Assembly: GCA_043228905.1 (NCBI GenBank)
Contig: JBHGNT010000001.1
Span: 31,310,001 to 31,374,000, forward strand
Length of the DNA: 64,000 nt
Direction: 5' to 3'
Origin: Azolla caroliniana
Taxonomy: Eukaryota > Plantae > Polypodiophyta
Below the pieces are notes generated by a model, which was given only the letters and a program-made list of their open reading frames with translations, had not been told where the DNA came from and made no database searches. This document shows positions 1-64,000 of this stretch, piece by piece. How positions within the stretch are numbered: position 1 is the stretch's first letter; each line of letters starts with the position of its first letter. A program made the position numbers and the translations under genes.

Positions 1-3000
1 ATGCAATCTTTACTTGTTTTCTATAATAGTAGACTCAACATACATGTATCACAAAGGTTCATTTAATGTAGAGAACTTTTCCTCAACCGTTGTCATGGAT
101 GGAAACAACACTATTTACGATGCACTTTTCATTTTTTTCTTCTCTCTTTTCTCTGCATGTATTCCCTTTTACTTTGATTTGTTGCTGATTTGGCGCCCAT
201 TACTAGTGCTGTCATTGTTTTTTGTCTTGTAGTCAATGTCCTTCAATTGTTTTTCCATCTCCTTCACATTGTTCTTGTAACGTCGTTGCACAACCGTGTG
301 ATTGTTTCGTGCATATAACTAGTATTTTCTATAAAACAAAACATTAGAAATGCATCCTCTTCCCTATATATTTCACAATATCACAATATCATAGATGAAT
401 ATTTAGACCGGACAAAAGGTCACCATCAAATATGATACAACATGAGCATCAAATTGAATTTGTTTGTTGATCAGTTGTTATGGAATGACCACTTTAACTA
501 TATGACCCATTGTCGACATTACGGATCTCATTTGTGTGATCATCACTTTTGTTGTAATTGATGCATCTCTCTTTCACTTTTGTACTCTCAAGTCATGTGA
601 AGCAAAAGACATTTAAACTATGATTGACAAACTAGTGGTTGGCAATAGTGCTTCCCCTATAAATGTTGTCACATGCATACACTACTAGATCATAAGTCTC
701 TGTACATTCGGCTAGGCCAATTTGCGATACAATCTAGAGACATGCCATTTCTTGCTACGAAACAGCCTTTAGTGTGTTTTCCGAGGATTGAAAGGAAAAG
801 GTCTAGGGTTGCTTTCAAGTTCGTCCGAGATAAAAAAAGAGAAGTTATTTTACAAATTTTAGTGTAAAAACTAGCAATCATGATTGTGAGGAATTATGGA
901 TGCTATGACTTTTTTCACTATCGATCACAATATTGTATTGTAGACCCACTCAGATGGTTTGATGGATTAATCACCTATGGTAGAACTCCTCTACAACTAG
1001 TTGCCAACGTTATATCAACTCCCTATCATATGCATCCATGTGTTCCTTGCTAACAAATCATTAGCTATTGAGTAGATTAAGTCATGTTCATATGCTTGTG
1101 CTAACACATCCACATGTAATGCCCAAATGTTTTATTTATACATAATGTTTTAGGTGATGTTAACAAGTGAATGACCAAAGGTTTCCCTACTTCAAAGTTG
1201 CATGTATCTCCCTTGTATATCTCATTGGTTCTCTCTAGAGTAAGTTCACTAGTAAGTTCCATGATTACCTTAAAGGTTAAGGGACATATTTATCAATGCT
1301 TTGTTTTGATGTAATGAACACCATCCTTCAAGATCCCCAACTTATAATAAGCATAAGCATGCACATTATGTGAATTTTGGCTTAGCGTGCAACCCACACC
1401 CCCAACCAAACAAAGAGCAACATCCTTATGCTCAAAGAAAATCCTCATCCTTATGCAACCCACTTGCCCTAGTTGGACACATGTATGTGTAGAAGAAGAG
1501 AAAAAACATTTCCCTGGATTCTATAATTTGATGTGTAGAGTGACAACAAGTCAATGTGCAAAATGATGAAAATTTAAAGCATGTATTTTAAAAAAACTAT
1601 GCTTTTGCTTTTTTCTAAATGGATTTTCTTGACCAATGACACTTTCCTAGACATCTTATTCTTGACTCTTAGACCAATGCTTTTAATTCTCGAGTTCATG
1701 GCACACGTCTTCACATAGCGAATTGGTACCATAAAACTAGTAAGGCCATGCAATTCCAGACATGAAAGGGTACTCTTTCACTTGGTGAATTTACACCCAA
1801 GCAATGTGCCCCCCTTCAATGAATTTGTACAAAAACTAGGGAAAGACAAATTTAGTTGAATCCGTCACTTAATTTAAAATATTGAAATTTTGCTTAGAGA
1901 ACAAGTTTGAGTTTGACAAAATTAAACTCTCTATAACTATGTAGAGCTAAGAGTAGTACCATGATGGGATTTAATGAATTTGGAAACTATATGGAGGAGA
2001 TATAAGCAAACTACTTGATAGAAGTATCCTAAATCCCACCTAAATTTCCTCACTCTATATGCACTCAACAATTGATACTACATGAGTGGGTATGACTATC
2101 AAATAGAACGACATGTAATTCCTTGCACAAGTAAATAAACCTAAAAAATGGGGAAGAAACAAAAATAATAATACAAGAATGTTTGAATAACATTCACATT
2201 CGTTTTCCAACGTAGGAAAACGAATGTTATGCTAGACGAACATGAATTTTACGTACTCCTTGTATAGGAGGTTTTTTGCATCTTATGGTTTGTTATGAGT
2301 TTTCATTCTCGGTTTAACCAATCATTTTGGGTTTAGGGTCATAAAGGTGGGAAATATGTTTCATGCAAAATCTCAAAGTTATTTAGAATTTGTTGATATG
2401 TGATACTTTTGACACACTCCACTTAAATTATAAGTTGATTTGGCAAAAGTTGTAGATTACATCATTGATGTAGGGTCCCTTACCTATATGGATAGAAGAA
2501 GAGCAACCATGTTTGGACTGATGTTCATCGGGTAGTATCAACTTTTTAAGCAACTACTAATACTTAATCTTTAAGGCTGAACAAGAATGGCATGTGACAG
2601 ATTTTAGAGTAGAAATTGTTTTGTCTATAAAGAGGCCAAATTTGACCTATATAATAAATCGACATAACATCTTGGGACTCCTTCCAAGTTCCTACAATGA
2701 GGAGTTACTTCAAGAGTAAAAAAATCATTAAGAAGAGTAAACTAGGCTCGGCCCTCAAGGCTTCAAAGTGAAGAGCAATAATCCACTTTATGTGTACTTC
2801 AATGATGATTTCTTTCTTTCTTTTTTTCCACGGTAAAAACACGGTTTTCCGAGCAAAAACCAAGTAGTAATCCATTTTAGAATTTATTCATGGAGCCCTC
2901 ATTTCCGTTTTACCTTGAAACTACAATTTTCTGACTCTTTGAAACATTGTTATAATGAAAGAAATATGGGAAACTGGCTATAACTTTGGGATAAAAGAAA

Positions 3001-3322
3001 CGGGAAAATAGGGGAGCCATGCCTTGAATCAAGGAAATCCATGTGGTGATTGTCGGTGAGATCTACGCAAGAGCTCGTGTCCATCCATGACCCTATATCA
3101 CAATGACTCGGTCCTAACGACACTAGCACCCATTGAACTATCCTAGTGATATATAGTTGTTGCCAAACCATTTGAGTTGGTGGTAGGCTTTTGATACTTC
3201 ATCCTTCTCCTCCTTACCTACCTCTAGTTCCTCCCAAACACTGAGCAAAAACTCTAACCTCATCCTTCTTTTGTCTCCCCCTTGTGATCGTTATCCTCCC
3301 CAGTATTATCAATTGTTTTTAT

Positions 3323-3968
3323 CATAGATTGACACGTGCGTGATATTCGTGATATTCTCCATGCGCAATATTCTCCATATTCGAGAATATGAAATGGCCC
3401 TAAGAATATTAAAAAACCATTCGTTTTGTAAAATAGATATAAAATATTTATTTATTTATTTAAATAAATTTATTTTACCAAAAAAAGAACAATTATTCAT
3501 TAATAAATTATAGTGTCAAGAGAGTTTATGAAAGTTATTTTAATTAATCAATTTTTTAAAAACGAATATTTTTATATTTACTATACAAATATGATTAGTA
3601 TAAACTTTGAATATATGATTAGTTTGAAGTACTATTTATAATGTCAAAATAAAAATATCCATAAATTTTGAGGGAATAAAAAGTGAGAAATTAATGAGCT
3701 TTTATTTTATTTATTAAAAATAAAATAAATACTTATAATTTATAAGTTATACATTTATTATAAAAATTTAATAATGACAAATCCCCAAGTCTCTCTTTTA
3801 TTATCCCTATTTATTGTTTAAGCTCCTTTTTTTTATCCTAGAAAATTAAAAAAGACAATGTTTTTTTTGTTTTTTTTAAAGTTAAACGAATACTTGACCG
3901 CCCATTCGTATTCGTTTTCGTTTTCATTTGAATGGGAAACCCGACGAATGCGAATATGTCAATCTATG
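3323..3968. mobile_element. Non-autonomous hAT-type MITE (646 bp)
   Basis: 12-bp perfect TIRs CATAGATTGACA (3323-3334) / TGTCAATCTATG (3957-3968). Perfect 8-bp TSD GTTTTTAT at 3315-3322 and 3969-3976. TATTC/GAATA subterminal motifs and an extremely AT-rich non-coding core. Confidence 0.9.
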
Positions 3969-6144
3969 GTTTTTATAGAACCTCACATCCCTATTTCTCA
4001 CTTACCCTCCCACTCTATTTTCATTATGTGTGTGGAACAATCTATCTAGGTATGGGGGCGTCACCAAAACCTCCACAATGTACTTTGCATGGTCATTGAG
4101 GCATTCATAATCATTGTTGTTACTCATCCCTCTTGAACATATTTATCATTACGGATTGGATGGGTATAATTTCAATGCTCTGTGAAGAATGCCACGTCAA
4201 TACTAAAAATTACACTTGGCGTGTCATGAAAATGGTTAAGGTTGATGTGAATCATATACCCTCAACTAGACATCAAACTATTTCACAGAATGACTTCTTG
4301 TGGGCTCGAAATTGTTGCATCGAAAGTCTTCATGACAAAATAAATTGTTGCATAAGATTGTGAATGTTGCCACAAAAGATGACCTATCTTGAACCAAACT
4401 TTTTAGATTTATTGTGGATGACGTCAAACTCTCTTCAGTAATATAATTGATCCTTGGTAGAATCGTTGTACCCTTCCAATTGTGTATTTATAGATAGAAG
4501 TTTACATCCCCAATGATGATTCTTGGAAACTTTATAGGAACTTGGGAAGATGATTCATCATATTTGGCTTCACTCATGAATGACAACTTCTAAAAAGAAG
4601 ATGCATTCACCACTAATAAAATGTATTCCATAGGAATCTTGTTAACATGTATGCTACATTTTAGAACTGCCATTACAAAATGTTCCATATATTTAACATA
4701 TGCTAAGTATTGTACGTATTTGACAAGTATTTTATGTTTCCTAAAAGAGAAATATATAATTAATAATAATTAGACCCATAAATTTCTTTTGAGGTGGAAT
4801 GATTTTTTTGTTGAGTAAAGTTTTGGGCACAATTACTTCATTAGATGAAGTTTTTTGTGTGGTGCCTATATGAATTACAGAAATAAATCACTGAAAGTTA
4901 GAACAATTGCTAGATGATATGAACCAAAGAAGTATTTAACGTATCCTACATATTCTACGCATATTTTTAAAAAATGTAGAATACTTTAAAACTTCTTACC
5001 ATATGTATCGTAATATTTTACAACTAGGGCATTTAGAAGAAATCTAGATTATTGTTGTTAGCCCTTGGAATACCCCCCGATAAATATGGAATCAACCATT
5101 GTTATTTACTCTTATTCTAATGAATGCCTATCTTATTCTAAATGGTGCTATTAAAAGGTCTTGTGATATGGTTGTTACTCAAAATTTTATAACTAGTGGA
5201 AGGAGTTTCGTTTTTTGGAAAATAAAAAAATAAAAAATAAAAAATCTCCTCAAACTACAAGGGGTACAAATTACGTGATGAGGGTATAAATTGATATTCC
5301 TCATATGGCAAGGGTACATTCGATATCACCCCTATTACAAGGGGTGCTTATAAAAAAATCCTTCCAAATTTATATAATTCACAACATAGGTGGCATACAC
5401 ATCATACTTCTAAATTATAATATAGGTGGCATAACATTGCCCCGTTATCATTCATGTGCGTGTCGGTTACTTTACATGTAATGGCTCATTTTACGAATCT
5501 ACAAGGAGTTAGCATATGTTTTCAACAAAAAATTATGAGGGAATATTGTGTGTATGATATCTACCATCTTCCCAATAATCTAGTTATTTTAAATAGCAAT
5601 ACATTGGTTATTTTAAATAACAACACATCCTATAAAACCTTCTGTGTATGTATTTTAGCAAAATATTAAAGCATTTCTATATCAAAAGAGATATGATTTG
5701 GTAAATGTCTGTGAAGATTTCACTTATAACACACTTTCAATATGGGTACTTTTGGTATAGATTTGCCAACTTGTAACTAAGGTGTAGATCCCATATTGTC
5801 AAGAATGCATGCATATGAAGAATGGTCCAAAGCTCAAAAACATTGTAGGATGGGTTGACATTGATGAATTCGAACAGAGTTAAGATTATAGAAACTTCAA
5901 ATGTGAGCATTAGTCAATGCATAATATGGCCTACATTATAAATAACATAGTATTGCTACATAGCGTGCAATGGTTACACATATATCTTTACCCCGAATCC
6001 GAGGACTAGTCAATAATATAGCATACACGACATATCACATAATAGTGCTACATAACGTGCAATGGATATAGAATAGATCTTTATTATTTAAAACAAATGT
6101 GAAATGTGAAGGTCTTGGCATATGTGAAGGACAAGGGGACATTT

Positions 6145-6530
6145 TAATAAGGGGGGACCAATATGCATGTGGGATAGACTTCAATTACCTAGAAATATGT
6201 GAAATGGGACGTGGGTGGGGAGGTGTGGGGCGTTAACATTGGCAAAGTCATCTAGCTTAAGCATTATAAAGTGACATAACTTAACCCAAAAGGACTTGTA
6301 AACATTCATGAACTCATAGCTAATGTAATGGCAGAAACATTTGAATAAAGGGGGAGCAATATGCATGTGGGATAGACTTCAATTACCTAGAAATATGTGA
6401 AATGGGACGTGGGTAGGAAGGTGTGGGGCGTTGACATTGACAAAGTCATCTAGTTTGAGCACTATAAAGTGGCATAACTTAACCAAAAGGACCTGTAAAC
6501 AATCAAGAACTAATCACTACTATAATGGCC
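6145..6530 (+). promoter_or_regulatory. Tandemly duplicated (~198 bp period) proximal promoter of the dirigent-like gene
   Basis: CAATATGCATGTGGGATAGACTTCAATTACCTAGAAATATGTGAAATGGGACGTGGGT occurs at 6159 and 6357. Each copy has TATAAA (~6265, ~6463) followed about 60 nt later by AATGGC (ATG at 6328 and 6525). Confidence 0.75.
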
Positions 6531-7067
6531 TCTTCTTCTCTCATGATCAAATACATAGCACTCTTCTTGTTAATCAATGCATTGGTGGGATCACAAGCAC
6601 AATCCCAAACCTCGCAACCCAAGCCATTCAAGCGCTCCAAACTTGAGTACTATGTTCAAGCCCATGTCGGTCCTAGTTCCCTCGCATCTTCCGACAAATT
6701 CTTGCCCCGTCTTAATGCCACAACCACTGCAAAGTTCGGGGCGGGGAATCTTTTCGCCTTCAACATCACGGAGAAGGTAGATCCAACGTCAACACACTTA
6801 GGGTTTGCTCGTGGGTACACTGTCGAGACAAGCTACTTGGCATCTCGTACCTCATCATTGGAGACAGCCACGATTGAATACGAGGATGCAAAATACAAGG
6901 GAACTTTTGTGGTAGTCGGTATTGTGGGTGCCCCCGGTGCCAATGAGTTAGCTATCGTGGGTGGCACCGGCAGCTTTAGAGGTGCCGAAGGCTATGTCAC
7001 CATCCAGCTTGCGCGCATTGCTAGCTCCACTCTGTATACCTTCTACCACAAAGCACACTTCTTCTAA
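6525..7067 (+). CDS. Dirigent-like (DIR) secreted protein, 180 aa, single exon
   Basis: Hydrophobic N-terminal signal peptide (YIALFLLINALVG). DIR motifs LGFARG and ELAIVGGTGSFRGAEGY. Intronless, as is usual for DIR genes. Confidence 0.85.
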   Translation: MASSSLMIKYIALFLLINALVGSQAQSQTSQPKPFKRSKLEYYVQAHVGPSSLASSDKFLPRLNATTTAKFGAGNLFAFNITEKVDPTSTHLGFARGYTVETSYLASRTSSLETATIEYEDAKYKGTFVVVGIVGAPGANELAIVGGTGSFRGAEGYVTIQLARIASSTLYTFYHKAHFF

Positions 7068-8499
7068 ATGTCACATATTCACATAATCTTCACCATGTCT
7101 ATTCGTTTCTAGGTCTTCTTCACCATTGACCTTCTATTCTTCTTGTGTTGATTTTCCCAAAGTGAATAAATACTGATGTATCTTAATCCGAGCCAACAAT
7201 AATGTGGAGTACCTTGCAAAGGAAATAAAGGTTTCTATGTTCAATATTTTTTCAATGAAGCATTTCATGACTTTAGGAAAGAAATATAATAGCATGCAAT
7301 ATTGTTTATAACAAGACATTTATACAAGCATAGTGTAATGATGTAATCCAATCCAAGACTCTTATAAAGGCATTGCATTTTGGTTATATCTCTCACATAG
7401 TGCATGGATACATTGCATGACCTTCACATTTGTGTTGCATTTTTTATATTAATTGTTGATATTAGAACCAACACTAATCAGTCATCTTTATAAGCGTATA
7501 CTATTAAAGCCTCCTTCATATGTTGTGGCACTCGAGTATTTAAACATGTAGAGGAAGCTTCATTCTTTCAAACTTATCAATGTACCATTTACATGTTTCC
7601 TAGTCTTGCACCATTTTGGTCTTTTGTCCCTTCAAATAAATCATTTCTCTTTATCCCCTACGATAAATCATCTATGATCATGAAGCAACTACCTTTAAAC
7701 ATGTCTTTAGCAAGGTAGTAATGCTTAAGCTATGAAGCACAATGTGTTCCCGTCATATACACATCATTAACATATATCTCATGAGGTAAAGACCAATATA
7801 TACCTCCCAATTCACCTATTTTTTAACAATTCAGGCATTAGGCTGGAGCTTAGGATTTCAATTATTATCCAATACATTAGGATGTGATACAATACAGCAA
7901 AAGAATGATAACATATTTGTTAATGAACTAGACATGTATTAAATAGGTTTACTTTCATTGGACATAGTTAATCAATGCAATGACCCTATTAGGATTGAAA
8001 TAAAAGAATTACATAGCTCAATATACTATTCAACAAATGCATCCAGTTAAAAGAAATCCTTTCTCTAACAAATTCATGAGTAATACAGTAAGGTGATTCT
8101 GTAACCTTTTAAACCTCATCAAATATGAGCGCTAAAAATGGTTCAGTGTAGGCCACTAGAATAATGGCAAACCTATTGTTGAATTAGACTACATGAATCC
8201 CTCACAACCAAGTACGAAAATCTTTAACATCAAATTTCACCTGAGTAACTATTCAGGTCCTATGACCAAATTTCATTAGCAATCCATTTAATAAAAAAAT
8301 AACACCAATCTGTTATTCCCCATAAACAAGCTATCTTTCTACAAAATACAATGCTCTTCAAAAGAGAGATTCCCCATCTGTTGTAATTTATACACACGGC
8401 ACAGCTTTCTCTATACATTTCAGATTTATTTAACAATAAATATTGCTAAACTTGCAATATACTCCATTAATCTGTACAATTCAGGTCGCAATGCTTTTA

Positions 8500-11400
8500 C
8501 TATATCACAAATGGAGCATCAAAAAGCTTTGCGGTTGCTTCAAGTTTCATCTCACCTCCACAGACTGGATCAAATGAGCACTTATAGTAACTACAAGAAA
8601 CATTAAGGTTATTCAAGCAACAACTAGATACTTTAACAAAAGCCTTGTATGTGTTGAACCTTAATAGTACAGTTTCTAACCTTGCATTCGCACAGAGAAC
8701 AATGACACTATTCTCCTCCTTTCCAAATGCTACCAATGCATGACTATGTTCTGGTAACCGAAACTGTGATAAAGACCACTCTGAGCTAAAATAACTTGGT
8801 AGCACACCTGTGTCCCAGACAGAAATACAAGACCAAATGAAATACCAAAGTATTTCACAAGGTAGTTAAAAAATATCGTTATCAAATTATCAATTCCCAA
8901 TTATCTTCCAGAAGGTGAAAGTGAGCATTCATCTAAATAATACTGGAGTGAGACACCAGAAACATAAATTGATTAATTTGAAAACAAAAAGGAAATCATA
9001 TAATCCCTCGAATCAACTACATGGACCTAATTTAAACATCCATTTGGGAATGTTCAATCTAGTCATCGATTTTTTCTCACAGCATTTCATATTTTCCTAG
9101 GTTTTTGGTGTTGGTCTAGTTATTTTCTTCGACCTTTTTCAGTATCTTATTTTTGCAACATTTATAGTTCTTTACACTATTTTATAATGGTTATTTTGTT
9201 TTATCTTAATGTTTTCAAGGGCATTGTTCCATGACTGTCACCAGCAGCTCCAATTAACTATCCCTGCCCCCTAGCAATAGTTCTGATCATTTTGGAAAAA
9301 CAAAAAGTTTTATAACCCCAGACGATGACCTTGCTCGGACTAACCAGTCAATCATTGCACGGTCAACTGTGACATACGGGACTGCCATTGCCACTTCAAT
9401 GTGAGGTTTGGGCCATTCCACCAAAAATATTTTCTCAGTCAAATATGCCATTTCCAAATCATGTTTTCTACAACATCCTGGAGATGAAATAGTAACAACA
9501 TCCTGGAGGTCAAATCATCAAACTTTGCTCTTGCATTACATTTCCTGTTCTATGCATAAAAACTGTATAGGCAAATAGATAAATAAATAAATATGACTTT
9601 CAGAAACTGAAAATCATGTGCAAAACCTCAATTGAAAGCAGAAGTCACTCTAGTGCTCAATGATAAATAAAACCAAAAAGGTCATACAATAAAAAAAAAA
9701 GCAAACCTTTCATAAAGGAGAGAGAAGAACCGGTGTTTGATTGAGAGAAGGACATGAAGGATGAACGGGCAAGCTGCAGACCATTATTGATGCTTGATGT
9801 TAGATTAGATGGTAAGCTTAGTGGAAAGCCAAAATGGCTACTACTACTTGACATTGCATTTCTGCTATGTATTGATCGGTCTTCTTTCAAGCAAAAAATA
9901 TGGATTGTCCCTTTGTCACTGGAAACTGCAAGCCAATGATTTGTACAAGAAAAGGAAATGCAGTAGATATCAGCTTGATCTGCTCCGCGACGAAGCTGGG
10001 GCAAACATAAACACATAATCAAGCAACTCTGATGGAGAAACAATGAAATAATCAGGTGGATAAACCAATAACGAAAATATGGAACCCTAATCGATAAAAC
10101 CATAATCAAATGATTTGATGGAATTTTTTGTCGAATATTAACAACAGAAAGAAATCATATATTTCTCTCAATTACAGCAAGCTCTTCAATTAGATCATAA
10201 TTCACAAATAAAGCTCCTATTTTGCCCAATTAGGGCAGGCTCACTTTCTAATTACAGAGGAATTAGGTACCATTAAACATCAATATTGAGAACACAAAGA
10301 AATGATGTAATGAAATTATGTGAAATGATTATTCAACTCCAATATTGACAAAAGAAAGAAATGAAACAATGCAAACTCCTATTTTTATCAATTAAGGCAA
10401 GCTCGCCTTCTAATTAGAGAGGAATTATGTACCATTAAACTTCAATATTGACAACAGAAAGAAATGAAACAATTTTTACCAATTAGGGCAAGCTCACCTT
10501 CTAATTAGAGAGGAATTATGTACCATTCAACTCCAATATTGAGAACATAAAGAAATGACGCAATGAATTGATGTGATGGATCATTCCATTCAAACATAAC
10601 AAGAGACAGAAATCATATCATTCTCTCAATTGCATCAGGCTCTTCTATTAGAATCATAATTCACAAATCAAGCTCCTATACATTGACAAATTGGGGAAAG
10701 CTCACTTTCTAATTAGAGATGAACTGGCTACCATTAAACTCTAATATTTAAAAACACAAAAATATGACATGCTGAAATGATGTTAATTGATCATTCCACT
10801 TTATCATTGACAAGACAAAGAAGCTAGTTTCATGGAAAATGAGACATCAGAAAGAAATGATACAATCAAACTATGTGAAATGATCATTCAAATGCATCAT
10901 TGACAAGACAAAGAAGCTAGTTTCATGGAAAAACAAGTAATGCAGAGTGCCATAGTAGTTACTACCTCTTGGATTTTACTACCATCTTTAGTTCGGAACA
11001 AGCGAATTAACGTTCCTTTTGTACTCGCTGTAGCAATGATGGATCCATTAAGACTTATTGAGATGCAAGCAATAGCTGAAGTGTGTGCCTCCAAGAAGAG
11101 GCTTTTCTTGTTGTCATAATGTGTGATTCGAACCTCTCCTCTCTTTTGACCCGGACATGCCAACACACATGAGTCCGGTGAAGGAGAGAGTGCACACATA
11201 CCTCTAGGATTAGAGAGAGTGTCAATTTGATGTAATAACCGGAGATCTGAGATTCCGTAGACACAAATCCTGTGCTCAAGGACTACCACAATTCGATCTG
11301 ACCTTAATTTGACAGCTCTGACTACACTACGGAACAAAAGCTCACCCGTGCATATTCCTTCGTGGTCATCCCACAAAACAACCTTGTTTAAAGAATATCT

Positions 11401-12004
11401 GGGAGCAACCAGAGCCACCATATTCGTGCGGTAAAGCATTTCAACAATGGTAAATCCATCAGCACCATTTGGATTTTCCTTTTGATTTGGACTTGTGTTT
11501 GATTTTCCATTTCTACTTCCACTTCCACTTCCTTCCCCAATTCCCCGTGCATTTACATTTGCATTGGCATTTGGGTTTGCGTTTACATTTGTACATGCAG
11601 TTGCAGTTGCATCTGCTTTTTCACTTCCATTTCTTCTTCCATTACCGTCACCATCAGTATTTCTCATCTTAGAACCACCAACATTTACACCATTTTGAAC
11701 AACGTTTCCCTCTTCTGTGATGCATTTCCCTAACCCAAACCCAAGCGTCAGACTTTCTTGTCGTTCAGGCGTTTTCAATTTTTTTATAATTATTCTTACC
11801 TGAAGAAGAAGGAGAAGATTCCCCGGGCGTTGAAACGAAGGGCTTTACCCATCCTGAGACATCGAACTCTCTGCGGAAGAGCTCACGTAAGGGATCAGAC
11901 TGAAAGACACGATAGCCCAAAGAAGTTCCACAGGCGATGCAGCCCTGGTCTTGATTGAAAGAGAGAGAGAACACCGAAGGAGGAGGAGTGGAGGTTGTCG
12001 CCAT
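8500..12004 (-). CDS. ATG18: Autophagy-related protein 18 (PROPPIN/WIPI WD40 beta-propeller), 5 exons
   Basis: Exons 12004-11800, 11729(or 11714)-10966, 9995-9707, 8807-8681, 8590-8500, all GT-AG and phase-consistent. Motifs [42 protein letters not shown] (PI3P-binding L/FRRG), [20 protein letters not shown]. Confidence 0.95.
10140..10885. repeat. Degenerate tandem/dispersed repeats in ATG18 intron 2
   Basis: Variants of AATTAGGGCAAGCTCAC(T/C)TTCTAATTAGAGAGGAATTA(T/G)GTACCATTAAAC recur at ~10228, ~10390, ~10481 and ~10690. Confidence 0.8.
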
Positions 12005-12710
12005 AGCTCTTCTTCTCTGGAGAGTGAATGAATGAATAGTTTACAGGTCGGCAGGAAGATAGTGAATGATTTCTGTTTTGAAATTGAAGGTAGCAGCAGC
12101 ATTCGCTGGATTTTGACGAAATTCCGGAAATGCCCCTCCCCCCCCCCCGGGCACTATTTCTCAGTATACCCCCCACTCTTCGCTTAGGGTTTATGCACAC
12201 ATTTGAACAAAAAGGTAGTCGAGTTTGTACAACAAGAAGATGTGCATCATGCGTTTTGTGTTTTGCTCTAAACAGTCAACCCCCCCCCACCCCCATCTTC
12301 TCTCCTTCAAGCACGTAACTTGTTGAGCTATCAAGCTCGACCATACTTTGTGTGTGAACGCACTTCTTAGAGAAAGTGTGGTAAAAGGCCACACTTGTCT
12401 TAAATGGATGGAAGATACCTTGTATTCATTGTTGATTCCTTCATATTTGATGGTGAGCTGTATGGTTGACATAGGACAGTTTGTAAACGCCAGGTTAGTG
12501 TTCATTTCTTCTAGATATGGGTGAGTTATATAATTACTTTGTAGCATTATAATTATACGCTTCAGCCCTCATTTTGCTAAATAGTGTAGTCAGCAAGATA
12601 TTGTGGCAGCCAAACCTAAAGCAGAGAACCATCCTGTGACTTCACTGTCCACAACCATAACCAAACACCCTTAATGCCCATCCAGGGCAGAATGGACAAG
12701 ATGGTCCATG

Positions 12711-12978
12711 AAAGGGATTGCTCACTAGCATATATTCCAAATTCCTTTCCATCAAAGTGTTAACCATGATTGGGATAAAGTCCATAAGACCAAAATGGGT
12801 ACAAAGAGGTTCACTGATAGGTTGATTTCAAGATTGCTTTCTGAAGGGATTGCTCACTAGCATATATTCCAAATTCCTTTCCATCAAAGTGTTAACCATG
12901 ATTGGGATGAAGTCCATAAGACCAAAATGGGTACAAAGAGGTTCACTGATAGGTTGATTTCAAGATTGCTTTCTGAAG
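12711..12978. repeat. Near-perfect 132-bp tandem duplication
   Basis: AAGGGATTGCTCACTAGCATATATTCC...CAAGATTGCTTTCTGAAG is repeated at ~12712 and ~12844. Confidence 0.9.
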
Positions 12979-13159
12979 TATATCCTTCAGTAGAATGGGT
13001 TTAAGAACCTTCAGTTGAATAGTTCATAAACCTGCTCTACTGAAGTATTTATTCCTGCTAGACTTAGTGAAACTCTCTGTGTTTAGTTAAATGCGAGTAG
13101 GATAAATCATTCTCAGATTCCATAACAAAGTCAATCATGGATGCAATTGCTTCCCTTGC

Positions 13160-13730
13160 TTGATATACATATATTATAGTTTTCCAAATGAACCAAGATC
13201 ATGAACATCACCTCATTAAATTTGTACTCATGCAATGTTGCTGACCACGGAGATTTGATTCACTACAAGCAATGAATTCATCAATGCCAAAATAAAGAAT
13301 GCTAAATAGGAGCTAATTTATTAGGAAATGTTCTCCCCATGTTTGATATACATATATTATAGTTTTACAAATGGACCGACATCGTGAACATCAGCAATTC
13401 TTCCATGAGGACAAGAAGCAATCAATTCAAATGCCAAAATAAATAAGGTTATATCGAAGCTAATTTATTAGGAAGTGTTCTCCCCATGTTTGATATACAT
13501 AAATTATAGTTTTACAAATGGACCAACATCATGAACATCAGCAATTCTTCCATGAGGACAAGAAGCAATCAATTCAAATGCGAAGGTAAAGAAGGTTATA
13601 TCAAGGCTAATTTATCCCGTTTGATATACAGCAATTATAGTTTTCCAAATGAACCAAGATCACGAACATCAGCTCATTAAATTTGTACTCATGCAGTGTT
13701 GCGACCACGGAAATTTGATTCACTACAAGC
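13160..13730. repeat. Four-unit ~130-180 bp tandem array downstream of NDUFA9
   Basis: TGATATACATA..TTATAGTTTT(C/A)CAAATG recurs at ~13161, ~13344, ~13491 and ~13622. Units 1/4 and 2/3 share different tails. Confidence 0.85.
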
Positions 13731-13979
13731 AAGGCACACCCAAAAAGCTCTTCCATCACCTATCAAGTTAGACATTCGGTGCAAAAAGAATCCATTTTAC
13801 AGATTAAATGTCTCTCAATTCCATCATTTCATTTTATTTTAGTCCAACTAATCCAGGTGTAGCTGAAATAAGTTGAAGCTTCTTTGTTCATCAGAAGAGC
13901 CTGTCTTAAACAGTAAATATGGATGCCATTCTCTTATTTTTTTCTTTTCTGAACTCTTCATTCATTATTTGGTAAAAAT

Positions 13980-14992
13980 TCAAAATCCAGACCCTGAAAT
14001 TTGTTCACCAGCAGTTGTACCAACTCCAGGACCACCAGTACGATATGCATATAGAAACTCTGTTGAAACACCATCTAGTGGACGAGGAGTGATTCCCAGG
14101 TCCTTGAAAGTTAAAGCTACAAATAAACAAAAACAAAATCAAATACTAGCCAGATACAGTTTCAAGGTTAAAAACAAGGAAACAGAGGTTTGGCGAAGAA
14201 AAAATACTGTAGAAGTCTCATGAATAAAATATTCTGATTACAAACAAATCATTAAAATTTTCCATTCGTTCATGAACATTCAAACAATAACAATGAAAAT
14301 AAAATTCCCTATTTTTGGCTAAGAAAATAACTACAACATCTAATATCACTGCCCATTGAGCAAGCCTAATAACAAGTCCAGTGCTTATAAAACCATACAT
14401 AAGCATGCATTAAAAGGGGAGAAAAGGGTCAAGTATAAATGAGAACAGAGAGAGACCTCCATCAGCAACAACTTGATCAACGGATACTGTGTCCAAGAAA
14501 TCTTTGCTGAACATGCTTCTTGAAGATATTGGCAATCGAAGCTTCTTGAACACATAGTCTCTGGGTATTGAAACCATCTATACAAGAAAAACCAAATTCA
14601 TATATTTATATAACTATGAAGCCCAATGATCTTGAATATGCAAAAGAAAAATAGGAAATTCCTAGGATTGTTAATGACATGCAGAACCATAATAACTTCT
14701 GAATAAATTAATTACATGATAAAGACTGACTAGCATCACATAATGGATAACTATCTACAATTGTGAAAAGAGACATCCATGTATCAAAATATTGAACCAG
14801 ACTGACCTCCTCACTGCCCATCAGATACAGGAACCCATGAAGTAAGGATTTCAAACTGGATTGAACAAAAACATAACATTTTCTACCCCCTTGTACAAAA
14901 GGATGACAGGTAACACACCTGAGGAATAAAAGTTGGAATGTTCATCATCCGTGGGTGCTCCCGGATAGTGTCGAATACTTGAAGCACCTGGA

Positions 14993-15044
<52 letters not shown>

Positions 15045-18000
15045 TTAGCTTACCCTAGTGGTAAGTTGTAAGAATACCCATGAAAGGCCTTGGGTTCAAG
15101 GCTCGACTTTCACACCTCTATCACACCATACATATCTTCTATCTTCTTAATTTTGCAAGATGCTAATGGAATGACCTTCTGGTCTCTGCCAGACAACCTT
15201 ACCAACTGAACTACATTCCCTATTTCTGTGTCCGAATTACAAACATAGCCTGAAAGTTTATATGACGGATAACACGGTAGAAACTGCTAAAATTCTAGAA
15301 CCATGCATTGGCGTATGACTTCTAAAGCAAAATTCTATTCTAGGCTATACAATGTACATTCATTTTCTGTCTCTGAATAAAACATAAGAGGCAAAGTTCA
15401 GAAAGAAGGAAACATACCAGATCCTTGACACTGAAAATATCAGGTCCCCCCAAATCATAAGTTTTACCCATACTGGTGCCATCATCTTTTACAGCTGCCA
15501 CAATGGCTGCTGCTACATCCATCACATGAACTGCTTGCAATCTGATATAAATAGCAGAAATTGAATAAGTAGACGAGATTATCATTTAGTGATGAAGTCC
15601 AAGATACCTTCAAAGAGGCATGGATACATTTAATTACAATATATGAATCATCATAAATCTTTTTTCCTATAGTTGCAATCATTCTGTAGTCCCAAACAAG
15701 CAATCCAGCATCTATCCCAAAGCCTCCCCAACAAACACATCGACAGGAACAGCAATATCAGTGCAGAGAGTTATTACTTGAAGAATAGCAAGAGAAGTAG
15801 AGATGGGTCCGGTGGCAATGATGGAACAGAATGATTAATATAAACCTCCAGGATTAATAAAATGCTATTACATATTACAGATATGATCTTTATAATCAAA
15901 AGTAACAGGAATTTACCATCTACCTTCTTTAACTACTTTGCAAGTGAGCAAGTACAACCCTTTCAAATTAGTGCATATTACTGTATACAAAAACACATTT
16001 CACACAAAACACAATCCGTACATTTCATATGAAACCTGTACGAAAAATACGTTGATTTTGACATTAAAAAAATGTTTCTTTATTCTGAAAACAACGTTCT
16101 GAAGCTAATTTCCGAAATGACAGAGGGAAGAGACAGGTACTCACAAGTGTAGGGTCTCTCGTATTCAAGATATAATGCTGGAATTTTTTGAGGTACAACT
16201 AAAAAAATTTATTTTAAAAACACACTTTTTAATGTCAACTCTGACAGCTTTTTGAAGCAGGTTTCATATGGAATATGTATTTATATTATACTGTTTATGC
16301 CATCAGTGCATTTTTTGGTGTATCAAACTATTCTTCCTGAATAAATGTTGTTTCTAGTATAATAGCATTTGCATTAAAACAATGCAACTGGATAAATAAA
16401 TCAATCCAAATAGGCATTAATTATAAATCTAAAAAAATAAACTAACCAGAAAGTTCGCATTAGCATCTTATTCTCTTAAAGAACTTGTTCAAAACATGCC
16501 TTTTGCAAAATCTTAGATCAATAAATAAATCACCTTGTTTGACCATCACCGATTAGTGGGACAAATGGAAGATTCTTTGCTTGTTGTGCCCATATATTTA
16601 ATAAGCGATCTTCTGTTCCCACTAAGGGACCAGCTCTTAAGACTGTTGCCTGTACAATATGAAAATTAAAAGGCATAGAAATATTAACTATAACATTGTG
16701 GAAAATCAATCTAAATGTAACAGTTTAGCAACTACACTGGAATACTGAATATTAACAATTTGATATACCCCTGACACCTAGAACCTTGTATCCCAAAGGA
16801 TGCAAAACCCATTAAAATGTGGCACAGAGTAAGATTTATTCCTGCTTATGGAAACGATACACAGACTGGTTCTCTAATAATAGAAATGATACACAGACTA
16901 GTTATATGAATCATCAATGTAGCCATGCAATAGACGTATACAGCTTGGTATACCTGATATTTCTTGTTCATAGGATGAGCTATACGACAGCCACTTGTAA
17001 TTTGGCATGATAATATATTTTATATCCAGGATCATTTTGTGTCTTTCGATAGGTGGTAAATTTAGTTTTAAGAACAACATTATAAGATATTAACTTTTCT
17101 GGGCCAATCAATTGCAGTTATATGACTTCTGAAACGTGGAAAATATTAATCTTGGGTTCAGAGGCGATTCTAATTAATATTCCAGAAAAAGATTTTATGT
17201 AACATTACTGAAGAAATTCAGGAGCTAAGTTGCAAATCCTGGATGCAGAAAACAATTAATACAATAAAACATCCATTCAGAACCTAAAAATAGTGAACCT
17301 GTGGAAAATGTCGGAGGGCTATCTCATCAGCTATGGCTTTTGTACGGTACATCTTTGATGGTGATGTGATAGAAGCCCCTAGACAAGATGCTTGTACATA
17401 TCTAAGAATCCCACCATGTTGCTTTGACAACTACGTCATAAACCAAAAGTTCCACATCAGACAAATCATAACATAATGAGATATTAGAACTGATAACCCA
17501 TTATATATTAGCATACTCGAGAAATAGCTTCTGTAATTCCAATGTGAACATCATCAAAAGTGAAATTTCGAGTCTCAAACTCCCTTCCTACAAGGAGCAA
17601 GGCAAGTTATTAATATAATAAAAATTAAATTTGATGATGATGAACCACCAAGCTCATTGAATATGTTTCATGCCACACCAATGAGATTGATGACAACATT
17701 CGACTTTGCAATGGCCGACTTGATGGAGTTCTCATCTCGTGGATCGAATTTCATTGGAACAACCTGCATACTAACAGATGTTCAAAGTATGCTTACATTT
17801 GTAAGATTATAGTGTGCCAAAAATAGGAGCCCATAGCATTTCTAAATAGCAACAAACATTTTAATGCAAGTCAGGAAGTTCACATGCCTGTCCAAGATCT
17901 CCCATAAGCTTAAGATGTCGTGGTGAATCTTCTGATCCTCTGAATGGAACCATAACTTGAGATCCCATTTTTGCTGTTTTGACAAACATAAAATGAGATC

Positions 18001-21000
18001 AAGCTAAGTGGATATGCAAATGTAAAAAATCTTAAGTCTTCCCTTGTTTATTTTGCTTTCTGTTCTGGAGTTACCAACTTCAAAAGAACCTCTAGTTTCC
18101 TCAACCACAAGATAGCCCAAAACGTTCAACTAACAGTGGCGTATTATACTAGAACTAATAACAAGCTAAGTTGATATGCAAACATAAAATGAGATCAAGC
18201 TAAGTTGATATGCAAATGTAAAAAAACTTAAGTCTCCTCTTGTTTATTTTGCTTTCTGTTCTGGAGTTACGAACTTCAAAAGAACCTCTAGTTTCATCGA
18301 CCATAAGATAGCCCAAAAAGTTCTACTAGCGGTGGCGTATTATAAAAGAACTAATAACAAATCAAGTCCCCAGTGAGAAACAAAGAGCTTTGCACACACA
18401 TAGGTGATACATCAAAGGTTCGAACACACATAACAGGCACAGCAAAGATATTTTCACACATACATAATATCACCAAAAACCAGAAGTAAAGAATACCCTC
18501 CTATACACAATTGTGCATGTACAAACATGCCATGACATAAAGATTGATGCCAAACCAGCATACCAAGTTGCTGCACGACATAGCGACCAAGAAATCCCGT
18601 CGATCCAAAAACTGTTGCAACAATACCACTGACATATATCCCCAGTTATAGTCAAATTAAAATTTATAATCATCAAAAATAATAAAGTTTGAATGCATGT
18701 ATACAGATCATCCAGTGCCCACCTGACAGACGACCTCCCACCAGTTCCTTTCGAAATGATATAATGACCATCCTTCACGGCTAAGCTTGAACCATTCCTT
18801 GTTATTGTAAATTCATGCCCTACAATTTCAAGCAGACACCAGATTTGGAAAAATATCGTAATAACATACTTGAACAAACATAATACACTGGTGAGATCCA
18901 CATCTTTCAACATAAAACTCCTCCAAACTCATGTCGACCCCCAAAAGAGTGTTATTTCATCTCAAAAATGACCAATGGTTCATGTTTCCTTTAGTGCAGC
19001 CATGGAGTGATTAATGGAGGCAGAGTTTTGTAAGACCATATCGATTGCATATGCCTCAAAACTCCTGTGTCAACCCCCAAAAGAGTGCTATTTGACCTCA
19101 AAAGCAACTGATGGTTAATGCTTCAAATTGAGCAGCTATAGATTAATGGAAGCAAACTTTAGAGTGCTATTTGACCTCAAAAGCAACCAATGGTTAATGT
19201 CTCAATTTGTGCAGCCATAGAGAGATTAATAGAAGCAAACTTTGGAAAGAATTTACGGATTCCATATGCAATTCAAACACTTGACTTATTTATGGAGTAC
19301 ATTGGAGATTTGGCATCATTGAAAACCCCATTACAAAAAGCTATGAAGATTGAAACATGGAGGGAGCTCGCCTAGGTCTACATGTGTTCATGAGAGACAA
19401 GGAGCTTGAGTTACAAAGCATGTGGAATAGTACTTGAAGCTCGAGGAAGAAAGAGCTTTTAGAAATACTTGGAAAGATGTATGATTGGAGAAAAGGATCA
19501 TTCATGGTGTTGAAGCTTTACTTCATCCATCCTATTAAGATCCCGTTTTTGCATATAAGCCTGAGTTGTTGAAGGAGTGTGATGCATTCCTTCCAAATGG
19601 TGCCCATGGAAGACCCTCACGGAGAATTCACAGAGACATCAATAATTACAATAAACAAAAGGATGGACCTTCTTTTGCATCAGGGAGTTTCTTGTGGGTG
19701 GGAATCGTTTGGATATAGCCATCTATATCTGCAAACTGTCATACTGAGGCTTCTAGCTCAAGTTTGCTCATCATAATTGCGTGAGAGAAATAAGAGTGAT
19801 TTCTCTTATTCACTGAAAGATCCAGAATAGATTGAGCACTAAGAAATTAGAGCAATCACTATATTGTCGCGCCAATATGTGCTTATTGAAAGCATGGAAA
19901 ACATGGAAGATGTATGACAAGCTAATGTAGATGTTTTCAACTTGAATTTAAGAAACTTGCCAATACATGAAGAAGAACAAAAACGTATGATCAATTATAA
20001 AAAGACATTGAGGAGACTGAGCGAAGGATATCATTCACTAGCGGTACCAACAACACTCAAAAAGAACATCAACACCAAGGACTTCAACTGATGGACAAAG
20101 AGATATTAGTGAGGCCAAATATCATAATGAGGAGACCTAGTTAGTGAAGATGATTTTGTGTTTACTCCAGACATCAAAGAGGCATATGATATTGAAGATG
20201 TTAAGTTTGATCATTAATTGCATGATGAATATAAATATTAAACATCTATCATTTTCGGATAATCTAGTAAAAAATTTTACCATTAAAATTTGGCATCTAC
20301 TTTGTAAATTGTACCATTTTGTTGTCAATCTAGTTTATTGAATCCTAATGTGGGATATTCTTATACTCATTTTACTGATTGGATTTCTTTGAATCATATA
20401 TTACAATACAAGTCGTGAAGATTGTAAATACACATTGCTGCACATAGTGCATGTACCATATCATACAACTTAACAATCTTATATTTGAGAATAAATAAAA
20501 AGTCAGAGGCATTTTGAATATTTTCCCTTATAAAATTAATCAATATATGTATGTATATATAGAATACATCTTTTGTATATGCCTACATGTTATATGTATA
20601 TAGATATCGTTTTTATTTATTTATTTCTGTATATAGAGAATAAAAGAAGTTTAGCGGATAAACCGCCCAAGGCTTACAAAAGAGAATTAGTCTATCATTC
20701 CTAGAAAAGAAGGTGGTTTTAATTAGATCAGGTTCTCGAATTGAACTGAGAACAGGAAAAAAGGTGCCCTCTATGCCAAAAAAACCTCAAAAAGAATTGA
20801 ACAACCACTTGAAACATTCTTTACGGGAAGAAATCCAGCTGAAATAGAAAAAAATAGTGAATTTATTCTAATTTCTTGTATATTTCAAGCATAACCTTTT
20901 TCCAACTTTGCAAGCAAGACCTTTACACTGTACAGTGCCAGCATTTCAACACAGAGGCCATTGCAGCAAAAGGTCAAAATGGCAAGGACATTACTCAGAT

Positions 21001-21690
21001 TTGAACAGAATTAGCAGGCAAAACCTTTGTGGCTTCCAGACACCATTCAACAGAACAATTTGTAAAAAGAAATTAAAAAAAGCAATGAATCTACTCCAAT
21101 TTGAACAGAATGTAGGATTGAACCTCCCTCCATGCTTCTATGGTTTAGTATCCAAAAAAAACACCGGCCAATGTAGACATGATCGTGAATTTATTCTGAC
21201 TTGAAGAAAATAAAATATTGAACTTGCATGCTTCAAGATTTTAACAGTCACAAACATAACCAAAGGTTGAAGGTAAAAAGCAAGGAATTTATTCCAATTT
21301 GAGCAAAACACAACATTGTACTTCAATGTATCTAAGTTTTTTAACAGAGAAACGTGAAACCCTAAAGATCGAAGGCAAAAAACAAGGAATTTACTCAGAT
21401 TTATACAAGATACGGCACTAAACCAGAAAATTTCTACAATTCAATAATAAAATGAAAAGCACCGCAAAGATCAACAGAATTTACTCAAATTGAAAGGAGA
21501 TAAAATATTGCACCTCCATGTTTCTAAGGTTCGCGAGTAAAAAAAAATACAAACTTAACTGCAAAAGAAGAAGAATAAAGAATAGGCCGATCTACTCACA
21601 GGTGTTATGGTCGAATGGAAGGGACGCAGCAGGGGAACGTATGTTGCATCTTCCCCAAGCGATCGTTTTTCGCATAGCTCCTGCTTGCAT
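13980..21690 (-). CDS. NDUFA9: NADH dehydrogenase (ubiquinone) 1 alpha subcomplex subunit 9 (complex I 39 kDa, SDR fold), 12 exons
   Basis: Exons 21690-21600, 18819-18723, 18628-18564, 17973-17888, 17763-17679, 17587-17517, 17430-17299, 16649-16534, 15541-15418, 14987-14919, 14577-14457, 14116-13980; phases consistent. Motifs [61 protein letters not shown]. Arg-rich N-terminus resembles a mitochondrial presequence. Confidence 0.95.
15041..15220. mobile_element. tRNA-derived double-headed SINE-like element, copy 1 (NDUFA9 intron 9)
   Basis: + strand A-box-like TACCCTAGTGG (15051) and B-box-like GGTTCAAGGC (~15093); - strand A-box-like TAGTTCAGTTGG (15213-15202). Colinear with 39081-39278 and abuts (TC)n at 14997-15040. 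Confidence 0.7.
17984..18358. repeat. ~197-bp tandem duplication in NDUFA9 intron 3
   Basis: AAACATAAAATGAGATCAAGCTAAG...AGAACTAATAACAA occurs at ~17984 and ~18180. Confidence 0.9.
18915..19260. repeat. Degenerate triplicated block in NDUFA9 intron 1
   Basis: AGAGTG(T/C)TATTT..CTCAAAA....(A/C)..ATGGTT(C/A)ATG occurs at ~18946, ~19082 and ~19161. Confidence 0.75.
19480..19885 (+). mobile_element. Degenerate hAT transposase C-terminal dimerisation-domain relic inside NDUFA9 intron 1
   Basis: Frameshifted translation HGVEALLHP...WESFGYSHLYLQTVILRLLAQVCSS..ERNKSDFS..IQNRLSTKKLEQSLYCRANM matches the hAT pattern WW..G...P.L...A.RLL.Q..SS...ERN.S.F...H.K.RNRL. Confidence 0.75.
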
Positions 21691-24600
21691 CTTCCCCCCC
21701 TCCCTCTCTCCCCACTCACTCTCTCACTTTCTGGGAGTATGTAGAAGAAGAAATAAACAGATAGGCGAACGAAGACGAAGACGAAGCAGAAGAGGAAAAG
21801 AAGAGAAATTTTGGTCCTTCTCGGGAATTTGCGTAGGACGAGTTACAGTCCCCCCCCCCCCCCCCCTTTCCACGTAATTATGAAAATACCCCTCGCATTT
21901 TAACATTACCCTATACCCCCACGCACGAGCATGTTTTCAAGGGATTGAATCTCCCAATATGACAAAACCCAAGTTCGACCCACATTAGATTGGATCCCCA
22001 TGGATTTTCATTTATCTTCATATTGGAATGTACCCTAGAGATAAGTAGTCTTTTGTCGAGTGACCATGCAAGCATGCTATATTGGTGATCTTGCATTAGC
22101 CTATGCATATGCATATAATAATATGTCTATGGTGAAATGATAGCCTATTAGTTAAGGCTTAGATATGTATAATGGTGGTCATGGGTTTATCTTCGCCTAT
22201 TATCTCTTTGTGATGTCATGACATGATTACTGTTATTTTGTATATATGCTCGTAACATTATCCCTTTCCTTCAATGATGTGTTCCATAAGTCGCAATGCG
22301 CAATTTGAGACTTGGCTTATTGAGATATCGGTTATGAAATTTAGTAATAAGTCTCGTGTCATTAATGAGATTCTTAACAAGTTCATACGTTTCAGACCTA
22401 TTTGTATAGCCTAACCAATCAATCAAGCAATATAAATTGTATAAACAACCTTGGAGTCTAAAATGGTTGTCATCTCATATTTCGGACCATCAATAAACTA
22501 ACAACATGTGGGGCAACACAAGGGAATCAATTCAAAGCATAAGGTTCGAAAGTGATACATGGAACACTGTATGAAGATGCATAAGGGGTGGGAGATTAAG
22601 ACAAAACTCAACTTCGTTGATTTTGTTAGAGATTACATGTACCAAGACTTTGATTATCCAACTTGCTATAGTGCAGCTTGAAGGTTTTTACGTTACGTTA
22701 GAAGACCCACGCAATTCTGGACTCAAAACTTAGGTGCTTCTTGTGATGAGTTGAATGAATCTTCAAGATTGATTGTAAGTGGTAGGGAAAGGAGAATGCA
22801 ACTATTGGAATCAGAAAAATTCGTTTTTGGATATTCAAGCACCATCCAACGAGGATGACATCCCATGATGACAAAGAAGGGATTACACCTAGAAGAAAAA
22901 TGAACCCAACTATAGCAAACAACCGTTGCAATTTGCAACAAAAAAACAACCCAAACATCCAGTCAATGGTTGATGAAACGGTGAATATATTGCTTCAATA
23001 TTTGATTGATATGCTTGGCTTGATCATCAATATCTATACGGTAGCTTCAAGAGAGTTTGTACACAATATAGAGGAGCTCAAGCAAATGTTCCCAGAATTT
23101 TGAGATGAATTATGGGCCTCAATATTAATGACATAATTTGGCAAACCATGATCCATGAATACTTATCACATAATTGTATATGTTGTCTATTGACTATTGA
23201 TAGTCTTTGTGCATGCAATGAAATGTGCTACCTTAATGAATAGATCCACTATAGTGAGAATGGCATCAAAACATTTGAAAGACGGGATATCAATTGTTGA
23301 GAATCAAACTCAACTTCCCGAGTGTGGGAACACACTTTAGGAACACCCAAGTGTGTGAACATCCCACCTCCCTTGTATCTCCCTTGTATCATAACTAATG
23401 TGTTATAGAAGTTAAGTCCTATAACACATATTTAGTAGGTAGTTAAGTCTCAACCTCTTTTATAAGAGATGGTTGTACCAAGAGAATATAGAGAGAAGGT
23501 AAACTATATAAGCACCTTCTCCCTCCCTTTGTAAAATGTTGGTTCATTCTTGTTTTTATTGTTTTTTCAAAACAAAATATCCTTCCAAAACATTAGCTAC
23601 AACACTATGCTTTCGGTAGAGATTGTGCAACTATTGAAGCCAATCTATACCTCAACTCCTCCATCCATCACAAAATCTAATTTCATTTCAGTATGTACAA
23701 CCAAATCTCCCATGCAGCCACATGCTTTCAACATACCAAAAAATGATAGGTAAGAGGAAGCCTTGCACTAGCATTTGAGGATAAATTTGTATAGCATCCT
23801 CATTCTTATCTTGCTCAGTATAGCCCAATAACATGGCAATCCCTCGTACCACATCTTCAACCAGCAATAATTCATCAAAAAGCTCTTGGGCTTTAATTAT
23901 TGCTCAACAAATGCAAGCATAGTGACGGTTGATGTCAAATCGAAGGGTTTGAATAATCCAAAATGAATGCTTAAATAATCTTGGAATGCATTCTTGTTCT
24001 TGTTAATACAATTTTTCTTGTTTTCTGTATAACTCTCTCCGTTTCTATGTCTCTCTCGACTACACACACACACATATCTCTTATGCTGCACATCAATAAT
24101 AAAATCCTTTTGCATATATTGTGGCTTTTGAGAAAAACCAAAAAGTCAAAGAACAATTGTTTTGGTTGTGGAAACATAATAAATGACTTGTTTACCGAGA
24201 TTCATGTGCAAAGGCTTCTTACATTAGTGTGCATTAGTTGTCGCGTTGTACCACAATCACCAAACTAGATATTGTAATTGTGTTGTGTGTAGAGCTACCT
24301 TGGAAGCATGCTTTATGAATAAACAAGAGGAAGACTACTCAAGACATTCAACACCCGAAAAAACAACAATGGGCGGTCACAACAACCTCATAATGACAAA
24401 GTGGGATTTAACTTAAATACGAACATCCACTCCTCATGATGATGAAGTGGGGTGGATCTCGAATATGAGCTGATCACAGTATGGTGTTCAACTTTGCAAT
24501 TGAATATGAAGGGGTAAATTGCTTCAACGCTACCTTGCAAATCGTGTAATGTTGTTAAAACAACAAAGGCAACCACCGAAGGTTTTTTCCACAAAGGAAA

Positions 24601-24894
24601 TCATGACGGTGGCTGAACATTCAACATAAAGAGTGTTGTCCAATGGGTGGGAATTTTGAGCCATGTCATAAAGTGGAAGCTTTCTTCACTTTCTTTCGTA
24701 TTTTGTTTTTTCATTGAAATTCGGGATAAAATAGTGTTGTTTCTCACATTTTGATTACAATAGACTAACTAAATCCATGGAATTTTTTTCATGGCATCAT
24801 CGTAGCATGGAAAGTGTTCCTCCTCCACACTACAAGAAAGCATCGCGAACTTTTCATTTAGAAGAGGCAAAAAAAATGGTGTCGGCCCGGCCAT

Positions 24895-25089
24895 ATTGCA
24901 CGTAAATCTGTCCACAAACCTATGTAAACAGGGTTAAAAGCGGTGGATAGCCTAGTCCCTACAGGTCGTGGTCAACGGGAACTGATAATCGGCGACCGAC
25001 AAACTGGAAAGACTACCATAGCTATTGATACCATTCTGAACTAGAAACCAATCACTGCATAGGGCACCTTCGATAGTGAAAAATTGTAC
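24895..25089 (+). pseudogene. atp1: Nuclear insert of mitochondrial atp1 (F1 alpha) fragment (NUMT)
   Basis: One frame reads [62 protein letters not shown], covering the Walker A GDRQTGKT region. [17 protein letters not shown] and the insertion after ILNQ are mitochondrial rather than plastid features. No introns; three stops. Confidence 0.92.
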
Positions 25090-25359
25090 AATAAAGTTGC
25101 TTGCTAGCTTAGCTATAATTAGTACTTCTCATGAAGGTTGGAAGCCCAATTCTTGCTCCCATTATTGAGGAATTTGAGGTTATTTTTACAAAACTGCTTC
25201 TTCTAGTTTTTAGTCGTATAATTGAACGAATTTTTTAGTGCTTTTATCGTTTTACCGAACCGAACCGAACCGAACCGAAGAAGAGATACAGACACACACA
25301 CACGCACAGTCGCAGATGAGTGCGATTTTTATCCACTGATCGAGGTGTTCGCTCAATCT

Positions 25360-25830
25360 TCTCTTCTTCTTCTCCGTCTTTTTTCTTCTTCTTCTCCCGC
25401 TGCGGAATTTGTTTCGATCCGCAGAAGAAGCCCCCCCCCCCTCTCTCTCTCTCTCTCCCTCCATCGCTATTCCCGTTGCTTCTTCTTCTTCTTCTTCTTC
25501 TTCCTCTTCATCTCTCGCTCTCTGTTTCTTTCTCTTCTCTCTCCTCCACAGGTTTTCGCCTCTCCCTCCCGCAGAATCAATCTCTTTTGACCTGCAGCTA
25601 CCTAAAAGCGTTCTCCATTGCTTTTGCCTCCTCCTCGCCACCGCTCGCTCCCTGTTTCTTCTCTTCGTCTCCACATCTTTTTCCAGCTGGCAGAATTCCT
25701 TTTGACCTACAGAATCTTTCTCCATTGCCTCGCCACTACTACTACTACTACTACTACTACTATGACTATGACTATGACTATGACTACTACTACTACGTCT
25801 TCTTCTTCTTCTTCTTCTTCTTCTTCATAT
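25360..25830. repeat. Microsatellite-rich region: (CT)n, (CTT)n, (ACT)n/(GACTAT)n; probable promoter/5' UTR of the downstream + strand gene
   Basis: SSRs read directly. The same pyrimidine-rich leader architecture precedes KAB1 and the F-box gene. The long ORFs here are SSR artefacts. Confidence 0.7.
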
Positions 25831-25939
25831 CTCTCTGGCTCATGCGCTTTCTCCCTTTTCTTTTCCTTTTACGTGCGTCTCTTTTTTCCTTTTACTTCAT
25901 TTCATTAGCTGATCTGTATTCAAAATTCGTTCTATCTCC

Positions 25940-26990
25940 CGGAAGTTCCTGTCCGCCACATAAGGTTTGAAGAATCTCTAAAGACATCAGATGATTTCTG
26001 CGCAAAACCCCTGATTTATGCAGAGGAAACCAATTTCTACGTAACATATGCAAATAAATTCTATATGGCCCCAAAATGAAACTAACAAGGTCTGAGAAAT
26101 TCTTTCAGAAGCCAAACAATTTCCACAATACAGGGTACTCGGAAAAAAAACAGTTTTTGCTCAAGTCCTGTGAAATGAAGTCGCTTCGTCATAAGATCTG
26201 GGAAAAGTGAAGTGATTTTTTACAACGTAAGGTTCATAGAATCAAACGGTTTCTACCCAAGATCTGTGAAATCAAAGGGTTCCGACCACATAAGGTATGC
26301 AACGCTAAATAATATCGACAATATACATGATATCTGCATAAGGTCTGGGAAATTAAGTAGCAATATATGATTTCTCCACAGGATGGCTGGTTTCTTTCTA
26401 CATAGGTATTGGGAATCAATTAACAAGGCAAAATTTCCATTAAGGTGATTGTTTCCTGTTTACACAAGGTCTTTGAAAGTCGTGTAAGCATGGAAGTCGT
26501 TTGCACAAGACATGGGACACCAAATGAAATAGCAAGGCATCATTTTTCCATAAAAGGGATTGCTTTCTTTAGCTGACAAATCAAATAGCAAAGACATTAT
26601 CTCTACATAAATCGATGAAATGAAGTGGTAGGATCTCTCTAACAGGTCAGCTAAATCAAATAGAAAGGCAGAATTTCTAAATACAAGGACCATTTTATTT
26701 CTATGTGAAGGCTGAAAGTCAAATAGTAAGGCAGGATTTCTCATAAGGTCTGAAAAATGAGTTCGCAAGGTAGGATTTATAGGCAAAGCTTTTGAAATCA
26801 AATAGCAGGTCAGGATGATTACGAGACTGTTGTCCATAAGGCCTGTGCAATCAGTTAGCAAGACAATATGTATTTCATAAGGTCTATGAAATGGTAGGAT
26901 TTCTCCATAAGGTCTACTCAATCAAATGGAAATGCAGGATTTCTACATACTGTTACGAAAGTGTTTCATAAAGTTTTTTGAAGTATCTGA
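25940..26990. repeat. Highly degenerate ~45-50 bp tandem array, probably in a 5' UTR intron
   Basis: Recurring TTTC(T/C)..CATAAGGTCT...AAATCAAATAGCAAGGCA-like units throughout. Candidate donor AAG|GTTTGA at ~25965. Confidence 0.65.
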
Positions 26991-27101
26991 ACATGCAGTC
27001 ATTATCTTCTCTCCCGATTTGCATCAGAAATTAAGCGAAACGTAACATAATTTCTTCTTATTTGTGTGGATAATCTTCATAAAAAACTAGGTGTTAGTAT
27101 T

Positions 27102-29689
27102 ATGGATTCTTCATGGATCAAAAGATGGCACCGCAAGGATGAACTAGAATACTCAAAAGGGACCACTACAGAAGTTTCTACAGTACATGAAGAATGCCAA
27201 AATCTTGTAGCTGAGGTTCAAGAAAGAAATTTGTACTTACAATGTCTTGAAGAGAAAGAAATTCATGATAAGGTTGTGTCAAATGATGAATCTTTTATTG
27301 AAAAGAAGAACACAGAAATCCATTTTGATGATATCCAACATGGTGGACACAAGAATAAGGAGACTTTCTCTTGTGATCTACAAGAAGAGAATAGAAAGAA
27401 TGCCATCACTAGACATAGAATGAATCTCACTTTAGGAGGAGCTTCCTATGGCACTACAATACAAGAAGAAGAACGAAGTATCAGACCACAAGAAGAGGTA
27501 TTCAAACTTGTTTCTGATAAGCCTCCTCTTCCTCCTCATCGGAATAAGAGTGGATTACCCCCAAAGTTCATTCCTGGACAAAAAGCATTTGCTGAAAATT
27601 TATCATGTGATTTCCCAGTTACTGATTTACAATTGAATCTTGCACCACCAGCTATTCAACACCCTGTTACTCAAGAATCTACTATCAAAACACTGAACAT
27701 TAAGACGGGAAAAGAAACCTTGAAGCTTGGGAGCTCACATACATCTAAAATAGATGATACATCCTCATCTATATCAAGTCTACCTTGGGGAATCTTTACA
27801 GAAGCAGGTGGTCCTTCAGGAAGAGTAAAGAATCACATCATGGATATGTACACACAAGCTCACGAAAGGCTAACAAATCAGAGTGTATCTCAGGTAGTGA
27901 ATAAGGTTCCTACTAAAGAAATCGACAGATCTTTAAAACTGACACTTCAAACAGGTGCTATTGCTCCTTACAATGTTCAACAAGAAAGCCAATTCTTCCA
28001 GTTACCCAATAAATTAGCAGAAAATCCTCAGATAGAATGTAGTTCTGGAGACTTGGCCATCGTTCTTGGTCAAAGAAATTCATACCATGGTCATTTACAT
28101 GAAAGGGGGATAGACAATATCCATCTTATTCGAGGTGAGTGAAAGTTAGTCAATTCATTTTAAGAGGCGTTTCCAATTGATGTGAAATGGATAAGTGAAA
28201 GACAATCTAACAAAATTGATGATGAATGCATGCCTGCACATAGGGCACTTCAGGAATATCATGGAAAATGAGGTGCATAATCATATTGAAAATTTAAGAT
28301 AGTATAGGATTGAGATCCATTTATGGTCCAACATGTATGAGTTCTCAATTATGAAGTGAATTAGTTTAGCTCGTCATGGTTGTCATACTTTCTTTCATAG
28401 CTTGTCATATGTTTATATGAATCTTGCTAATTGCAGAAGTACATCGTTAAACTCTATACCTTTACACTTAATACATCATAGCTGCTCATTTTTTGTAAAA
28501 CGGATTGAGAAATTGATCTTTAGGTAAAAATAAACCTAACAATGGTAAATGGTCAAGCACTTAAATTGTAGTGGATGATGAGATAAAGAGTGAGTTTATG
28601 TGTCAGCAATTGAGTAAAAAACGAGATATCAAAATATTATGTTGTTAAAAGCAAGCCCATGAAAAAGAAAAGGTCAAAGAAAGAATGGTTTGTAAGAAGC
28701 AACTAGTCCGGAAATATCTGATTTATGAACTAACTATATTTCTGTATAAATATACCTTTTCCTGATAAAAGCACGTTGAAATTTGAAAATGTGTGTTTTG
28801 TGTCCAATTAGTTATGATGGATTCAAGATGGTTTTGGGCAGGCAAACAGTGTCATCTGCACGAAGAGGCTCCAAATCATTTAAATTTTCCTTTGAGAAAT
28901 AATACCTACGGATCAACTCTTCGAATGGAACAACAAGAAGTATTAAATTCAAGGAATGGTAATCTAGGTCAAAGGCAACATGAGCAAGTATTGGATGGTA
29001 TAAGTCAAATTCAGAATGAGAAGGTTAACATGGAAGGAAATGAGGTTAATTTCGCTCTTCATAACCAGAAGCTAAAATCAAAGACAAAAGTTAATCCCTT
29101 ATCAGGTGGATTGAGCCAAGTAGTTGTATCTTCTGAAAAATCAAGTCATAAGCAAGAAGTAGTTTCTTCACTAGGCAAACGCCCACACAAGAACCTTGAC
29201 GGCAATGTTTTCAAATCAAAGACATTAGAGAAGGAAACAAATATGAAAACCTCGAGCACATCTCATATTTGGATTCAGAGATGGCACCCAAATACAACAG
29301 ATAATGATACTAAAACCGTTATGTCAGATGCAAGTGTATTATCTGTAAGACAAAACCCAACATCTTCTACATCTGTATCTACATATTCTAGTTTTGGTAT
29401 GAAGAAATTCAAGGACAGTGATAGTTATGGATTGTTCAGACATAGGTCAAGAGAGGTGAAAAGCAAGAATACAGATGTGAAAGGCCAACATGTAGAAAGC
29501 TCACATGCAATTTATACAAAAAGCCTTCCTAGTCCTGCAGCCATGGCTATTGTTGGAACAGCAGCTCGGCAATTTTGCACTTCTCATCCTCATCGAATGG
29601 GTTCTTTTGCTTTCTGGTCAGGATTTGGTATGTCTTCGCCTCAAAAGGTAGAGTTTCGACAAGGAGGAAAATCTAAGTCAATATCATGA
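27102..29689 (+). CDS. PCH1-like protein (similar to the At2g16365 family, PHOTOPERIODIC CONTROL OF HYPOCOTYL 1), ~636 aa, 2 coding exons
   Basis: Exons 27102-28134 and 28812-29689 (GAG|GTGAGT...TTAG|TT, phase 1, joining two long ORFs). C-terminal HIWIQRWH and LPSPAAMAIVGTAARQF...RMGSFAFW resemble the (S)WI.RW and FPSIAAMALMGKA...GSF.VW motifs I recall from PCH1-family proteins. The gene model is solid; the family call is from memory only. Confidence 0.6.
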
Positions 29690-30751
29690 GCCAAATATGG
29701 GTAAATTTTGGCAATGCAGAAACATCAGGTGAAAAAGATGCATCTCTCTTTAGATCTGACTGAATATAAATACATGGAATTAATTGAATATTTCTAACAA
29801 ACTGTCTTTTTATAGCTGGGCTTCAATCAAATTTTATTCTCTCTTTTTCTTTGGAGCCATAGTCACGACACCGTGTTGTACCTTGCATTCATCAGTGTAT
29901 TATGTTAATGTTTTACCATTTTGACATATGGAGAGCCAATGTCTATGGTTTTGAAAAAATGAAATGAAATATTATATACGTGTAGATCAATCTGATTTCC
30001 TTACTGTTTTGTTTTCTGAATCCTTTTGTCTTTTTTCCCATTTCTAGCAAAAACCCCTTTGTTTTCTTTTAATACCATTTTGATGATATCTGTGTCCAAT
30101 ATTTGGAGACTATGCAGGAGAAACCCATTTGTAATATCTTTACCTATGTTTCCTTTTTTCTGTATAAATAACACTAATAATCATTTGAATATGTTTGGAA
30201 CTTACTGTAGATTTTTTTTTGATGGTTTTGTAGTTGTGCTGTTTTCTCTTAAAAATGTACGGGGTAAAATGTTGGTGGTTTTTGTGTGGCTGAATTTTCT
30301 CATAAAAGAACACGCCTACCATTTTTTGATATGCACTTGCTATGGTTCTCTTCACCCACCCTAAACCTGCAGCCCATGATTTGATCCGTACATCTCTTTG
30401 GATCTATTGTGTCTTGAAGAATTCATCATTGTCTTCTTCCTTTGAAGTTTATGATAAAGTTTTATGGAAGTGTATATTGGTTTCTAAGTTAAATTGATTT
30501 GATTCTCCTCAAAGCACAAATCACTGACTATTTTCTCATGGTATACTATTTGGATCTATTGTAAATCAAACAATGTAGTTATGTCCCCTTTTTCTCCAAT
30601 ATATTCATCCTCCACTCCTAAATTCTATAAAATCTTTTGCTCCAATGTATCATATTTTATCTTTGGGGAAATCAACATGCCATCTATGGAATGGGATTGG
30701 CCATGGCAAGGATTGGACTAAGTTCCCTCAATTGCATGGCTTACCATGAAT

Positions 30752-30952
30752 TACCAACTTGAAATATCTAGAGAAGTGGAGATCAAAAGACCATGTATGT
30801 AAACCATGACTGACCAACTTGTAATATCTAGAGAAGTGGATATTAAAACCCACATATGTAAACCATGACTGACCAACTTGAAATATCTAGAGAAGTGGAG
30901 ATCAAAAGCCCACATACGTAAATCATGACTGACCAACTTGAAATATCTAGAC
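30752..30952. repeat. ~60-bp tandem minisatellite, ~3.3 copies
   Basis: ACCAACTTGAAATATCTAGAGAAGTGGAGATCAAAAG...AAACCATGACTG at ~30753, ~30813, ~30872 and ~30932, with a partial copy near 31104. Confidence 0.9.
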
Positions 30953-32178
30953 CTTGGCATCCCACTACATTTTCATCCGTTTCAACCATGAAATTTTTGA
31001 AGCATGTACCATGGTTGTGAACAGTTTCAAGATACTACATTTTGAAAACATACTACAGTTTCAATGATCAAGGCTAGTGTGCGAATGGGCTTGACTGTTG
31101 TCATCAAAAGACCATGTATGTAAACCCTGACATCCCACTGCTTTTTCATCCTTTCCTAGAAGTTTCATCAATAAAATTTTAAGCATTTACTATGGCAGCT
31201 AACAGTTTCAAGACACATCAACATTTTGAAAACATGCTTCTAAATTGTTCAAGCTATGATTATGGATTGCACATATGTCTAATCCAGTGTGCAAATGGCC
31301 TCATTGAGCAATTTCGTGGAGGGCCTTCTTCATTGTGCAAACTCAATGCCCACAACTTTGAACATGAAGTTCCAGAAATGGAGGAAGTTTTTAAAAAACC
31401 CAATGCCCACAACTTAAGTTCCAGAAATGAAGGAAATCCAAGCCCTCCATGTGCTATTTCACTTACATGACTGGGGCTTTATGTCTTCATGGGTTCTGTA
31501 GAACTTTGAATTAATTTATGATATGATGTGATATGCACATACAATAAATTCCTAGATGTTGCAAAATCAGTAAAAGATGGTCCTTATATACATCATTTAT
31601 ACAAAATCTAGACAAAGAAATACATCACTTTGCAAAATATTCCATCACTATGGGTGTCATACATTAAATTTACAAACACATTAGGAATGAATCCAAATGG
31701 AGATATGCATTACAAAAGATTAAATGTACATCCAACAATCAGTAGATTAGCTGTAAGAAAATGAGAAACGACAAGATAGATTTGCGCAAATTTCAAAGAA
31801 TCAGAACAGGAAGACTAGTAACAAACCATGTTATCTATTCATAATATAAATATCACATGATACTCACCATAACAATTCACTAAATAGTTGAATATTTCTG
31901 TGACTATTGTTAAATGAATTCAAATGCTTCCTGTAGTGCGTCATTACATGGATTCAATGTCAAAACATCCGCAGAAAATGCAAGCAGACTTGTCCTAAAA
32001 AATATCTGCAATGTCAGGTCAATGCTTTCTAATTGCCCTTGATGCATTATAAATAAATAAATATATTACCTAATTCTTCCTGTGAATGCACATGCATAGC
32101 TCAAGTGTTGCTACAGACAGGTGTGTGTGTGTGTGCATGTTTATATTTTTTGATGATCCCCATATCTTAATAGATTGA

Positions 32179-34393
32179 TCATCGAAACTGGTCTGGTTGC
32201 TTGGGTTTGCTTTGGACAACCGCCTCTATCCTCTCGATCACATCCGGGGTTAACATTGGGATCACATCAAGGGACTTCATATTCTCTATTATCTGTTTAG
32301 ATCCCAATACATAATCTGTTAGTAACTTGGTGGACCTGATATCTATATACATATATAGTGCATGTGCATTTGTATTTTAAATGTATGCATAATTTACTGT
32401 CATACTTCTGGGGTTAACATTGGGATCACTTGAGGAACTTCATATCCTTTATTATCTGTTTAGACTCCCACAATACATAATCCAGGAGTAACTTAACAGA
32501 CCTGATATCTATCTACACATATCGTGCATGAGCATTTGTAATTTAAATGTCTGCATAATTTACTGTAATACTTCTGGGGTTAGCATTGGGGTCACTCGGG
32601 GAACTTCATATCCTTTATTATCTGTTTAGACTCCAATACATAATCCATGAGTAACTTGACAGACCTGATATCTATCTACACATATAGTACATATGCCTTT
32701 GTATTTTAGATGAATACATATTTTATAGTACAGACACTACATGCGTAAAAAATTCGAATACTGTATAGAAGCATACAAGAGTATATCGCTCTGTGTGTAT
32801 ATGTATATGTTAGAAAGACAAGAGCAGTCCTACAAAAAATTTACCTGAGATTCTTTGGTGGCTCCAGTGATAACCGTACTAACATTGGGGTTGGAGGCGC
32901 ACCACGCAAGAACTAGCTGGGGCAATGGAACACAGAGTTCTGCCGCTATAAGTTTCAAACCGTGCACTTTCTTGAGGACGTCATCCACTAAAGACCTACT
33001 TGCCAGACTCTTTTGAGTATTTTAACACGTATAAAAAAGGATCAATCACCTTGATTTTGCTCACCAATGACACTTCAAAATTGGAAAACAAATATAATGT
33101 GCAAGGAATGGGAAAGAAACATTAAATGCTACCTTGTAGTTCTCTAAAGCAAATCGGCTGTCTGGAGGGATATTGTCCTTTGAGTATTTCCCCGTCAAGA
33201 CACCAGATGCAAGGGGACTCCAAGTGGTTAGTCCAATGCCATACTTCTTATAAAGAGGTGCAAACTCTACTTCCACCTGCACTATGTATAAAATGATTGA
33301 ATAACACATAAACAAGTATAGATATATATTGTAGGTATATAGGCAGAGACTTAATTAATATCAATCTAATAGAAAACAAATTAAATACCGTGACCTACAA
33401 TGGTTTAAAGACAGAAATGGAAACGTAATTGCACAGCCTACATCATTCAAGACTCATGAGAACATAGAAAACATAAGTTCTAAGTTAACGAGGTTTAACA
33501 TATGAAAGGCCAGTATCATTTTGTATCACAAATTACCTTGATCTACCAAGCAGCACTACATTAACTAAGGTTAACATATAAAATATCATTTTGTATCACA
33601 GATTACTTTGATCTACAAAGCATCGCTATAAATAAAATGCATATATACATATGCACATCAGACCCCACACACGGACTTCATCCAAGAAGAAACAAGAAAC
33701 CCAGATGCCCAGAAATCAATTAGTGAGGCAAAGAAACCCAATGCATAGCTAAGGTTAAGTTAAGATAAGATAAGAATAAACGAAATAACCACCAACCTTA
33801 TCCCGCGCAAAAAGGTTGTATTCGGGTTGCTCTGCTGAGGGGCCAACAAGACCGAGCCGATTTGCAACCTCCCAAGCTTCGGTGATTTGGGCAGCATTCC
33901 ATTCACTAGTACCCCAATAGAATGCCCAACCACGATTAATAACATAATTCATTGCACGAACAGTCTCTTCAATAGGGGTACTAGCATCAGGTCGATGGCA
34001 GAAAACAATGTCAACATATTCCATATCAAGTCTCTTAAGAGAAGCCCTGAGACCTTCTATAATATGCTTACGAGATAATCCTTTATCGTTGGGTCCAGGG
34101 CCACCCCAAAATACCTTTGTTGACATGACTATATCTGATCGCTTCCAACCTAACTCTTTTATGGCTTGGCCCATTACCTCTTCTGCCCGGCCGTTTGCAT
34201 ACACTTCTGCATTGTCAAAGAAGTTGACACCGAACTCGCGGCATCGAGCCAAGAGGATTTTTGCCTCTTTTACATCGACCTGGTTTCCAAAGCTCACCCA
34301 TGCTCCGTAGGAAAGGAGGCTTACCTTGAGCCCGGTATGCCCTAGGTTCCGATATGGCATGGATGATGACAATGAGCCGTTTCTTGAAGCCAT
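32179..34393 (-). CDS. KAB1: Voltage-gated K+ channel beta subunit (aldo-keto reductase fold), 4 exons
   Basis: Exons 34393-33797, 33276-33133, 33009-32845 (AAG acceptor), 32292-32179. Motifs [70 protein letters not shown], ending [10 protein letters not shown]. Confidence 0.96.
32246..32730. repeat. ~165-bp tandem triplication spanning the KAB1 last-exon acceptor
   Basis: GGGGTTA(A/G)CATTGGG(A/G)TCAC...ACTTCATAT...ATTATCTGTTTAGA...GACCTGATATCTAT occurs at ~32246, ~32410 and ~32576. Confidence 0.9.
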
Positions 34394-34689
34394 TGAATCA
34401 AGAAAAAAGAAAAAAGATGATTAGGTGACTGCAAACAATGTGACGACGATGATGAAGAAAGGCCTCGAGCAGAGAAGACGACGATGCTGAAAATGACAAA
34501 GATCGAAAGCTTTGTTTCTTCTGTCTACCGTCTTTTGTGACTATGGTAATGAGAAAGTAAAACGAGAAAGAAGTAAATAAGACGAAAGGAGGTTAAGAAG
34601 TGAAGAAAGAAAGGGCACTATTTCTGACGAAGAAGATGGGTTATATTCTCCTCTGGAGCAGGACGAGAAAGGACTCTGTTTTCCTATAA

Positions 34690-34829
34690 AGAAGAAGAAG
34701 AAGAAGAAGAAGGAGGAGAGGAACAGAGGGGTCTGTTTCTTGTCTATGAAGAAGAAAGGAAGAAAGGGTACACTGTTGTTCTCTTGTCTGTCTGTCTGTC
34801 TGTCTGTCTCTGTCTGTCTATGTGACTGT

Positions 34830-34875
<46 letters not shown>

Positions 34876-35170
34876 GAAGAAGAAGAGGAAGTAAAGGCTT
34901 ATTAAGCTTGAGCTAAAGCTGCTAATTTTTTTGTGTTTCTATTTTGTTTTGTTTTGGTTTGAAGGGGCCCTTTCCTTAGACGACACCAATTTGCATTCTA
35001 TTGAAAAATCAAAGCTTCTGGACTCATTTTCCACTACGTGTGTATGTGCCACGTGTTTTCCCTTCACATACATACAATACTCCTCCAAGTGATTGATTTA
35101 GGAATGAGAAGGGCCGGCCATTTGGCCGCCCGGCCACTAGCACGCCCGCCCGCCCGCCTCTAAACCCTAG
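34690..35170 (-). promoter_or_regulatory. KAB1 promoter/leader with (CTT)n, (CAGA)n and (CT)n SSRs, G-box and telo-box
   Basis: (GA)n on + at 34833-34872, CACGTG at ~35050, AAACCCTAG at 35162-35170. Function is inferred from position only. Confidence 0.45.
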
Positions 35171-37976
35171 GATTGAGACTCCCGCCCAACGAGAAGCTTA
35201 GCAACTGCCAAAATCCATGCCTCCCCCCCTCCTTGCAAATATTGACATATTTTGTCCATGTGGCCCCAAGCTCATTGATCACAAAAAAAAATAATCTTTG
35301 GCCATGAAACCCGGAATTTCATGTAAGATGTGCCCACAATTAAAACCCTATAGGTCGCAATAAAGGTAGCATCCGCAACTTGTTGCTTACCAAACAGGGC
35401 GGCTGTCTCTCATTGAATGAAACCTACACAAGCCTAGTCGATACTAGCAAGAGTTACTTTTGTCAACTAGCCATCTATGCATTTGCATTATGTGAATTCA
35501 TTTGGTGGTTTTTATTTATTATTGTTTAACTTGGGTGACACACTGTTAGACATATTATTCACGTTGAGTTTGTCATCAGTAGCTACTAACAAGTTGATAT
35601 TATACAGGTTTTGGGATGGTATGGACTTTTAGGACAATGTTTAGACTTATTACACTAATGCTACTCGATTTTGTAGTTGATGACTTGTTTGAGATTGTTA
35701 ATACCATCACATGGGTATGTGGGCACTCACACACAACCCCCCGCCACCTTTTGAAGTGGGAGAAGGAATCAAACACCCTTTAACTTTACTTGCTAAAGAG
35801 CCAACCTGGCAAAAGGCGCTCCACGACTAAATGGAAATTGTTTATGTCAAGTGTTCCGGTATTCGATAAAAAGGTGCCATTGAGCAACACCACTATCTCA
35901 CATGCTAGTGCCCGAAATCCAAATTGGTTTTGTTCATTTGTCAATGCTTGTGTTATTTTGGCATCACAAATAGTAAAGAAATGCATGGAGATAATTGATT
36001 GAGCAATGCCCCCACCCTACAAACTCCATCATTGAGAGTTTTGTATATCTGCATAGTAGTAATGCATTTAATGAACAATAACTCATGCTAGGGTCATCAA
36101 GCTAAAAAAGAGTTGGATTAAGTTTCACATAAAGGATAATTATTTACGCTTTTTTAATTCTACAATAAACAGTAATATAAGTGTGTAATACGTACGTAGA
36201 TTTTTGTTTTTGTGCCCCGAGCGAGTTCAAGACTTCTTGTATGATTATGGAGCGAAATTGTAGCCACTCTAAAGAGCCAATATGATGACCTCAAGGGCGG
36301 AGCCGATGGAATCGAAAGACAACGAATAGCCTTCATCCAACAATGGTCGTCCTCTCCCTTTCTTGAGTCAGTGGGCATCCACATAAGATGGAACTATTGT
36401 GGCTCTAGAGGGATTTGTACATAATAGTCTCATTTGTAAAATTTTATAACTAATGGAAGGAGTTTTCTTTTCGGGAAAAAAAGAAGAAGACTTCTTGTAT
36501 GATGAGATTGAACCATGATGGATTAAATATTTTTAATGGATACACATTTTTTTATCCAACACTAAATACTCCATATTTGAAACTTCATGCTCCTTAAGTC
36601 ATTTTTTAGATGTTAAATGCCATAGGTTTACTTAATTTGTTGTACGCATAATTCATTCTTATTTACTTAATTTGTTGTACACATAGAAGTTCCATGAAAT
36701 CATGGTGCATGAAATTATGTTGTTATTGATATATTGTGATGGAAAAATATGCATATCTTTGACTTGAAAACCAAAAGAAGTTTGACATGCCAACATACAC
36801 GCTTCGTAATCAACCTCGAGTAAGCTCAAAGATATTTGGCCCTTGATGTTAGTGACTAGAATTTGACAACTAATGACCTTGCAAATATGTTTATGTGAAA
36901 CCATATGCAAATAGAAAATCAAGGTCTACATAAACACCTTGAAACATGACTACTTCACTCCATAAAAGCGTACTGATTGTAATTCAATAAAAAGCATGGC
37001 CATTTTTTCCCTTACGTGTTTGATCATTTCTTCATAAAAAAATCAAATATGTTTCTAGATAAATTAAAATCTTGTGGTTAAGAAATGAATTTGTCAACAA
37101 TGTTATCATGCACATATGATATAAGAAAAGGACACACATTAGAGGAATTCACGACCATTGACCATAACTTCCTCACTTGCATATTATATGCCCCACAACT
37201 CACGTAAGACCAGATAGAGTACACAAGAGGTAGGAGATGCCCCCACACCATTTACACAAAAAATGACATCCTCTTCACAATATTGTAAGAGAAAGTAAGC
37301 AATCCAAGCTACAGTTGAGATTCCTCGATTGCAACAACACAACCAAGTTGAATCATCTAGTGGAACTTGGGACATGTTAGAATAACCAACTTCAACTTCT
37401 CACTCTTTTATCTTTATTTACTATTTGTTAAATTCTTGATTGTTGTTGAAGCAAACAAGTTGTTTGTTTTGGTCTCATAAGTCACATTTGCTCTATAGCA
37501 ATGTTAATATGAATCGTCTTCTTTTTTTGGGTACACATTAAAGCTAGTAAGTTTAGATGCAAATGCAACACTACTAAAACTAAGTGAATCAGTGATGGAT
37601 TGTCTCATGATGGATGGGAAGGGTGTACAGTGTACAAAAATGCTGACCTAGGAAAATACAAGAACTTGGAAATTGCCACAAGAGCAATCCACATGTAAGG
37701 TAAAGGAAGATTTCTTGAGAAAAGTGATGTAATGATTTGAAAACTAGTCATGTATGTAATCATATGATACACGATGCTCCAAAAGAGCATGACATATAAA
37801 GCAAGGCATTTATGAATGCGCATCCATACATGCATGTCACATGGTCGCCATCACTCATCGACATTTGCTAACAAAGAATGTTGATATTCGCAACATGAGC
37901 CTAACTACAAGAGAATTCTCATGAAGAATGACAAGGATTACAATAAATCGAAAACATATACATATTGGTTGCTTCA

Positions 37977-38360
37977 TTCAATCGATGAAGACATTGCATG
38001 CAACAACACAACCTTAGAGATGTGTGTTTTATAAACCTTCGTAGCTTTAGACGTCCATGTTAAGATCTTGAAAGAATTCTTAAACTTACCTAGCTTTAGG
38101 AGTCCATCTTAAGTGCTTGTCTTATTAAAATGATTAAAGCTTTAAATGCATAGAATGAAACCTCAGGGCCCACACCATTCAATCGATAAAGGCATTGCAT
38201 GCAACAACACAACCTTAGTGACATGTGTTTTATAAACCGTGGTAGCTTTAGACGTCTATGTTAAGATCTTGGAAAAATTCTTAAACTTACTTTAACTTTA
38301 AAAGTCTATGTTAAGTGCTTGTCTTATTAAAATTATTAAAGCTTTAAATGCATAGAATAA
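37977..38360. repeat. ~201-bp tandem duplication
   Basis: TTCAATCGAT.AAG.CATTGCATGCAACAACACAACCTTAG...AAAGCTTTAAATGCATAGAAT at ~37977 and ~38178. Confidence 0.9.
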
Positions 38361-39080
38361 CATCCCACACCATTGGTAAATCGCAAGACTGCCGCGTTCG
38401 CGTCTTGATATATGTGTTTGCATTTATTATAAAATCCATTGGACAAGAAAATGGGTTTCCGAAGTTTATTTGCATACCATTACGTGGTTCTAAAAACCTT
38501 GGGAGAAGTACCCTTACAAGTTTCTAAAAAAAATGCATCTACACACTTAGACCCTTACAAGTCCTAAAAAATGGCTTGACCATTTTAGTTTCCACCCTAG
38601 AAGGCTTAGAAACAATATATGCTTTGTGCTAGTACCCTTACGAGTTTCTAAAATATCAATCATATATCGTAACCAACATGAGGCTCTAAAATATCAAATC
38701 TACACTAGAAACCTCACGACGTTCGAAAATATCAAAATATGCACCGTTAGAAGTTTATGAAGATGAAATGTCTGCACCCTTAGGAGGTTTTAAATGACTT
38801 TGAAATAGTACGTTGAGTTTCCAAAGTACTAGTACCATTTTTCATTTGGAGTTTCTAGAATATTAAAGTTTGAACTCTTGTTTATTTAATATAGAAAATA
38901 CCATCAGGTCAAGCATGAACACTAAGTTTTGAGCTAGTTGTTAACATCTCATTCTTGCAAAATGCACTATTTCTTTCAATGTTGATTGCAATCGTAGACT
39001 GTAGTTGCTCTATTGCTCTCTACAACCTCAAGTAGTATACATGTTGAATACAATTTAGTTCGTTCTCTCTCTCTCTCTCT

Positions 39081-39278
39081 TAAGTACCTTACCCTAGTGG
39101 TAAGTTGTTAACACTACAAGCATTGTGTCGTGGGTTCGAAACCCAATCTCCTCACCTCTCTATTATATACTTCATTTACTCTTAATTCACTAAACGCCAC
39201 TGTGGAATGTCGGGGTTGAACCCATGACCACTTGGTCTCCATTGGGCAACCTTACCAACTGAGCTACATCCATGTGGG
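39081..39278. mobile_element. tRNA-derived double-headed SINE-like element, copy 2 (more intact)
   Basis: + head: TACCCTAGTGG (39090-39100) and GGTTCGAAACC (39133-39143). - head: TAGCTCAGTTGG (39266-39255) and GGTTCAACCCC (39222-39212). Flanked on both sides by (CT)n at 39064-39080 and 39279-39292. Confidence 0.75.
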
Positions 39279-40030
39279 CTCTCTCTCTCTCTTTCACGCA
39301 CACACACACACATCAAGAGGATAAATGTAGGTTATTGAGACGACATACCCTCCCCAATGAGTAGCATGCATTGAGCTATGAGGAGGAACCTTTATCATGA
39401 AGGACTATTAGTTAACTAATCATCTACAAAGATAAAGGTGTATCTTGACAATAACATGCAATGCACAAGATGTATACATCACATGTTGCTATATCTCATG
39501 GGAGTATCTATCCAACCTATATGATAAAAAGGGGTATGTCAATTGGCATTTAAGTGAAGGCACGTGAGCTTATAAATGGCAAGGGTATTCTTGCCATCAC
39601 TTAATTATGTGAGGATCCAACTCATAGACACTATAAGGAAGCATGAGGGGAAGGTTGCAGGAACATGATTTTTATGTAACCCTTAGTCTAATGAATGAAA
39701 TTTGTGTGTGGTTATTATCTATCTAGTTATAGTTAGTTAGTAATTAGGAGAGAGAAAGGTAGGTTATAATGCCTAGACCATAGGCATTTAACTACAACAA
39801 CCTGTTATTATCGACCTTGTTTTTGCCATTTCCCGTTAGAGTCACAATGAGCTTTGATAAGATCTTGTTGCTACAAGAAGTGGCATGGAATTGCATCTCA
39901 CATCTATTTGGGAAAGCCTGAACTATCACCATATCTTCTGACAAAACCATCTCCCTCTTTTGGGAAAAGCTTAATAGTGAGTAATGGTGCAAATTGGGCA
40001 TACTAAAATACATGAGTGGCCTATGTAATA

Positions 40031-40198
40031 ATGAGTAAATAATATGTTTATCTATCATCATAGATGAAATTGTGATCACAAGATTACATCCAACAATTAG
40101 ACATATCCGATAGTGAGTAAATAATATGTCTATCTATCATCATAGATGAAATTGTGATCACAAGATTACATCCAACAATTAGATATATCCGATAGTGA
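40031..40198. repeat. 82-bp tandem duplication
   Basis: TGAGTAAATAATATGT.TATCTATCATCATAGATGAAATTGTGATCACAAGATTACATCCAACAATTAGA.ATATCCGATAG occurs twice. Confidence 0.9.
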
Positions 40199-41442
40199 GA
40201 GAGTAGAGTAACGATGAACTGATGGAGTTTGTCTCTAGGGGAGTAATGCAAGGTAAAGAATAAATATGGATCTAGTAGTTCTCTCTATTAGGGTTTAGGG
40301 TTTTGAAGTACATAGTACAACATTTTCAACATGATCTACTAGTTCTATATGTTAGATTTTATGGTACTATTTAAATACCAATACATTGAATATGTCCTCA
40401 TAAGCAATCAACACATGGAGATGATAAAATGCATTTGATTAGGGAATCTCATTTACCAAGATCACAAGCCAATGCTTACCCAATTTAAGAGCAGGTGTCA
40501 CTTACGAGTACAATAGAGATGCCGAACATAAGAAAATAAATGAGTTGTAGAAAAATTTACAAGAGGATGCAATTTTCGTCTTTTGGATCACGAAAGGAAG
40601 CACATGAATTTCCCACACAATGATTGGTTTGACGACAAATGGAGGAAGACTTGTCCATATACAAACTCTCATGATGAACAAGCACATATATAAGGAAAAA
40701 GAGAATGAAATTTCTTATGCAATAAACCCATGAGACACATGAAAGGGGTTAACAGGAAGAAGGAAGAAAACACGTGTATATGGGCAAAGAGCATATTCTT
40801 AGACGCATGCAAACATTGTATGCTCAATTAACGACAAATCTAAAGGATGAAAACTTTATGTAAAACAGCAAGTTAACTTTTCAAGAAGCGAAGGCAATCC
40901 AATATTTTTTCTTGTTCTTATCTTTAATCGTAATCTAACATGCTTTCAAGATATTATAGCACATTTTGGTGTTTTTAATTTCCATTGTTTATTCCAGCAA
41001 ACCTTTTATGTAGGAAATCATCCAAATTTGCATTCATTTTCAAGATTAAACAACATACCATTTTCCATTTTCAACAAAATTTTCGCATCAACCAAAATCT
41101 GGCAAAGAAAACACTTTTCTGCAAATTTAAAGCTACAACAAGCTTGGAAAGTAATTAGGGTTGAAAGGTGTGAAATGGTTCTTGACCACCATCGAGTCAC
41201 AATCCCCCCTAAAGAATGTTTTCTTAATTATATTTTTGTCTGTTTTTTCGAACTTGTTGATTGGTTCCTAGTGATCCAAACTTTGCTTTCTTATTTTTCA
41301 TGATCACTATTCCTCTTTTCAAACTTAGCCTGTGTTAATAGAATAAAAATGTTATTACTTTTCAACTTCTAAAACCAAATATAGCCTTAATCCTCCAAAG
41401 CCAAGAGTAGGTAAAAGCATGCCGCGAAGAGCCAGTCCAAGA

Positions 41443-41898
41443 GCGCACGCACCGGAAACACTACAGTGGATAAAAAGAAAAGCAAAGAGTATCGGTTGGA
41501 CACTGCGATGGTTGATGAAACACGACAAAAAAAGCGCACGCACGGGAAACACTACAGTGGATAAAAAGAAAAGCAAAGAGTATCGGTTGGACACTGCGAT
41601 GGTTGATGAAACACGACAAAAAAAGCGCACGCACCGGAAACACTACAGTGGATAAAAAGAAAAGCAAAGAGTATCGGTTGGACACTGCGATGGTTGATGA
41701 AACACGACAAAAAAAGCGCACGCACCGGAAACACTACAGTGGATAAAAAGAAAAGCAAAGAGTATCGGTTGGACACTGCGATGGTTGATGAAACACAACA
41801 AAAAAAGCGCACGCACCGGAAACACTACAGTGGATAAAAAGAAAAGCAAAGAGTATCGGTTGGATGCTGCGATGGTTGATGAAACACGACAAAAAAAG
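41443..41898. repeat. 91-bp minisatellite, ~5 near-identical copies
   Basis: Unit AGCGCACGCACCGGAAACACTACAGTGGATAAAAAGAAAAGCAAAGAGTATCGGTTGGACACTGCGATGGTTGATGAAACACGACAAAAAA. The ORF track shows identical peptides offset by 91 nt. Confidence 0.95.
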
Positions 41899-42872
41899 AT
41901 GGTGAGACTGAGGAGATCGACCTGATACAGGATGCAAATTTGAAAAGCAGCAAAGAGGATTGTTTGAAGTCTGATGATGAAAGCAGCAGGCAGCATTGTC
42001 AGTGATGAAGATTATGATGACAGTTGCGAGAATGGGGGTAAAGATGTGTGGGGTAAACTGCTGGATGCAGGTGCTTTTCTGGACGAATCAGTATCTAAAG
42101 TTGACAATGATGTAAACAATGAGTTAGGTCCTAGCTCTAACATTGGCTGCCACAAATGGCAATCAAACCAGCTTACTTTCTGACGCTATCTTTCCTGTTG
42201 ATAGGAAGACGCAAAACTATAGCCTATTCCATGTCGGGTTTGGTTGGGACTATTTCCAGAACATAGTTTTTTTTTAATTGTGTATGCCTTCCAAATTAGA
42301 AGTTCCAATATTTTATAATCATTTAAAAAGTAAATTCAAGAAATTCGTTAATAAAATTGCACGATCACCCTAGAACAGAAAGCACCACCAGCATATACCG
42401 TGCCAAGTATAACTAGATTTGTTTGAAATCATAATTTTCTAGTTCCCCAAAACTCAATGCCATTTTCTTACTTAGCAAACGAGTACATAGTACATACCAA
42501 GTACCTTCGGAGTACAATATCAAGGTTTGTTGAGCCCCAATCCCCATTAAAGCATATGACAAGTACTACTAGTATAGAAGGAGAAGAATTGTGTCGTCTC
42601 CAAACCACCTCTTACAAACTTTTCTAATCATATGTTGTTAGGTATCCACCAAAACACGTCACTTTTTTTTTGTCTCAACCAGAAGCTGATGCTATCTACT
42701 AGAAAAGCTCATCAAAAGCAACCAAGATGTTACACAGCTATACAAAAGGTCAGACACCAAATGCCATATTCTACAACACCTTGTTTGATTGGTCATTGAC
42801 ATGAACAATCTGGTAATCTCCTACCACATTGATTTTGACAAGGAGGTTAACTGTTCACATGAATGAGTTTCA

Positions 42873-45800
42873 CTAAACACGAGTGTTCAGCTTTGCTTGC
42901 CATTTATCAGCACAGGAAATGGCATATGTTCGCATTTTCGGGGAAAGCTGCTGAAGAAGTGCATCTCTCAAATGAGTGGCAGCAGTCTCTCCTGCTCGTG
43001 TTGCGAGCTCAAGGAACACTAATGCGAGGCCCCCATCACTTTCCTGAGGTAAAAAAGAAAGAGGAAATAATAAAATTAGTTAAGCATTGAGTAAATGACA
43101 AAAGGTAAAACACCTAAAAACGTTTTGGATGTTGATCAGAACATCCTTATGTTTGGGTAAAATTTATAGAAGGGATGGTATGTCTGGCAGTTTCTACAAA
43201 CTTAGGGTATTCTGATAAACATCCAAATAGTTAGTGGCGATTTAGTGCTTTGCCCAAAAAAATCACAGTTGCCATGTGATGGTCTGATTCCGAAGGTAGT
43301 ACAAAAAGAAATATATACAACTGCTAAAGATATACACCAGAAGGTGTTGGTAGAATATCATCAACTTTTCAATGACTTCCTCTTTGAAACTTTTCAGATA
43401 CCCGACCCTGTATTTGAAGGTGATGCTAGAGACTGATTATCAACTTTTTAATGAAATTCTCTTTGAGAATCTGCAGAAATGTTTTCTGAGAATGATCTTT
43501 CGTTGCTAAGTCAGACATATGCTCAAGAGAGACGCAGTAGAAAAAGCCAGAATTGTAATATGCTTTTTTATTTTGAGTAGGCTACTATTAGAAGCAATTG
43601 CGTTTATAAGAGACAGTATGTTGGTGGTAGTTACTGGAAGAGTTTTTCAAGATATTAGAGGCCAGTGTCATTAAGAAGCATAAAATATAAAGTCATCATA
43701 CAAGCAAACAGTATACCATCTCATCCTAACTCATGTCGTGACTCGTGCAATCCAAGGTCAAATTTAAAAAATCTTAAGATATTTCAAATTTGTATATAAG
43801 AACTCAACCTTGACACGAGTTAGGTTTGTCATGGTGACAGGCTTAGTTTTCTGGTAAAACTAGGTTACTGTGATTATTACTAGCATAGAGAAGAAATAGA
43901 AAAATCCCAAAAGAAACAATCCTCTGTTACTATGAATGACATGATCGGATAATGAGATAAAAAATAGAAATAGATGTACAATCAATTGGCATTGGTGACA
44001 TTGAGGGAGAAGCTTTGTAACCAAAGACCCCCATATACTATACTAGACTATAAAGGTTACATACAAGCTTCTCAATTTAAAAAGGGGTTTTATACAAAGA
44101 AAAAACTATAATCGCGACTCCTTAACTCTAGCACTCATGTGCATTTATTTTTCATCATGAACTCAAAACAATCGAGTTCGTAAACCCACTAAGCTTTGGG
44201 CCCATTGGTAGGACATTACATGTAAAACACATTCTAGAAGCTTTTAGGGATGTAAAAGCCTGAGAATTAAACATGGCATGAAAATTCATCATATGACACA
44301 GTTTCTTTGAAAACTTTGGCTTATGAACCAAAATCTATGCCAAGAGGGTTTATCTTTGTAAGTGTCTATAATGTATATTACTTTCAATCAAGTTTGCAAT
44401 CAAGCAGTTTTCTCATACAATTATGTAATCAAGAACTTCAAGGTCATGGGATTTTTGTGGATCTCTTTGAAAGACCAATAAGTACAAAATTTAGAGTTTG
44501 GTGTTTTGAGACCCACACAAACAAGTATGGTTTTGTGTCTGTAATATGCATGGAATTTTTTCTCTGAATTGTTTACAAAATTAGATGATACCCAATGTAC
44601 TAAGATGTGCATATAATGATCCGACATTAATAGGAAAAACATAAGCATTGGTGATATCTCTTTGAAAGAACAATCAGTATAGAGTCTAGGGTTTAGGGTG
44701 TTGAAGTGCCCACTAACAACATTTTGAGTATGATTTTGTGTTTGTAATATGCATGTGATTATTTCCCTCATTTATTAATGAAATCAGGCGAGACCCAATA
44801 TACCAAAATGTGACTGTAATGATCTGACTAGAATAAGAAAAACATAGGGATTGGCTATGCATATGCCTCAGAAGACATGCAACAATCAGGGAGAAATAGA
44901 GCCAAATATAGGGAAAGAATGTGAAGTCCTTAAAAAAAGAGGATTGGCATTCTGATGTTTGCTTTTAGAGGAAGATTGTAACCATTTTATACTAACTTCA
45001 GACTAGATCAAATCAAGATATTAGTGTCCACAAAACAAATTGCATAAAAAAACAAAATCAAAACTACAATTCAATTCAGCACAAGTATTTGACAAAACTA
45101 ACTACACTTCGTAAGCAACCAAAGCCTGCATGACATGGATCTTATTTCTATTAATTCAGGATTTCAGGATGTGGAAAACAATGTGGCCAATCAATTAATG
45201 ATATAAACCCAAAAAATCTAAATTACAAAGAAAATGCTAAGATCAACATTCTATTTGAACACCATTCAGCTCATACTGGATCCAATCGCATAATACCTCA
45301 TCCAATTCAAACTTTTATAAGGGAAGGGAAAGCTTGGCAAAGGATAAACCTTTCTTTTCACTTCCATAGACATTTGGCCTAAACAAACGAGGGAGGAAAA
45401 GTCATAAACACAATTTTGATTTTTCATACTCACAGCGAACAATGTTAGACCATGCTCAAACTGGGCTTTCCGGTGACCAGATAATGCAGCACGTTTCATC
45501 CACTTCCGTGCTTCTCTGAGATCTCCATTAATGCCCTCTCCTTTCCTATAGCATATGGCCAAATTATACATTGCTCTAGCACTTCCTCCTTCTGCAGCCC
45601 GTTGGTACCATCGTGCCTGTAAAACTAAGCTTTGGTAAAATGTTCCATTCTATAATCAAAGCTGAATGTTTACGTATTTCCTTTATCTAGCAATAACACA
45701 TGCCTGCCCTTTTTCAATTACCTTGAATTGGAAAAATCTACTGCAATTATTTATCTTAAACATGGTTACATCGAAATGGATCATAATAACTCCTTCCAGG

Positions 45801-47617
45801 AAATATATCAAATGAAAAAATTATACATCAGCCTAAGCAAATATATACAAGTTAAAACATCCAAAAAAAAAGAATACTTACTGCTTTTATTGAGCTACAT
45901 TCAACTCCCCTTCCCTGCTGCAAACAAAGCGCAAGGCTGTATTGCGCTCGGACATGGCCTGCGAAAGCTGCTCGTCGAAACCACATAACAGCTTCAGTTG
46001 GGTTAGCTGGATCTGTTCACATATAGCAAAAAAAAAAAAACAGATAAGTTAATGTCTCATCCAACAAATATCAGATAGATAAAAGTTCCAGCTAATAAAA
46101 ATATCAAATAAATTAATGTTCCAAGCAATTTAAATACCAGATAAAATTAATATTCCAACCAATAAAGACCAGGAAGTGCACCTTGAAGATAAGCAAGACC
46201 AAGGTTGCACTGGCCGGCAGAATCCCCAAGCTCAGCCGCTTTTTTATACCAATAGACACCTTCTTGTCGCTTACCCTGCAAAGAAAAATTGGGATGAGCT
46301 TAAATGCCTTAAAATGTCAAGTTTCAATGTCTCTAGGTGATTAGTTAAGTCACTTCTAAGTAATGAATTTAGAGCTTCTATATGATGAGTGAGTTGAAAT
46401 ACTTCAATGTGACGACTTTAAATGTTTATAAGCAATGAGTTCTTTGAAATGCTTTGTTAGCAGTTTTATAAATGCTTATTAACCATAAAAAAAAAAAGTG
46501 CATATGGTCAAGCAGAAATTACCGTTTCCCAAAGGAGGAGACCTGCATCAACCATAGCAGCTGCACATCCACGTGTCGCACCTTTCAAGAAAGAATCGAG
46601 AGCCTTATCGAGGTTCCGAGATACCCCTGCCCGTCCATGTTTGAACTTCTTCCCCCAATGCACAAAAAGCATTGCTTCTCGCAATGGAGCAAGTGCAATA
46701 CTCCACGACCGGCAAACCATGGTGGCTGCCCATAAGTTGGGCCACGAAAATGCACCCGAAATTCTCAACAGAATGTCATCAGGAAGCAAAGCAAAATTCA
46801 CACCAAAACTAGGGTTCACTGGGGGTGAAGTTTCGACACGGTGTGATGAAGTGGACCCAAAGTCAGGGTTCTTGGGCAACAACACTTGATGTGATACGCC
46901 AAAATTAGGGTTACGACTTGTAGTCAGCAACATTTCATGTGATGATGAGGAGCCAAATTTAGGATTTTTCTGCGACAACACTTGATGTGATGTAGAGAAA
47001 CCAAGATTAGGGTTTGCCGGCAACAAAGCCTGATGTGATGAAGAGGAACCAAAATTAGTGCTAGAGCTAGTAGGAAACAACGCTTGATGTGAAGAAGATG
47101 AACCAAAAGTAGGGTTAGGGTTAGTAGAGCACGAAACTTCATGTAAATTAGGGTTTCCATGTGACGAGGAGGATGAAGATGAAGGTCCATAAGCAGAAGG
47201 ATTTGGATAAACAGTGGAATGTTTAATAAGATTAGAGTTTCTCGATTGGGATGTATGTGGGGACGACAGCAGAGACCTGATATGTCTACTAAAGTTCACA
47301 CCGTGTTCTTCTGACCTGACCTTAGTTTCTCCGTGTCCTGAAGAAGAAGACGAGTGAAATTTTCTGTCTTTCCGGCCACGATTAGAAGCCCGACTTTTAA
47401 CAAAATCTGTATTGAGAAGAGGATCATCTCTGTTATTGTTATTATGAGTACTATTACTAGTATTGCTGATCTGTTGCCAATCAACCTCCATGGCTTCTCT
47501 CCATCTACTAGCAGAAGAAGAAGAAGAAGAGGACGATGAAGAAGAGGAAGAAGAAGAAGCAGAGATGGTGGAGAAGGCGTGGCCCCCAGAGGCTCGAGGC
47601 CATGTGTTCTGTTCCAT
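42873..47617 (-). CDS. F-box protein with Sel1-like repeats (At1g70590-like), 5 exons, long low-complexity N-terminus
   Basis: Exons 47617-46523, 46275-46182, 46012-45882, 45616-45434, 43043-42873, all GT-AG and in phase. F-box FALLPDDILLRI...VCRSW. Sel1 repeats WYKKAAELGDSAGQCNLG, WFRRAAFAGHVRAQYSLA, WYQRAAEGGSARAMYNLA, WMKRAALSGHRKAQFEHG; C-terminal LVFLELATRAGETAA. Confidence 0.92.
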
Positions 47618-47824
47618 GGATAGGGTAATTAGAAACTAGGGAAACCATGGGAGGGGAAGGGACGGGCTTAGAAGGCATGGTGGATCGTATCCACGGCCAT
47701 GGCAATGGCAATGGCAATGGCAATCGAAATGGCAGAAGGGCAGCTCAATCCATCCATCGAGATCGAGCAGACAGAGACAGAGAGAGATTGGGAGAAGGAC
47801 TCTGTTCTTTGTGTGGGTTAGGTC

Positions 47825-47867
<43 letters not shown>

Positions 47868-50769
47868 CTGGGACTCTGTTTTTCTCTTTTGTTTTTGCTT
47901 TTGGTGCTTTCCGTGCCCTGTTTTTGTCATTTTCACCCCTCTCTCTGTCTCTCTCTTTGTCTCTCTCTGTTCTTCTACTTTCTTTCTACTCCTCTTCAAC
48001 CCAATGCCATTGCCATTGCCATTGCCATGCTCTTCTTACACCTTACCTTCTTCTTCTTCTTCTTCTTCTTCTTCTTCTTCTTCTTCTTCATACCCATTAT
48101 GCATCGCACCACCCCATCCATCCGTTGCTTTCCCGTGCATGCCTGTCATGGTATCATCACTTGCTTCTTTTTGTTTGTTGGCATGGGAGGAGGGAAAGGC
48201 ACCAATATCAGTGCTCCAACTATTAGATTAGGGGTCACTAAGGCATCCGACAAATTGGGATAAATGTAATTGGGGGCTGGTGCGAATTGTCATGATAAAT
48301 TCTGAATGAGAGATGCCATACTTTGAACTTATCGATATGATTGCCAATTTTGAAGTTCATTGTTTGATTTGTTACGCTGCTATAGTTGTAGTGCAACTGG
48401 ATGACTATGGCAAACATCGAGATCATGTTTCTTAGGTTGGGATCAACTTTGAAATGTACATTCTATCCCGATTTTAAACTATCCATTTTATCCCATTTGT
48501 CACCCTTTGGCCCATGCTAGCTAGTAGAACTAAGAGGTGCACAAATCCTATTACTTGCTATTGTCGTTGACAGGACTCTACTTGAAGTATTATTGATTTA
48601 TCTTCAATACGTCTTGAACTTTTCGTTCTCGAATGTACCATGCTGCAAATCTCATGATTAAAATTGCTCCCTAGTTTCTTTGGTTAGTTGTTGTGAGTGA
48701 ATCAACGCTTGAATTGACCATTACGGTGGTAGTAACCATTGGTAAATTGATCCACAAAAGTCTCCTTGTTAGTGAAAATTGTGTGGTTTTATTGCACAAG
48801 GTCAATAAGACTTCGACATCGTAGACACTTTTGTCGTCGATTGCAAACTAGTAAACCACCATATTGTTACAATTGATCTTCATGTACTTGAAGATATTGA
48901 TTCTTATCCCATTCACAAAAAGATGGTATATAAAAGTTGTAATTGATAAACATTTCCAGTTTTAGCTTATTACTTATTTGGTTAAACAATGACAAAATAA
49001 ACAAGTAGGATAATGTAAGAACTACATCCACAATAAAAAGAACACGTCACATGCAACGTAGTATTGACCAAACAAGATTGCAAATGTGTCAACAAGGAAA
49101 AAAGGAAAAAAGAAGATGATCACAAAACAACATTCTCACAGACGATGACTCTCCCCGGATTTACTGATCCACAATTGTTCCATGTTGTCAATACATGGTT
49201 CTCTTCTTCTTTACTTTTGAAATATCTATTATTTATTCTCAAAATGCAAGCAAAAAAACTCTCCCAATTGAAAAGTTTGTGTCTAAGTTCCTTACTTTTC
49301 CACATCCGTTTTATTCTCACTTTCCACGAGCAATTGTTAGACTTGCTATTTTCACACCAAATCTGAGAAGATGACAATTTGGTGATGACGAATTGTTGCT
49401 CGTTGACATGGTACCACGTCGTACTCCATTGCCTAGTTGCTAGACTACAAGCCTTTGTTATCAAGTTTTTCCCTATAAGGCCATTTATTAGCTAAAAGCT
49501 TGTAAATATCACGTAAGAAAACCTAGAAATGGATTTAGTCGTTTTTCCAAAAGTTTGATTCAATCTTATCACAAGCAAATATTAACTTGCTAAGAATAAA
49601 AAAAGAGGTATAATATGCTCCTTCACTCCTATATCGTACAATGGGGTAGTGAAACTCCACCCTTGCTACTATTCAATTTGTCTATTAAGTGAATAGAGTT
49701 GAAGAATTAATTAGTTTCTCTAGCACAAAAATTCCTCTAGATGGTATGCATGTGACATGTGCTTCACAACACATTCATGTTTTTTTTACCATCTTGTGAT
49801 GCCTAACATTATGAGTTCTTAGATGAAAGTAATAACATATTGCAAATTGTTTTTGTTAACTTGTGTACCTTCTTGTGCTTTGACATTGATTGACCCCCTA
49901 AGAGATACATAATATGTAACTGAAAGTCTGAAACTATTCTTCTTTTGGAATGTGTGAAGACTCAAGGCTTGATGAAAAAGTATTGGACATTTCTATAATC
50001 ATATAGAAATCTTGCAAAGGAAGTAAAATATTAAAACTTTTAAATTTTCATTTTCTTATCATGACAATCATGAACATGGCCTGTATGTTTTTGTCTTCTT
50101 ACTACTTAACTCTATTGTAAAGATTATTTTTTGTTTTCCTTGCTTTGAGGCATGAATAGATTACTTTTAATATAATAGTAATACTATGGCATAAGAACAT
50201 TTCTATGTACATGTGTTAATTATGAGAAACCTAATGAATTTTCAATATGTAGCATTTTCTTGCTCTAATACATGCCATATCAACATTATGTATACAATCA
50301 ATCAAACATGTTGTCTATTACATGTGTGGTACATCTTGAATCAAAGACCACAATCGGCAAGAACAATAATTGGCAATGTGTTTTTTGCAACAATGTGAAG
50401 TCGAAGTTATTCCACACAGTCTATATTACAATTATTGCAACAATGACTTTAGAATGATGAACCACATCTAAGATATAATAGTTTTGATGAATAATCTCAT
50501 GAATTCTTCATGTTATAAGTCCTGATGTGTTAGGGAAATTATATAATAGAAGATAATTAGTTTTGTTTTCTTATTTTATTGTGGTTCACAATATTCACCA
50601 ATGTAGATGTACTACCATTGGTGCACTATAGATAGTTTGAACTACAATTCCTTAGAGCCTCCTGAAATTCCTTTGTCATTACACATGAATTGGATAAATA
50701 GGTTTGGTAATAATACTCATGAGAGTATAACTTATCAAAGAGTCTATTTGGAAGAGTAGAGATGGTGTA

Positions 50770-51150
50770 AAATGGGGTTTGTTTCAGTTTTGTTGGGGAT
50801 AAGGGCCGTGTGAGTTTTGTTGTTCCTCCGTGTTGTATCTATTGACCCTATTGTGGATTCGAGTTGAACTTTGTTGTATTTTGTTTCCTAACTAATGCGA
50901 AGTAGTGTTTTTTTGGAGAAAAAAAGAACTCATGAGAAAATAGAATTTGTTTTGGTCCACAAGAAGCTAACCATTAGTTGCTATTACAACTTCAAGCATT
51001 GTGAACACATTACTTTGAAAATTGGAAGTCCAACTTGGCGATGTTATCAATTTTCAACCCTTCAATTTTGGAAAACGGCTTTAATAAATATGACTGTTCA
51101 TTTAGTTAATAAGAGCCATAATGAAAACCCCACTTTTCCAAAAATCATAT
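50770..51150. repeat. Dispersed repeat, probably a TE terminus; second copy at ~57490-57790
   Basis: GTGTGAGTTTTGT...GAACTT..TGTATTT.GTTT.CTAACTAATG.GAAGTAGTGTTTTTT..GGA(G)AAAAAA at ~50808-50925 and ~57542-57632, followed by ATGAAAACC.CAC.TTTCCAA in both. Confidence 0.65.
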
Positions 51151-52811
51151 TACATGTGATTTTTTGGTTGCAACAACCCCAAATACATAACTTGTGCCAA
51201 TTGTCGTGACTATAGGTGGACAAAACCCAACAACCTGCCCAGTTTGGTATTCTTGTAACAATATAGTGTAATAAACGTGAAGAAGTTTTTCAAATTGATG
51301 TTGCGGATCAACATTGTTGCAAGAATTCGCACGTGCGTGTGATGAATGCAAGGGGGACCATCAAGGACTTGAACCAAGGAAGTTGACTTTGATGACATTG
51401 TCGATGAATCTTTGCAAGAATTGCAGTTAAGATGATAGTGCTTCTAATGATCTTCCCTTTTTGAGTTGTCCAGATGCACTTGGAAGTACGCACCATGTAT
51501 GTGCGAAAAATGTAACGTAATAGGCTACTCTATGTGAAATGTGATTTGATTCAACACATATAAGAAAATGATTTGCAAGGTAATATGTGTTTACATGAAT
51601 TTGATCCAATTCAATATAACATGTACATATATGCATGATTTTAATATGAGCGCACTTGTAAATTCGTAAGTTTTTCTTTTGGTGTTGAGCGTGAAATGAT
51701 GTTCATTTTACTTGTATGTTTGTGCTCAAGAATTCATGTGTTTGTGTTTGTGTGAAATGATTCGTTCATGTGTGTTTGAGTGTGCATTTATGTGTATGTG
51801 TACATGGGTGTGGTTGTTTGGGCTAATGAGTAACTGTCTATGTGCAAAGGTTTCATAATTTAAGGCAGGTGTAGACTTTAGGAAATTGTATTTGTGTATA
51901 TGTTTATTTTGTCGATAATCTGAGGGTGTTTCCGGAAACATAAAGTTTTCCCCACTTTAGACTATTAGCTAATAGGGGGGTAGAGGTAAAGACGAAGGGT
52001 TTTACTAGTGCTATTTAGTGTGAACCTAGGCTCGGGAGAGAGACCAACGATGTCATCTATTGCAAGTGATGGAGTGGTTTACGGGAATAGTGTGTGAATG
52101 CTTGAATTGCACCTCTCTCCCTCTAGCTACTGTTCAAGGCCCTACACAATAGAACTCAATGACCTCTATTGTAAGCCCTACACAATAGAACTCAATGACC
52201 TCTATTGTGGGGGATTTTCCACGAAGGAACCCTTTAGGGGAACCTTTGTGTGGCCAATTCCACATGACTTGGGATCCCACAACGAGAATTCCTGCTTGAT
52301 AATTTCCTTCACATGGACAGGTTCATATGATGACTAATGTCTTATCATGTTGACAAAGTCCACAAAATGACTATTTTGTGTCACGTGGACAAGTTCACAC
52401 ATTGTATTGAGTTGACTATGATGCTCAGATACTTTCTCGTGTCTGAGTATCGCCCAATGGGAGGGAATCAAATTTTTTTTAATCCAGAGATGTGGGTTAA
52501 ACTCTTGTAGATTAGCCAAGTTTTTTGTTCAAGGGTTATTTTCTCATTTCGTCGATACTTGATCGCTTTTCCCATCGATCTCTTGAATACAAGAAATTGA
52601 GAAGTCAAAAAATTCTCATTTCCTCAACTCATGAACAATTTGTTTTAACAAAAGAAGCAAGCGACAAGCATATACATGATTCACTTAGGCTTACACAAAA
52701 AGCGCAACTCCACAAGTTCCACAAGTGTGTCCTCCTCAAAGAGAGCCTTACCACACACTTTTCCCATGTCAAACCAACGCGGACGATGAGTGACCTATTA
52801 GGCCTACATAG

Positions 52812-53212
52812 AAAGAGCATATGGATTCGACTTTGCAGATTCTATTACCACAAAAGTGCGATCTTCTCGAGGAGAGCCTTACCCAAGCACTTTTCTTGCA
52901 TTGAGCCTACAGATCCAACTCGCCGAAAGCTAAGGTGAATTGTTGTGCAGTGAGTCTAATATTGATGGCATGTTCCCTTTGTTGTTGTAGGCCTCCCATG
53001 CAATTCCATCCGTTGTCAAAGCTTGGCCATTCGAATTTCCAACACAAAAAGAGCATATGGATTCTATTTGGCAGATTCGATTACCACAAAAGGTGATCTT
53101 CTCAAGAGAGCCTTACCCAAGCTCTTTTCTCGCATTGAGCCTACGGATCCAATTTGTTGAAAGCTAAGATGAATTGTTGTGAGGTGAGTCTAATATTGAC
53201 GACATGTTCCTC
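52812..53212. repeat. ~237-bp-period direct duplication in TE-like DNA
   Basis: AAGAGCATATGGATTC...GAGAGCCTTACCCAAGC...GCATTGAGCCTAC.GATCCAA...TGAATTGTTGTG..GTGAGTCTAATATTGA..CATGTTCC at ~52812 and ~53049. Confidence 0.85.
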
Positions 53213-55239
53213 TCTTTTCCTTTTGGTCTTCACTTTGATGAGAATCTTGACCTAATGCAAACTTTGACCTTTAGGAGATTTCCTCCTTGTGCACCTACCA
53301 CATCAAGTCAATGCAATAGCTAACAATTTTCCTCCAATTAGATTGTTGTGGGACCAAGAAAACATACATTGTGGGTGTCAATTACCAATAATATTGCCTA
53401 TGTTAATTAGGTGCTTCATCACTCATAAAATCTATCTTGGTCTCTAACACACTTAATCCTCACAAACATGATAAGTTGCTAACATTTACTTAATGACTCG
53501 ACAATGCACTTAATCTACTAGTCCTATGAAAGAAAAGAAAGGAAAATGCAATGAAATCACAGAGACAATGTTACCAATATTCATCATTGCTTGATGATCA
53601 TGAAATGCCTACAATATTGCACAAGGTTAAGAATGAGAGTTCAAGCTAGACTAATAGTGAATGAAGAAGTAAAAAGCTTGTAATTTTCTTTTACACCTCA
53701 TTTTCAAAATGTCTTACAAGTTTTAAATTATGGCCCGATTTCTTATAATTCTCTTTGGGTTTTTTAAAGTTTCTAAGGCCTCACTTCATCTCTCTTCATG
53801 TCTCTCTCACCCATATGTTTGGATATGTGAGAGTGATTGCAGGAGTGAGGAGTAGAGGTGGGAAGTGATGAAGGGGGCTACGAGGGTAGTGTAGGATGGG
53901 GTGTTAGTCGACGCATAGAGTGTGGCGAAGATGACTCGGGAGATTGTGAATATTGAAGGTGAGTGAGTGCGAGTGGTGAGATGTGTGGGTCTTGTGAGAA
54001 TTCGAAGATGTAGAGCAAATCAATAGTGTTATTGGAAAATAGTTTACATATTGCTAGTCTCACCCTCAAGCCTAAATGCTTGTCAGGTGAATTCATCATT
54101 GTCTCGAAATCATGCATATAACTGCGCAACAACATTTGGACCCAACACCAAAGACCACTGATTTGCAATCAAGTAAGCCCTTTGTGAGATTGAACATGAA
54201 CCTCCATTGAGGGCGGTTGCAATCATGAAACTCAGTAGCTTCAAGAACCAGGTCCCAATAGGAGAATTTGCAGCAATTGTAGGTATTGGATCATTGCTGG
54301 AATGGTGGGATCCAAGACATTTAGGTTGTTTTGGGGAAATTTTAATCTTTTGGTCAATGAGCATTGAAGGAAAAAAAGGCATCCCATGATCATGTACGTG
54401 AATATGGTCAGTGAGGGAGGATCCACTAACCTAAGAGATATAACTATGTAGTTTGTGGAAGTATTTTGACTATGGTTATCATCTTATTTGATTACCCCCA
54501 TTGGAATTTGAAGGTAACGAACAATCCCTATAGAAATTTGTCTCCCTATATTCCCAATGATCTCTGACTCCAGAAAGTTTATGTTCTTCCATGGATTTCT
54601 TACATCAAATTGCCTACTCCAGATATCCAGCCCAGATATTCTTTTCACAAGAACGGTTCAAGGATATGAGATCGAGCTTCAATCGGATAAAAACGCCAGA
54701 GAAGACTTCTTCACTACAGATTGTGTGGGAAAATCTTGATATCCACATCAAATTTAACGAAGGAGACTATGTGGGAGACATACTGCAAAATCCAATAAAT
54801 GTTGGAGGATTGACATAAAGGGAAACAATAAATTTGTGAAAATCCTTCTCAACTTGAAGAGGTGGGGCATTTTCTAAACCCCTACCAAGGACTTCTCACC
54901 ATTTTCTACCAAGGTTTTTGTCTGATCTACGAGGAAAATTTTGTCCTGAGTAGATTCAAAGTTATTAAACTCTTAATCTCTATGAGGGCGACCATTTCAA
55001 TTTGTTGATTTTAACCTCTGCCTGACTCTGAGGATGACATTCTGTCTTAATGCTTATATCTCTCCGGTTCAGAAACCCAGTTGTTCCTGCCCCTATGAAC
55101 CCATATACATGGTTTTTTTGTGAGTGGATGCTTTTATATACAGCTTTGAGCACAAGGAAGAATATGTCTGCCACCATATCCTCATCCCCACACAAGAAGA
55201 AGTGGATCATGTGTCAAAATACTACCCTTAATGATTATT

Positions 55240-56646
55240 AGACCTACAGAACCCTAACTCGAGAATATTTGGGCTTCCATTGATGACAACCTCGTGAATG
55301 GCTTCATGTTACATCCAAAGTCCCCTGCTAGAGCACCCATCCTAACTGTTAACAAAGATTTAAGATGAACCTTTGTGGCTATCTGTTGTCATGAATGACT
55401 TCATCCTACATTCCAAGTCTTTTATTAGGGCACCCATCCTAATTGTTAACAAAGATTACAATGGATCTTTGAGGCTATGTGTCAACTATTGTGGCCCCTG
55501 ATTGTTAACCATCAATCAGTGAGCTCCTAGACCACCTTTGGACAATGCAATTAATTTTCAAGCTTGGCCTTCACAGTGCCCAAAGTTCGTTCCTCATCAT
55601 GGCAGGAGATAAATGGAAGGCTGCTTTTGCACATGTTATGGGCATTTTGAATAATCAGTAATGCTTGTTAGACTTGTCAATGCACCGTCTTCAGAACATG
55701 AATGCCATTTTTCATGATTACAGGGATGGGTCATGATGGCATATATGATACATATTCTCATTGTTTCGCAAAACATGGGTTTTACACTTTAAGAAATGCA
55801 AGCGATCAAGCATCAATGCAATTCCTCTAAGGTTGTTTCTGCTGTGGCCCAACCTTTGAAAGGTTTCGTGGGATTGCAGACTTCTATTTTGATGGTTTAT
55901 TTGGGACTATTTGACAATCATGGCATCTTTAACTACCCTTACCAGTAAGGATCAAAACATGTTTGGCATAGAGCCCACGAAAACCTTCACTTAACGGCCT
56001 ACTCTCCTCCATTTGAACTTGACCAAGTTTTTTACTGTACAAGATGACACATCTAACTTTTCCCTCTATCCCATTTTAGCGTGCGAATTGTTTCAAGTAT
56101 TGTCCTCAAATAGATGGTCAGACACAATGGATATAAACCTCTAATGTAGCGTACGAAGATGAGTTGGTTAAAATGGTACCCCTTGCCAAGTTTAGATTCC
56201 ATCCACAGTATAGTGTGGACATCCCAGAGAACACAATAAACCCACCTAGTTATGAGTGATCAAACACAAGAAAGACCTGATCCTAGAGTCAACCGACACC
56301 CATATCTTGACATAAAGATCAAGTTGATTGCCAAAGGTCTACTGTCCTAGTTTTTAGGGTTGGAGATATGTTCAAGCTTATATACTGCAGCATCACAATA
56401 GCTTGTCTTGGTGTTAAGGTGGATTGCAGGTGGATAGGTTCGTTCTGCATCACAAAGCAAATAACCCTATGGCATTAAGACGTTGATTGTGATATCTGGT
56501 TACACAAAAGGGATACTAAATGTCCGAATCTACTTGGGAACTAGCCAAACTTTTCAACAATTCCAGGAATGTGGTCCAGGAGTTTGATCTTCAATACTGA
56601 GCACACAAACATGCTCCTCTTGAAACGTTGATAGCAGGAGAGATAA
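55240..56646 (+). mobile_element. Degenerate Ty3/Gypsy chromovirus pol (RT, RNase H, integrase, chromodomain remnants) ending in a PPT
   Basis: Ordered relic motifs: KSPARAPILTVNKD (~55318), NGSLRLCVNY (~55460), DKWKAAF/CYGHFE..VM..LVNAPS (~55610), PQIDGQT (~56104), RWIGSFCI (GPF/Y motif, ~56428), YLVTQKGY..ESTWE (chromodomain, ~56493). Purine tract AGCAGGAGAGATAA, then TGTCATGA at 56647. Confidence 0.85.
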
Positions 56647-57063
56647 TGTCATGACAACCAAGCAGATCATTCAGTTAGAAAAACATGGTTTATATCCACT
56701 TAGGCTCATTATCTTCTAAGGAGAAAAGATATATCATTACTTTTAAGCAAAAAGCACATCTTTAAGTTTAGGAAAAAACTTCTTTAATGTTAGGGTAAAA
56801 AACAGAATTCATGATCACACCCTAAATGTATGGAAAGGGGTTTTCCACCTGATTGATCTCAAGTAGATCAATACCATTCATGGACACTAATTTGTGTAGC
56901 TTTGTTATCGATCTTGTTAAATCTTCTGTCTCATTGCCTCATCTTAGCCTCTTCTCCCCACATACATACATACATGCATACATACTGATACATACATACC
57001 TCTTGCCTCCAGTATGCTTCCCATGCCGGCACCATAGTATCCTATGCCCCCACTTCTTAAACA
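56647..57063 (+). mobile_element. Putative 3' LTR of the chromovirus (right end uncertain)
   Basis: Starts TGTCA immediately after the PPT; candidate ...AACA end at 57063. No matching 5' LTR was found in the window. Confidence 0.4.
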
Positions 57064-60000
57064 TGGTTTGGTAGCACTATTAAAGGTTAAAGCCTTTCAC
57101 ACAGAAGAGCTAAATTTGTAGCTAGAGGTTTAGTGTGTTGTTCCATGAGTTTGTTTTGCAAAGTAATTTTGATGGCTGGATCAACCGATTTAATTGAGCC
57201 AGGAAATGCAATGTCTCTTTGTCGGCAATGAAAGATTAAATATGGGAAGTTGATTCATAAGACCTTGAAACTCATGTCTAATTTCACAAACCGATTTGAA
57301 TGTTGTTGTTTTTCTTCCAATAACACTGAGTTGAATGGTAATTGGTTTTCCCATAGAAGAACATAACAATTCAGCGTCAGGGCCTAAATGGAACTACCAA
57401 GCACTGAGATGGTTGTTTTCGTCATTGGCTTCCATTAGTGGACAGAAGATGTAATTATGTGGTTACCATGTAAAAAGAGTTAGCGGGATACTTTTGTTGT
57501 AAATAGTAGGGTGGGGATTATGCTTAGTTTTGTGTGGAATAGTGTGAGTTTTGTAACTTGTTGATTATGGCTGAACTTGATGTATTTCGTTTGCTAACTA
57601 ATGGGAAGTAGTGTTTTTTCTGGAAAAAAAAACAATGTCCATTTATTAGTCCAAATAAGAATTCACAATCATCGTAATCGTCTTGAAATCTTTGTTTGCC
57701 TTACATTACAATATCTTAAAACATATTTCAAATAAATGACTAATTAAAACTCTCATATTCCATGAAAACCACACCTTTCCAACCTACTAAACCCTTGTGA
57801 CGGAATAAGTTATAGCCATTTCCAAAATGGAGTGAAAACATTGACATTTTATCGACACAACACCAAGTGCTATATGATCCTTAAAGGGTTGTCCTATCCT
57901 CAAGTGTAGTATGTATATGAATACTTTAATTTAATGGCCCCTCAATCCTCAATGCCCCCACCATAGTAATGTAGGGTATTGAAAATCCAAAAGATAAAAG
58001 TTTTCAAAGGTAATCACTATTGTACTTCATTGTATCAAAAACTCAACTCAGATGCATGGTTTCAACTTTCAAGTGTTAAACACATCCTCATTTGATATGG
58101 ATCATACAGGTTGTGTAGAAAGTCCTATAGATTTGCTTGTTTTCAAACCACGATATCCCCAACTTGGTTCACACGTGTTTCGGTCTTCCAATTGAAACTA
58201 TAGGTTCTATGCTTCCAACATTGCCTTGAAAATGTTGAGAATAATGTGGATTGTATGGAATGCTGTTGAATTGCCTCCAATCAATGATTGTACCATAGAT
58301 GGCGACATCACAATGAATAATCTCATGATGATGATGATGATGCACAATAATATGATGTGAAACACAACTTTTTCAAATAAAATTGATGTTGTACTTAAGG
58401 CTTTTCGAATCAACTTGATGTTGTGCATAATATTATTATATATTAAAATTTTCCACCACAACCGATGTAATGCATCGGTTTTTTTTGTTCCCTTTATTTA
58501 CTATAAATTTCATGAGAATGTGTTGTGTTTTTGTTTCCCGAAGGGCCACCATTTACGCAAATGGTTCCGCTTAAAACAAAAGATCTAATGTAATGCATGA
58601 AAATACGGTCTCTAGGGATCCATAACCACTATTTTTGTACAAACATCATTTCTATTGTTGATGGGTTAGACTTTATAGACTTCCAAAATCTACACCAATA
58701 CATATTGATGTTCACCAATTCATTATTGAGATTTAGAAAATTGTACCATTCCTCTTCCGGGTCGACTTTTACTTGCATGGTGCCTAAATGCACTAACTAC
58801 ATAGGAGATTAATCCATTCCATGGAATCTTCTAAGCATCTTGTTGGAAATTTCCACCCATGTAAATGCAAAATTGTTGAATTTAGCAAATACATATATAC
58901 GTTGGGGAGTGAATCTACATATACATATGTCAACTTGTGAAATTGTAACATTCACATCTTTGATTAACTTACAACCTCCCCACCCTGAACTATATAAAGG
59001 AAATATTGTTGAAATCTCACGCGAAGGTAAAATGTTAGTATCCAAATTTGAAAACATATGTGTTGTAATTATATTGAAATGTTGAGACATTGACACTGGC
59101 CTTTAATTTGAATCAATGTTACATGAAACAATAATACGTTGATTTTTATAATTGTATAGAAAGTTATCTTTGATGGAGTGATTATAGTACAAACTATTCA
59201 TTCACTAGAATTCCATCTCCTCTTAATGCATTTAATTTGATCTATTGCCGGTAGATCCCTCTTCAAAACAATGGATTCACTTACTTTATTACATTATCCA
59301 TATACCCCAAAATTATTTTGAAGCCTTGATTTTAAATCAATATCTATATGCTTCAAATGCAATTTATACATAACTATAATATTGTGGTGACCTTTTAGTG
59401 CAAGTGCATGCCTTCATGTGCATTTCACAATATAAATATCCAAATAAAAGAAGAAATTAGCCGATACCAAAGAAGTAACTTTGTGACTCTCACAAGAAAA
59501 GAAATAAAACCATGGAAAAGACATTTCCATGTTTTAAACCGTGCTTATATTATACTCTTTAAAGGGAACATAGATAGTCACAGAAAAGGGATCATGTAAG
59601 TTGTGCTAGTCGGAGGGATGGGTTACCGAAGCTGGTGTTATAGTAAATTGTGATAATAAAATACTCAAAAGGGACATTATTCTAGAACAATTCTTCCTAT
59701 AAGCACCACACAATTTATTTATTCATTATATATGTGAAGCTAGATTTTCACGAAATTTTTATTCATAAAAACATATTCATGCCAAAAAATATATGTAAAT
59801 TCATGTACTTTGATCCATTGAAAAAGAAAGGTCTTTGTATGCACGTTGGTCAAAGTGAGCTTGGTATGTCGACTATAGAAATACAGTATAGCGTTCCCTG
59901 GTAATTACATTGAAGCGCAGAATCGGTTGAAGATTACGGGATGTTCTTCTCCCCTGAGTGAGTGAGGGAAGCACAACCACTTACATGGAGAGAGACTAAA

Positions 60001-63000
60001 TAGAAGGGCAGAAAAAAAAGCTAACCCGAACCGATCCGGTTGCATGGACCCAACCCCCTGCGGGATTAAAAGAGTGATCCACAAGGCCCGAATAGGTTGT
60101 GTAATAATAGAATCAAATGCCTGTGTTGAGTGGGGATAACGAGATTGAGATGAGAAAGTCCAATTGGATGTAGTAGAAGCTACATATGGTTGTGGCATTC
60201 ATTAAAATGAAATTGCTAGAATATCATTGAATACATTACCTTTGGTAAACTCAACTTCCAAAACTTTTTAAAGCTTCTCAAAAATAAAAAGTTGCAATAT
60301 CAAATGAAGGTCTTTTATCTTTCAGAATGCATCAAAAGGAAGAAGAAAATTACTCGTAATGATAACCCTCCAACAATCCTTTCGTAGGGGGTAAACAAGT
60401 ATGTCCAAACACGTGCCATAGTTCTTTGGCCCCACAACAATAGCCAATCTAGCTTAAATCATTATGCATTTCCTCGTTGCAAGCATTTGCAAATCTATTT
60501 AAATCTAACTTTTGCCCTATGTAAATGACTCAATGGTAGTAGGCAATGAAGCATCGACAAACATAGACAATTTTAGTGCTTCTCATTTGGGATTTCATGA
60601 ATTTGAGCATATGTGATATTAGCATGTGTCACACAACACACACACACACACGCTCTCAATAAATTAAATATGAATGCTCACTACAAGTCAATTCTTGGTG
60701 GTGGTGGTACACATCTCCGATAACTATCCAATATGCTTGTGCTTCGTTTCCCATGAATCAATCTAATGGAAGAGAGACCCTGCCAACCCACAACCCAAGG
60801 CAAATTCTTACAACCAAACATAAAATTCCAACATTCCTTGGGAGAATATTAGGATTAAATTGGCATACATGCCACAACCTATCAAACCCTTTGGTTTATA
60901 ATAAGGGAGATTTTGTTTGGGCAAGCTTGTTTTCACTTTTTTGGCAAGATTTTTTCCCAAATAATAGCTAGCAACATATGTTTTAATCAAGTTTGCCTTC
61001 TTTCCCGGTCCTACATTAGTCTAGATCATGCTTCTAAAAAAGCAACATTTGCCGCAAAAAAGATGGAAGAAAAAGGTGATCAATAGTTTTCTCTCCAAAT
61101 AAGGCAAACACATACACCCAACAAAGCTAACCAAATAAGCCATATTTGGAAAACGTACCTAAGGAATATTTATAGAACTAGTGAATAGCAAAGCATTACC
61201 CGACTTGACTAACATCATGGTAGAAAGATGACTTGTAATTTGAACGATCACATTCTTCTTTTTATTAATACTAAAACATTCCCCAACTTCACTACCATGT
61301 TTATCATAGATATCATTTCATGTTACAAAGAAAGAATGAGTGGAAGATACATGACTATAGAGCTATGATCATGCTATCACACAATAATATATACAATACT
61401 TTTGCTAAAGCATGTGTGCACTTCACTTCATGTAGTAAACTTCTACTTTTTTCAGAAAAAGATGCATTGGGTGAAGTTATTAACATTCCAAGAAACAAAG
61501 TGTATAGAAAAAAAACTCGCCATCAAGTATTAGTATTGATATTTAAGGCTTAGACAAAGACTGTGATAGAATATAATGGACCTTTTGTGACAAAGCCTGC
61601 ACTGGTCTTTTTTAAATGGTAACCAGACAACAAGGAAATGCAAGAGCCACAATCAACAAAGTGGATTTAAGACAAGCTTTATGGTGGCATGGTTGTACAA
61701 TTTACCTTGATAAAGTATCTAGTAAATGGAAGTCGCATTATTCTTTTCATCAACTGGGGCACGTTTGTCTAATTTCATCAATAATTAGAGACGTATTGCT
61801 TGACTACGTTAACATGAACAATAATAAAGAGGATCCGTAAATAAAAGGGACAAGGGGGGGAATGCACAACTATAGAGATGCCATAATATACAACATTATG
61901 TATAAGATCTTTGTCGAAGCATGTGCACCTCGAATTAACGAACACATGTACAAACGGTTATTCCTTTATGGAACAAAGGATAGGAGCGTGGATGGATCAT
62001 TAACGTTATGAAAGGAGAAACAACATAGAAAAAGAACCAATCAACGCTTATTACCGGTTGATAATAATAGACTTGCTCAAACTTTGGGGTATAATATAAT
62101 GGAACTTTTCTCCACAAAGCCTACACAACGTCAATATGTTACACCTAGAGAGCAACACGAGGAAACATAAGAACCTCATCAAGAACAACTAATAAGCTCT
62201 ATTTACCACATACTTTATGGATGTGAGGTTGTACTATCTACCTTGACTAGACATCGGCTTAAACTAAAGTCATTTGATTCTTTTTGTGTCCACAAAAAAG
62301 TTAGAATTGCGAAATGTATGGAGTAACTTTTTTCGTCAAATTGAATACCAAAACTAAATTAGATATGAACCAAGCTCAAGTGTGTGTGCAAGTTCTTAAC
62401 ACATGCACAAGGAAATTCAAGAGGAAAATATACATTTGAATTGTTAAACTTTGTTTCAAGCTCTAAGAGGGTGATTTATGTTGAACAAGCAACAATTGCC
62501 ATGTGCACAAAAAATAACATGTATAACAACTTCCCAATTAGTCACGGGCAACTTTAATGGAGCAATATGAAAAGCATCCTCAAAAGTTATCAAGTTTGAA
62601 ACTCCCCATGTATGTACTAGCAATGCAACAACAACTGTGATAGCAATAGATATAATTAGTTCTCAACTTTTCGAATGGAAAAGAAATCACAATGTTGAGT
62701 ACTAGTGATAGAACTTTTGAATATACCATTATATCTAATAGTAATGCATATACATTTGTAGAGACTCCAAATATCAATTGAAAGTAACGTAAGTTGATAA
62801 CATACAATATATTGTATCAACTTCACAATTTAAAGCATTTTGTCTCATTATAGGGAGTTTGGTAGGAACACCTTAAGTTTCAAACTTGAGGTAACATTCA
62901 AAATAAAGTACATTTGCAATAGTGACATTAGGTAATGGTGTTCATTGTGAAAATTTGAGACAAATAGTTAGGCTTACTTCATTGCATATGAGTTTATAAC

Positions 63001-64000
63001 TTTTGCCTTTGTGAATATCAACTAGCAAGCTGAAGGAATCATAAAATCATACGGCTTAAACACAAGCGAGGCACAAACATCCCCGTGCAAACTTGATGAA
63101 ATATTTTATTATGCTGAATTTAACTCCAAACAACCGCCTATACTAATAACTGGCGCACGAGAAAGCCAACATAATGGGTTTACTTTCGAAGATATTTTAC
63201 TATTTCATGTCACTCGCTTTTCATAACCGATGTTTTGAAAGTATGAAGCGCTCTTTGGAATATGGTGCCAACAAAATTTCTGTACCCATCCCCTATTTAG
63301 GGGTCACCCTACATCGAGCAATGAAATTACTAAGGTGAAAATAATGATAGAAAATTATTTACATTAGTGCACTTCCTTTGTCATGGCCAATAGGTAAATA
63401 ATGAACATAGGAATCGGCGATTTGAACACTTCACAATATAATTGCGTAGATGAGAGAGGATGTCGAGCATCAATGTCCTGATGTAGAAGATTGGATGTGT
63501 GAAGAAAACAAGTAGCATTGATTGGATGAATGAGAAATGGAATATTAAGATGGGTGTGTGTCATTTGCAAAATAGATAGTAGACTTGAAGTTTTTTTTAC
63601 AGATGGCATGTTGTGCAAGATTACCAAATGTGAAGGCAATGTAACGAAATATATCTACCCCTCTCCGAACTACCATGGGGGTTAGGTACATCCATTTGAA
63701 TGGTTCACCTACTTTTAATTCACTCGATGGTGCAATGTACATGAGACCGTTTCGTGTGTTCCCTTTCCCTTTTCGATGCATAGAGCGAGGTGTTTGTTGG
63801 CACATTAACGAGGAGAAAAGGAAGCAATACATGACCAATGTGACCGAAGCTAACAGTGCTTTTAAAGGACTTTTGAAAGGGACTTTGAGAGGGCGACGAA
63901 ACCTCAGACTCGGACACGACATTTCAAACCTCCTAGTCTTAATATTGGGGGGACTATAAGGTGCGAAAACTTAACACATTCTAGTAGAGTTCTCGAGTAT

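Follow-up and report, generated by a model that had tools for sequence, protein, structure and literature searches.

Two tRNA-like modules that face each other within one short unit can be read as a pair of convergent Pol III promoters or as parts of a retroposon with a single sense strand, and a unit of about 200 bp in Azolla caroliniana raises this question. A preliminary description had taken the unit for a candidate new repeat family consisting of two convergent Pol III heads embedded in (CT)n microsatellites. Following analysis of the window (the whole 64-kb stretch of DNA in which the unit lies) and of related public contigs, we consider it probable that the family is a tRNA-like-headed SINE of ~210 bp plus tail, with the window minus strand as its sense strand, that spreads by the mechanism proposed below as a whole.

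Both described modules were recovered, the plus-strand one (A-like box, B box in a hairpin, ~43-nt spacing) at 39090-39145 and the minus-strand one with the boxes listed below, and (CT)n was indeed present on both sides, at 39064-39081 and 39280-39293. The homologue at 15041, described as abutting (TC)n, aligned over its full length and adjoins (TC)22. The window therefore holds two members of one ~210-bp family in the same orientation, copy 1 at 39080-39279 and copy 2 at 15041-15227, with the following features:

39280-39294, minus strand: flank 5′ of copy 1, with a short sense-strand (GA)n; the same AAGAGAG... run stands at both element ends
39272-39279, minus strand: 5′ leader, GCCCACAT in copy 1 and GCCCAGAT in the family consensus, conserved among full-length copies
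39202-39271, minus strand: tRNA-like head, with the A box at 39266-39255 and the B box at 39222-39212, 44 nt apart
39151-39201, minus strand: AT-rich body with an internal AGAGAGG run, where many truncated copies join (GA)n
39088-39150, minus strand: 3′ module, which is the second tRNA-like "head" of the preliminary description when read on the plus strand
39131-39145: hairpin 1 of the 3′ module
39088-39104: hairpin 2 of the 3′ module, a palindromic 17-mer holding the A-box-like motif
39090-39100 and 39133-39143: plus-strand boxes in the 3′ module, A-like and B (GGTTCGAAACC), the latter within the hairpin at 39131-39145
39080-39087, minus strand: A-rich tail remnant, degenerate in copy 1; family consensus CTAATTACGATAAAAA
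39064-39079, minus strand: (GA)n on the sense strand, 3′ of the copy 1 tail, second arm of a putative target-site duplication
15041-15227, minus strand: copy 2, which belongs to an older subfamily, has 79.7% identity to the consensus and has lost the head B box by deletion
14997-15040, minus strand: (GA)22 directly after the copy 2 tail, which is (TC)22 on the plus strand

The (GA)n at 39280-39294 is probably one arm of a target-site duplication of ~15 nt. In copy 1 the box starts are 43-44 nt apart in both modules, the AT-rich stretch between the two box pairs is ~55 nt long, and the plus-strand B box, GGTTCGAAACC, matches the consensus perfectly. Copy 2 has lost ~20 nt, including the minus-strand B box. 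Each of the terminal motifs occurs exactly twice in the 64-kb window, against 0.12 and 0.03 occurrences expected from shuffled sequence, and a count of 2 was reached in 0 of 100 shuffles. The window is otherwise gene-rich plant DNA, encoding PROPPIN/WD40, aldo-keto reductase and dirigent proteins according to a Pfam scan of its open-reading frames.

Public metagenome contigs were scanned for exact matches to a 17-mer of the element, and at least 120 stretches were found. Among the matches listed, 101 were short contigs of ~2x coverage from one ENA assembly series and 19 were chance matches. The contigs of the series share other repeats with the window, indicating that they derive from the host, either the same plant or a close relative of it, and the copies span several metagenome assemblies of related or identical host, with some loci being a single site that was assembled more than once, from separate samples (L001/L091 and L062/L084, for instance, with identical flanks). 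These copies were fished with a 3′-end motif, so that copies without that end are under-sampled; by-catch copies in the same contigs mostly keep the 3′ end, and a few are without it. A single consensus of 203 nt was derived from 68 aligned copies, to which an 8-nt leader and a tail are added, and mapping it back recovered at least 104 copies. Copy 1 spans consensus positions 1-197 at 92.3% identity, with a median of 91.8% for the 34 near-full copies, while copy 2 groups with L040 and L086 in an older subfamily. The diagnostic changes of this subfamily extend over head, body and tail, indicating that the unit propagated as a whole. The copies are short (<1 kb), interspersed among unrelated flanks and non-tandem, in line with the SINEBase criterion. 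Two proposals of the preliminary description were borne out in this way, namely that the unit belongs to a genuine multi-copy family, with about 100 or more copies in one metagenome series beyond the two in the window, and that its halves move together.

The relation between the two modules was then taken from their alignment. The reverse complement of the 3′ module aligned collinearly with the head, over the D-loop region and then the T-arm, with a score of 31, compared to 15.5 ± 2.8 for shuffled sequences, of which 0 of 500 reached 31. Both modules are therefore tRNA-like, and the second is inverted and not tandem, as had been proposed. They may go back to the same source tRNA or have only generic tRNA features in common; the T-arm region of the head presumably resembles that of plant tRNA-Lys. 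The same alignment corrects the statement that the unit has no terminal inverted repeats, since its two ends are inverted relatives. A Twin-type dimeric tRNA SINE was also considered and was rejected, as the second unit aligns with the head only as a reverse complement. The Twin SINE of Culex pipiens, described by Feschotte et al. in 2001, reportedly carries two tRNA-related regions head-to-tail on one strand. The Azolla family resembles Twin and other dimeric tRNA SINEs in having two tRNA-related regions in one short retroposon, but differs from Twin in that its second region lies on the opposite strand, at the 3′ end. When both modules were checked as tRNAs, neither was called: ARAGORN found no tRNA in the window, in either module, and Rfam gave no tRNA match at E ≤ 10 for either module (searched with the 216 bases alone). 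Comparison with three tRNAs of one kind gave a best overlap of 17-22 nt (the SINEBase threshold is at least 60% over at least 60 nt).

Read on the minus strand, the element consists of a leader, the tRNA-like head, the body, the two-hairpin 3′ module and a constant short stretch, followed by an A-run and usually by (GA)n. The A-run after the constant stretch is 0 to ~12 nt long, and long A-runs on this strand also terminate a related family that has the 3′ module. The absence of a poly(A) tail noted in the preliminary description is thus a property of copy 1, in which the tail is degenerate; the consensus ends in a variable A-run before (GA)n. With the window minus strand as sense, the 3′ end is precise in nearly every copy, and the 5′ ends are ragged, with starts scattered from position 1 to ~170 and many of them abutting ordinary sequence. 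Target-site duplications, which had been called for as a check, were clear in non-microsatellite flanks of L022 (14 nt), L019 (14-16 nt) and L034 (11 nt). They bracket the element exactly, from just before the GCCCAGAT leader to just after the A-rich tail. Duplications of 12-17 nt made up of the GA tract itself were seen for copy 1, L107 and L065. Automated scoring of duplications over all copies came out only slightly above a null with swapped flanks, owing to the mutual similarity of GA flanks and the imprecision of BLAST start points, and individual clear cases were used instead.

The element therefore bears the hallmarks of retroposition: its 3′ end is precise and its tail variable, its 5′ end is often truncated and its duplications differ in length. 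The precise tailed 3′ end, the ragged 5′ end and the duplications together form the signature of a Pol III-type SINE that moves by target-primed reverse transcription and argue against both a DNA transposon and a plus-strand sense. A MITE-like DNA transposon, with the tRNA-like ends serving as imperfect terminal inverted repeats, would fit the MITE-like size and the inverted relationship of the ends, but the duplications vary between 11 and 16 nt, the variable A-rich tail is confined to one end, truncation is one-sided and the orientation to (GA)n is strict. We rejected this reading on the one-end tail, the one-sided truncation and the 11-16-nt duplications and regard it as extremely improbable, the inverted ends notwithstanding.

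An unrelated retroposon-like repeat of ~240 bp lies on the plus strand of the window at 36246-36487. Its tail is A-rich, its 16-bp target-site duplication is exact (36230-36245 and 36488-36503), and copies at 84-86% identity are present in L030, L100 and L118. This tail and duplication indicate that such retroposition machinery is at work in the genome. L1-type machinery would fit both this second repeat and the SINE, with its duplications of 14-16 nt and its A-rich tails.

The distribution of TTTT, the Pol III termination signal considered here, differs between the strands. In the consensus there is none on the sense strand, and an antisense one stands directly after the plus-strand module; among the 34 near-full copies, TTTT was present on the sense strand in 8 and on the antisense strand in 25. 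This bears on the proposal that the unit holds two active convergent Pol III promoters, whose overlapping transcripts would form dsRNA/siRNA or whose paired B boxes would bind TFIIIC as an insulator. In its favour, each module retains an A-like and a B-like box at a tRNA-like distance, the plus-strand B box is perfect and the 3′ module is the best-conserved block across subfamilies; in copy 1, moreover, the TTTT after the plus-strand module is mutated, leaving no terminator on either strand, and in this single copy convergent read-through may occur. Against this, the TTTT right after the module in the consensus and in 25 of the 34 copies would stop a plus-strand transcript at tRNA size, after ~80 nt and short of the head, and the tails, truncations and duplications indicate propagation from one strand. 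A and B boxes by themselves are an indication and not proof under the SINEBase definitions (PMC3531059). Judged from these features, active convergent promoters appear very unlikely, and the convergent pair as a working design gives way to a one-directional retroposon.

The 3′ module most likely serves, as far as its sequence can tell, as a 3′ recognition or structural module and not as a convergent promoter. Besides its conservation, it recurs behind unrelated upstream sequence in at least two other repeats. In L003 (~1510-1700, minus strand) and L023 (near the contig end, ~790-1028), ~110 nt of unrelated sequence in common stands directly upstream of a SINE-type 3′ module; this is explained either by a third family that uses the module or by duplication of the locus. 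Tandem units of ~150 nt with a SINE-type tRNA-like module were found in L066 (3249-3480) and also in L018, L028, L031, L035 and L060, at 76-82% identity; TTTT follows each unit on the tRNA-like strand, and T-runs stand between units. L066 has 35x coverage, compared to ~2x elsewhere, and carries a Plant_SRP (7SL) RNA gene at 1-300. Tandem units of this type are a possible source of the SINE 3′ module.

Hairpin 1 is kept at the same place in the older subfamily with a shifted pairing register. Predicted folds were no more stable than those of shuffled sequences, with z = -0.3 for the whole RNA (a head-to-tail panhandle in the minimum-energy fold), -1.1 for the opposite strand and values between 0 and -1 for the 3′ modules, and our structural claim is therefore limited to the two recurrent hairpins. 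The recurrence of the module also suggests another origin, in which it was copied from the 3′ end of a stringent-type LINE or Penelope-like element that recognises its hairpins, and the endonuclease of that element sets the GA preference. This is compatible with a SINE and would replace the mechanism that we propose for it. Its occurrence in at least three repeat families with different 5′ parts, its status as the most conserved block and the retention of the hairpin through a different pairing register speak for such a copy, and microsatellite-specific LINEs and Penelope-like elements are known (PMC4494074, PMC8557442). The fold energies are no better than shuffles, however, the variable A-rich tails resemble those of relaxed poly(A)-dependent systems, and neither the window nor 237 kb of related contigs holds an autonomous carrier. 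We consider this origin a minor possibility.

Given the (CT)n noted on both sides of copy 1, the flanks of the family were tested for (GA)≥3 or (TC)≥3 within 40 nt on the sense strand, for which the background is 2.5% of 40-nt windows. (GA)≥3 was present in 53 of 97 3′ flanks (55%) and in 43 of 71 5′ flanks (61%), while (TC)≥3 was found in 0 of 97 and 0 of 71, respectively. The microsatellite preference suggested from two copies is thus upheld across the family and is strictly polar. A LINE family has been called target-specific when one sequence type makes up >20% of its flanks (PMC4494074), a level that the single repeat type found here far exceeds. A GA run of 7-45 nt ended within 20 nt of the 5′ junction in 35 of 68 copies, and none of these runs was the tail of an upstream SINE. 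The 5′ truncation points that border on GA are many and varied, and in one cluster of copies the junction with GA lies at the internal AGAGAGG, as microhomology joining would predict. Since GA runs stand on the 5′ side at these various truncation points, tail slippage alone does not account for the tract, which was at least in part the target. The presence of GA 5′ of an element was statistically independent of its presence 3′ (counts 11/16/22/21), so that insertion into the middle of a long tract does not explain everything. Insertion at tract edges, as in the L034 and L107 duplications, together with GA carried by the RNA after the A-run, would explain the lack of correlation.

Head-to-tail SINE pairs occur occasionally, at shared (GA)n tracts. 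In L105, L077, L044, L078, L065, L082, L115 and L008, copies often stand head-to-tail with only the tail and (GA)n between them, an arrangement expected if the GA tail of one copy is the landing site of the next; template switching is an alternative.

A partner LINE sharing the ends of the unit, which the preliminary description had suggested looking for, was not found: no LINE or other autonomous element with the SINE 3′ end is present in the window or in 237 kb of related contigs, and the Pfam scan of the window open-reading frames returned plant genes only and no reverse transcriptase. Long open-reading frames of the contigs gave Pfam matches to a copia element, a gag-like protein and one reverse-transcriptase element with a weak RVT_1 match. 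This last element occupies 146-8692 of L116 (minus strand) as a partial tandem, in which the copies are separated by a 48-nt TC/GA tract at 4760-4807, and ~1-2230 of L054. Its own sense 3′ end runs into (TC)n, which in each of the two contigs doubles as the GA tail of a SINE copy in antisense orientation, so that the two elements stand tail-to-tail. The reverse-transcriptase element was not taken as the SINE driver, because its 3′ end does not resemble the SINE and it is oriented the opposite way to the repeat.

The reverse-transcriptase element carries a DK-type motif and YIDD, and its nearest Atlas clusters are DUF8422/HTH_animal/RVT_1 proteins from rotifers and chordates. A PDB sequence search with its protein gave no match, and no GIY-YIG domain was seen in it. 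The Atlas neighbours, the motifs, the tandem layout and the microsatellite bias point to a Penelope-like element rather than an RTE-type LINE, which we regard as a lead. Penelope-like elements with microsatellite insertion bias and partial tandems have been described (PMC8557442), and the element in L116 and L054 resembles them in its partial tandems, DK-type motif and microsatellite association. This likeness concerns the neighbour of the SINE, which has the opposite repeat polarity and no sequence in common with it.

An alternative is that the plus strand is the sense strand, with the plus module as the true head and an RNA ending in (UC)n that is mobilised by this (TC)n-tailed element; internal priming on the CUCUCU stretch would then produce the copies without the far end. 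In full-length copies (TC)n does come after the plus-strand 3′ end, many shortened copies stop exactly at the internal CT run beside (TC)n, and the reverse-transcriptase element has (TC)n at its sense 3′ end and adjoins SINE copies in two contigs. On the other hand, in L022 and L019 the duplication directly follows the minus-sense A-rich run and there is no tail at the plus-sense 3′ end, the variable A/T run would be placed at a 5′ end, and TTTT lies inside the element on the plus strand. Shortened copies also stop at many positions without a CT run, and the SINE has no similarity to the 3′ end of its supposed driver. We find a plus-strand sense very unlikely.

For the minus-strand SINE that we favour, the following mechanism is proposed. 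The element begins ~12 nt before the minus-strand A box, and Pol III would start there, ~12 nt upstream of the A box of the head, and read through the body and the 3′ module. With no sense TTTT, the transcript would extend into the A-rich and (GA)n sequence. This RNA would then be the template for a LINE-type reverse transcriptase, and its target-primed reverse transcription would produce 14-16-bp duplications. The primer would be the pyrimidine strand of the nicked target, annealed to the purine-rich tail of the RNA, and such annealing would account for the position of the copies, which lie within (GA)n tracts or on their borders and invariably have GA on the sense strand. A (GA)n would in this way be regenerated downstream of every insertion. 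An endonuclease preference could replace tail annealing in selecting the site.

A further reading joins both views of the inverted module. From its A box, B box and TTTT, each copy might also be a complete, separately terminated antisense tRNA-like Pol III unit that acts at the same time as a handle for a microsatellite-homing retroelement, a combination that we think rather unlikely. If true, it would have spread thousands of TFIIIC/Pol III sites next to (GA)n in gene-rich DNA, and the inverted module would let one LINE or Penelope-like element recognise at least three non-autonomous families. Ferns would then possess a SINE system that homes to microsatellites in a strand-specific manner and whose antisense tRNA module has two uses.

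To our knowledge, SINEs are poorly described outside seed plants and animals, and target-specific SINEs are rare. A search confined to published papers found, among those covered, no described SINE with an inverted tRNA-like 3′ module and strand-specific GA association, no paper containing the motifs of the element and nothing relevant on fern SINEs. tRNA-derived plant SINEs consist of a head, a body and a simple-repeat tail (SINEBase, PMC3531059). The Azolla family is like them in its length of ~200 bp, 5′ head with A and B boxes, body, variable tail, 5′ truncation and LINE-type duplications, and unlike them in its inverted tRNA-like 3′ region and its (GA)n sites of fixed polarity. Among non-LTR elements, Kibi inserts at (TC)n, Koshi at (TTC)n and the crocodilian Tx1 families at (TTCC)n or (TTTC)n (PMC4494074). 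These elements and the Azolla SINE alike insert into purine/pyrimidine microsatellites in a fixed orientation, but the former are autonomous LINEs whose endonuclease is held responsible, whereas the SINE is non-autonomous. Carnivore tRNA-derived SINEs are reported to be intimately associated with microsatellites (PMC1634856). They and the tRNA-like-headed Azolla family are alike in their physical linkage to microsatellites, and the repeat of the Azolla family also lies 5′ of truncated copies and is thus at least partly a target. The family is real and somewhat unusual, microsatellite homing itself being already known for LINEs and Penelope-like elements.

Its specificity for one oriented strand of a microsatellite makes the family a clean natural test of whether sites are picked by the RNA tail or by the enzyme, and it ties microsatellite distribution to retroposon activity. 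The SINE and the (TC)n-tailed reverse-transcriptase element use the same tracts with opposite polarity. The family is relevant to the annotation of very large fern genomes and to marker work with GA/CT microsatellites. Motif-based calls of "Pol III genes" need care in view of the inverted tRNA-like tail, since the same 60 nt can be taken for a promoter from one strand and for a retroposon 3′ module from the other.

Other repeats were seen in the window. Dispersed repeats at 23295-23555, 22412-22741, 57463-57632 and 50842-50928 have 68-82% identity with sequences in L106, L118, L039, L005 and L030. A 91-bp tandem repeat at 41442-41898 comprises 5 copies of 98% identity, and a telomere-like TTAGGGT x2.3 lies ~1.1 kb upstream of it, at 40288-40303.
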